Positions 1-64,000 of a stretch of 64,000 bases of DNA are shown piece after piece. Location of the stretch: contig NC_079165.1 in assembly GCF_947568905.1 (NCBI RefSeq), positions 101,122,001 to 101,186,000 on the forward strand. The letters are read 5' to 3'. The position numbers were made by a program, and so were the translations under genes. This DNA is from Ostrea edulis. Lineage: Eukaryota. Position 1 is the first letter of the stretch. Every line of letters starts with the position of its first letter. The notes under the pieces are model-generated. The model had not been told where the DNA came from. It worked only from the letters and a program-made list of their open reading frames with translations, and ran no database searches.

Positions 1-789
1 CAAAGACTCGAATCTTTTATGTTTACAAACAACCAATGAAATGATAATTTTGTAATTTAAAGCATTTTAATTTTGCACAGTCACAAATTTACCTTTTTTA
101 AGTGGCACATTTTACCTAAAGAATACTTGAAATGTGATATATATAATGAACTTGGATCAACATCCATTTATTTTGAAAACTTTATAAACAACAGGGCTTG
201 AAGCTAACTTTTTATGTCACCAGTCCAGCCAGACTGATGGGGTATAATTTCAACCCGTCCGCAGAAAAATGTACCAGTGCAACAGTATTCCAAAAATAAT
301 TAAACATATTTCGTTAATGTTATTTAAATGAAATCTAACTCAATATGCCTCAGACAATATTGTAACACTTAAATGTGGGATTTATATTTATGAATCAGAT
401 TCTTCTGATATCTACAGATCGAAGCATTCCAAATGTGTGTATAAAATTTCATCAGTATATTTTTCAAAATGATGCTTTAAAAAATTAACCAGTCCCATCG
501 GACTGACTAAAACAAATGTCGGTCAGTCCGCCAGACTTTTATCCAGTCACAGACTGACGGGCATATGTTAATTTCGAGTCCTAAAACAATAACATACCCC
601 AATCTTTGTTTAAACAACAAATGATAAACTCTGCATATACAATGAGCTTCTGTCATAATGTATAATTTTAATTTTTATTCTGAAACCAACTGAACACATT
701 AGACAGTAGATTTTGATCATTAAAAGTAAAAAACAGAATTTGGGGGAAATCGTGAATCAGTTCCTTTAATATTTCAAGATCAATGCCAA

Positions 790-1513
790 ATAAGTCTAGG
801 TTAGAATAGGTCCTCGGTATGCCCTGTTTGTTGTAAGAGGCGACTAAATGGGGCGGTCCTTCGGATGAGACCATAAAAACCAAGGCCCTGTACGTGTCAC
901 AGCAGGTATGGCATGATAAAGATCCTTCCCTGCTCAAATGCTGTAAGTGCCAAGCAGATGCCTAAATTTTGCAGCCCTTCACTGGCAATGCATGGTGACA
1001 CCTCCTTATGAGTGAAAAATTCTCAAGTGGGATGTTAAAGGGGCATGGACACGATTTGAACTGAAAATTTTCAAATTTTATTTTTCCGTAATTAATGTTT
1101 AGAATGCTTAACTAAAGTATTTCTATTGGTCAGTAAAAATTTGAATGTCAGTTATAGAGGTGCATGGGAGATACAGAGCTCACAATTCTTTGTTTTGTAA
1201 ACAAGGCTCGTGCCGTATTTTTGTTTACATAGGTTAAATTTACAAGTAAAAGTTTCCTTAAAAGCAATTTTTTTTCAATTTACAAGTTATTCTGAACACA
1301 ATTAAATAGTTTTTAGTGTTTAGCACATCTCATTTTGTTATAAACATGCTGTTTTCTATTAAGCAATTTATATCTGAACAAAAACATGCCACAAAGAATT
1401 GTGAATGCTGTACATGTGTATCTCACTTGTAACTCAACAATTGATATTCAAATTTTGGTTGGCCATTAGAAATACTTTATAGATACTGTATAAGGGAATA
1501 ATTTCACGGGTTG

Positions 1514-1544
<31 letters not shown>

Positions 1545-1865
1545 GGTTTTTTTTTTCATTTTAGCCACATTCGCGAGTTCATAAATTCACGGATTCGAAT
1601 CACATCACTATAAGCCCCCCCCCCCCTTTGTTTTTTAAAAACATATTGTGTATTAAAGAATAATAAAAATGAAAATATTCACAGTTTCTTAAATTCTTGG
1701 ATTTGTCTAGGCCGCGAATATAGCAAAAATTTTCACCGCGATTTATTTTCCCCCTATACAGTAAATATTGTTATTAAACAATAAAATGGAAATAAAAAAT
1801 TTGAAAATTTTCAGCTTAAATCGTGTCCATGCCCCTATAAACAATATACAACCAACCAAATAAAT
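790..1865 (+). mobile_element. 5'-truncated SINE of a second family, split by a TTAA MITE (body about 790-1038, tail about 1837-1865); second copy at about 46433-46650
   Basis: Shared sequence GTAAGAGGC(G/A)ACTAAATGGGGC ... CTAAATTTTGCA ... ATGAGTGAAAAATT ... GTTAAACAATATACAA(C/T)CAA in both copies. Confidence 0.7.
1039..1836. mobile_element. Non-autonomous DNA transposon with TTAA target (Kolobok-like), containing a nested TACTGTA-ended MITE at 1484-1763
   Basis: About 50-bp TIR AGGGGCATGGACACGATTT / AAATCGTGTCCATGCCCCT; TTAA on the left and ATAA on the right. The inner element has TACTGTATA...TATACAGTA ends. Confidence 0.75.
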
Positions 1866-2377
1866 CTAAATTTTAAAAAACAATGGCAGATAAAGCCTCC
1901 AGATATATAGTTCTCTGATGAATTATTTTTGTTTATAAATTACTGTATTGTTATTTAACAGTGGTTATAATGTTTGGACAGACAGAACAAGACATGGGGC
2001 AAACATGTTTTTTAGGGAAATGGATGAAGGGTGAATTAACTTGACTAAAGAAGTAGAAAAGGAACTGAGTCCTAGTCGCATAATCGCTTTGATTAGGAGA
2101 AAGTAATTTAAAAATTGGCAGCTGAAATGTTCTCAGGGCGAGTAAGTCTTTGGCAGGGCTTACAATTTTTACAGTCAGCCCTGCTTGTCTAGCTAATTTT
2201 ACAGTGAGTTTCAAACACTGGTAAGCATACATGAATGATTAAGTTAAAAAAATTACTTTGTTCATTTATGAGTTTTTGTTCTTGCTTTGTGAGATGCTTG
2301 TTTGGTACATATATAACAAAATTGTGTGTTAGATATAGCCCAAAATTTTGTAATATTTTCATGTTTTTCCCTTGCAG

Positions 2378-5300
2378 ACCATTCCTCTAAAAGAAGGGAC
2401 AGATACATACAACACATGGCTGGACCCACCAGTGCCCATTTACTTCCAGATCTATGTTCTAGATCTACAGAATCCAATTGAAGTTGTCAAAAATGGTGCA
2501 AAACCCTCTTTCATCGAGAAAGGGCCCTACACATATAGGGAGCACAGAGCAAAATGGCAGATTAATAGTTACGATAATGGAACTCTCTCATACAGAGAAA
2601 ACAGAAGTTTTGTGTTTGAGAGGAAGAAATCCGTTGGTCCACACGAGGAAAAATTCACAACTGCTAATCTCATCTTGGTTGTGAGTTTATTTGTAGATTG
2701 AAGGGTTTTATTTTCCAATGATACTGCGAATTCATCATTTTTGTTGGGACCAAACTGGTGTAAAAAGGCTGTTTGAAAAGTTTGCAAATACAGTAAATTG
2801 TGAGAAAATGACTCGCACTTGAGATTGTTGGTTTTATTTTATCCAAATTCTAACAATTCACGATAAGTATTCAAAAAATCATGCATATCTTTTGCAAAAT
2901 AAAAAGATTCGCTGATTTTTTCATGGCAGGGTGCCAGTTCATGTCAAGTTCTTCAGATGTCCCATGACGTCAGATACCTTTTCAAAGATATTCATCATTT
3001 AATATCGAGCACTTCTCATGTCATTTCACCAACTGTAGAATGTATTTCTTGACTTGTCATTGTTTCTCCCCCCCCCCTTTGTTTTTTGTAGCATATTTTA
3101 GCTCAGTTAGATCTGAGAATCATGGACCACGCAGAGCAAATTCCACACTGACATGGGGAAATAAAGCAAAAATTAATAGGTGCAAGATCAGGGCTACATG
3201 AAAGGTGTTTCAAGGCTTCCAAACCTAGTAAAAATATTTAGTCCTATCATCCTTGAAAAGGTGATGCCATTTATATACTATGGCTTTAGAGACATTTAAT
3301 CCATCTCCAGCAGCATTATCCCTAAACATTTCAGTCTCGGATCACTGATTTTCCGGCCCATATACAAAATTTTATTACAGCGTGGAGCTACATGACATTA
3401 CCGTTTTTAATTTTTTTTAAAAGAGTGTGCTTACCATCCATAAAGATTGATTATAATGCGGTAATGTGATAATGTTACTGATATAATTCAAACTTTTACA
3501 AAATGACTTTCATTTGCTGTTGAAAACTGATATTAAATATGAGTTTTTATGTGCTGAAAAAAAATGTATTGAATCATCAGATCATAATTTGAAATACTTT
3601 TTTAAGAAAACATGCAAAAACATCATGTTTCATTAAGCCCATTTTCAAATATCTCATTGGCTATATTATTCTTAAAATTCATTGGAAAACATCAAATCTT
3701 TGCATATTCATTGGACTATACCCACAGTTAAAGCATGCAAAATTTTATTGGTTTCTGGTGTAATATATGTGATAATGATGCAGCTTCTCTACTAACGTTT
3801 CAAACAGCCCTCGTATTTGTTTAAGATACTGTTTTGTTGATACAAATGTAGTTAATTTTGTTGATACAAATGTATTTAATTTTTGGAAAAGCTGCTCCAT
3901 GTTTTCATGAGCAAACAATTTTACTTTTTTGAACACAAGATATCAAGATCTGGCACAACTACAAATTAAAACAAGGAAAATTTTGTATTCAGTCAAAATT
4001 GATGAAACTGCTGTATATATTGTACAGGGCTTACAAAGTATAGTCTTTGAATTTACAAAAAAAAGCTGATAAAGATATAACTAAACACATACATTTCCTT
4101 GTATTTGAAGACAGAGGGTCAAATTACAGGGTGTCAGCTGACATTTAACAATGAAATGGACCCTGAATATATGTGTTGCTTTTGTCATACAAGGGAAGTG
4201 GATTAATACACACTCTAAAAAGTGATCTTTTGTATTTTCAGACAATTGCTGATATCATAAGAAGAGAATACTCCATGATTCAGGAGTTGGTAGAATTTAT
4301 ACTGGAGTGGGGAAATGACAGTAACCTCTTCACGACCTTATCTGTGAAGGACATTATGTGGGGATATGAAGATCCCTTGCTGAAAAAGTTCAAGTCCATT
4401 GTGCAAAAATTCGACAATAAAACCACGTTTGATGACAAGTTTGGTTTATTCTATAAAGTAAGGAATCTGTTTTCTTTTCACCTTTAGAAAATACATTATG
4501 TGTGATGTAAATCAGATTCCAAAACTCCTTTGTTACTGCTATATGGCAGTATAATTTGATTTATCACGATGTTTTGTTTGTATTTAGCAAAATGGATCAG
4601 ATGATGGGCTGTATACTATATTCTCTGGAACGAAGTCATCAGATAATTTTGGTTTAATTCAACGGTGGAATAAACAAACGTATGTTTAAATCTTAGAATT
4701 CGGATCAATTCCTTTATTGTTTATAATCAAGAAATATACATTTCCTTATTTCAAACATGTGATGCTGTTCCATTTTTGACCTATTTTAGACTTTGATATA
4801 TAATGCTGTACAATTCTTACACACTTTTTAAAATAATTTACAGTTCTCTTCCATACTGGACGACACCTTCTTGCAATATGATAAATGGATCAGGTAAATG
4901 TTTTAGTTTACCCTTACAAAGTCAGAAGAACTTTATGTATACCCCTGGTGTTTGCTTCAATCCCAGGATGAGGTCTTCCCCAAATTTACCACATGTCCAT
5001 TGATGTTGCATCTACAGATGCATACTACCAATTATACTACAAGTGTCCTACACATAAGTTTGCAGAAAGAAGAGTGATAAGGTTGAAAATATTTGAAACA
5101 GGCAAATTGCCTTATGGTCAAGATTTTTATTGTATTGAATTATCAGATATCACAGAAACTCCATGTATAGTCAAAGTAAAATTTTCCTATTTATAAAGAG
5201 TTAGATCAAGTTTTAAAACAATAAGTGTTTCACTACAAATTCATGTATTACTATGTCTGTCAAAAGGGATGTGCTTTTCATTCAGTTTTTTGTATATGTA

Positions 5301-8300
5301 AAACTTTGTTTGTTAATGTGTGTGTTTGTCTGTTGGTGTGTTTGTTAATGTGTGTGTTTGTTAATGTGTGTGTTTGTTAATGTGTGTGTTTGTCTGTCGG
5401 TGTGTTTGTTAATGTGTGTGTTTGTTAATGTGTGTGTTTGTTAATGTGTGTGTTTGTTAATGTGTGTGTTTGTCTGTTGGTGTGTTTGTTAATGTGTGTG
5501 TTTGTCTGTTGGTGTGTTTGTTAATGTGTGTGTTTGTTAATGTGTGTGTTTGTTAATGTGTGTGTTTGTTAATGTGTGTGTTTGTCTGTTGGTGTGTTTG
5601 TTAATGTGTGTGTTTGTCTGTCGGTGTGTTTGTTAATGTGTGTGTTTGTTAATGTGTGTGTTTGTTAATGTGTGTGTTTGTTAATGTGTGTGTTTGTATG
5701 TTGGTGTGTTTGTTAATGTGTGTGTTTGTCTGTTGGTGTGTTTGTTAATGTGTGTGTTTGTCTGTCGGTGTGTTTGTTAATGTGTGTGTTTGTCTGTTGG
5801 TGTGTTTGTTAATGTGTGTGTTTGTCTGTTGGTGTGTTTGTTAATGTGTGTGTTTGTTAATGTGTGTGTTTGTCTGTTGGTGTGTTTGTTAATGTGTGTG
5901 TTTGTCTGTCGGTGTGTTTGTCTGTTGGTGTGTTTGTTAATGTGTGTGTTTGTCTGTCGGTGTGTTTGTTAATGTGTGTGTTTGTTAATGTGTGTGTTTG
6001 TTAATGTGTGTGTTTGTTAATGTGTGTGTTTGTCTGTCGGTGTGTTTGTTAATGTGTGTGTTTGTTAATGTGTGTGTTTGTCTGTCAGTGTGTTTGTTAA
6101 TGTGTGTGTTTGTCTGTTGGTGTGTTTGTTAATGTGTGTGTTTGTTAATGTGTGTGTTTGTTAATGTGTGTGTTTGTTAATGTGTGTGTTTGTCTGTCAG
6201 TGTGTTTGTTAATGTGTGTGTTTGTTAATGTGTGTGTTTGTTAATGTGTGTGTTTGTCTGTTGGTGTGTTTGTTAATGTGTGTGTTTGTTAATGTGTGTG
6301 TTTGTCTGTCGGTGTGTTTGTTAATGTGTGTGTTTGTTAATGTGTGTGTTTGTTAATGTGTGTGTTTGTCTGTCAGTGTGTTTGTTAATGTGTGTGTTTG
6401 TTAATGTGTGTGTTTGTTAATGTGTGTGTTTGTAAATGTGTGTGTTTGTCTGTCAGTGTGTTTGTTAATGTGTGTGTTTGTCTGTTGTTGTGTTTGTTAA
6501 TGTGTGTGTTTGTTAATGTGTGTGTTTGTTAATGTGTGTGTTTGTCTGTCGGTGTGTTTGTTAATGTGTGTGTTTGTCTGTTGGTGTGTTTGTTAATGTG
6601 TGTGTTTGTTAATGTGTGTGTTTGTTAATGTGTGTGTTTGTTAATGTGTGTGTTTGTCTGTTGGTGTGTTTGTTAATGTGTGTGTTTGTTAATGTGTGTG
6701 TTTGTCTGTCGGTGTGTTTGTTAATGTGTGTGTTTGTTAATGTGTGTGTTTGTTAATGTGTGTGTTTGTTAATGTGTGTGTTTGTCTGTTGGTGTGTTTG
6801 TTAATGTGTGTGTTTGTTAATGTGTGTGTTTGTCTGTTGGTGTGTTTGTAAATGTGTGTGTTTGTCTGTCGGTGTGTTTGTTACATACTGTAGACTGCTA
6901 TTGAATAGATGCAAGGAATTTATTATTGCGTAATTACTCGAGATGCATCATTCGCAAAATAGAATTACTCGCTTTTAATTTTCTGTTGCTAAGGTAACAG
7001 ACGACAAGAATTCATGTTCACCTGATGTGAGGTTTACGAGTAATCAATTTCACCGTATTAAGTCCTAACGTAAAATAAGGAATCTACAGCAATGTGCGTT
7101 GTTTAAACAGATGTTACATATTTTAAAGTGTTAGTCTACTTATTTGTGCTTGTAATCTAATTTGTTTACATTTGTTTGTATTATTTGTTTGTGCTTGTTT
7201 ACTAAAGTGTTGTAGTTTAAGGGTCCCTGCATCAAAATGTCTTATATGGTCTTACCTTGTAAATTGTTCTTCAAATCAAAGGTTTAAAGAGACTCAAACC
7301 AGAGTGAAAAGTCCCCACTCCTCAGTTTTTAAATGATCCACAAACAAAGGGAAATAACTTTAAAGGATGTTTTCAGTACTCTGTTTATTAATTGTTCTTT
7401 TGTATTTGTAGATGGGACAATTTTTCCACCATTTGAAGATAAAGGAAAGACATTGTACATATTTTCATCAGATATTTGCAGGTAAATTCTGAAACATTGT
7501 ATTTGAAAATGAACACACCCACTCTCTAGACATACACTGGTCAAATGAACACACCCACTCTCTAGACATACACTGGTCAAATGAACACACCCACTCTCTA
7601 GACATACACTGATCAAAAAAAGAAACGCATAAGAGAGCATAGTAGTAATTTTTCGCTGAATCTTTTAATATGTTTTTTTTTCCATACATGTTTGGGATCT
7701 AGAATGAATTGCCGTATTACCAATTGTTCATCTAATGCATAGTTCACTAATTAGATATGCTGTAGAATTTGAGGACAATAAAACATGTTTTCATAAAATC
7801 CTAAAATCTGTCTCTAACTTGAGATTGTTGTTCCTAATGCACGTGATTCAGGCACCAGTAGTCTATCAATGCATGGGTTCTCAATACTTGATTGTATTGT
7901 CTTTAATTGTAACCTCTTCTTGAGAAATGCCGTGTCTGAATGATGCTTAACGCAACAAGGCAATTTGACGACTGACTCTGACTGGAGGTAGTTGTACCAC
8001 AATTTGCAGTTGTAAGAGATTTCAATGTTGTACAAAGCACTGTATCTTGCCTTTGGAGCAGATATCAACAGCATGGTTCAACAAATGATTGTCATAGAGC
8101 AGGCAGACCACGCGTGACATCAACAGCACAGATCACTTCATCTCCTTGCATCATCTTTGTCAACGATTCACAATAGCATCATCTACAGCATCTTCCATTC
8201 CTGGGATTTGTAGAATATCCGATCAGACTGTTTGTTATTGACTACAGGATGCTGGAATTAGAGTGTGTAAACCTGTCCGTGGTATTGATCCGACTCAGCA

Positions 8301-11300
8301 ACATTGCCAGAACGGACTTCATTAGTCTGAGACTCTGCAACATTGCCAGAACGGACTTCATTAGTCTGAGACTCAGCAACATTGCCAGAACGGACTTCAT
8401 TAGTCTGAGACTCAGCAACATTGCCAGAACGGACTTCATTAGTCTGAGACTCAGCAACATTGCCAGAACGGACTTCATTAGTCTGAGACTCTGCAACATT
8501 GCCAGAACGGACTTCATTAATCTGAGACTCAGCAACATTGCCAGAACGGACTTCATTAGTCTGAGACTCTGCAACCCTGGCAGACTGTTTGATTCAGTGA
8601 TGAATATCGATTTTTGCTGCAGAGGTCTGATGGTAGACCCAGAGTGTATAGGCGCCAAACTGAATGTTTTGCACATTCTGCATCCATGACCCCAACTGGT
8701 TTGGAGGGGGTAGTGCTATGATGTGGGCAGCAATATCCTATACAAGCAGGAAAGCATGGGTTCACATACAGGTTACTTTGATGGTTCAATGGTATATTGA
8801 TGAAGTCATACAGAAACATTTGGTTCTAATAATGCAGCATCCCGGAGCAGTATTCCAACATGACAACGCCAGACCACATATATGTACTGCTCATCTAACA
8901 CGTTGGTCATCTAAATCACCAGATTTCAACCCTATCAAACATGCCTAGGATAAACTAGACAGGCGCATCTGTCAAAGTCAACCACAGCCTCAGACTCTGC
9001 AACAACTGGCCCAAGCTCTGTACTTAGAGTGGAAAAACATCCTAAGACAGTTTTTTAGAGACTTAAATTGCATCCATGGGAAGGCGTTGTCAGTTATCGG
9101 TGCTCATGGGGGGCACACTAGATTTGAACTTGGATGACCTTGAACTGATAATGACTGTAATTATCATTAGTAGTTATTAACCCAGCATTTACATCATTTT
9201 TGTGTTATTAATAAATCAATTATCTAGTATTTTTCATGCCTTAAGGACGACAGACCTACGTAACTTTTGTATCTGTGAATCCGTGACTTTCAAAAATCTG
9301 TCCGTGATTCTTTCGTGTTTTATGTGTAATTTCTGGGATTCCGTAATTGTCCGTGTTTTTACAACCTCCTGTGCATATGCCATGAATCAAACTGTCATAC
9401 GTATGCACAACGAAGTAAAAAAAATGTAGACTCTTGTTATTAAAATTTTACTTCTGAATATAGTTTACATCATGAATATTCTTATTAATAGTAATTACTG
9501 TATTACTCTATAAACAATTAACGATTTACGGCATGCACCAGAAGCGTATTACTTAAAAACCGACGATAATATCTATTTACAACCAACTGCGGAAAAGAGG
9601 GTAGAATTATATTTTGAAATCTTTCAACCATTCATTAAAACGACAAAGAAATAATGACTAAAGCCGTATCAATCAACAACAACCGAAGAACAGTGGCAGG
9701 GATGGGGACCCGGGTGGTTTCTGTCGCGGCTGACAATAAACACGCTATCTCCCCTACCCATTGGATAGATATTTTATTATTATACCAAAGCAGAATACAT
9801 TCCTCTTCCGACAAAAAAACCCAAATCGTTCCGTCATAATGTTGGGAACAGCTGCTATAGTTGTGACGTTGAATACGCCACTGGGCTTTGTATTTGACGT
9901 CACCATGCCGAATTGCGCGGAAAATCGATGCTGCCGTTGAATATATAGTTTGAAGACTATCATCCTAGCGCAGATCTGAGCACAGAACCGATCACACGGC
10001 AGAGATACATACATTTTGGCGAAAATAGTCGGCTTATCATTATCTTTTGATATAGAGAAAAATACATTCAGGTAGAATAATGCGTCTGAGATTGCAATTG
10101 CCAATCAACATGTACCACCATATTACAAAAACATGTATATATGCATTTACATTCAATACAAGTACAAGAAATGTCAGAATTCCTAAAAGTCAATTTTGTT
10201 TCTTAGAGTGTTCATCAGAAAAATCTTATAGATGAAGATGACACTTGAAGTACATGTTAGATCCTATCTTGAAAATGTCCGATAAGTCTTGTACCAATAT
10301 AAAATATGTATGCTTTTATTCAAACATTTGAACTTTTTGAATTTATTTAGAAAGGTTGGAAGATTATGAAAATGAAAACAAAATGTGCACATTACATATA
10401 GACCTACACTATATACAAATCTGTTGTCTTAAGCTGCATACTGAGCTCTATATCGGATTTATTGAATTTGTGACAGTTCATACATTACATATTTTGACAC
10501 CACCCCTGGAATATTATGCAATGACTCGGTGTTTACATATGATTGGTGAACTTTTTCCTAATCCATATGATTATTTAGTATAAAGGAAAAGTATGAAACT
10601 ACAAGTAGAAAACCTATCCATTTCTTATTTAATGACATTTTCCTTGAAAACTGGCCAAAAATCATCCTTTAACATGCTCCCCTGAAAAAGAATTGCCGAT
10701 GACCCATACTTTTTTTCTTATAATTAGTAAGCCTATTGTCTTTTTAAAATCATTCTTTAATTTGGTATAAAACTCCATTGTAGAATTGTTTTTAATTTTT
10801 TTAACTTTTATATTGCACATTGGAAATTTCCCTATATTTCCTTTGCAATTACGACTACTTCATAGCCAACTTTTGAAACGCCCCCCCCCCCCCCCCCCCC
10901 CCGCTGAAAATCAAATACGATTTTCATTTGGTTTTTTCATTGATTTTAACTCATTAATGCATGCTTTACCTTATCTCATAATTTGAATAAAATCTCTATT
11001 GTAGAAACGAATTAGGTCCGTCACCCTTAAAATGAATATGAAATTGCACAATACTTTTCTTTTTGATCAGTATACATGGATAAAAATTGATCCACTCACA
11101 ACATTTGTAGATCTATATACACCGTATATCAGAAAGCAGTAACGTTGAAAGGCATTGATCTGATGAGGTTTGCTGTTCCACCCGAAGTGTTTCTCAACCA
11201 TAAGCTGAACCCCGATAACGAGGGATTCTGTACCCCTGCAGGGCAATGTCTCCCTTCTGGACTCCTCAACGTCAGCTCCTGTAGACAAGGTGAGGGTCAT

Positions 11301-14300
11301 CGATATCACATGTGTAGACAAAATAAGTGTCTATGTCAGTAAAGACAGACAAGGTGAGGGTCATCGATATCACATGTGTAGACAAAATAAGTGTCTATGT
11401 CAGTAAAGACAGACAAGGTGAGGGTCATCGATATCACATGTGTAGACAAAATAAGTGTCTGTGTCAGTAAAGACAGACAAGGTGAGGGTCATCGATATCA
11501 CATGTGTAGACAAAATAAGTGTCTGTGTCAGTAAAGACAGACAAGGAGATATTCTCAATGTGAGTCTTTGTAAACAAGAATACTAACAGCAGACAAAAAT
11601 CAGTAACTGCTGACAAAATCAGTAACTGCAGACAAAATCAGTAACTGCAGACAAGGTTGATGTCCTCAGTGTTAGTCATTGTAGACAAAATCTGTAACAT
11701 CAGACATACGTACTTGTACAGCTAAGCTTATTTCTGAGTCTTTTAATTTTAATCTATTTCTTTTTTTCCAATCAATTTGCTATTTGTTGTTATAACTGAC
11801 CTGTGACCAATGGAGAGCTAGAGCTTATATAGGCCCTGTGGCAGTGCTTGCTGCCCAATCATATTTATGTATGTATTTACTGTATATACATGAATAAACT
11901 ACTGTTCAAATAAAAAATTATCAAGACGTACAAGATAGAGGTGTTCAATGTAAACAAAAATCAGTAACTGCAGACAAGGTAGGTCTTCTCAGGTTTGATA
12001 GAGAAAGACAAATCATTGATTGATTAAAGCTGATTAGTGCAGGTGTACCACAATGCATACTTGTATAGAGTCTGAACTGTTCCTCAGTTAACTAGTTCAT
12101 GTAATGAATACAGTTTGCTTACAACTAGATAAGTGCATGAGTCCTTGCTCTTGTGATAAGAATACATCCACCTTTAGGCTGGACTACTCGGACTATGATT
12201 TATCATCTGTCAGCTTAATAACATATATTGTCAGACTATATGTATAGCTCACCTGAGCTCTCCCTGATCACTTTTTGTCAACCCTCCGTCTGTAAACTTA
12301 ACATTTTCAACTTATTCTCCAGAACCACAGGGCTAAGGATCAATTCAGGGTAACAAATGAAAAGACATTTAGGGGAGAACAATTCAGAGTAACAAAAGAA
12401 AAGACCTATAGGGGAGACAATTCAGGGTAACAAAAGAAAAGACCTACAGGGGAGAACAATTTTTCCGAAAGAAGTCATATTGTTGTCTCAAGTTTCTTTT
12501 GTTATTTTCTGTCGTACATATAGGGGATCAAAGTTTTACATGGGAATATATAGGGAAAATCTTCTCAAGAACCACTGGGTCAGAAAAGAGAAAGTTTGTT
12601 AGAACCATGGCCCCCACAGGTAGTGTAGGCTACAATAGGGGATCAAAGTTATACATGCAAATATACATGTATAGGGAAAATCTTTAAAAAAACTTCTTCT
12701 CAAGAACCACTGGGCCAGCACACCATCACACTTTGGTATGTCAGACCATCACATATGGCGCATGAGTGTGGTTCATCATTGGGGTTTGGCTCAGACCATT
12801 GCATTTTGGCATGACCATCTCACTTTGGGGTGATATATATATATATACACACACACATATAAATATAATCTAGTATAAAGTATAAAAATGGAGAAGTATA
12901 AAAAGTATGCAGGTAACAAAATGATTTCTGAAGACTAAAAAATGTGAATATTTAGGTGATCATTAATGTCCATAGGCTTCATATTTTACAGGAGCACCAA
13001 TCATCATGTCCCAGCCGCACTTCCTAGCTGCTGACAAGAAGTTGGTGCAGGACCAAGTCATTGGATTATCTGCCGATCCAAACATGCATGGAACTGTTCT
13101 GGATGTAGAACCTGTAAGTTTGATACACAGCATTCATTTACCAGTCTACAGTATATACAGAAGAAGTGATCACCATTGATTTACAGTATTTACAGTAGAA
13201 ATGATCACCAGTCATTTACAATATTTACATTAGAAGTGATCACCATTCATTTACAGTATTTACAGTAGAAATGACCACCAGTCATTTACAATATTTACAT
13301 TAGAAGTGATTACCATTCATTTACAATATTTACATTAGAAGTGATCACCATTCATTTACAGTATTTACTTTAGAAGTGATCCCATTCATTTACAGTATTT
13401 ACAGTAGAAATGATCACCATTCATTTACAATATTTACATTAGAAGTGATCACCATTCATTTACAATATTTACATTAGAAGTGATCACCATTCATTTACAA
13501 TATTTACATTAGAAGTGATCACCATTCATTTACAGTATTTACTTTAGAAGTGATCCCATTCATTTACAGTATTTACAGTAGAAATGATCACCATTCATTT
13601 ACAGTGTTTACAGGAGAAGTGACTACCATTCATTTACAGTATTTACTTTAGAAGTGATCCCATTCATTTACATTAGAAGTGATCACCATTCATTTACAGT
13701 ATTTACAGGAGAAGTGATCACCATTCATTTACAATATTTACAGTAGAAGTGATCACCATTCATTTACAGTATTTACAGTAGACGTGATTACCATTTATTT
13801 ACATTAGAAGGAATGACCATTTATTTACAGTATTTACAGTAGAAGTGATTATTATTCATTTACAGTATTTACAGGAGAAGTGATCACCATTCATTTACAT
13901 TATTTACAGTAGATGTGAGCACCATTCATTTACAGTATTTACAGTAGAAGTGAGCACCATTCATTTACAATATTTACATTAGAAGTGATTATTATTCATT
14001 TACAGTATTTACAGGAGAAGTGATCACCATTCATTTACAGTATTTACAGTAGATGTGACAACCATTCCTTTACAGTAGAAGTGAGCACCATTCATTTACA
14101 GTGTTTACAGGAGAAGTGAGCACCATTCATTTACAGTAGAAATGATCACCATTCATTTACAATATTTACAATAGAAGTGAATTACAATTTTTTTTTCATT
14201 CTGTCACCCAAAAGTATACCACTGAATAAATTTTGTTAATAGATGATACAGGCTTTATTTTTGCAGCATTTGAAGTTTCACTGTCATAGAATGAACTAAA

Positions 14301-17300
14301 CACAACCCTAGCTTTGTAGAACCCTAAAAATGGATGTAGACAAAAAACCATGAAAATAGCAAGGTTTGAATTTAAATCTGTACATACACACTTGATAATA
14401 ATCAATTTGATGTTTTTTTTATTTTCTAGATGACTGGAGTGGTAATGAATGCACAGAAAAGACTCCAGTTAAATGTGTACATACGGAATGTGTCTCATAT
14501 CAGGTACAAAATGACATTCTACAAAGCTATAGTACAAAATGACATTCTACAAATCTATCATACAAAATAACAGTCTACAAAGCTATAGTACAGACTAACA
14601 TTCTACAAACCTATAGTACAAAATGACATTCTACAAAGTTATGGCACAAAATGACAGTCTACAAAGCTATAGTACAAAATAACAGTCTACAAAGCTATGA
14701 TAACAAATAACAGTCTACAAAGCTATAGTACAAAATGACAGTCTACAAAGCTATAGTACAGACTAACATTCTACAAACCTATAGTACAAAATGACATTCT
14801 ACAAAGTTATGGCACAAAATGACAGTCTACAAAGCTATAGTACAAAATAACAGTCTACAAAGCTATGATAACAAATAACAGTCTACAAAGCTATAGTACA
14901 AAATAACAGTCTACAAAGCTATGATAACAAATAACAGTCTACAAAGCTATAGTACAAAATGACAGTCTACAAAGCTATGATAACAAATAACAGTCTACAA
15001 AGCTATAGTACAAAATAACAGTCTACAAATCTATAGTACAAAATGACAGTCTACAAAGCTCTAGTACAAAATAACATTCTACAAAGCTATAGTACAAAAT
15101 AACAGTCTACAAAGCTATAGTACAAAATGACAGTCTACAAACCTATAGTACAGAATAACATTCTACAAAGCTATAGTACAAAATAACAGTCTACAAAGCT
15201 CTAGTACAAAATAACATTCTACAAAGCTATAGTACAAAATAACAGTCTACAAAGCTATAGTACAAAATGACAGTCTACAAAGCTATGATAACAAATAACA
15301 GTCTCTGCAAAGCTATGGTACAAAGTCATATTTTATCAATTTTATTTTGAAACATTGAATTTTGTATGTGAAATGGGAGACAACTGTCAGTTAAATAAAA
15401 ATTCATATTGACCATTTCTTAATCATGTATTGAGATCATACATATATTTTAGAATGCAACAATGGCCACTTCTGTAAATCATAATTATTTTTCAAAATTT
15501 TATTTTGACTACTCATGCAATTATATGTTTGTATATAATATGGGTGTTCCATATGGTAGTACAATAACATTTAAGATTTCTTTACTGCTGCTTTTAGAGA
15601 CACAGCTAATATTGATCACATCTACTATCCAGTTCTGTGGCTGAATGAGGTAATCTTAAACACATTTTTCAACTTTCATGATTGCACATGGCATCTCAGA
15701 TTAACATGGTTTACTTACTAGGAGCTTGTTGTAATTAATTTGACTGTCCGCCCAACTGAGATATATTTTACTTGCTGTAAAATCTGAGTGGATAAATTTA
15801 TTATTTATGCCCCCCTTCAAAGAAGAGGGGCATATTGGTTTGCACCTGTCAGTCGGTCGGTAGACCACATGTTGTCCACTCAATATCTTGAGAACCATTC
15901 ACTTGATGATAATGATATTTCATATGAGGGTTGGTTATGAGTAGAAGAGGACCCCTATTGTTTTTCAGGTCAAAAGGTCAAGGGTCAATTTACTCTAGAC
16001 ATAGAAATATAATGTCCACTCAATATCTTGAGAACCCTTTGTTTGATAGACATTAAACTTGATACACTGATACATCTTCAAGAGAAGATGACCCTTATTG
16101 ATTTTGAGGTCACATGGTCAAAGGTTAAACTGGACATAGGAATATACTGTCCATTTGATATCTTGAGAACCCTTTGCTTGACAGACATCAAACTTGGTAC
16201 ACTGGTATATCTTCAGGAGAAGATGACCCCTATTGATTTTGAGGTCACATAGTCAAAGGTCAGTGGTTGAACTGGGCATAGTAGTATATTGTCTCCTATA
16301 TTTTAAAGAATTATTTACTTGATAGACACCAAACTTGGTACACTGGTACAGCATAAGGAGTAGATGACCCCTATTGATTTTTAGGTCACATTGTCAATCC
16401 ACTCTTGACATAGGAAGATATTGTTTGCTCAATATTTTGAATTGATGATGCTACTATCAATTAAATGATGTGTGTGTATAACCCTTTTCAATTTTGCACC
16501 ATGGGGGAGGGGGGGGGGGGGTCATATGTGTTTTACAAACATCTCTTGTTTATTAGTCATTCAACATTTCACATGTATGTTTTTTATCCAAACTGATCAA
16601 CAATGAGAATTTGAAACCAGTGAGGGATGCAATAGGGGTACTGTTTCATAATGCAGTAGGTCACATGGGTCACTCAGGTGACCTGTTGCTGCCAGTTCTC
16701 ATCTGCTGTTGAACAATTTTGACTTCTCAGAAACTACATAGCCAATTTCACCAAAATCTTTTGGGGTATGGAAACACAAATTTTGAAGGTCATTGTCTCA
16801 GCCCTTTTGGAACCTTTGGAGTAGGATTTGAAACCTCTGAATATAGGATAATCAATAAAAAGTCTTCTTTACTAATCACACCAGGTGCATAGTCATATTG
16901 ATCGTGGAAACTTCTACCAAAAATGTGAAATTCATGGTCCCTGGTAGCAGTAGCTCAGTGGTAGAGTATTCGCTTTGTAACAGGGAGGTTGTGAGTTCAA
17001 TCCTTGCTTGTGTCATGGCCACATCAAACCTAAGATGTAAATATAGGTAGTGATTGCTTATTTACCAAATAGTTTACATGTATGTTATATGGAAAGAGAA
17101 GTAACTCTTGTAATGGATACTTTATCTCCCCCTAAGGGAGCTCTTCATATTGTTTATCTCCCCCTAAGGGAGCTCTTCATATTGGAAGTTAGACAGAGTG
17201 TTTCAAGTGATACTGAATAAAGCATGGTCTAACAATGGTAGCAGAGTCTGGTTGAAAGGAAATTAGTGTATCATAGTGTCAAAAACAGTGTAAGGAAGTG

Positions 17301-20300
17301 TGACATTTAAGAACTATTCAGTAAGAATTCAGTGAATGTGAAAAAGTGCAAAACTTCGTGGACTAAGAAAATAAGAATGTCAACAAAAATCAACCCCCCC
17401 TCTTATGACCCCAAAGTGAAAACTTATGAATTGTACAAGCAAGAATTGTTAGCATGGAAAGAGGTCACAGAGTTAGATAAGAAGAAACAGGGAGTTGCTA
17501 TAGCCTTGTCCCTTCCTGAAAATGATGAGTCCAGGATACGAGAAAAAGTGTTTGATCAGCTGAACTTGGAGGATCTTAAGGAAGAAACAGGTTTGAATAC
17601 CTTGATTGAATTTTTGGACAAACATTTAGCGAAAGATGACTTAGCAGATAGCTTAGAGAAATTTGAAGATTTTGAAGACTTTAAAAGGTCTGATGGACAG
17701 TCTATTAATGAATACATATCCATTTTTGATGCCAAATACAGAAAAATCGAAAAGAAAAACATGAAGTTACCCTCTGAGATTTTAGCCTTCAAGTTACTCA
17801 GAAGATCACTGATAAGCAAAGAGGAAAGAATGATTGTATTAACTGGAATGAATTTTGAGAATAAAGAAACTCTTTATGAAGAAGCTAAGAAATCCCTGAA
17901 AAAATTCAAAGGTGAAACTTGTGGAAACGCACCCACTACATCAGTATCCATTAAACTTGAACCGGCATTCCTGGCAGAGAATGAGGAAGCACTGATGGCA
18001 GCTGGATATGCGAGAATGCCAATGAAGGGTAACAAATTTAACAGAGGAGCTGGAAGAAATGAGCAGACGCGAGGGAGAGGATTTCATAGTGGCCAGAGTA
18101 GAGGTTCATACCGTCAGCAAGGTGGGCAATCGCGTATAGGCAGTTCAGGCATTAAAAAGAGCATGAATCCATCTGGACCAGATGGAAATGTAATGACATG
18201 CAAATCTTGTGGGTCATTTAGACATATGATGGCAGCTTGTCCTCACAGTTGGGAAAACATGGCGAAAGTAAACACATGTTCAGCTGAAGAAGAAGAATTT
18301 GTGCTGTTTACAGGAAACCAACCAAAAGAGATAAGGCACTTGGGAATGGATGCCAGGAACTGTGCAGTTCTAGACAGTGCCTGCAGCAGTACAGTGTGTG
18401 GAAGTACATGGATCAACACATACATCGATTTGCTTGATGAACTAGACAAGAATAGGATTAAGAAAATGGAGGGCAGAAGAATCTTCAAGTTTGGAGGGGG
18501 AACTCATCTTAAATCTGAGGGAGAATATGCAATTCCAGCTCGTATAGCCGGGAAAGATGTTACGATAACAACTGATGTTGTTAATTCAGACATTCCATTA
18601 CTGTTGTCAAGAACAGCTATGAAAACTGCTGGCGTGAAGCTGAACTTAGAAGATGACACAGCAGAGATCCTAGGAAAAACAATGAACCTTAATTTGACCT
18701 CTTCTGGACATTATTGTGTTCCCATAGATAAGGCAGAAATGATACCAGTTGAGGAAGTTTGTTCAGTCAGGATCGATGAGATAGACCCTAAGAAAAGGTA
18801 TTTAACTCTTCTAAAACTGCACCGACAATTTGCCCACCCACCAAAGAAACGACTGGTATCACTTTTGAAGGATGCAGGAGCTTGGCGAGACAACTTCGGC
18901 CAGGATATTGAAAATATTGAGCAGAAGTGTGATGTATGCAAGACCTATGCTAGAACACCATCACGGCCTGTTGTTTCATTTCCAATGGCATCCCACTTTA
19001 ATGAAAAGGTGGCTATGGACCTGAAGTACTGGAGAGGAAAGTGGATTTTGCACATGATTGACATGTGGTCCAGATATACAGTGTCTGTTTTTATCCAGAG
19101 GAAAAAGGCAACTGATGTCATCGATAAAATCATGTCTCATTGGATAGGAATATTTGGTGTCATGACAGATAATGGAGGGGAGTTCAACTCGGAAAAAACT
19201 CGAGAAGTGGCATCCATTTTGAATGTAAAGGTGCATACATTTGCAGGTGAAAGTCCATTTCAAAATGGATTGTGTGAAAGAGTGCACTCTGTAACTGACA
19301 TGATGTTGACAAAACTAGAGCATGACTACAGGGATGTGAGTGAGCAGAGTCTGTTATGCTGGGCAAACATGGCAAGGAATGTATTGCAGATGTGGAATGG
19401 TTTTAGTAGTCACCAGCTTGTGTTTGGGTGGAATCCCAACCTCCCCAACATCATGACAGACAAATTGCCAGCACTTGAGGGTTGTACATTGAGCGAGACA
19501 TTTGCTAAACACCTTAATTTGTTGCACAGCACCAAACGAGCTTATATAGAGGCAGAAGCTGATGAAAGAATTAGGCGAGCATTGTTGAACAAAGTGAGAG
19601 CAGCTGAACAATTTTATGAAAATGGAGATATGGTATACTACAAACGTGAGGGCAGAGATAGATGGCTTGGACCAGGTAAAGTTGTGTTTCAAGATGGCAA
19701 GGTTGTTTTTATACGTCATGGTGGAGTTTTTCTCCGAGTGTCGCCCAATAGACTACAAAAACTATCAGAAAATTGTATACAAACAGAAGAGAAAGTTACA
19801 GATTCTGAAAATATTGAGAAGACACAACAACCAAGAAAAGCAAAGAGTGCAGTCTCTGAATACCTGATGGAAAGCAAAATAAATCACAGTCCAGTTTCAC
19901 TAATTCAAAGCAATATTGCACTGAAAGCACATGACAGCATTCAATACAAGATGGGTTCAGAAGATGATAACTGGATAAAAGCTACAATTCTTGGCAGAGC
20001 AGGTAAAGCAACAGGAAATAACAGAAATTGGTATAATGTGCAAGATTTTGAGAGCAAAGAAGAAAAAAGCATAGACCTGGGCAGACTCTCTTGGGAAAGA
20101 ATCAACCAAAATGATGAAAGTGTGCATTCTACAACATATGAAAATACAAGTTGTGACAATATAGCCCTAGCGAAACAAAATGAACTAGAAAAACTCAAAA
20201 CCTTTGACACGTACACTGAAGTTGAAGATGAAGGGCAGAATAGATTATCAACAAGATGGGTCATCACTTCAAAGGAAGGACAAGTAAGAGCAAGACTTGT

Positions 20301-23300
20301 TGCACGTGGATTTGAGGAAGAATTTTGTATCCCTAGAGACAGTCCTACAGTCGGAAAAGGTGGTCTGAAGATATTTTTGACAATAACAGCAAGTAAATTA
20401 TGGGATGTCAAAACCACAGACATAAAATCAGCCTTCTTGCAAGGAAAAACACTTGACAGAGATGTTTATCTTCAACCTCCAAAGGAAAGCATCACACCTG
20501 CTGGAACAATATGGAAGCTGAAACACTGCTTATATGGACTAAAAGATGGTGCAAGACAGTTTTATTTGAGCGTCAAAGAAGAACTTGATAAACTTGGTTT
20601 TGAGCATGCAGTGTGGACCCAGCTCTATTCTGTTATAGAAAAGACAGGAAGCTTCATGGGATTATCTGCTCTCATGTTGATGATTTTCTCCATGCTGGGG
20701 ATGAAGTTTTTGAGAGACAGATTTGCAAGTTTCGAGAGAGATTTTCTGCAGGAAAAGTAGCTGAATGCAAATTTCAGTACATTGGCTTCTATGTAAAGCA
20801 AGATCAAGAGGGGATAGTATTGGATCACACCAATTACATGGAAAAATTACAAAGTTTAGAGATTGACCCTCAGAGAGCAATTCAGAGGAAATGTCAGCTG
20901 AGTGGTGAAGAACAGACAGCATACAGACATATTATAGGACAGATCAACTGGGCAGTGCAGGGATCAAGACCAGACCTTGCATTCGAAATGATAGACATGA
21001 GTACTAAGCTGAGAACTGCAACTGTAGCAGATTTAACCAGAGCAGCAAAAACCATTAACAGGCTTAAAGACTTCAAAAGTGTTTTGAAATTCCCAACATT
21101 AGACCTCACCTCGTTGAAGATTATGACGTTTACTGGTGCATCTCTAGGAAATCTTATGCCTCGTTCACACGAAGAATTTAATTCGCATTAAATGTAAGTT
21201 AATGCGAATTAAATCTGAATCGCGTTCACACGGAGATTTTAATGCGCATTAGTTTACTTCGAATTAAAATTGACGTCGCGATTTAATGCGAATTAAATTT
21301 ACTTCGCATTAGCTCCGTGTGAACGCTAAGCGAAGCTAATTCGAATTAAATGTAGACGCATGCGTAATGGCAAATTTGGGTCACATGCATCATACCCATG
21401 GTCAGCTTTATATATTAATGTTAGTTTTGTACGAAAAACGAAGCAAAATGATAATAATCACTAAAAACATGTACAAACAGCATGTCATTAGATAATGTCA
21501 GACGTAAATCTGTGCTCTGCATAGGCATACTGAGTAATACATGTGGAAGGAATTGTTTTTAAATACGACAACAATGTTTTAAAACAGTGATATGATTTTC
21601 TTTTTTACATTTTTTAAAACATATGCCGCTCATTGTTAATTTTTATACCATATGACGTCATAGTAGACTTATAATACGTATTAGTAATTAAAAATTACGT
21701 CATAACGGTAGTCAGCGGAATGGTGAAAAAGACGTTCCGAAGTTTTAAAATTGGGCCCATGAAGAAACAATATATTGTCTAGATTGAATGCTGGTTGTCG
21801 GAGGAAATAACAAGTAATTTCTTGGGAACATATAAATAAACCCGACAAAAAACTCCTTATGTGTAGATCAGAATTATGTATGCAGGCCTAAATTGTAAAC
21901 ATGTAGTATACTACATGTAGGCCTATATAGCGTTTTGAACAAAGAATTCTGTATAGATCTACACAATATTCATTAAAATATCTATAAAAATAATTTTCAA
22001 TAACATAGTCTATTCTTTAATTTATTTCGCGCACCCTTTAATAGAGATGCATACGAATTTAATGCGCATTAGTTTACTTCGCATTAAATATTACCGCCGT
22101 GTGAACGCTATTTAATTCGAATTAATTTAATGCGCATTATTTTACTTCGCATCAAATTTGATGCGAAGTAAAATTTAATGCGCATCCGTGTGAACGAGGC
22201 ATTAATGAAGGAGTAGGAAGTACCCAAGGAGTCATAATCTGGATTATGGACAAACAAGGAAAATGCTGCCCCCTTTTCTGGCAGGCTAAAAAGATACGAA
22301 GAGTCGTCCGCTCCACTCTAGCTGCAGAGGCGCTTAGCCTACAGGAAGGACTGGAGGCAAGTTTTTACTATCGACACATGTTGGAGGAAATTTTAGGACT
22401 CCACAGAAAATCCATCGATATTTATGCATTTGTGGACAATAAAAGTGTCATAGATTCTGTGCATTCTACTAAACTTGTGGAAGACAAGAGACTTCGAATT
22501 GATATTGCAGCTTTGGCAGAATCAGTCGTGCAAGGGGAAGTACGGAAAATTCAGTGGTGCTCTGGACAAAAACAGTTGGCAAACTGCTTAACAAAGGCAG
22601 GGGCAGATGGTTTGTGTGTCTTGGAGATTCTACAAAGAGGACAAATGTTGTCGGACTTTGTACTTTAAAGTGACAATGTTACTGTTAATTCTAAAACTAG
22701 ACAAACTTTAATTCTGAACTTTTATTTCATTTTGGTTAGGTTCAAATAAGCCTTAAGAAAAGGAAAGTATAATTAATGTTAGTTTACATGTATGTTATAT
22801 GGAAAGAGAAGTAACTCTTATAATGGATACTTTATCTCCCCCTAAGGGAGCTCTTCATATTGTTTATCTCCCCCTAAGGGAGCTCTTCATATTGGAAGTT
22901 AGACAGAGTGTTTCAAGTGATACTGAATAAAGCATGGTCTAAGGTCTGTCAGATATGATCTTAAAAATGGAGGTCATGTGTCGCGGCAGGCATTGCCACG
23001 TTAAAGAACCCTCACTGCTATAGCCATTAGTGCTAGGCATAGGTCTAAATTTGTGGTACTTACCTACAGCTGGAGACGTCTCAATATGAATGAAAAATTC
23101 ACGATAGGCTATAAAACAAATAAACCAACAACCCTAGGTCAAAGGTTAAGGTTCTGGGACAGGGCAACATGGATCGTACCATAGTTATACTGAGCATAGT
23201 AGTCTCTACGAAAAGTAGGAAATTCTTGGACCATGGGGTGAGGAATTCCCATTCCAGGGTAGGACTATAAGGATCATACAGTGAAAATAAGAATCTTCTG

Positions 23301-34400: not shown

Positions 34401-36928
34401 GGAGAGCATGTAACCTCTTCCAACGTGAACTTTCCTATCTCCGTGCCAGAAACTCGGGCTCCAGCACAGAGCTAAGTAATTGATAAAACTCCTATTTATT
34501 CTGTCCTTTGTAATAAAATAATGCATGTATAACCATGGTTACGAAGAACATGAAGACTACAACCAAAATTGTGAAAGCCATTACCCCTGGACCAGTTAGA
34601 AGGGGGGAAATCAGTAGAGGAATTTCTTTTCAAGATAAGGACAATTTATTTGCGGTTTTTTGAATATCTAATACCTTTTTGATTGAGCAGTTTATTCAAG
34701 TGTTGTTTCAATTTACTCAATGCTCATGGGTCTCTTGTTACAATATGACACAAGAATAAACGTAAAAGTTGTATTACTTACAAGTAGAATGGCACAATCA
34801 TTAGTGGACTTAAGATGTAAAACTGCATGTCGTTATTCAGATACCAGGACCAACCCAAACACTGTTAATTAACAAAACGTAGAACTGTATGTCATTATTC
34901 AGATAGAGGGACAAACACTTAATTAACAAAATCAGTCAGCAATTATTTCTCAATATTTATCTTAAATCTAATCATATTGACGTAGACAATAAATCATTAA
35001 CCATACATCATTGGTAAAGACTATGGTCCCCTTTCCGATTCACCATTTTTTGACTACCCAACAAACCTACAGACGGCAGACTGTCATTACAAATTCTACA
35101 GGTACTAGATAGGGTGTATGACGTATGGACTGTTCACATGATTTACCAAGTCTTTGGCTCCAAAGAAGTTGTCGATGTATAGAAAGTTTTTCCACCACAC
35201 TCTCTTACAAGTCTCATCTGGGTGGGGTTTATTGGGACTAAAAATCAGGTGGGGGTAAATTGTAATGTACATGCCAATCACCATCATGTAAACTGGGGTT
35301 AGTCTGGTGAAAACAGAAAACGAAAGAATTATACAATATATAAAGTACTGAATTCAATTGTAGATGATAATTTGTAGTTCCTACAATATCTTATCGATAT
35401 AAAATTATCAGTGAAGTTGAATAACGCATTTCAAATTTTGAACATATCAAAGCTAACAACATTATTACCTCCAAAATCGATGGAAGTAGAACAGAAACCA
35501 GTTGATCCGCCCCTTGGTTTTGCTCATTTGTTTTAATAACAAGTATGAAGTCAACAAACCACTGAAAATAGACACACTATATATCAAATTTCTCTGAGAA
35601 AATAGATATCAATATATTTTTTTTTCAATGCTTAATACTATGGATTCATTTGATGTGCGTACAATAATTGAATTAAAGATCTTTTCAAATAATTGTTGAT
35701 ATCATCAAATCTATATTATTGCCTACATTAATGAAATTGTTGATAGCATTAACGAATCTGCTGATATTAACTCTCTTCAATAAATTGATAGATATGATGC
35801 GCGCTATAATTCAATATTGAAGTGAGCAATTCAATTAATGCGCGCATCATTCAATTAAAGTGCGGGATCTTTGCATTATTGTTCTCTTCAGTTGAATATT
35901 TGAATTACCATTGAATTGTTGCCCTCTTCAATCAAATTAATGACATCATTAATTCAGTTGATACGCACAATAATTTCTTTAGAGAGAGATGTCCACAACT
36001 GATCTCTTTAATTGTTGCTCTCTTTCAGAGAAATGATGCGCTTTGATTCCAAATACAACAACTGAATTCAAGAGATCATTAATACTGAATTACAAATAAA
36101 TTTCCCTAGAAACAATTCCACCACATTTATACGCGCTACAATTTAAAGAACAATAATTATAAATTGATAATAAATGAACACATTAGTTCAAAAACTGCCC
36201 GTAATAATTCAATTCATGCATGCATCAGATTAATTATTTTGCGCAATAATTCAATACATGCGCACATCAATTCAATTGATGAGAGCAATGATTGATTTGA
36301 TGCACGCATCAATGGAATTACTGTGCGCAATAGTTAACGATATAGAAGATCTTCAAGTATTTGCGTTTATGCTAATTAACGCTTCATATAAAAGCGGTAA
36401 ACAATTAGATATAGGAACTGCTTCTCTGCCAAATGCTTGATATGTTGAGCTGAGATGATACATTAAAAACCGAGGTTCCGTGTCGCGACAGTCGTTGATA
36501 CGTTAAAGAATCATCACTGCTACGCCTCCGAGCGTCATGCATACATGTAGACTTAAATTTATAGTTTGTTGATGTCAAAGGGACGTAACTCAAACCAGTA
36601 AACGATGCTAAAACATTACCTGAGAACGAAGAATGTATCAACGGCAACCAAGGCATTGAAAATGGCCTGGGACGAGACACGACCGAGGAATTCTTGGTAA
36701 TACGTCAACACATTGGCTGCAATTAGAATTATAAGTTATTCAGTATGTTTAATTATATGCAACAGACAGTTTGCTGAGCTATACAAACCCATAATGAAGG
36801 ATCCGTACAAATCATATTTTGTTGGAGAAAACAGCCACTCTAGTTCACGGTTTCTACCTATCATACGTACTTATCATGGATTTGTACTTCTCATACATAC
36901 TAATTTCTTACCATGGACATAAGATTGA

Positions 36929-36986
<58 letters not shown>

Positions 36987-37357
36987 TTACATGTATTGCC
37001 CAGTATGAAAGCAATGGTGTGGCCCAGGATGACCCAACTCATACTGAGAAATCGGATACCGTTGACGGCCGTTAGACTTCCTTTGGGTTGGGATGTGCCC
37101 AGAATCTTCTTGCCATTGGTGTAGGCGCTGAAGGACAGTATAATTCGCCCGAAGACACCTGAAAGTGATAGGCTCGTTTCTATAGTAAATCTTTGTCTTG
37201 TCCTACCTATATATACCACATACAAACTAACCATCTTGTGTTGGATCAGCGCGCGGTCTAAGAGCTCAAAATATTTCCTACATTTAATTATGAGTTTATA
37301 GACAGTAACACCTAACTTCAGGCACGTAGAATCGGGGGGGGGGGGGGGTGAATGATC

Positions 37358-37402
<45 letters not shown>

Positions 37403-39771
37403 AATGTACATGCCTGTCCACCCCAACCCTCATCCCTATTATTTTTAATATTGGTAGCGAATGAGAAGGGTCATGAATGTAATCCTCTTGAATTAGGATT
37501 TTGAAAATTTCCAAATCATCTGCGTCTCTCCCCCCCCCCCTTTTTTTTGAAAAACGATGATACGTGCCTGATTTTCGAAATATTGGGACTGTGTACACGT
37601 ATTAAGATGTATGAGAAAGAATTTGTTATAACTGATTGATAACTGTACTTGGATTGTGTTTATTCTGAGGTTTGGGTTGTTGGATCACTTGGATGTCTCC
37701 ATTTTCCGCCCTGAGTTTGTAGTTACTGTCAGACGAGTTACTGCTAGTGTCGATTGGTTTCTCATTGTCCGCCTCCTTACGTGAACCTTTTATTTTGGGC
37801 CAGACAACGATGATGACGTCATACAACGTTCCCTCCACGATAAGGATCAGAAAGACAATTAAGATAATACTGAAAGAAAACATACATTAAAGAGGTGCAT
37901 TGGCTTATAGGTGAAGGAATTTCGTTAACGATTAACCTTTGAATTACGATGTCGTGTAAAATGTTCAAGACATACATACATGTAACATGTATGGCGTGTA
38001 AAACTTTGCTAAATCGATAATCTTGTGATGTATGTTCAATATCTTGTGATGTATGTTCAATATCTCGTGATGTATGTTCAATATCTCGTGATGTATGTTC
38101 AATATCTCGTGATGTATGTTCAATATCTCGTGATGTATGTTCAATATCTTGTGATGTATGTTCAATATCTTGTGATGTATATTTTATATCTCGTGATGTC
38201 TGTTCGATAATCTTGTGATGTATGTGCAATATTTTCAGTATGTTAAATTTTTGTTCTTTTATTTTCCAATTCATTTGCCGTCAGTTACAGCTTGTATTGC
38301 TTTAAACTGTACATGTAAGCGGATAAAATTTCTGCATCTAAACAGATTATTCTATCTAAATCACCAACTAAACTTAACAGTTTCTCCTAACCACTCATTG
38401 CGGATATTTCCACGTGTATTTTAGACTTTCAGAACTCCGCATGTTTAGACCTGCATTTTCTATCGACTTAGCGTACCTGAAATGTTTCCTTTTTATAAGA
38501 ATGACTAAGGTAAGATCTCTCCCTAACTGAGATTTAAATCAAACTTTGATAAGTGATTGAGTAATCAATATATGTTCCATATTGCTAGGGTGCCCATGTG
38601 AATTGTTCCGGCCTACAATTCCCATTAGACTGACCTAAACGTTTTCAGACATTCTTCAATAAAGACATCAAATATTATGTCTCGTGTTAAAGAAACCATT
38701 CAGTCTGTTGCAAAGTGTTGTATATAGTATGTGTATAACACATTCTAACACAGTTTTAGCAAAGATCAGATGAATGCCGCGGTTATTATTTTACGATATA
38801 CCTTCATACGTACATGTAATAATTGATTACGATATAAAGTTGATACACATCACGCTTGCATTTCATGTTTTGCTAATACAACAATAATGTTGATAACTAA
38901 TAATTCAGTTTTATAATCATTAACACTAATCAATATGATTAAATATATAAATGACTGAATAACTTTGTCATTCAACATAAATCAATCCTCTGCATTCTGT
39001 GATCGAAACACACGTAAACAAACACAATGAATAGACAAGTTAACCCTCTTCCACGTATGTATAGTTTTCTTGGACTGTATGTATTAAAAGCAGTTAATAT
39101 AATCCGTCGATATCAAACTAAATACTTGAAATATTTTTCAAAACAGATTTAGTATACCCTACCATCTCACCAGTTTCGTCATTAAAAAGACAAAAACATT
39201 TAGGCCTAGACTGTCAAGACGTCACGGTGATCTAATTTGTAGCTGTATAGGTAAACTTTCTGAGTCGTAGTGTAATAGAAATGACGTTCTTCTTTACGTG
39301 GATGATACTGGATAACCTTCTTGGTCTCAAAATGTTCTTTGAAATATAAATCCATGACTAACATCCAGAGCTGCTTTTATATTTCACAACATTTTTCGAC
39401 CTCGAAGGTTATCCTGCAAGAAACATGAAAACGCGATCTTTATTTCATAGATATTATTTGGAAATAACGCACATTCTTTAAAACGCGTAAACTCTCTATG
39501 TTTTCAGGTATATGAGGCTAAGATCTTAAATGTGAAAACCAGTCTTTCCCTACACTGAATATAAAAGTCCACACTGCTTACTCACACGACTATTTTGTCA
39601 CTGGTCTCCAGCTGATCATCCTCTACTGGAGTTGGGCAGGTTATTGGATAGGCTGTCACTGTGTTATTGCCAAGCGGTATGCTGTACAGAACTAGAGAGA
39701 AGCAACAAACAACGTGACATAAACCAATATTGTGCCCCTTCCTCTTAGAAAAGATGAGAGAGAGAAAGGTG

Positions 39772-39821
<50 letters not shown>

Positions 39822-42800
39822 GAAAGAAAGAGAGAGAGATAATTCTAATTCAAAACTTGAAGCAATATCTTCAACCCTTTTAAAATTCTATCCCCATGCC
39901 CTTGAGCCACTAGGAATCTTCAAGTGATACAAAATCTCTAGATATGGTCATCCCAACTCAGATCCGAAATTCTTTGCATCTAGCAACGTTGCTCCCTTCA
40001 AATAATACCATTATTGCAGTATTCTTTTCACATTTAAAATCTGTGTTTCTCTATCTACATAAACTTACATGCATTGACAACCTTGACAAGGTCATCACTG
40101 CTGCAGGACTTAGGGAAGCACATTCCTGCTTTGATGGCGCCGGGATTTTGAATTGCCAAAAGAAACTAAGGAAAAAATCAGCAAATTATGTAAGTACCTA
40201 TAAGTGTATGCATTGTTCATAAACAACGGGTATAAATATTCATTGCTTCCCCTTCCTCGAACCGTTAATTATATATTGCCAAACTTCACATTAGGAATGC
40301 ATACAATGATAACATTGATAATAGTGGATGACTCCTAGTGATGAAGAAGTTGATCAAATGCATCGTATTGCATTATCATGGGTAAAAATACCTAGAGCGG
40401 GCTTTTATCGTGTGGCAGTTCGTTGTCTTTACTTTTTGGAATCAATCAATTAGGAAAGCGACAGATATATTTCAATGATATATGCTCTGTCGCTACTACT
40501 GGCGATATTCCGATAACGTCAAAGAAAACCGAAGGTGTGATACAAACCCCTTTGACCGCAGGCGGTAGTGGAAGATTCAGGGACACGGTGCAATATTGTC
40601 CCTTGACAGGGGGTTGAGTTGTTGGTAGAATCCCGAACGCTTCTAAGGTTGTGACGTCACTGTAACACTCGTCATAGGAGCCATACCAGTTCAAATCCAG
40701 GTTCATAACACCTGTGGGTATTTTAGCTGATGCGTCCAACACTGAAAAAAAAAACAGCACAGATTTTTTAAAAATACATGCATTTCTATTGGCCTGTCGT
40801 CGTGCGTTGTCCGTCGTGCATTTTTAAACTTTTCTCAATTCCATTCTTTTCTTGGTTTCGAGCATCTTTGGGAAAAGGGGGCATAAATTGTAAATTAATT
40901 ACAGGACTCCTGCAACCCCGATGCCTTAGGGGCGGGACAACAACTGATATTATTTTAAAATCTTAATACTTCTCTACAACCGCATATGTGTAGGAAATAC
41001 TAAATGCAGTCAAGTAGAGGATTTGTATGATCTCCGTGGTACTCAAGCTTCAGACTCCGGGGCCAAGCTTGGCAAATAGTGTTTATGCGTAAAATATTTA
41101 TTTAAGAAACAGCATCGTCTTTAAGGAGATTAGTTCATTTTTAAAAAATCATATTTTATTTCCATTTTTGATGTTAAACATTAAAAATATACCTCATTTA
41201 ATGTTGACAACCAAAACTTGGACCTTCTTAATGCAACGATAATCTTGAGCAAATATTTTAGCCTTATCTCTGTATTATATAAACAAGACTCGTGTCTTGT
41301 TTATGTTTGTAAACAAACTAATGAAATTTTTATTTTGTAATTCAAAGCAACCTCCTTTTGCCCAGACACAAAGTTAATTTATTGAATGGTACATTTTACC
41401 TAAAGAATACTTAAAATGCGATATATATCATAAATTTAAATTGATAACCATACATTTTCAAAACTTTGCAAGCAAAAACATACCTCCATGTTTTTCACAC
41501 AACAAATATTAAACACTCTATAATGAGCTTCTGTCATAATGTACATGTATAACTTTAATTTTTTGGTGAAACTTTTTCAATACAATAAACAGTAAATTTT
41601 CGATTATTAAAAGTGAAAAACTAAATTGATGTAAAACCGTGAATCGGTCCCTTTAATGTCATTGATACTAAAGTGAAATTAAATAGAGCTGATACGTCTT
41701 TACCAAAATTGTAAATTCTTTGATCACAGAGGTAAGGGTTTGCTTCCAGGTTGATGTCAAAATTATTATTGTGATTATTTTCTTTACCATTTGAAAGACT
41801 TGATGTTTTATAAAAACTAAATGCATATCTAGTAGCATCTTTACTAGCCAAAGGTTTACGATCCGCTCCGCTTCTCTACATCTTCGCTAGCCAAGGGCAT
41901 ACGATCCGTTCCAGATCGTAAACTCTTGGCTACCGAAGATAATTTAGGAGAAGCAAAGAGGGATGACCAAAAATTGTGAAATTTGTAATACCAAGGTTCT
42001 AACATTAGGGCGGATCCAAAATAGTCATATAGTACTGATGTAACATACACTATAGTATGCAAAGTCTTTCATCAGTATGGGTATTTTTGGGAGCATTTGT
42101 GTTACTACTGCAGAATTAGAATTTAACTCAGACATGCAGAACAGCCCTTGGGGCTAGTGACACTATAAACCAATACCAGTTGAATCTTTCGTCGTCGTTG
42201 TTCCGGTCGTCTACATATCACATTTCAAGAACCACTGAGTTATTTTAACAGAAACTTGCCTCATCTAGCATCTTGGACATAGTTTGGCCAAACAAATGTC
42301 CACGTGTTCGTCCAAGGGAATCGGTGAAAATAAAGAAAAAACCATTAAGGACATAACGTGTGTGATAGTTTAAAAATACGTACAACATACACAGCTTATA
42401 CTGTATAAATTCTTGCATTGTAATAGTCGGGATCCAAAACAGAGGACACTTAACGTCAAATTCAGTTTCTTTATGCGGTGTAAATAGGCCAGATAAGACG
42501 GGGAAGAGGTTCAGCTCTCTATCTCATTCCTCCCGATTTCCCCTCTCTTTCACCCTCTCCCTTTTTATACCCTGTCCAACCCTTTAGTTTCAAGATCTTT
42601 CAAAGCATCTATACAACACCTGCACAGGGAGTACACATTGATATTTTTCTATGTTGTTGGTCAAATTTTTTTTATCATGTGCTATACATAGTATTACGAC
42701 TTTGCAACCCTATAAAGGTGATTCATAACTTATTCTTACTTTTCAGTGCCCATGGTTGCGTCGATTGCAGACCAGAAATCACTCTGACAACATCACTCCG

Positions 42801-43517
42801 ACAATTTGCAGAAGCATTCGTGTATTGCACAATTCCATTCAGGTACAGCATCAGCATTTTCCCTGCAGTACTGGGATCTATGTTACCGCTAGTCAGCTGT
42901 TGTGCGATTTTCCCGAAGTCTAATCCGGAGGAGACACCGGTGTTTCCACCACCAAGCATTGAGCCGATGAATTTACCGATGTTAGGATTCTGCAGAATAT
43001 TCTGGAGGATGTTTCCAAAGCCATCATTTGAAGAGTTGTTTTGGGAACCATTGCTTGGGCCTGAGGAATTGCCGTTAGAGGATAAAGATCCCAGAAAATT
43101 GTTAAGGATGTTCTGAAAGACATTCCCTAGACCACCATTTGAAGTGTTGTTTCGGGAGCTGTTGTTTGTCTCTGGAGCGGTAAAGTTGGAAAGTTCTGAA
43201 ATAAGATTCTGAAAGAGACTGCTCAAATCGGTTTGGTTGCTTCCCTGATTAGTACTGTTTAAGGCGTTTGGATCCAAGTTTACTTGCTTCGCTCGTTTTA
43301 GTAGCGAGTGTTTACTCACTTGATCTGTCCATTCTAGAAACTCTTTGGAACTTAGAAATGGTGCAATAGCTTTTTGGCTCTCTATTTTCTGGTGTATAGC
43401 CCCCACTGGATTAATTGCGTAGTCTTGGTAACGGAGGTCACCCCCAGATCCAAAATCACAGACTATTATGAAACTGAGAATGTGCACCACAAACTGTACT
43501 CCTTTTATCGGATTCAT
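31431..43517 (-). CDS. nrf-6: Nose-resistant-to-fluoxetine-6-like / O-acyltransferase-like membrane protein (NRF domain + acyltransferase-3), copy 1, complete, 902 aa
   Basis: 15 exons, minus strand, GT-AG, phases consistent: 43517-42740, 40741-40548, 40165-40069, 39691-39586, 37869-37649, 37158-36991, 36716-36620, 35561-35469, 35303-35147, 34861-34782, 33567-33442, 33276-33156, 32618-32423, 32067-31925, 31562-31431. Total 2709 nt. Motifs: WALKMLDASAKIPTG, NGIRFLSMSWVILGH, AVDTFFVLSG, HRFWRLTP, WSWYLNNDMQFY, YIVPWCRMGPY, LSRLTYCAYLVHP, FESPFMGLEK. Confidence 0.93.
31641..31846 (+). mobile_element. 3' end of a Penelope-like (probably Naiad-type) retroelement
   Basis: Matches the 3' ~200 bp of the RT-bearing copy at 47387-48334 (GACTACGGATAACTCCG...CGTTATCTTC(A/G)CCTTT). 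Confidence 0.8.
38021..38225. repeat. 21-bp minisatellite (about 8-9 units)
   Basis: Unit TGATGTATGTTCAATATCT(C/T)G. Confidence 0.9.
41124..41653. mobile_element. TTAA-flanked Kolobok-like MITE; orthologous copy at about 61195-61566 and a related copy ending at about 764
   Basis: TTAA-bounded, right end GTGAATC(G/A)(G/A)TCCCTTTAA; shared internal ATGTAAACA/TTGTTTATGTT hairpin and TTTTACCTAAAGAATACTT. Confidence 0.55.
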
Positions 43518-44446
43518 GGTTAGAAGAGAAATCAAGACGAGAGAGCGTTTTTATACCTAGGGTAAGCTTTGTGTGATGTCAATATATAGGGCTTGCCATT
43601 ATCTCTCTCAGCCTGGTGATAAATGAACATTCCTCTGTAGTGATACGTTTAATATCAGTGAATCCACAACTTGAGTCCGAATATATGAAAATATATTGCA
43701 AAATGTTTAGAACCAAAGGTGTGAGATGTTAAAATCCAGTACACAGAATCATTGGGCATACAAGATGTTAGTAAAAGAGATATTGTTCTTTGTGAACAAT
43801 AGTAGATGGAATATCTGAATAAGTTAGATCGCAGTTACATGTAGTTGGGTTATGAATGTCCTTTTATATTTAGGTAACTTTTTTCCCCACATACTAGTAG
43901 AACCACTGAAAAAGATTATACTTGTAATTTCGTAGAAGTCAATGGCCCTTTTTACCAAAATTCTTACGATTTATCGTAGGATTTTAGGCTAAACCTTTCT
44001 TATGACGAATCTCAAGTCAGTGTCATGTACACACCCTATATAAACAACATGACCAATGACGATTTTCTTATCGTGCACAGCATCAAACCAGTGTGAAATA
44101 TTTCCGTTCGGTATTTGCATGTTACAAATAGTACATGCAAATGTTGGTCAATGGGGATGAACGAGAATCGAATGAAAACTAACGTAGTTTTTTTCCAAAT
44201 GGAAATAACCTTTTTATGTATAGTCGATATAAAAAACTCTACACCAGTAATGCTATAATTATACTATCACAAAATCGATTGAGTATACGAGGGTGGGTGG
44301 GTGGGCGTGCGAATATAGATATTTTAAAATTTACAAATGTTTTGACAGCATAAAGCATATACATGTATCATCCAAGGAATTCCATTTAACACCCCCCAAA
44401 GATGGCACCACACATTGAAGTTGAACGATCACTATTTGTTCTTATT

Positions 44447-44489
<43 letters not shown>

Positions 44490-44490
<1 letters not shown>

Positions 44491-45970
44491 TATATACAAA
44501 GCACTAAAATGACCAACGACACGAACAACGAGATTGTCAAATTTTCGGGACGCCCGGTCCCTTCTTCAGGACAAACGAAAAGAATTACATAATGTGGTCA
44601 ATATCAACAGAGCATAATAACAAAAACTACATATAAGTACATCTAGCACTACAACTACACTAATCTACAAACGTATTTACAATGCAGACTACATGTTTTT
44701 GGTCTTTAGGCTTGCCAATCAATGTTAAAAGTGGAGCGAATTAGGACATGCCTTATTCGTCCAAAGAACTGATCCAAAATGTACGAAAAGAAAAACAATA
44801 AACTTAATTAATCTCAAGTGGAACGAGTTAACCCAATTACGTTGACAAATAGTAAGGCTAACTCGTACCCAGAGAGATTCTATTTTAACCATGCATAATT
44901 TATAAAAGATAATAATAAGTAACAAATACAAAAAAATAAATAAATAAAAAATAAATAAATAAATGAAAATAAGCTATGTAAATGAAGTAAAAAATGAACA
45001 AAGTTTGAGAGAAAGATAATGTAAACAACAAGTTTGAATAAGTTAACAAAATGGACCAACTCCAAACAAAAACAAAGAATAAGCAGCCCAGGAAATTGAA
45101 TCAACATCAGACATTCCCGTGCTGATCATGTCTAGGGTAGATGTGCAAAAAACATAGAATCACGGAAACTGATAAATGGGTTTTATATGTAAGCAATCGG
45201 TTATGAAGTTCAAAGTAATTAAAAGGGATGGGCTGATTGTAAACAGAATTGAAAAGAAAAAAAATGTGTTCAAAAATGGTCATAGTACCACTGTTAGGGA
45301 CATGATCAGACGAGTAAGTTTAGATGAAGCTTAAAATCTAGTAAGGGTTTAGCCCGTATTCATCCTGGTGAAGTCAGTAGGTTTGTTGATACCATGCTGT
45401 TCAAATGACTTCAACCTGTGCATCCAGAATTTTTCCTTCTGCTTTCTTTTGGTATCTGACCAACTAGGGTCATGATCAATAACCACTACTGTCATGTCCT
45501 CCCATCGGTGGTTATTACCATTGAAATGTGTTGCTACTGGCAAATCTTTTTTGGTTCTGATGGAGGACCGGTGGTTGTTGACCCGTCTGCGAAGGTCTGT
45601 TGTTTCTCCTATGTACTGCTTCTGGCAGACATCGCAACTGATGAGATAGATGCAGTTATTGGTTTTGCAGGAAAAGTTTCCCAATATTTTATAATTGCGA
45701 CCCGTCACAGGACTGCTTAACCCCTCAGTGTCTGAGCTATATTTGCATAATTGACATCTGAGGTCTGAGCATATTTTGAAACCTCCATTGGGTAAAGGGT
45801 TATCCAGTTTGGTCCTTACTATCATGTCCTTCAGGTTTCTGGGACGTCTGAAGGATGCCATCGGTGGTTCCTTAAAAACACCAGCCATTCGTTTGTTGGC
45901 ATGCAGAATGGGCAGGTGTTTCTTCAAAATACCGTTGATGTTCTTGAGGGCGGGATGATACGTAGTGACC
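44490..45970 (-). mobile_element. 5'-truncated Penelope-like element: GIY-YIG endonuclease plus 3' region, inserted between microsatellites
   Basis: ORF 45927-45349 contains PPMASFRRPRNLKD, C-x4-R-C-x2-C, CIYLISCDVCQKQYIGET, RVNNH, VATHF and EKFWMHRL, the GIY-YIG domain of Penelope-like elements. It is flanked by (CA)n on the left and (TA)n on the right. Confidence 0.9.
44534..44574 (-). ncRNA. Minimal type I hammerhead ribozyme motif in the Penelope-like 3' region
   Basis: Minus strand: TTGTC CTGAAGA A GGGAC cgggc GTCCC GAAA AT T T GACAA. Stem I is TTGTC/GACAA, stem II is GGGAC/GTCCC, and stem III is a short palindrome. Confidence 0.72.
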
Positions 45971-45979
45971 TATATATGA

Positions 45980-46024
<45 letters not shown>

Positions 46025-46378
46025 CACTTGGAATCATCCCGACGTGGATAGTGATTTCAAACAAGTATTGTGATCTCCGTATCTAAGTTCTGAAAAATAA
46101 GTTAATGTTACATTTTGTAGATTCCATTTTTCCTAATTTGAAAATAAAAGCTATCACTGAATCGAATGCTATCTGACGTGATTCAATTCTTATGCTGTTC
46201 TGTACATATTGACTTTAACTACGGATTACCCCGTTTACCAGAACAAAATATAGGGCTTACAGTGGGTGTTTCCGGTCAACAGGGGATGCTTACTCCTCCA
46301 GAGCCTTTGCTCCCACCTCTAGCATGTCCATGAGTTAGTGTTTGTCTTTCTCTTAATTTTGCATTTTTAACTTGTTCT

Positions 46379-46422
<44 letters not shown>

Positions 46423-47386
46423 GAAATTGTCCCGTGGAGATCTGGGTTAGAATAGTTCCCCAGTACCCAATGCTCGTGGTAAGAGGCAACTAAATGGGGC
46501 GCTCCTTCTGATTGTACCGTAAAAAAAAAGCTCAAAGGCTGTAAGCGCCGAGCATAGGTCTAAATTTTGCAACCCTTCACCGGTCTTGGTGACGTCTCCA
46601 TATGAGTGAAAATTTTTCGAGAGGTACGTTAAACAATATACAATCAATCAACCATATATATGAAATCAAACACTTATTTGCGTATCGTAGAAAGTATACA
46701 AAGAAAACATACTCAGATGGAAAGCTTTTTGAAATCTTTATTTCACTGAGAGAAAATATGATACAGCATGTCAATCAGCATGTAATATTTATCAAGACAA
46801 TCTAGAGAATTCTTAAAAAGGATATAGTTAGACTCCCGCCTACAGAGGTGTTCCCTGTAGTGATTAGCCTGTGTGTGCATCCGTCCGTCCCAACAAACGC
46901 TTTTCTAAAGTTTTGGCTATCACTGCAAATGCTTTTCCAGACTTTTATCAGAGCTATTGAATTGAAAATGTATGCATGGACTTATATCATTGGGTTACAG
47001 ATCAAGTTTGAGTTTGGGCTTTGTTGATATTTTTGAAAGAGTTATGAACCTTGAACTTAGCAAACTTCGGGGATTTAACAGTTTTCCGCTTTGGTTTGGA
47101 TATCCCTGCAGCTATTGAAAATTTATGAATAGATTGGACTTTTTTGGTTGATTTTATATAGAGTTGTGGACCTTACACTTAGTAACTATGCCTAGTAGCA
47201 GCTTACAACTGTTGAAAAGAGAATCGATGAAAATTTTAACTCTCTTTATATGTGCTTGCATCATGCACATTTTCTCATCCAAAGTACCTCAGTTTTCATG
47301 TTGAATTATAAATATTTGAATTTGATGCCATATAATTAGAAAAACGATGCTACTAAAAATAAGCACAAACCTGATACTTTATTGAG

Positions 47387-48334
47387 TTAAACACCACTCT
47401 GATTCCACGCAAAAGTACTCTGAAGTTGAAATTAAAGATATGCTAGAGTTCCCCATGGACAATATCTTCGTGGTCTTTGGTGATCAGGTTTTCCAACACT
47501 CTGTTGGAATTCCCATGGGCATGAATTATGCTCCTTTCTTAACTGACCTGTTTCTATATTCATATGAAGCAGAATTTATTCAAAAACTTATACGCATGGA
47601 GAAGAAATCTCTTGCTGTGGCCTTCAATTCGACACATAGATATATCGACATTTTATCTATTAACAATGATAACTTTCATTCTTATGTCGATTCGATATAT
47701 CCCTGTGAGCTCGAAATAAAAGACACAACAGAGTCGTCCACTTCTGCTTAATACTTAGATATTTTATTGAAAGTAGACATTAACGGTAAACTGACAACTC
47801 AACTGTATGACAAACGGGATGATTTCAGCTTCTCCATCGTCAGCTTCCAATATTTATTTAGCAATATTCCATTATCACCTGCATATGGTGTTTATATCTC
47901 TCAACAGATTCGATACGCAAGGGCGTGTTCTGCGTATAGTCAGTTTTTAAATCGAGGCAAGCTACTGACAAACAAGTTGATGGTACAGGGGTTTCAACAG
48001 TCTCGATTGAAGTCAGCATTTCGCAAATTCTATGGTCGTTATAACGATCTAGTTCGTCAATACAACCTATCATTGGGTCAAAATCCTGTCCGACATGTTT
48101 CATACCAATTGTTAGGCCGTTCTTGGCACACTGATTTTGACTACGGATAACTCCGTTTACCTGATCAGGATATAGGGCTCACGGCGGGTGTGACCGGTCG
48201 ACAGGGGATGCTTACTCCTCCTAGGTACCTGATTCCACCTCTGGTGTATCCAGGGGTCCGTGTTTGTCCAACTATCTATTTTGTATTGCTCATAGGAGTT
48301 ATGAGATTGATCACTGTTCGTTATCTTCACCTTT
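47387..48334 (+). mobile_element. 5'-truncated Penelope-like (probably Naiad-type) reverse transcriptase element, pseudogenised
   Basis: RT motifs VGIPMGMNYAPFLTDLFL, RYIDIL, YDKRDDF and IRYARACS, with stops and frameshifts. No endonuclease follows the RT. Confidence 0.8.
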
Positions 48335-48618
48335 GATGTGGGGTCTGATATCTGATGGGGAAAGCAGATCAAAGATGATAAAGTATTCACACATTCTTTT
48401 CTTCAATTCCATTTGAAATTTAATATGGTTTTCTCATACAGATACACTTTTAAGTAAATATCGAGCATTACAAACATAGAACTGTTCTTGTTGGGTTTGC
48501 CCATTTCGTTGAAGATATGCACAACATACTACTTAGAAGAGGTTTTTAATTCACTAAAAATAAATGAATTATCCAATTTTGAATACAGATCTCGAATTAT
48601 CAGGAAATCTGTCATTAT

Positions 48619-51600
48619 TTACTTGGCCTCCTTTTTGTCGCGACTTGAGAACATGACTTTCTCGAGTCCCATGAACGGTGATTCAAATGTGATGGATAAG
48701 ATAAAGGCCATTCCATAAGAAACGACCAGATTGGCGAGGAAGATGTACACCTGCCAAATAAAAGAATATCATATATATATATATATATGTGTGTGTGTAT
48801 TTGAAATCGTAATGAAACACTTGGCAGATGTTCATAATTCATGGAATATTGCAGTACTTACGAAGTCCAGATCAGACAAATAGAACGGGAAGTTCCTGTT
48901 GAGGTAGTACACATACATGACCAAGGGATGTACCAAATAGGCGCAGTAAGTCAACCGAGAAAGAGGCACAAAGGCTTTCCACGACAGTAAGGTGTTAATG
49001 TAACCTGCAAGCAAAGCACACCATTACATATCGAACTATTGCAAAAATATTCCTATCAAAAAGTTTGTAGGAAGTTGCCTAAATTACTTAAACGTATTAT
49101 ATTTGGCGTGTACGATATTTGGCGGAAATCGTTTTTTCAACAAGTTATCATAGATTTGATTTAGCGCATTCCTGAATTACTTTAAACATCTAGATTTACG
49201 GATGGCATTTAGCGATGTACTTGATTTAGCGGAAGCTGCGTTCCTCCAAAAGCGCTAAATAGAATACAAAGCCAAATGTAATACATTTACAGTATCAATG
49301 AAGTAAAACTTCGTTTGATAAAATTGAAGAAACTGCTTCTTAATATAGCTACATGTAAATTTCAAACTATACATTCAGTACGAACAATAATTTGTTGCCC
49401 AGAATCTAATCCAAAAATAGTTACCGCCATTGCCGGTGGCACAAGCGAAGATGACCCAGCAGACAGCGGCACCCCACACTGTCCTGTTGACGGCGTTATA
49501 CAGGGCGGTGACCTCTTTAGACAGTTCAACAGGATTATCAGGCTTCACTGTGTCGTAAATACCATACAGAACAGCACTGGCCGAGGCCGCCGCCACTACC
49601 CACCCCAACAGGTTTACAAACTGTAAAACAATATCAGAACTGGTACTCATATATTTCGCAATTTCAGTGACTTATAGGTACGCAGTACAAGAAAAAAAGA
49701 TTGTTATATAATCGGTACTTGAAAATTTTAAGCCTTGTCATAGGGTATTAACTCATGTTCCAACTTGAGCTTCTGAGATTTGTTAGAACACTGAATGATC
49801 AGTAAAACTAAGCATCATTTTGTACGTTAGATACAATGTACATGTTCTTGTGCAGGTTTTTTTATATGAAGAATTAGATTTCTCTGTCCCTCTTTCAGGT
49901 ATTGCGTTGAAAATGTAGGGGAAGATATAACTGTTACAAAATATAAGTAGAAAAATGATTGAAGATACCTATTTAAATGTACGAAAATGCACAGAAAATA
50001 GTAACCCAAGAAGTATGTGGGTGACAAAAATACTCGTCCATTTTATGATTTGAACATATATCCCACCCTTTTTCTAGATCATTCCATCGACTGAGAACTT
50101 AGTCCACGTAGTTGACATTTTATATACTTACGATATTCATTCGACATTTGCATTTGGTGATGTAGAGTAGGTAACCTGTGATCACACCACAAATGTAGGG
50201 CCCCATACGACACCATGGAACAATGTAATAGTCCTCGAAGAAAGAAAGTCGACTACAAAACAAGGAATGGATTTATCCTTTCTCTCATATCTTCAATGTT
50301 TCTGTACATTCTTTAAATTATTGAAAACTACAGCGAATATAAGGTTTTATATTGAGTATATTTGCTCTGAAGATTAGATGGTCAAAAGAGATTTGTTACG
50401 TCCTCTTACTCTGCATCTTTTGGTCCTCCACCATCCGTATGAAGTGGGAGGTTATTCACATAACTGATCACCCCAGGAGTGATGGTAAAAATCAGCAGAA
50501 ATACGGCACTGACCATGGCGCCCACTATTTTATTACTGAAATACACATATAAATTTAACGACGAAAAACGAAATTTAAAAAATCAGCATAGTTCTATGTA
50601 AGGTGATGATAACGAACAGTGATCAATCTCATAACTCCTACAAGCAATACAAAATAGATAGTTGGGCAAACACGGACCTCTGGACACACCAGAGGTGGGA
50701 TCAGGTGTCTAGGAGGAGTAAGCATCCCGCTAATTATATTCAGATTTGTAAATGCCGCTCTTTATATCATAGGACAGTGGAATTTACAAGTGTAATTTTC
50801 AAGGAATGTATATACTATTATCTATATATAGGTTCTTAGTATTTGCATTTGTAGGTCACCTGAGTCACTTTGGTGACATGTTGCGATTGGAAGCTGTCCA
50901 TCGTTATCCATTGTGCTTTAACATTTTAACGTTATCAATTTCTTCTCTGAAATTACGTGGTATTTTTCATCAACTTTGGTATTTAAAAAATTATGGGTAG
51001 GAGATCTAAATTGTGAATATTATGGTCATGGTATCTGAAGAGGGTGGGTTGAAAACCTCGATACATGTATTGTCTTTGAAAATTAACCTCTTTACTACAG
51101 TAAATCTAGTAGACAAACCGTGTGTATAGGCCAAGTCATGATGAGCAAGGATGCTTCTACCAAAATTGTGAAACTTCTTGTACCGGTGCTAGGGTGGGAA
51201 TTTATAGTTCATTCAAAAAATGCATTAATCAGTTAAGATTATCCTTTTTACCCCTGCATAGCTTGTAGAAAAGGTATATGCATGGTTATTAGAGCATGGA
51301 GTCTTCTATCAAAATGGCAAAATTCCTGACTCAGGGGTCAAACTCTAAGGTGGGGCCAAAGTTTTAAATGCATTTACTACTGTAGTATTTTGAAAACCTA
51401 CATCTATGCATTACTTTAGTGCATTGTGAAGAAATAGTATTTAGCTCTCTTACAAAGTTGTAAAATTTCCTACCCCATGGCCAGGGGTTCGGGTCTGAGG
51501 GCAGGCCAAAATGGTTGTATAGTTAAAATGCATTATCTTTAAAACTGTAAAAATCTTCGTCTTTACGGTTGTAAGTTTCCTATCCTTGGGCCAGTGGTTC

Positions 51601-54600
51601 GGGTCTGAAGGCAAGGCCAAAATATGTATCATGAGTTAACTTTGCTACCTCCCCGCCAGGAGTTTAGGCTCTAACACACAGCAAAGTAGTTAATAAACAT
51701 TCTTATTTCTTTCGTGCTTTGTCACAAAATAATACATCTATAATTATTTTATAAAAATATGAAAACTAGAACAAAAATTGTGAAAATCATTACCCTTATA
51801 CCAGTTGTATTGGGGGAAAATCAGTACAGGGATTTTTTTTCATGATAAGAACAAATTATTTTCAGTTTTTTAATAATTAACGCCTTTTTTCGATTTAGTT
51901 GTTCATTCAAGAGGTGTTGCAATTTTCTCACATAATTATAAAAGCTCATAGGTCTCTTGTTACAATATGCCACAAGAACAAACGTAAAAGTTGTATTACT
52001 TACAAGTAGAATGGCACAATCATTAGTGGACTTAAGATGTAGAACTGCATGTCGTTATTCAGATACCAGGACCAACCCAAACACTGTTAATTATCAAAAT
52101 GTAAAAACTTTATGTCATTAAAGGTGAAGATAACGAGCAGTGATCAATCTCATAACTCCTATAAGCAATACAAAATAGATAGTTGGACAAGCACGGACCC
52201 CTGGACACACCAGAGGTGGGATCAGGTGCCTAGGAGGAGTAAGCATCCCCTGTCGATAGGTCACATCCGCCGTGAGCCCTATATCTTGATCAGGTAAACA
52301 GAGTTATCCACAGTCAAAATCAGTGTGCCAAGAACGGCCTTACAATTGGTATGAAACACGTCAGACAGCATTTGACCCAATGATAGGTTGTATTGACGAA
52401 CTAGATCGTTATAACGACCATAGAATTTGCGAAATGCTGACTTCAATCGAGACTGTTGAAACCCCTGTATCATCAACTTATTTGTCAGTAGCTTGCCTCG
52501 ATTTGAAAACTGACTATACGCAGAAAAAACTGTGTTGTATCGAATCAGTTGAGATATATAAACACATATGCAGGTGACAATGGAATATTGCTACATAGAT
52601 ATGGGAAGTTGACGACGGAGAAGCTGAAATCATCCCGTTTGTCATACAGTTGAGTTGTCAGTTTGCCGTTAATGTCTACATTCAATAAAATATCTAAGTA
52701 TGAAGCAGAAGTGGACGTCTTTGTGGTGTTTTTTTATTTCAAGCTCACAGGGATTGACATATGAATGAAAGTTATTAGACAAAACGTCGTCGATATATCT
52801 AAATGTGGAACTGAAATTTTTTCTTCTAGCGTATAGGTTTTTAAATAAATTCTGCTTCATATGAATATAGAAATAGATCAGCTAACAAAGCAGCACAATT
52901 CGTGCCCATGGGAATTCCAACAGACTGTTTGAAGATATGATCACCAAAGACCACGAAGATATTGTCAATGAGGAACTCTAGCATATTTCAACTTCCAAGT
53001 ACTTGTGCGTGGAATCAGAGTGGTGTTTAACAAAATAAGTTTTTGGATGACTGATCACTAGACATGATTCAAAAGAACAGGATAAACACTTTTAATTAAC
53101 AAAATGTGGAACTATGTGTTATTATTCAGATCACCGTTAATTAACAAAATGTAGAATTGTCTGTCTTTATTCAAATACCAGGATAAACACTGCTAATTAA
53201 CCAAATGTAGAACTGTCTGTCATTATTCAAATACCAGGATAAACATTGTTAATTAACCAAATGCAGAACTGTCTGTCATTATTCAAATACCAGGATAAAC
53301 ATTGTTAATTAACCAAATGTAGAACTGTCTGTCATTATTCAAATACCAAGATAAACATTGTTAATTAACCAAATGTAGAACCGTCTGTCATTATTCAAAT
53401 ACCAGGATAAACATTGTTAATTAACCAAATGTAGAACTGTCTGTCATTATTCAAATACCAAGATAAACATTGTTAATTAACCAAATGTAGAACCGTCTGT
53501 CATTATTCAAATACCAGGATAAACATTGTTAATTAACCAAATGTAGAACCGTCTGTCATTATTCAAATACCAAGATAAACATTGTTAATTAACCAAATGT
53601 AGAACTGTCTGTCATTATTCAAATACCAGGATAAACATTGTTAATTAACCAAATGTAGAACTGTCTGTTATTATTCAAATACCAGGATAAACATTGTTAA
53701 TTAATAAAATGTAGAACTGTCTGCCATTATTCAAATACCAGGATAGACATTGTTAATTAACAAAACGTTGAACTGTCTGTCATTATTCAAATACCAGGAT
53801 AAACACTGCTAATTAACAAAACTTAGAACTGTATACCAACATTCAGATACTAGGACCAACCCAAACAATGTTAATGAACAAAATGTAAAAATTGTAGTTG
53901 ATTATTCAGATACCAGGACAATCACTGTTGATTAACAAAACGTAGAACTGTCCGTCTTTATTCAAATACCAGGGCAAACATTGTTAATTAACAAAACGAG
54001 GAACTGTATCTCATTATTAAGATAACAGGATAATCACTATCAATTAACAAAATCAATTCAGCAATTGATTATTGAACCTAATCAAATTGATGTCGACATT
54101 AAAACATGATATACTAGCTTTTACCGTGTATAATTCACAATTTCATATCATGATTCAGATAGCAGAACAAACACTGTTAATTAACAAAACGTAGAACTGT
54201 ATGCCAATATTCAGATACAAGGACAAACACTATTAATTAATAAAATCATTCAGCAATTATTTCTCAATATTTATCTTAAATCTAATCATATTGACGTAGA
54301 CAATAAATCATTAACCATACATCATTGGTAAAGACTATGGTCCCCTTTCCGATGCACCATTTTTTGACTACCCAACAAACCTACAGACGGCAGACTGTCA
54401 TTACAAATTCTACAGGTACTAGATAGGGTGTATGACGTATGGACTGTTCACATGATTTACCAAGTCTTTTATTCCAAAGAAGTTGTCGATGTATAGAAAG
54501 TTTTTCCACCATACTCTCTTACAAGTCTCATCTGCATTGGTTTTATTGGGTCCAAAAATCAGGTGGGGGTAAATTGTAACGTACATGCCAATCACCATCA

Positions 54601-56421
54601 TGTAAACTGGGGTTAGTCTGGTGAAAACAGAAAACGAAAGAATTTTACAATATATAAAAAGTATGCCATTCAATTGTAGATGATAATATGTAGTTCCTAT
54701 AATATCTTATCAACATAAACGATCAGTGAAGTGGAATGATCAATTTTAAATTTTGAACATATCAAAGCAAACAACATTATTACCTCCAAAATCGATGGAA
54801 GTAGAAGAGAAACCAGTTGATCCGCCCCTTGGTTTTGCTCATTTGTTTTAGTAACAAGTATGAAGTCAACAAACCACTGAAAATAGACATAATTTATATA
54901 AAATTTCTCTGAGAAAATAAATATCAGTATTTTTACAATGCTAAAAACTATGGAGCATCAAATCAACAAAAACTGAAATACTTGAAGATATTTTTTAAAA
55001 GTTTTTAAAGATATCATGGACTAATTTGATGACTGCAACAATTGATTTAAATATTTCTTCAAAAAATTAATGGTATCTTCAAATCTAAATTATTGTACAT
55101 ATAAATTAAAATGTTGATAGCAGATTATGGTGAATTGAATTATTGTTCTTTTCAAATGAATTGATGATATCAACAATTGAATTGATGCGTGCTATAATTC
55201 AATTGAAGAGAGCAATTATTCAATTAATGCATTTATTGAATTGATGAAAACAATAATTAATTTGATGTGCGCATCAATTCAATTATTACCTACAATAATT
55301 AATTGATGCATGAAAGGTGAAGATAACGAACAGTGATTAATCTTATAACTCCTACAAGCGATACAAAATAGATAATTGGGCACACCAGAGGTGGGGTTAG
55401 GTGCCTAGGAGGAGTAAGCATCCCCTGTCGACAGGTCACACCCGCCGTGAGCCCTATATCTTGATCACATAAACGGAGTTATCCGTAGTTAAAATCAGTG
55501 TACATGCATCAAATCAATAACTCCACTTAATAATTCAATAGATGCGCGAATAAATTCAGTTCAATTATTACCCGCAATAAGTAATTGATGCATGCATCAA
55601 ATCATTGATTGCGCACATTAATTCAATAAATGTGCGTATCAATTAAATTGATGAGAGTAATTATTGATTTGATGCGCACACCAATTGAATTATTGCGTGC
55701 AATGATTGAATTAATGATACCTTCAAATAATTAATGATATCTTCAATTATTTGCGTTTATGTTAATTTAGCTCTCGATATAAAGCCGGTGACTGTGGCTC
55801 AGGGATAATTAAAGCGATTGCTTCGTGATTGGGAGGTTGTAGGGTCATGGTCATGGTCGTATAAAATCTAAAACGTAAAATTAGATATAGTAACTGCTTC
55901 TTTGCCAAATGCTTGGTATTTTGAGCTGAGATTCGCGGGTTTTTTGGACGATATATTAAAACCGAGGTTCCATGTCGCTACAGGCGTTGGTACCTTAAAG
56001 AACCATCATTGCTACGCCTCCGAGCGTCGTGCACACATTTAGATTTAAATCCGTTGTACTTCACTTACAGCTGGTGACATCTAAATGTGAGTAAAAAGAA
56101 CAGAGAGCAAACAAGTAAACGATGCTAAAACATTACCTGAGAACGAAGAATGTATCAACGGCAACCAAGGCATTGAAAATGGCCTGGGACGAGACACGAC
56201 CGAGAAATTCTGCGTAATATGTCAGAAAATTGGCTGCAATTAGAATTATAAGTTATTCAGTATGTTTAATTATATGCATCAGACAATACCATACCTTACA
56301 CTGAAGTATCTCCACAAATCATCTATCACACTAGTCGCTTACCATGGACATAAGATTGGTGTTAAAGATGGGATATCAATATATTTTGAATTAATCCATC
56401 CTTTAATTTGCAATGAAAATG

Positions 56422-56458
<37 letters not shown>

Positions 56459-59400
56459 CACAGAAATAGCAATGAACTCTTAAATGAACATAACTGCCCT
56501 AAGTGAAGAAATATTTACTATAAAGCACAGAAAATTTCACTTTATTTGGATACCCACTTCCGCCCCATCCCGGGGTTGAACTCACGACCCGCGGAACCAA
56601 ATCTCCTAGCAGCGTGTAACCAACGCGCTAGACCGCTCGACCATCTAGGCAAGTCAAAAACTTGCTTTCGATGACGATGGAATTCTCGCCATGCTGTCAC
56701 ACGCTACACGGTCATTGAGAATGGAAATGGAATACAGTTATTTAACGTACATTTAAGAGGATCATACATGATACACATTGCATATGTATATAATTAAAAC
56801 GATCCTTACATGTATTGCCCAGTATGAAGGCAATGGTGTGGCCCAAGATGACCCAACTCATACTGAGAAATCGGATCCCGTTGACGGCTGTTAGACTTCC
56901 TTTGGGTTGGGAAGTACCCAGAATCTTCTTGCCGTTGGTGTAGGCGCTGAAGGACAGAATAATTCGCCCGAAGATACCTGAAAGTGATTGGCTCGATTCA
57001 ATAGTAAATCTTTGTCTCGTCCTACCTATGTATACCACATACAAACTAACCATCCTGTGTTGAATCAGCGGGCTGTCTAAAGAACGCCTATATATAAAGA
57101 AACACTCAATTTCAGGTTTGTAGAATCGGGATGGGGCAACAATCATTTTTCTTTATTTTGTAATGCAAATAACGATAATTTGGGTGACTGTCCACCCCCA
57201 TTCCCATCCCCACTATTTTCAATAGTGGTATAGAGAATGAAAAGAATGTAACATTGATAGTTATAAAATAAAGAAAAATTTTAGTCAATCAATCATAGTA
57301 GAAGATTGCAACCCTCGCAAATTAAGAATTTGAAAACTTCCAATCTTATTCTCAGGTGCACCCCCCCCCTTGGAAAAACGATGATACGTGCCTGATTTTC
57401 GAAATATTGGGACTGTGTACAGGTATTAAGATGTATGAGTAAGAATTTGTTATAACTGATTGATAACTGTACTTGGATTGTGTTTATTCTGAGGTTTGGG
57501 TTGTTGGATCACTTGGATCTCTCCATTTTCCGCCCTGAGTTTGTAGTTACTGTCAGACGAGTTACTGCTAGTGTCGATTGGTTTCTCGTTGTCCGCCTCC
57601 TTACGTGAACCTTTTATTTTAGGCCAGACAACGATGATGACGTCATACAACGTTCCCGTCACGATGAGGATCAGAAAGACAATTAAGATGATACTGAAAG
57701 AAAACATACCTTAATCATGGACATTATTTTACAGGTGAAGAAGGAATTTAGTATACGATATAAATATCAATGTCAAGGAAAAAGTCCAATCTAATTAAAA
57801 TCATACTTCTTAGATCCGCTCCGTATACTCTGCGTAAGAATATCTGACATAATCCGAAACGGGGTCATGTTCAGATGAACTTTATATCAGGCAATCAGCG
57901 CGTCGGCTTTGAAACCGTCGGTGTCAATCGGAACTCCTCGAATGTCTCGCGCACTCGACATAGATCTCGGATGCAATACAATGGCATCCATGAGTGAATT
58001 TAATGCATTGTCAACTATGACGTCACAGCCTACTGCACTACGTTATGTACGTCATAGCTATCAATGGATACCATCGTATTACATCCGATATCACCGCATT
58101 CCTAAAAACCTCGTGGCGTCTTTGTTTATCTCCAGTGCCTAAACCGGAAGTTACGTAAATTCGAGGCTCTCTCGCCCTATTTCGAGTGCGCGAGACATTC
58201 GAGGAGTTCCGATTGCCGTCGGTGTTTACAATTCAAGGAAAACGGCTGCGATTGTTTGGTTTGAAAGAAAACACATCACAGTTAGATGTGACGCCACAAT
58301 GCACCGTTTACGTCGACTGGCGTTATATTCCTCGCGTTAATTAAGTAAACTATTTTGAAAACTATTCAAATTGTACCCATCCCTATTCATACATAAATCG
58401 CAATTCACAATTAATTTGATTTGGGTGTATTTTATCTTGTACGTTTTGTTGTTTGTATGGACGGAATAGATTAGGCATTATTGCGAAAGTTTAAATTCCT
58501 TATATGAGAATATACAATTTTATAGTGTGCAATAAACTTCGTGGGAAAGCGATTACTGCAACTTGTTTACGAATTGCCGGGATCCGCCTGAATAGCCATC
58601 ATTGTCTGTATGGCACAATCTGACTGGCTGATCGTTCTCATGAATATTCCAAACAAAAGGTCATGTGGACATGACCCCCAATGGGGTTATGTCAGATCCT
58701 ATTATAGCGATTGTGAGCGTATCTTAGGATGTAAAACTTATACGGTTCCAATTTTGATGCACCAGATGCGCATTTCGACAAATAATGTCTCTTCAGTGAT
58801 GCTCAACCGAAATGTTTGAAATCCGAAATAACTATGAAGTTTTAGGGCTAAATATAGCCAAAAACAGCGTGCCAAAAAAAGTGGAGCCATATTCGTCCAA
58901 GGATAAGAGCTATGCATGAGGGAGATAATCCTTAATTTTGAAATGAATTTCTAAATTTTATAACAGCAATTAAATACACATCCGTATTTTCAAGCTAGTA
59001 ACGAAGTACTTAGCTACTGGGCTGTAGAGACCCTCGGGGACTAACAGTCCACCAGGAGAGGCCTCGACCCAGGGGTCATAATGTAAAACTTATACGGTAC
59101 CAATTTTGATGCACCGGATGCATTTTCTTATATTAATTTATTCGGCTCATACTAACCTTGATCATTTACATAACGATGAAATTTATATTTTAAGTTGCTA
59201 AATAACATGTATCGATATAGATAAGTGGTATAAGCTATCAAATACATTATTTTTTTTAAATTCAGAGGGAAATTAAAGGCACACAGCGATGCTTGATGCA
59301 GACATTGATACATGTTATACATAAAATGAAATTTTGTAAAATGCTTTGTAATTGTTTCCAGGAATTTTCAGTTTTAAATTCTGACTACTAACATGGTTCA

Positions 59401-62400
59401 AACCGTTGAAAATGCTGAATTCGTGAGATCACTGGTGCTATAAACAGTGATGAAATAGAAATGCTTCATGAATGATGAAGAAAGAAACCCACACGATTCA
59501 TGTTGATGCAGTACGGCATTTTTCGTGATATATTTTTGGCACACGAAAGCATCAATCCACACTACTTTGAACGGGAACCTCATTAACGAGCAATATTTCA
59601 ATGGAATATCATCGAATTTGCACAATATCCCGCTATATAATTTCTATGATGAACTGCTTCGATATTGTGGTAATCGTTATCACATTCTTTAAAATGTTTA
59701 AGCTCTCTATGCTTTCAGGTAAATGAGGCTAAGACCTTAAATGTAAAAAAAAAACAAAAAAAACCCAGTCTTTCCCTACACTGAATATAAAAGTCCACAC
59801 TGCTTACTCACACGACTATTTTGTCACTGGTCTCCAGCTGATCATCCTCTACTGGAGTTGGGCAGTTTATTGGATAGGCTGTCACTGTGCTATTGCCAAG
59901 CGGTATGTTGGACAGAACTAGAAAGAAACAACGTAACATATATTGTGCCCCCTCCTCACAGAAAGGATGAGGGAGAAAAGGGTGAGAAAGAGAGAGAGAA
60001 AAAAATTCTAATTTAAGATTTGAAGCGATATCTTCAACCCTTTTGAAATTCTCATCCCCAGCCCTTGAGCCACTAGGAATCTTCAAGTGATACAAAATCT
60101 CTAGATATGGTCATCCCAACTCAGATACGAAATTATTTATATCTAGCATCGGTGCTCCCTTCAAATAACACCCTTATTGCAGTATTCTTTTCATATTTAG
60201 AATCCATGTTTCTATCCACATAAACTTACATGCATTGACAACCTTGACAAGGTCATCACTGCTGCAGGACTTAGGGAAGCACATTCCTGCTTTGATGGCG
60301 CCGGGATTTTGCATTGCCGAAAGAAACTAAGGAATGAAAAACTAAAATTATGTAAGTACTTATAAGTGTATGCATTGTTCATAAACAACGGGTATATATA
60401 TTCATTGCTTTCCATTTCCACTTTTGCGAAACTGTTGATTAAAATATTGCCAGTTTTGGAATGTATAGAAGTCATGACCCTTTGATTGATACTATTGTAA
60501 ATGGATGATTAGAGGTGAAAAGGTTGATTAAATGCATCCTATTGCTTTATCATGGGTAAAAATACGTAGAGCAGGCTTTTATCGTGTGACAGTTCGTTAT
60601 ATTTACTTTTTCTGTAGTTCGTTTTTGGTAGCGATCAATTAGCAAAGTAGACAGACTAGATTTAATAGAAAGCGCTGTCGCTACTAACGTGATAATTTCA
60701 AACAAAACCAAAGGTGTGATACAAACCCCTTTGACCGCAGGCGGTAGTGGAAGATTCAGGGACACGGTGCAATATTGTCCATTGACAGGGGGTTGAGTTG
60801 TTGGTAGAATCCCGAACGCTTCTAAAGTTGTGACGTCGCTGTAACACTCGTCATAGGAGCCATACCAGTTCAAATCCAGGTTCATAACACCTGTGGGTAT
60901 TTTAGCTGATGCATCCAACACTGAAAAGGAAAGCATAGATAAAAAAAAAGACTACTGCTATTGGTCTGTGGCTGTCGTCTTGCGTTGTCCGTCGTGCGTT
61001 AACAATTAAACATTTTTACTACCTTGTTCAAAAATGCTTTAAATTGACACATTTTAAAAAAATCTTCTCTACCACTGCGAATCTGTAAGAACATGTTGAG
61101 CATTTCTATTATCCTCAGGCTTCTGACTCTAGGTCGGGGCCAAACTTGGCATGTAGTGTTTATATGTAAAACATTTGAAGGCTATCTTCTTTAAAGAGAC
61201 TCGTTAACGTTTTTTAAAAATGTTTTTCATTTTAGATGTTTTTAAAAACATTAGAATTACTGTAAATCTCATTTGACGTTGACAACCAAAGCTTGGATCT
61301 GATAAGAGCAATATGTTAGCCTTAACTCAGACTTATGTAAACATGCCTCGAGCCTTGTTTATGTTTATAAACAAAGCAGCGAAATATCGATTGTTTAATT
61401 TAAAGTAACTTTATTTTGCACAGCCACAAATTTTACTTCATCATATGGCATATTTTACGTAAAGAATACTTGAAATATGATATATATCATATATTTATAT
61501 TGATAACCATATTTTTCGTTAAAAGTGAAAAACTAAATTTTGGTAAAAATTGTGAATCAATCCCTTTAATGCCATTGATACTAAATTGAAACTAAACAGA
61601 TAATCAAATGGAGTAGGTAGCCCTTTACCAAAATTGTACGTTATAAAGATCCCAGGGGTAGTGCTCTTGGAACCAGGGTGAGGCCTAAATTATCATAGTG
61701 ATTATTTTGTTTATCATTTGAAAGACTTCTTTAATTTTGTTGATGCTATATAAAAACTAAATGCATATTTAGGAGAAGCAGAGAGGGATTTATTAAAATT
61801 TTGAATTATGCAATCCCAGGGTTCTAACACTAGGGCGGGTTCAGAATAGCCATATGGTGTTAATCTAACATATATCATATCATGTAAAGTCTTTCATCTG
61901 TGTGGGAACTTTAGAGGGGTGTTACTTCTGCTGGATATTAGAATTTATCTGAGATATGCAGAACAGGAAAAGCATTATCTATTCCATAGCCCCTGAGACT
62001 AGTTATACTATAAACCAATACCAGGTGACCAAAGAAGCCGGTGGGCCTCTTGATGCTACAACTTGCATATTGGACATAGTTTGACCATACGAAGGTCCAC
62101 GTGTTCTTCCAAGGGAATCTAGGATAATTAGGACCATTAAAGACATAACGTGTGTGATAGCTTACAAATACATGCCACATAGGCAGTTTATACACAAGTC
62201 ATTGTAGGGGTCTTTAACAGAGGAAAGTTAATGTCAAATTTTGTTTCTTTGTGTAGTGTAAATAGATTGAAGGAATCGGACAGCGGGTTCATTTATATCT
62301 CCTCTCTCCCTCCTATCGATTTCTCTCTCCTTTTCTTTCACCCCCTCAGTTCTTGTTGCCCTATCCGACCTTACAGTATCAAAATTCATTCCTACATCAC

Positions 62401-64000
62401 CTACATATGGAGTCTGCATTGATATTTTTCTATGTTGTTAATCCCCTAACGGTTTGTAAAACCAAAGTGGAATATAGCTTTCTTCTCCATTTGTCCGTCC
62501 GTCCCTCTCTCTGACTGTCATTCTCTCCCATTAGTTTTGCAGACTTATTTCTGTTATGCTTGCATGCATTCATTTGAAACTTGCTGTGTAGTTTCAGAGT
62601 GGCAAATTACAGATTAAGTTACGCTTGATGGACAAGTTTTAAAGAAATTAGGTGGTTTTTTTTACTCAACGGGATCGGGATGTGTTCCGATGGAAATAGA
62701 GATAGTCGACGAACCTCAATCGCTGATTTTGTAAATAAGAACTTCATTAATCTAACATTTCAAGCTCATTAATCGCAAAAGGAACATATCAATGAAGATG
62801 TATAGCAAATATGTTAATCCCGCTAGTATGTTTGTGTAGTTGGTGAGCGAAGTCTAATGCATCGGCAGTTCTCTATTCACTGCATTCCTACAATCGGCAG
62901 TTCTCTATTCACTGCATTCCTACAATCGGCAGTTCTCTATTCACTGCATTCCTACAATCGGCAGTTCTCTATTCACTGCATTCCTACAATCGGCAGTTCT
63001 CTATTCACTGCATTCCTACAATCGGGGGTATTCGATATCAGCCTTCAAACAGTTGATAGTAAGTAGTATGTAGAAGTCCTTTATAAATATACAGATGACG
63101 TCATGTGAATGTTATATTGGTGTGTTGTTTTGTGTCCCATTTACATGATTCTTTGAATATTATAAAGTATTATTTGCAAAGGCTATTCCATCCCTGATAA
63201 TAATTACCGGTACATGCATCCGACAACATTAAACTAATTGGATATTGGTAAGGTGGGTCATAGTTGAAGGTCAAACAATATCAAATGTACATTTTCTCAA
63301 ATATTTTAAAGTATAGTCGTCAATTAGTGGGGTTGTGCCGGTAAAGGACATGTATTGCTTATGCAATACTTTCAGAATGCTTGTTGGTCAAACAATTTCC
63401 AGGCTGTGCCATACATAGTATTACGACTTCGCAACCATATAAAGGTGATTTATCAATTTACCCAAATCTTTCGTATGTTAAGATATATTCTTACTTTTCA
63501 GTGCCCATGGTTGTGTCGATTGCAGACCAGAAATCACTCTGACAACATCACTCCGACAATTTGCAGAGGCATTCGTGTATTGCACAATTCCATTCAGGTA
63601 CAGCATCAGCATTTTCCCCGCAGTACTGGGATCTATGTTACCGCTAGTCAGCTGTTGTGCGATTTTCCCGAAGTCTAATCCGGAGGAGACACCGGTGTTT
63701 CCACCACCAAGCATTGAGCCGATGAATTTACCGATGTTAGGATTCTGGAGAATATTCTGGAAGATGTTTCCAAAGCCATCATTTGAAGAGTTGTTTTGGG
63801 AACCATTGCTTGGGCCTGAGGAATTGCCATTAGAGGATAAAGATCCCAGAAAATTGTTAAGGATGTTCTGAAAGACATTCCCTAGACCACCATTTGAAAT
63901 GTTGTTTTGGGAGCTGTTGTTTGTCTCTGGAGCGGTAAAGTTTGAAAGTTCTGAAATAAGATTCTGAAAGAGACCGCTCAAATCGGTTTGGTTGCTTTCC
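48619..64000 (-). CDS. nrf-6: NRF-6-like / O-acyltransferase-like protein, copy 2 (tandem paralog; start of exon 1 lies beyond the window)
   Basis: Exons: >64000-63495, 60920-60727, 60326-60230, 59917-59812, 57693-57473, 56977-56810, 56233-56137, 54876-54784, 54617-54461, 52083-52004, 50535-50410, 50252-50132, 49620-49425, 49004-48862, 48750-48619. Exons 2-15 have exactly the same lengths as in copy 1, and I saw no frameshift or stop. Confidence 0.92.
50600..50728 (-). mobile_element. 3'-terminal fragment of the same Penelope-like RT family
   Basis: AAGGTGATGATAACGAACAGTGATCAATCTC...AGGAGGAGTAAGCATCCC. Confidence 0.75.
52121..53067 (-). mobile_element. Second 5'-truncated copy of the Penelope-like RT family
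   Basis: Reverse-complement match to 47387-48334 (QGFQQSRLKSAFRKFYGRYNDL, RYIDDVL, GIPMGTNCA). Confidence 0.85.
53068..54245. repeat. 56-bp minisatellite (about 20 units) derived from the exon-10 acceptor and 5' coding sequence
   Basis: Unit GGATAAACATTGTTAATTAACCAAATGTAGAACTGTCTGTCATTATTCAAATACCA aligns with the exon 10/intron 9 junction at about 52030-52110, with a 6-bp deletion. Confidence 0.9.
55313..55501 (-). mobile_element. 3' end of the Penelope-like RT family
   Basis: AAAGGTGAAGATAACGAACAGTG...ATCCGTAGTTAAAATCAGTGT. Confidence 0.8.
55785..56095 (+). mobile_element. tRNA-derived SINE (same family as the split copy; orthologous partial copy at about 36395-36560 in paralog 1)
   Basis: A-box-like TGGCTCAGGG; shared body ...TGCTTCTTTGCCAAATGCTTG...GAGGTTCCATGTC...TTAAAGAACC...CTTACAGCTGG. 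Confidence 0.7.
56452..56660 (-). mobile_element. tRNA-headed SINE-like insertion next to (TA)n
   Basis: Minus strand has A-box-like TGGTCGAGCGG and B-box-like GTGAGTTCAACCCC. The acceptor stem pairs poorly. It is absent at the equivalent site of paralog 1. Confidence 0.5.
57925..58215. mobile_element. 291-bp MITE with perfect 34-bp TIRs and a 10-bp TSD (Mutator-like), nested in an older IR-bounded element (about 57810-58728)
   Basis: TIR CAATCGGAACTCCTCGAATGTCTCGCGCACTCGA; direct repeat CCGTCGGTGT at 57915-57924 and 58216-58225. Confidence 0.85.
58729..59127 (-). mobile_element. Non-LTR retrozyme: 352-nt monomer plus terminal redundancy
   Basis: Direct repeat ATGTAAAACTTATACGGT(T/A)CCAATTTTGATGCACC(A/G)GATG at 58729 and 59081 (period 352). 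One complete and one half hammerhead motif lie on the minus strand. Confidence 0.8.
58759..58802 (-). ncRNA. Minimal type I hammerhead ribozyme
   Basis: Minus strand: GCATCA CTGAAGA GACA ttatt TGTC GAAA TGCGCA TC TGGTGC. Stem I is GCATCA/TGGTGC, stem II is GACA/TGTC, stem III is the palindrome ATGCGCAT, and the predicted cleavage triplet is AUC (58765). Confidence 0.85.
62861..63025. repeat. 32-bp tandem repeat x5
   Basis: Unit ATCGGCAGTTCTCTATTCACTGCATTCCTACA, apparently perfect copies. Confidence 0.95.

What the first reader, a model, noticed from the sequence alone, without database searches (positions are those of the whole stretch)
16945..23130. Copia element with both att ends clipped, no TSD and a target-site deletion: likely integrase-independent capture
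Seen: the internal LTR boundaries are canonical (the 3' LTR starts TGTTAG at 22777; the 5' LTR ends CTAACA at 17234 before the PBS). The outer ends are not: the 5' LTR lacks TGT and the 3' LTR lacks CA. The flanks (CCAAA and GGTCT) are not a duplication. The element interrupts a SINE, and comparison with the intact copy shows about 27 bp (equivalent to 55911-55937) missing at the junction. There is a 1-nt overlap on the left and a GGTCT echo on the right. Established: integrase-mediated insertion keeps TG...CA and makes a 4-6 bp TSD, and Ty1 cDNA can be captured at double-strand breaks by end joining. Inference: a full-length cDNA patched a break in the SINE.
Basis: partly seen in the sequence, partly recalled or inferred. 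Interest (0 to 1): 0.72.

Follow-up and report, generated by a model that had tools for sequence, protein, structure and literature searches.

The report
Copia cDNA end-joined into broken SINE
A young copia-type retrotransposon in an oyster genome sits inside a SINE with both tips trimmed, no target duplication and 28 bp of the SINE missing, whereas ten sister copies are canonical, so it looks like a rare natural case of a retrotransposon DNA copy being pasted into a chromosome break by the cell's repair machinery instead of by integrase.

Summary
The element runs from 17070 to 22942. Its LTRs share 163 nt, with one mismatch. Its inner LTR boundaries are canonical: CTAACA before the PBS, and TGTTAG after the polypurine tract. 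Its outer ends lack TGT on the left and CA on the right.

- **Sister copies.** All 26 other LTR copies of the family in this genome have TGTTAG...CTAACA. All 10 copies whose two flanks could be compared (8 full elements, 2 solo LTRs) have a perfect 5-bp duplication.
- **The SINE.** In an alignment with 26 intact copies, the two flanks are halves of one SINE. Exactly the 28 bp between ...CCAAA and GGTCT... is absent; 24 of 26 copies have 28 bp there. There are no filler bases and at most 1 nt of microhomology.

The third test could not be done. The empty allele and read-level junctions remain unchecked.

Best reading (about 0.65): a complete linear cDNA was nibbled and blunt-joined into a double-strand break. 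The copy later acquired a 1-kb nested DNA transposon. This is a new natural member of a mechanism known from experiments.

The parts
16942..17069 (+). Left half of the host tRNA-derived SINE (tRNA-like head at 16944-17015). It ends ...TTTACCAAA at the junction.
   Evidence: It is 82% identical to the consensus of 26 copies. The last bases, CCAAA, match the SINE consensus, so there is no filler.
17070..17234 (+). 5' LTR, clipped. It starts TAG and lacks the family's first three bases, TGT. Its inner end, CTAACA, is canonical.
17237..17247 (+). Primer binding site TGGTAGCAGAG. By my own knowledge it is complementary to the 3' end of animal initiator tRNA-Met.
   Evidence: The same motif follows the 5' LTR in all sister copies.
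17332..20760 (+). Long gag-pol reading frame (1142 aa). The integrase core lies at aa 557-636 and the first half of the copia-type RT at aa 961-1093.
20613..21153 (+). Second pol piece, in another frame. It holds the remainder of the RT domain (weak match to RVT_2 profile positions 161-226). The pol frame is broken here.
21154..22204 (.). Nested non-autonomous DNA transposon at 21157-22201, with 16-nt perfect terminal inverted repeats and a TTA/TTA 3-bp duplication. It is very high copy and specific to this Copia copy.
   Evidence: (joint 21153->22202 in 4 of 4 runs; depth 50-100 times higher).
22755..22767 (+). Polypurine tract AAGAAAAGGAAAG, upstream of the 3' LTR.
   Evidence: It is conserved in sister copies.
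22777..22942 (+). 3' LTR, clipped. It starts with the canonical TGTTAG, ends GGTCTAA and lacks the terminal CA.
22943..23115 (+). Right half of the same SINE. It starts GGTCTGTCAGATATGA, at the consensus position 28 bp beyond the end of the left half.
   Evidence: It is 88% identical to the consensus.

Best explanation
A completed, double-stranded, full-length linear cDNA of a recently active Ty1/copia element was joined into a chromosomal double-strand break inside a tRNA-derived SINE by the host's non-homologous end joining, not by integrase.

Before ligation the cDNA lost its last few bases at each end: at least TGT on the left and CA on the right, plus any extra terminal bases. The broken chromosome lost 28 bp. 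Both joints are blunt, with no filler and 0-1 nt of microhomology, which fits classical Ku/ligase IV-type joining better than microhomology-mediated joining.

Shown: the clipped ends, the missing duplication, the 28-bp gap relative to the SINE family, and the canonical behaviour of the sister copies. Inferred: that a break existed, that the substrate was cDNA, which repair pathway acted, and that the 28 bp was lost in the same event. A PIF/Harbinger-like element later inserted into the RNase H region of this copy.
For: - **Sister copies are canonical.** Ends of 26 other LTR copies in the same genome all read TGTTAG...CTAACA. Ten of 10 copies with both flanks available carry perfect 5-bp duplications: AGCAC, TGTGC, ATTTC, GTAAA, ACCCA, AGTAT, GTTAG, TATCC, GTGTG and AATAG. 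The family's integrase therefore works normally, and this copy is the exception.
- **The clipped positions are SINE bases, not mutated LTR bases.** AAA on the left and GG on the right match the SINE consensus. The two LTRs differ at only 1 of 163 positions, so point mutation cannot explain the ends.
- **The target lost 28 bp at the junction.** The two flanks align to one SINE with exactly the 28-bp consensus segment CGCTCGGCATTTAGAAGTGAGAATCACG absent between them. Of 26 intact copies, 24 have 28 bp there (range 27-32).
- **The substrate ended at the LTR tips.** Both joints lie within 2-3 nt of the true cDNA termini. This is expected for a linear cDNA and not for copying from a chromosomal template.
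- **Precedent exists.** Ty1 cDNA of 140 bp to 5.6 kb is captured at HO breaks in a Ku-dependent, RAD52-independent way (PMC1976456, read). Pol4-dependent end joining inserts Ty1 cDNA at breaks (PMC11372161). Retroviruses and LTR elements retain residual integrase-independent insertion (PMC11042837).
Against: - The pre-insertion (empty) allele was not recovered. That the 28 bp was lost in the same event is inferred from paralogous SINE copies, and a few copies carry their own small deletions in this segment (L041, L044 and L084).
- No read-level confirmation of either junction was obtained. The lay-out of contigs from four other oysters returned only paralogs and other SINE copies.
- This is a single locus, so the pathway (classical versus alternative end joining) cannot be established.
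- GGTCT occurs both 2 nt inside the LTR end and at the start of the right flank. This is unexplained and may hint at a more complex joining step.
Confidence: 0.65

Rival explanations
1. Normal integrase-mediated insertion into the 28-bp segment of the SINE, followed later by two separate small deletions. Each would have removed an LTR tip together with the adjacent SINE bases and one copy of the duplication.
For: Small deletions are common in old repeats, and some SINE copies have deletions in this very segment.
Against: It needs two independent deletions that each start 2-3 nt inside an LTR, in an insertion young enough that its LTRs differ at 1 of 163 positions. None of the 26 other LTR copies shows terminal erosion.
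Confidence: 0.08
2. An assembly or polishing artefact at the two repeat boundaries. The real locus would have canonical ends and a duplication, or no insertion at all.
For: The junctions lie between two repeat families. None of the four other individuals examined showed contigs carrying this copy's private LTR variants (for example position 17194). No read support could be obtained.
Against: The structure is internally coherent: both flanks are halves of one SINE copy in the same orientation, and both unique flanks occur once in the assembly. Polishing errors do not typically remove 28 + 3 + 2 bases exactly at element boundaries. Absence from four other oysters is expected for a young polymorphic insertion, and contigs drop rare variants.
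Confidence: 0.08
3. Integrase-independent insertion by Rad52-type single-strand annealing. Single-stranded PBS or PPT tails of the cDNA would pair with homologous chromosomal sequence, as described for Tf1 (PMC11042837).
For: This pathway is the best characterised integrase-independent route. This SINE copy carries a 9-nt identity to the PBS core, TGGTAGCAG at 16942-16950.
Against: In that pathway the downstream flank resembles the start of the PBS, the upstream flank resembles the end of the PPT, and the LTR ends are kept or extended. Here the downstream flank (GGTCTGTCAG) has no similarity to AATGGTAGCAG. The upstream flank shares only AA with the PPT tail. Both LTR tips are shortened. The 9-nt PBS-like word lies 119 bp to the left of the left junction, on the wrong side. 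There is no pre-existing element and no tandem structure.
Confidence: 0.05
4. DNA-level origin. The segment would have been copied from a chromosomal Copia copy during break repair or replication template switching, or the locus would be a product of recombination between two elements.
For: Elements that lack a TSD are usually explained by recombination between elements.
Against: Recombination between elements keeps the LTR tips and gives unrelated flanks; here the tips are lost and the flanks are one SINE. Templated copying has no reason to begin and end within 3 nt of the two cDNA termini.
Confidence: 0.04

Closest known systems
Capture of Ty1 cDNA at HO-induced double-strand breaks in S. 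cerevisiae (Moore & Haber 1996; Teng, Kim & Gabriel 1996; Yu & Gabriel, as summarised in PMC1976456; PMC11372161)
   Same: Retrotransposon cDNA is used as filler at a chromosomal break by Ku/Pol4-dependent end joining. There is no target duplication, small losses occur at the ends, and microhomology is 0 to a few nt. Inserts of up to 5.6 kb were seen.
   Different: Those events are experimental and somatic, occur at an induced break in yeast, and mostly involve fragments, with the 3' LTR as a hotspot. Here a complete two-LTR element sits in the germ-line genome of a bivalve at a spontaneous break, and it was found by sequence alone.
Residual integration of integrase-defective retroviruses (HIV-1, MLV), as reviewed in PMC11042837
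   Same: A full-length linear viral DNA enters the chromosome without integrase.
   Different: That is a cell-culture phenomenon, and the published re-analysis emphasises PBS homology at the insertion site, which is absent here.
Rad52/SSA integrase-independent pathway of Tf1 (PMC11042837)
   Same: Integrase-independent insertion of LTR-retrotransposon cDNA, shown to act in nature.
   Different: It requires PBS/PPT homology at the flanks or a pre-existing element (tandem formation). Neither is present here, and the ends are trimmed rather than extended.
NUMT-mediated break repair in primate evolution (PMC2567098; title and abstract seen, not read further) and endonuclease-independent L1 insertion (from my own knowledge)
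   Same: These are natural, evolutionary-scale cases of extrachromosomal or retroelement DNA patching a break. By my own recollection, such insertions lack a target duplication and are often accompanied by target deletion.
   Different: The inserted molecules differ: mitochondrial DNA fragments and non-LTR elements, not an LTR-retrotransposon cDNA.

Membership tests
Ty1/copia LTR retrotransposon | Integrase domain lies upstream of the reverse transcriptase in pol, and the RT is of the RVT_2 (copia) type. | tested here: met
   rve at aa 557-636 (E 7e-6, below Pfam's own cut-off) and RVT_2 at aa 961-1093 (E 2e-16); the rest of RVT_2 lies in the next frame.
Ty1/copia LTR retrotransposon | LTRs end TG...CA with short inverted termini and are flanked by a 5-bp target duplication. 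| tested here: met
   Met for the family: 26 of 26 other LTR copies read TGTTAG...CTAACA, and 10 of 10 testable copies have 5-bp TSDs. Not met by the outer ends of this copy, which is the finding.
Ty1/copia LTR retrotransposon | PBS next to the 5' LTR is complementary to initiator tRNA-Met, and a polypurine tract lies before the 3' LTR. | tested here: inconclusive
   TGGTAGCAGAG lies 2 nt after the LTR, and AAGAAAAGGAAAG lies before the 3' LTR. The match to tRNA-iMet rests on my own knowledge of the tRNA sequence and was not checked with a tool.
Integrase-independent end-joining capture of cDNA at a break | No target-site duplication. | tested here: met
   The flanks are CCAAA and GGTCT. Both are consecutive parts of one SINE.
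Integrase-independent end-joining capture of cDNA at a break | The terminal CA (and the TG on the other strand) that integrase joins is lost at both ends. | tested here: met
   TGT is absent at 17070 and CA is absent after 22942. The bases in their place match the SINE consensus.
Integrase-independent end-joining capture of cDNA at a break | Target bases are lost at the joint, judged here against the SINE family. | tested here: met
   28 bp is absent relative to 26 intact SINE copies, 24 of which have exactly 28 bp there.
Integrase-independent end-joining capture of cDNA at a break | The pre-insertion allele carries the lost bases and no element. | tested here: inconclusive
   One search returned paralogous contigs only. 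Searches found no alternative haplotype in the assembly. Searches were blank.
Integrase-independent end-joining capture of cDNA at a break | Dependence on Ku/ligase IV and independence from integrase. | not testable with these tools
   This needs genetics or a reporter assay.
Rad52/SSA integrase-independent pathway (Tf1 type) | The downstream flank matches the start of the PBS, the upstream flank matches the end of the PPT, or the insertion lies beside a pre-existing element sharing an LTR. | tested here: not met
   Junction sequences were compared with the criteria read. There are only two LTRs and no tandem.
Inter-element recombination product | Intact LTR termini with unrelated left and right flanks. 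| tested here: not met
   The termini are clipped, and the flanks are two halves of one SINE copy.

The most novel reading that the evidence does not exclude
This is a heritable, naturally occurring insertion of a complete LTR-retrotransposon cDNA by break repair in a metazoan germ line. If so, end-joining capture is a real, if rare, second route of LTR-element insertion in animals. Such events could then be counted genome-wide from their signature: tips clipped by a few bases, no duplication, and a target deletion. I found no report of such a natural case in the open literature I could search.
Probability: 0.55. Interest if true: 0.55.

Novelty: new member of a known kind. Interest (0 to 1): 0.45.

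Why it matters
Integrase-independent insertion of LTR elements and retroviruses is known almost entirely from yeast genetics and from cell culture with crippled integrase. A clean natural example has several uses.
- It comes with an internal control: ten sister copies that integrated canonically.
- It shows that the route operates in an animal germ line.
- It provides a sequence signature that can be searched for in long-read assemblies and population data.
- That search could measure how often retroelement cDNA patches chromosome breaks, and whether the rate rises under stress or in particular lineages.

Annotation pipelines that demand TG...CA ends and a TSD would also mis-delimit or discard such copies.

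Tried and rejected
- **Read lay-out.** It gave only paralogous Copia and SINE contigs. No contig bridged either junction and no joint skipped the whole element. This is inconclusive for both the junctions and the empty allele, and is not evidence against them. It did reveal the nested transposon.
- **Alternative haplotype in the assembly.** The unique parts of both flanks occur once.
- **Exact-word scans of metagenome contigs.** Scans for the left SINE half and for the flank/SINE boundary were both blank.
- **PBS/PPT homology at the junctions (Tf1 model).** Rejected; see the rivals.
- **The 'GGTCT echo'.** If the two GGTCT had annealed, only one would remain. Both are kept, so it was not used for joining. 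It is probably coincidence, or an unresolved templated step.
- **The 9-nt PBS-like word in the SINE head.** It is specific to this SINE copy (0 of 26 others) but lies on the wrong side and 119 bp away. It arises from the SINE consensus by three changes, two of them CpG transitions, and I treat it as chance.
- **No consensus or repaired version of the element was built.** Only 12-nt termini and flanks of the sister copies were compared.
Full report
**What is there**

The window is part of a chromosome-scale contig of an 895-Mb genome. The public runs that hold the flank are labelled as one oyster species or 'oyster metagenome'.

Between 17070 and 22942 lies an LTR retrotransposon.
- The repeat finder gives one pair of direct repeats, 17070-17232 and 22780-22942, 163 nt at 99% identity.
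- The long reading frame 17332-20760 has an integrase core at aa 557-636, upstream of a copia-type reverse transcriptase at aa 961-1093 (RVT_2, E 2e-16). The rest of the RT lies in a second frame. This is the Ty1/copia domain order.
- The inner LTR boundaries are canonical. CTAACA at 17229-17234 is followed by A and the primer binding site TGGTAGCAGAG. A polypurine run at 22755-22767 precedes TGTTAG at 22777.
- The outer boundaries are not canonical. The 5' LTR begins TAG, and the 3' LTR ends GGTCTAA.

**Is this how the family normally ends?**

No. A search of the same genome with the LTR returned 45 matches. I printed 12 nt of each end plus flanks for the 27 best. The 26 that are not the window's own clipped ends all begin TGTTAG and end with CA.

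Wherever both flanks of one insertion were available, the five bases before TG and after CA are identical. This holds for eight full elements and two solo LTRs. The duplications are AGCAC, TGTGC, ATTTC, GTAAA, ACCCA, AGTAT, GTTAG, TATCC and GTGTG, and AATAG. The family's integrase therefore makes standard 5-bp duplications, and the window copy is the only exception found.

Sister copies are 98-99.6% identical to this one in the internal region sampled, so the family was active recently.

**What happened to the target?**

ARAGORN sees a tRNA-like head at 16944-17015. The left and right flanks each hit thousands of places in the genome at 82-88% identity, so the host is a tRNA-derived SINE.

In sampled copies the sequence runs ...CCAAA, then about 28 bp, then GGTCTTTCGGATATGA.... 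I aligned 26 intact copies and added the two window halves as fragments.
- The left half ends at the column before the 28-bp consensus segment, and the right half starts at the column after it.
- 24 of the 26 copies have exactly 28 bp there (range 27-32).
- The bases that replace the missing TGT and CA are the SINE's own (AAA of CCAAA; GG of GGTCT).
- There is no filler.
- Microhomology is nil on the right. On the left it is at most 1 nt, and only if this copy had T where the consensus has C, as 5 of 26 copies do.

Point mutation cannot account for the ends, because the two LTRs differ at one position in 163.

**Mechanism**

Integrase joins the 3' OH of the conserved CA at each end to staggered target positions. 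An integrase product therefore keeps TG...CA and is flanked by a duplication. Here neither CA is present, there is no duplication, and target bases are missing. The two joints nevertheless lie within 2-3 nt of the true cDNA termini.

That combination points to a finished linear cDNA whose ends were nibbled and ligated to the two ends of a chromosomal break that had itself lost 28 bp. This is the known behaviour of Ty1 cDNA at HO breaks:
- inserts of 140 bp to 5.6 kb, Ku-dependent and RAD52-independent (PMC1976456);
- Pol4-dependent capture (PMC11372161).

It also parallels the residual insertion of integrase-defective retroviruses (PMC11042837). The blunt, filler-free joints fit classical end joining better than microhomology-mediated joining. 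That last step is inference from one locus.

**Rivals**

1. *Tf1-type annealing pathway.* This is the best-studied integrase-independent pathway. It uses single-stranded PBS/PPT tails, leaves flanks that resemble the PBS start and the PPT end, or makes tandems at pre-existing elements. None of this is seen here. The flanks do not match, the tips are shortened rather than extended, and there are only two LTRs. A 9-nt word identical to the PBS core lies in the head of this SINE copy and in none of 26 others. It lies 119 bp to the left of the left junction and cannot be a junction homology.
2. *Recombination between two elements.* This would keep the tips and give unrelated flanks; it is rejected.
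3. *Copying from a chromosomal donor.* This would not begin and end at the LTR tips.
4. *A canonical insertion followed by two flanking deletions.* This is possible but needs two coincident events in a young copy.
5. *Assembly error.* This could not be excluded directly.

**What could not be done**

- The single read lay-out (contigs of four individuals from four studies) was swamped by paralogs. It showed no contig bridging either junction and none carrying this copy's private LTR variants.
- This is what a young polymorphic insertion and variant-dropping contigs would give, so it decides nothing.
- The assembly holds no second haplotype of the flanks.
- Two exact-word scans of metagenome contigs were blank.

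The empty allele and read-level support therefore remain the decisive missing pieces.

**State of the copy**

The copy is complete from LTR to LTR but not intact.
- The pol frame is broken between the two halves of the RT domain.
- A 1045-bp non-autonomous DNA transposon sits at 21157-22201. It has 16-nt perfect terminal inverted repeats and a TTA/TTA duplication.
- All eleven sister loci that cover that site lack the nested element.
- Contigs of all four runs join 21153 directly to 22202.
- The nested element therefore most likely arrived after the capture, or in an unsampled donor.

**Verdict**

It is a new natural member of a mechanism known from experiments. It is of moderate interest, and would rise if reads and an empty allele confirm it.

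Noticed in passing
window 21154-22204: A 1045-bp non-autonomous DNA transposon is nested in the RNase H region of the Copia copy. It has 16-nt perfect terminal inverted repeats (ATGCCTCGTTCACACG and its complement), many subterminal repeats and a TTA/TTA 3-bp duplication, which is PIF/Harbinger-like. Contig depth is 50-100 times that of the Copia body in four oysters. It is absent from all 11 sister Copia loci that cover the site.
   Followed up: partly
window 16942-16950 versus 17237-17245: The head of this SINE copy reads TGGTAGCAG, identical to the core of the Copia primer binding site. None of 26 other SINE copies has it (consensus CGGTCGCGG). It lies 119 bp left of the junction, and two of the three changes from the consensus are CpG transitions, so it is probably chance.
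   Followed up: partly
window 22936-22947: GGTCT occurs twice, 7 nt apart, across the right junction: once in the LTR end (GGTCTAA) and once as the first bases of the SINE right half. It was not used as annealing microhomology, because both copies remain. It is either coincidence or a trace of a templated step.
   Followed up: partly
window 17122-17185 and 22832-22895: Each LTR contains a head-to-tail duplication of a unit of about 32 nt (TTTATCTCCCCCTAAGGGAGCTCTTCATATTG). Several genomic LTR hits split at about position 86 of the LTR, suggesting variants with a different number of units.
   Followed up: no
G000 contig 5, 66073938-66076238 (loci L002, L003, L005): A sister Copia copy with a canonical GTGTG duplication contains an inverted partial copy (LTR plus PBS in the opposite orientation) just inside its 5' LTR. 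This is a complex internal rearrangement.
   Followed up: no
window 16200-16552: The first ~350 bp of the left-flank query is another abundant dispersed repeat, with more than 40 copies at 90-93% identity and internal tandem sub-repeats of about 140 bp.
   Followed up: no

What the first reader, a model, noticed from the sequence alone, without database searches (positions are those of the whole stretch)
52004..54245. Intronic array made from the gene's own splice acceptor plus the WYLNNDMQFY codons; the expanded variant has a dead AG
Seen: on the minus strand each 56-bp unit reads TTAATTAACA(G/A)|TGTTT-ATCCTGGTATTTGAATAATGACAGACAGTTCTACATTTGG. That is the last 12 nt of intron 9 joined to the first ~50 nt of exon 10 (C-L-G-W-S-W-Y-L-N-N-D-M-Q-F-Y), minus 6 nt. 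The real exon is the last unit, so even its pyrimidine tract is exon-derived. Paralog 1 has only one extra unit (34862-34918) while paralog 2 has about 20. The homogeneous core (about 53237-53750) carries AA instead of AG; older flanking units (about 53086, 53187, 53801, 53921, 54170, 54225) keep AG. The first unit is also split by a retroelement at 52121. Inference: this is a decoy-acceptor array where only splice-dead units were tolerated to expand, or a tunable exon-skipping or NMD switch on a highly conserved motif of the acyltransferase domain. A 56-nt unit is not a multiple of 3, so use of a cryptic acceptor would frameshift.
Basis: partly seen in the sequence, partly recalled or inferred. 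Interest (0 to 1): 0.8.

Follow-up and report, generated by a model that had tools for sequence, protein, structure and literature searches.

The report
Splice-junction minisatellite in nrf-6 intron
An intron of an nrf-6-like acyltransferase gene holds about 20 head-to-tail copies of its own splice acceptor plus the start of the next exon, a repeat type already described as a "mirage" minisatellite; a neighbouring gene copy expanded units with a live AG, so the "only dead acceptors may expand" idea does not hold.

Summary
Upstream of exon 10 (52004-52083, minus strand) lies a 56-bp tandem array (TRF: 16.3 copies, 88% matches). Each unit is about 15 nt of intron tail with the acceptor, plus about 47 nt of exon head. 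The real exon is the last unit. The ten core units read AACAAT (dead AG). A high-copy repeat splits the unit next to the exon. The motif occurs genome-wide only in this three-gene tandem cluster, so it is not a dispersed repeat.

The selective reading is not supported. The third paralog (P3), 11 kb beyond the window, has all 15 exons open (dN/dS about 0.2). It carries about 15 units abutting its exon; 13 keep CAG, including all nine recently expanded ones. Four of them match the true acceptor at every base from -20 to +3. The AA state in paralog 2 is one founder mutation that hitch-hiked with the expansion. P3 also has acceptor-junction duplications at exons 2 and 7.

This is the known "mirage" class of tandem intron/exon-boundary duplications (amphioxus Adh3 and globins). 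The human F7 IVS7 repeat is the donor-side mirror. No usable RNA was found, so splicing is untested. Earlier notes of this scan (s1-281877, s1-292101) report similar arrays on other DNA of this genome. Verdict: new member of a known kind, most likely a tolerated by-product.

The parts
52004..52083 (-). Real exon 10 of paralog 2 (80 nt, phase 0 start). It encodes CLGWSWYLNNDMQFYILSPLMIVPFY and is the terminal, only complete 'unit' of the array. AG is at 52085-52084 and donor GTAAGT starts at 52003.
52084..52120 (-). Last 37 nt of intron 9. This is the 3' half of the unit that was split by the insertion. It holds the TTTTTAC (copy of the Q-F-Y codons, branch-point-like, A at -19) and TAATTAACAG acceptor.
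   Evidence: sequence; the branch-point role is inference
52121..53062 (-). Frame-broken fragment of a high-copy retroelement-like repeat, in sense orientation. It has RT-like GIPMGTNCAALLADLFL and RYIDDVL motifs by eye, but no Pfam hit. It is inserted inside the proximal unit.
   Evidence: sharp contig ends at 52120/52121, depth 10^4-10^5; no Pfam match
53063..53200 (-). Proximal degenerate units: 53099 (AAG, 5' half of the split unit), 53144 (CGG, 45 nt) and 53200 (CAG).
53201..53760 (-). Homogeneous core of ten 56-bp units. All read AACAAT (G>A at the acceptor), all have the 6-nt deletion in the exon head, and CC/CT variants alternate in a 112-bp dimer pattern.
53761..54240 (-). Older distal units: 53816 CAG, 53878 CAT (full-length 62 nt), 53935 CAG, 53991 CAA, 54047 TAG, 54184 CAG and 54240 TAG. 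Includes a ~193-bp block duplication that also copied about 60 nt of upstream intron (54048-54108 resembles 54241-54310).
54461..54617 (-). Exon 9 of paralog 2. The donor follows 54461 (TTG|GTAAAT), a phase-0 junction to exon 10.
34873..34926 (-). Single decoy unit of paralog 1 (54 nt, acceptor now AAG after a 2-nt loss). It is the counterpart of the outermost units of paralogs 2 and 3.
34782..34861 (-). Real exon 10 of paralog 1.

Best explanation
This is a 'mirage'-type splice-junction minisatellite.

Origin. In the ancestor of three tandem nrf-6-like genes, a ~62-nt piece spanning the intron-9/exon-10 border was duplicated in tandem. The piece was about 15 nt of intron tail with the AG, plus the first ~47 nt of the exon. 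The breakpoints look like a short AT/T-rich microhomology. Only the 3'-most copy continues into the rest of the exon and its donor, so it stays the exon. All upstream copies became intron.

Turnover. The array then changed by slippage and unequal exchange, independently in each paralog:
- Paralog 1 holds 1 decoy.
- Paralog 2 holds about 20. Here a 56-nt variant carrying a 6-nt deletion and a G>A at the acceptor was amplified as 56/112-bp blocks. A block of ~193 bp was also duplicated, and a retroelement landed in the proximal unit.
- Paralog 3 holds about 15. Its 58/62-nt units have a full-length exon head and a live CAG, as expected if unequal exchange with the real exon regenerated them. A 182-bp trimer was duplicated exactly.

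Splicing. The decoys are most likely ignored. The inferred reason is exon definition: only the last unit is followed 80 nt later by GTAAGT. If a decoy is used occasionally, it gives a stop within 37 codons and the transcript would be lost to NMD.

The dead AG of the paralog-2 core is a hitch-hiking founder mutation, not a condition for expansion.

Shown: anatomy, origin from the exon junction, restriction to this cluster, independent expansions, live-AG expansion in paralog 3, and intact paralogs under constraint. Inferred: the microhomology origin, the exchange mechanism, exon definition and NMD.
For: - Tandem array and unit anatomy.
- Units align to acceptor plus exon head. The local alignment score is 52-54, against a shuffle mean of 25 and maximum of 41.
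- Not dispersed. Own-genome DNA search hits only paralogs 2 and 3. A 30-nt motif with up to 3 mismatches gives 27 hits, 25 of them in the cluster, and 0 for the reversed control. Fourteen other family exons are single. The two nearest outside paralogs have an ordinary T-rich tract and no decoy.
- Three paralogs each have 15 open exons and conserved GT/AG signals. dS is 0.09 for P1-P2 and 0.17-0.18 to P3, with omega 0.19-0.23.
- Unit tree: the real exons group together (95/97). An 'outer' unit type is shared by all three paralogs. An 'inner' type is shared by P2 and P3, with the P2 units grouping together (91/75). Identical unit pairs show recent block duplication.
- AG census and context identity.
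- Further acceptor-junction duplications at exons 2 and 7 of paralog 3 show a general mutational habit.
- Orthologous outer units differ by 6-12%, in the range of coding dS.
- The published class has the same anatomy and the same 'many but not all units keep AG, splicing undisturbed' behaviour: PMC3087553 and PMC3902484. The donor-side analogue is F7 IVS7, PMC1557585.
Against: - No RNA evidence either way. The only candidate RNA runs hold mostly the transposon pieces and no contig across exon 10, the exon 9-10 junction or the array.
- Expression and correct splicing of paralogs 2 and 3 are inferred from open frames and dN/dS only.
- The unit tree rests on about 60 columns and most forks are weakly supported.
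- Array length in the homogeneous core is not confirmed by an independent sample, because short-read contigs are absent at 53100-53500.
- A weak regulatory effect of the array on splicing efficiency cannot be excluded.
Confidence: 0.78

Rival explanations
1. One reading: a decoy-acceptor array shaped by selection. Live AG units are harmful, so only splice-dead (AA) units could expand. Alternatively, the array is a tunable exon-skipping or NMD switch on exon 10.
For: In paralog 2 all ten recently expanded units are AACAAT, while 7 of 10 older units keep AG. Any decoy use gives an early stop. In paralog 1 the lone decoy has a weakened AAG.
Against: - Paralog 3 expanded live-AG units right next to its exon. 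Nine lie within 540 nt, and four are identical to the true site over -20..+3. Yet it is intact with omega about 0.2.
- The P2 core is one clade, so AA is a single event.
- AA also sits unexpanded at P2 53991 and P3 75710.
- Decoys at exons 2 and 7 of P3 also keep CAG.
- Outer units diverge at about the silent rate.
- Published mirages do not disturb splicing.
Confidence: 0.1
2. The units act as a cis-acting splicing element. The repeated branch-point-like, U2AF or SR-protein binding sites would enhance or buffer recognition of the weak, A-rich acceptor of exon 10. On this view the array is kept because the native pyrimidine tract was displaced.
For: The exon-10 acceptor context (TTTTACGTTTTGTTAATTAACAG) is poorer in pyrimidines than the other acceptors of the gene and than the same exon in outside paralogs. 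Each unit carries a TTTTAC/TTCTAC motif 17-19 nt before its AG. All three paralogs kept at least one unit.
Against: Paralog 1 works with a single decoy. In paralog 2 the array was pushed about 1 kb away by an insertion only 37 nt upstream of the AG, with no sign of gene decay. Copy number ranges from 1 to 20 among genes with similar constraint. There is no binding or RNA data.
Confidence: 0.07
3. Assembly artefact: the array, or its length, is a mis-assembly of a shorter repeat.
For: Short-read contigs of an independent run are missing over the homogeneous core 53100-53500. Published mirage loci have been mis-assembled before.
Against: Contigs of run X6 cover 53732-54197 with 4 differences and 54172-54511 with none. 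Three paralogs carry distinct, internally consistent variants. The variant pattern inside the core (CC/CT, CAG/CGG) is not what collapsed or expanded reads would give. The existence of the array is safe; only the exact copy number is open.
Confidence: 0.03

Closest known systems
'Mirage' minisatellites of amphioxus: Adh3 (Canestro et al. 2002, cited in PMC3087553), globin BflGb6/BflGb9 (PMC3087553), troponin C and PGBD5 (PMC3902484)
   Same: Both are head-to-tail repeats whose unit spans an intron/exon boundary. BflGb6 duplicates the 3' end of an intron plus the 5' part of the next exon, exactly as here. The authentic exon sits at the end of the array. Many but not all units keep AG. There is homogenisation inside the array, with older divergent units at its edge.
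   Different: The phylum differs: earlier notes of this scan call the genome a flat oyster, which I did not test. Units here are 56-62 bp against 150-160 bp in BflGb6 (Adh3: 10-72 bp). The array here is shared by three tandem paralogs with separate expansions. Undisturbed splicing and allelic length variation, shown for amphioxus, could not be tested here.
Human F7 intron 7 37-bp VNTR (PMC1557585)
   Same: It is a minisatellite whose terminal element spans an exon/intron border, so the true splice site is accompanied by a row of identical pseudo-sites. These are functional in principle but normally silent.
   Different: F7 multiplies the donor (5' splice site), with the array downstream of the exon. 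Here the acceptor is multiplied upstream of the exon. In F7 the choice of the true site was shown by 50 minigene constructs. Here nothing is shown at RNA level.
Intron gain or extension by tandem duplication across splice signals (Drosophila cases, PMC2891723; model discussed in PMC3087553)
   Same: Tandem duplication that includes a splice signal turns former exon sequence into intron without changing the mRNA.
   Different: No new intron is created here. An existing intron is lengthened, from about 0.3 kb in paralog 1 to 2.4 kb in paralog 2, and the duplicate has gone on to form a minisatellite.
Decoy exons or decoy splice sites that promote intron retention or NMD
   Same: Intronic, non-productive splice sites lie close to a real exon, and their use would give premature stops.
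   Different: Such decoys are defined by RNA evidence and usually by conservation. Neither is available here. The census of live and dead AGs across the paralogs does not fit selection on decoy strength.

Membership tests
Mirage (splice-junction) minisatellite | Head-to-tail tandem repeat of minisatellite unit size | tested here: met
   TRF reports period 56, 16.3 copies, 88% matches, score 1304. Unit list.
Mirage (splice-junction) minisatellite | The unit spans an intron/exon boundary of the host gene and includes the splice signal plus exon sequence | tested here: met
   Units align to TTAATTAACAG plus the first ~47 nt of exon 10. Alignment score is 52-54 against a shuffle maximum of 41.
Mirage (splice-junction) minisatellite | The authentic exon is the terminal member of the array | tested here: met
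   True in paralogs 1, 2 and 3. In paralog 2 it is separated only by a later insertion.
Mirage (splice-junction) minisatellite | Many but not all units retain the AG/GT signal | tested here: met
   P2: 7 of 20 units keep AG. P3: 13 of 15. P1: 1 of 1 (AAG).
Mirage (splice-junction) minisatellite | Concerted evolution inside the array, with edge units excluded from homogenisation | tested here: met
   The core units form one group with identical pairs. The outer units group with their counterparts in the other paralogs.
Mirage (splice-junction) minisatellite | Regular splicing of the mRNA is not disturbed | not testable with these tools
   No run on record as RNA holds the gene, and laid contigs do not cover exon 10 or the junction. 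Only indirect support: open frames, conserved splice signals and omega about 0.2.
Mirage (splice-junction) minisatellite | Length instability between alleles or individuals | tested here: inconclusive
   Short-read contigs break in the core. Copy number differs between paralogs (1, ~20, ~15), which shows turnover but not allelic variation.
Selected decoy-acceptor array or NMD switch | Live AGs are depleted among expanded units wherever the array expands | tested here: not met
   The paralog 3 expansion consists of CAG units, four of them identical to the true site over -20..+3.
Selected decoy-acceptor array or NMD switch | Decoy junctions are present in RNA and respond to NMD inhibition or array length | not testable with these tools
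   No RNA coverage.
Selected decoy-acceptor array or NMD switch | Units are conserved beyond the neutral rate | tested here: inconclusive
   Orthologous outer units match at 50/54, 45/51 and 48/51 positions, against coding dS of 0.09-0.18. The units are too short for a test.
Dispersed repeat or transposon-borne satellite | Copies occur at many unrelated genomic sites | tested here: not met
   All array hits lie in the three-gene cluster. The tool's caveat applies: very common words are skipped.
NRF-6-like acyltransferase-3 gene (host gene) | N-terminal NRF domain (PF20146) | tested here: met
   The exon-2 peptide scores 39.4 bits against a cut-off of 27, E = 9e-10.
NRF-6-like acyltransferase-3 gene (host gene) | Acyl_transf_3 domain (PF01757) over the membrane part | tested here: inconclusive
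   Only single-exon peptides could be scanned. Exon 14 gives 17.6 bits, below the cut-off of 31.

The most novel reading that the evidence does not exclude
Splice-junction minisatellites may be a recurrent, fast-turning-over feature of this animal's genes. There are three acceptor junctions in one gene here, plus arrays noted elsewhere in the genome. The paralog-3 array puts nine acceptors within 540 nt of the true site, all identical or nearly identical to it over -20..+3, in a gene under purifying selection. It could therefore act as a copy-number-dependent drain of transcripts into NMD. At the least, it would show that 3' splice-site choice here is set entirely by the downstream donor and not by the local acceptor sequence.
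Probability: 0.1. Interest if true: 0.6.

Novelty: new member of a known kind. Interest (0 to 1): 0.35.

Why it matters
The array itself is a tolerated by-product of a known kind, so it adds a case and not a principle.

Its value is as a natural experiment. Three young paralogs carry the same exon with 1, ~20 and ~15 upstream copies of its acceptor. In one gene the copies are dead or distant. In another they are live and adjacent. With RNA data this would be an acceptor-side counterpart of the human F7 IVS7 model for how the spliceosome picks one site among identical ones.

It also shows former coding sequence (the Q-F-Y codons) now lying where the branch point and tract of the true acceptor must be. 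And it shows how introns can grow eight-fold (0.3 to 2.4 kb) by this route.

Gene annotators should expect such arrays to seed false exon-10 starts.

Tried and rejected
- RNA evidence. Two run searches found no run on record as RNA. The one read-laying run showed that the 'RNA?' runs X1, X2 and X7 hold mainly the high-copy transposon pieces. One 195-nt contig lies on exon 12 and leaves the genome at the exon end. One lies on exon 9 plus intron 8. None covers exon 10, the exon 9-10 junction or the array. This gives no verdict on splicing.
- Array length in other individuals. Contigs of X6 cover the outer units only, so no verdict.
- Dispersed-repeat idea: rejected.
- Whole-exon duplicate idea for unit 54184: rejected. 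Similarity stops at about +46 of the exon. The following ~60 nt copy upstream intron instead.
- Pfam on the inserted element's ORF pieces: no hit. It is called retroelement-like only from RT-like motifs seen by eye and its copy number.
- Original mirage paper (PMC117041): not held. It is cited only through PMC3087553 and PMC3902484.
- Paper search for acceptor-side boundary repeats: one search found nothing and one malformed search failed.
- Cross-species comparison of intron 9: not attempted. 
- Donor-like sites inside the units: none close to the consensus, by eye.
Full report
WHAT IS THERE

On the minus strand, exon 10 of an nrf-6-like gene occupies 52083..52004. It is 80 nt long, with AG at 52085-52084 and GTAAGT from 52003, and it encodes CLGWSWYLNNDMQFYILSPLMIVPFY. 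Exon 9 ends at 54461 followed by GT.

The 2.4-kb intron between them is largely a tandem array. TRF reports 53136-54053, period 56, 16.3 copies, 88% matches and score 1304. Reading it unit by unit gives 20 units, from 54240 down to 53099.

Each unit has two parts. The first is the intron tail TTAATTAACAG, with 3-4 further intron-like bases at the unit join. The second is the first ~47 nt of exon 10. A local alignment of a unit to acceptor plus exon scores 52-54, against a shuffle mean of 25 and a maximum of 41.

Ten core units (53201-53760) are nearly identical. Nine of them have 0-2 differences from their consensus. All carry a 6-nt deletion in the exon head and read AACAAT instead of AACAG. 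Seven of the 20 units keep an AG: 54240, 54184, 54047, 53935, 53816, 53200 and 53099.

The unit next to the exon is split 37 nt upstream of the AG by a ~940-bp fragment of a very high-copy repeat. Contigs of four runs end sharply at 52120/52121, and depth there is 10^4-10^5. Other copies lie nearby.

THE HOST GENES

The window and its right flank hold three tandem paralogs on the minus strand. In window-equivalent coordinates they are P1 31434-43517, P2 48622-64272 and P3 70837-91597. P3 lies in loci L012, L014 and L016.

Each has the same 15 exon equivalents without a stop. GT/AG signals are conserved at the boundaries inspected. Exon 2 carries the NRF domain (PF20146, 39 bits, cut-off 27). 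Exon 14 gives a sub-threshold Acyl_transf_3 hit.

Over 1656 aligned coding bases, dS is 0.09 for P1-P2 and 0.17-0.18 to P3, with dN/dS of 0.19-0.23. All three therefore look like working genes. P3 split off first.

NOT A DISPERSED REPEAT

A DNA search of the whole 895-Mb genome with four core units hits only P2 and P3. A 30-nt motif with up to three mismatches gives 27 places. Twenty-five are in this cluster, two are single exons of other family members, and the reversed control gives none. A looser codon-level pattern finds 14 further family exons, all single.

The two closest outside paralogs have an ordinary T-rich tract before the same exon and no upstream copy. So the direction is exon to repeat, and the array is private to this cluster.

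THE KEY COMPARISON

P1 has one decoy (34873-34926). P3 has about 15 units that abut its real exon directly (window-equivalent 75176-75959, which is L014:1176-1959). Thirteen of the 15 read CAG.

The nine youngest P3 units (58 or 62 nt) have the full-length exon head, including an exactly duplicated 182-bp trimer. Four of them are identical to the true acceptor at all 23 positions from -20 to +3, and five differ at 1-2 positions. They lie 58 to 536 nt upstream of the true AG.

Thus, in a paralog with the same signs of constraint, the live-AG variant is the one that expanded, and it did so next to the exon.

In P2 the AA state belongs to one group of the unit tree. It is therefore one founder mutation that was copied, not ten events. 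AA also occurs in single, unexpanded units (P2 53991, P3 75710). Two expansions, one dead and one live, give no evidence for selection on the AG.

HISTORY

The unit tree is weak (62 columns) but consistent.
- The three real exons group together (95/97).
- An 'outer' unit type (GACATACAG) is shared by P1, P2 and P3. It is the founder copy and predates the gene duplications.
- An 'inner' type (GACAGACAG) is shared by P2 and P3. Within it the P2 units group together (91/75).

Expansion was therefore independent in P2 and P3. P1 lost the inner type or never gained it.

The P3 units combine the exon's intact 5' part with the inner type's 3' part. This is what an unequal exchange between the real exon and a neighbouring unit would produce (inference).

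P2 is layered. It has a ~193-bp block duplication that also copied ~60 nt of upstream intron, the 56-bp units, and a 112-bp dimer pattern in the core.

The unit join (…TACAT + TTT(A/G)TTAATTAACAG) fits a duplication between short AT/T-rich microhomologies in exon and intron (sequence; the mechanism is inferred).

Orthologous outer units match at 50/54, 45/51 and 48/51 positions. That is about the silent rate.

A GENERAL HABIT, NOT A PROPERTY OF THIS MOTIF

I scanned all exon borders of the three genes for nearby copies. This found two more acceptor-junction duplications, both in P3.
- Exon 7: 46-bp unit, two decoys (one CAG, one CTG).
- Exon 2: 42-bp unit, one decoy (CAG).

Earlier notes of this scan report further splice-junction minisatellites elsewhere in the same genome (I did not check them). 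Those notes also call the genome the European flat oyster, which I did not test.

HOW IT MOST LIKELY WORKS

Only the last unit runs on into the rest of the exon and a strong donor 80 nt downstream. Exon definition would therefore select it (inference from established splicing models).

The 37 nt that the insertion left before the P2 acceptor contain a TTTTTAC copied from the Q-F-Y codons, with its A at -19, and the AG. So all 3' signals of the true site probably lie in exon-derived sequence (inference).

Any decoy use would give a stop within 37 codons, so such transcripts would be lost to NMD. I could not test splicing. No run on record as RNA holds the gene, and the contigs laid do not cover exon 10, its junction or the array.

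WHAT IS KNOWN

This anatomy has a name. [quoted passage not shown]
- Amphioxus BflGb6 duplicates the 3' end of an intron plus the 5' part of the next exon.
- Many but not all units keep AG.
- RT-PCR shows regular splicing.
- The arrays show concerted evolution with divergent edge units (PMC3087553; PMC3902484).

The donor-side mirror is the 37-bp VNTR of human F7 intron 7. Its pseudo-sites are functional but silent (PMC1557585).

The present array meets the five structural criteria of a mirage. The two behavioural ones, undisturbed splicing and allelic instability, could not be tested.

VERDICT

The origin reading is supported. The 'only dead acceptors may expand / tunable switch' reading is not supported. 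This is a new member of a known kind, of moderate interest, mainly as a three-paralog natural experiment on acceptor choice.

Noticed in passing
L014:5656-5790 (window-equivalent 79656-79790) and L016:3513-3560 (87513-87560), paralog 3: There are two more acceptor-junction tandem duplications in paralog 3. At exon 7, a 46-bp unit gives two decoys plus the real site. At exon 2, a 42-bp unit gives one decoy plus the real site. Both are absent from paralogs 1 and 2.
   Followed up: partly
window 34927-35146 versus 54241-54460: The 5' part of intron 9 is 217/220 identical between paralogs 1 and 2, although their coding dS is 0.09. This looks like a gene-conversion tract that ends at the array. It agrees with scan note s1-287717.
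   Followed up: partly
window 50597-50761, 52121-52303, 55302-55478: The same ~150-180-bp tail of a very high-copy repeat sits three times in introns of paralog 2, each time in sense orientation. It gives depths of 10^4-10^5 in all four runs laid. Joints between these copies are repeat cross-matches, not splicing.
   Followed up: partly
window 62861-63025: A perfect 32-bp tandem repeat (5.2 copies, 100% matches) lies in intron 1 of paralog 2.
   Followed up: no
window 38020-38232: A 21-bp tandem repeat (10 copies, 91% matches) lies about 140 nt upstream of exon 5 of paralog 1. It is not obviously exon-derived.
   Followed up: no
window 50120-50235: A 195-nt contig of run X1 (guessed RNA) lies on exon 12 with 3 differences and leaves the genome exactly at the exon's 3' end. 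This is the only hint that some member of the cluster is transcribed and spliced.
   Followed up: no
window 30543-31127: A 128/100-bp tandem repeat (about 4 copies, 81% matches) lies just downstream of paralog 1.
   Followed up: no
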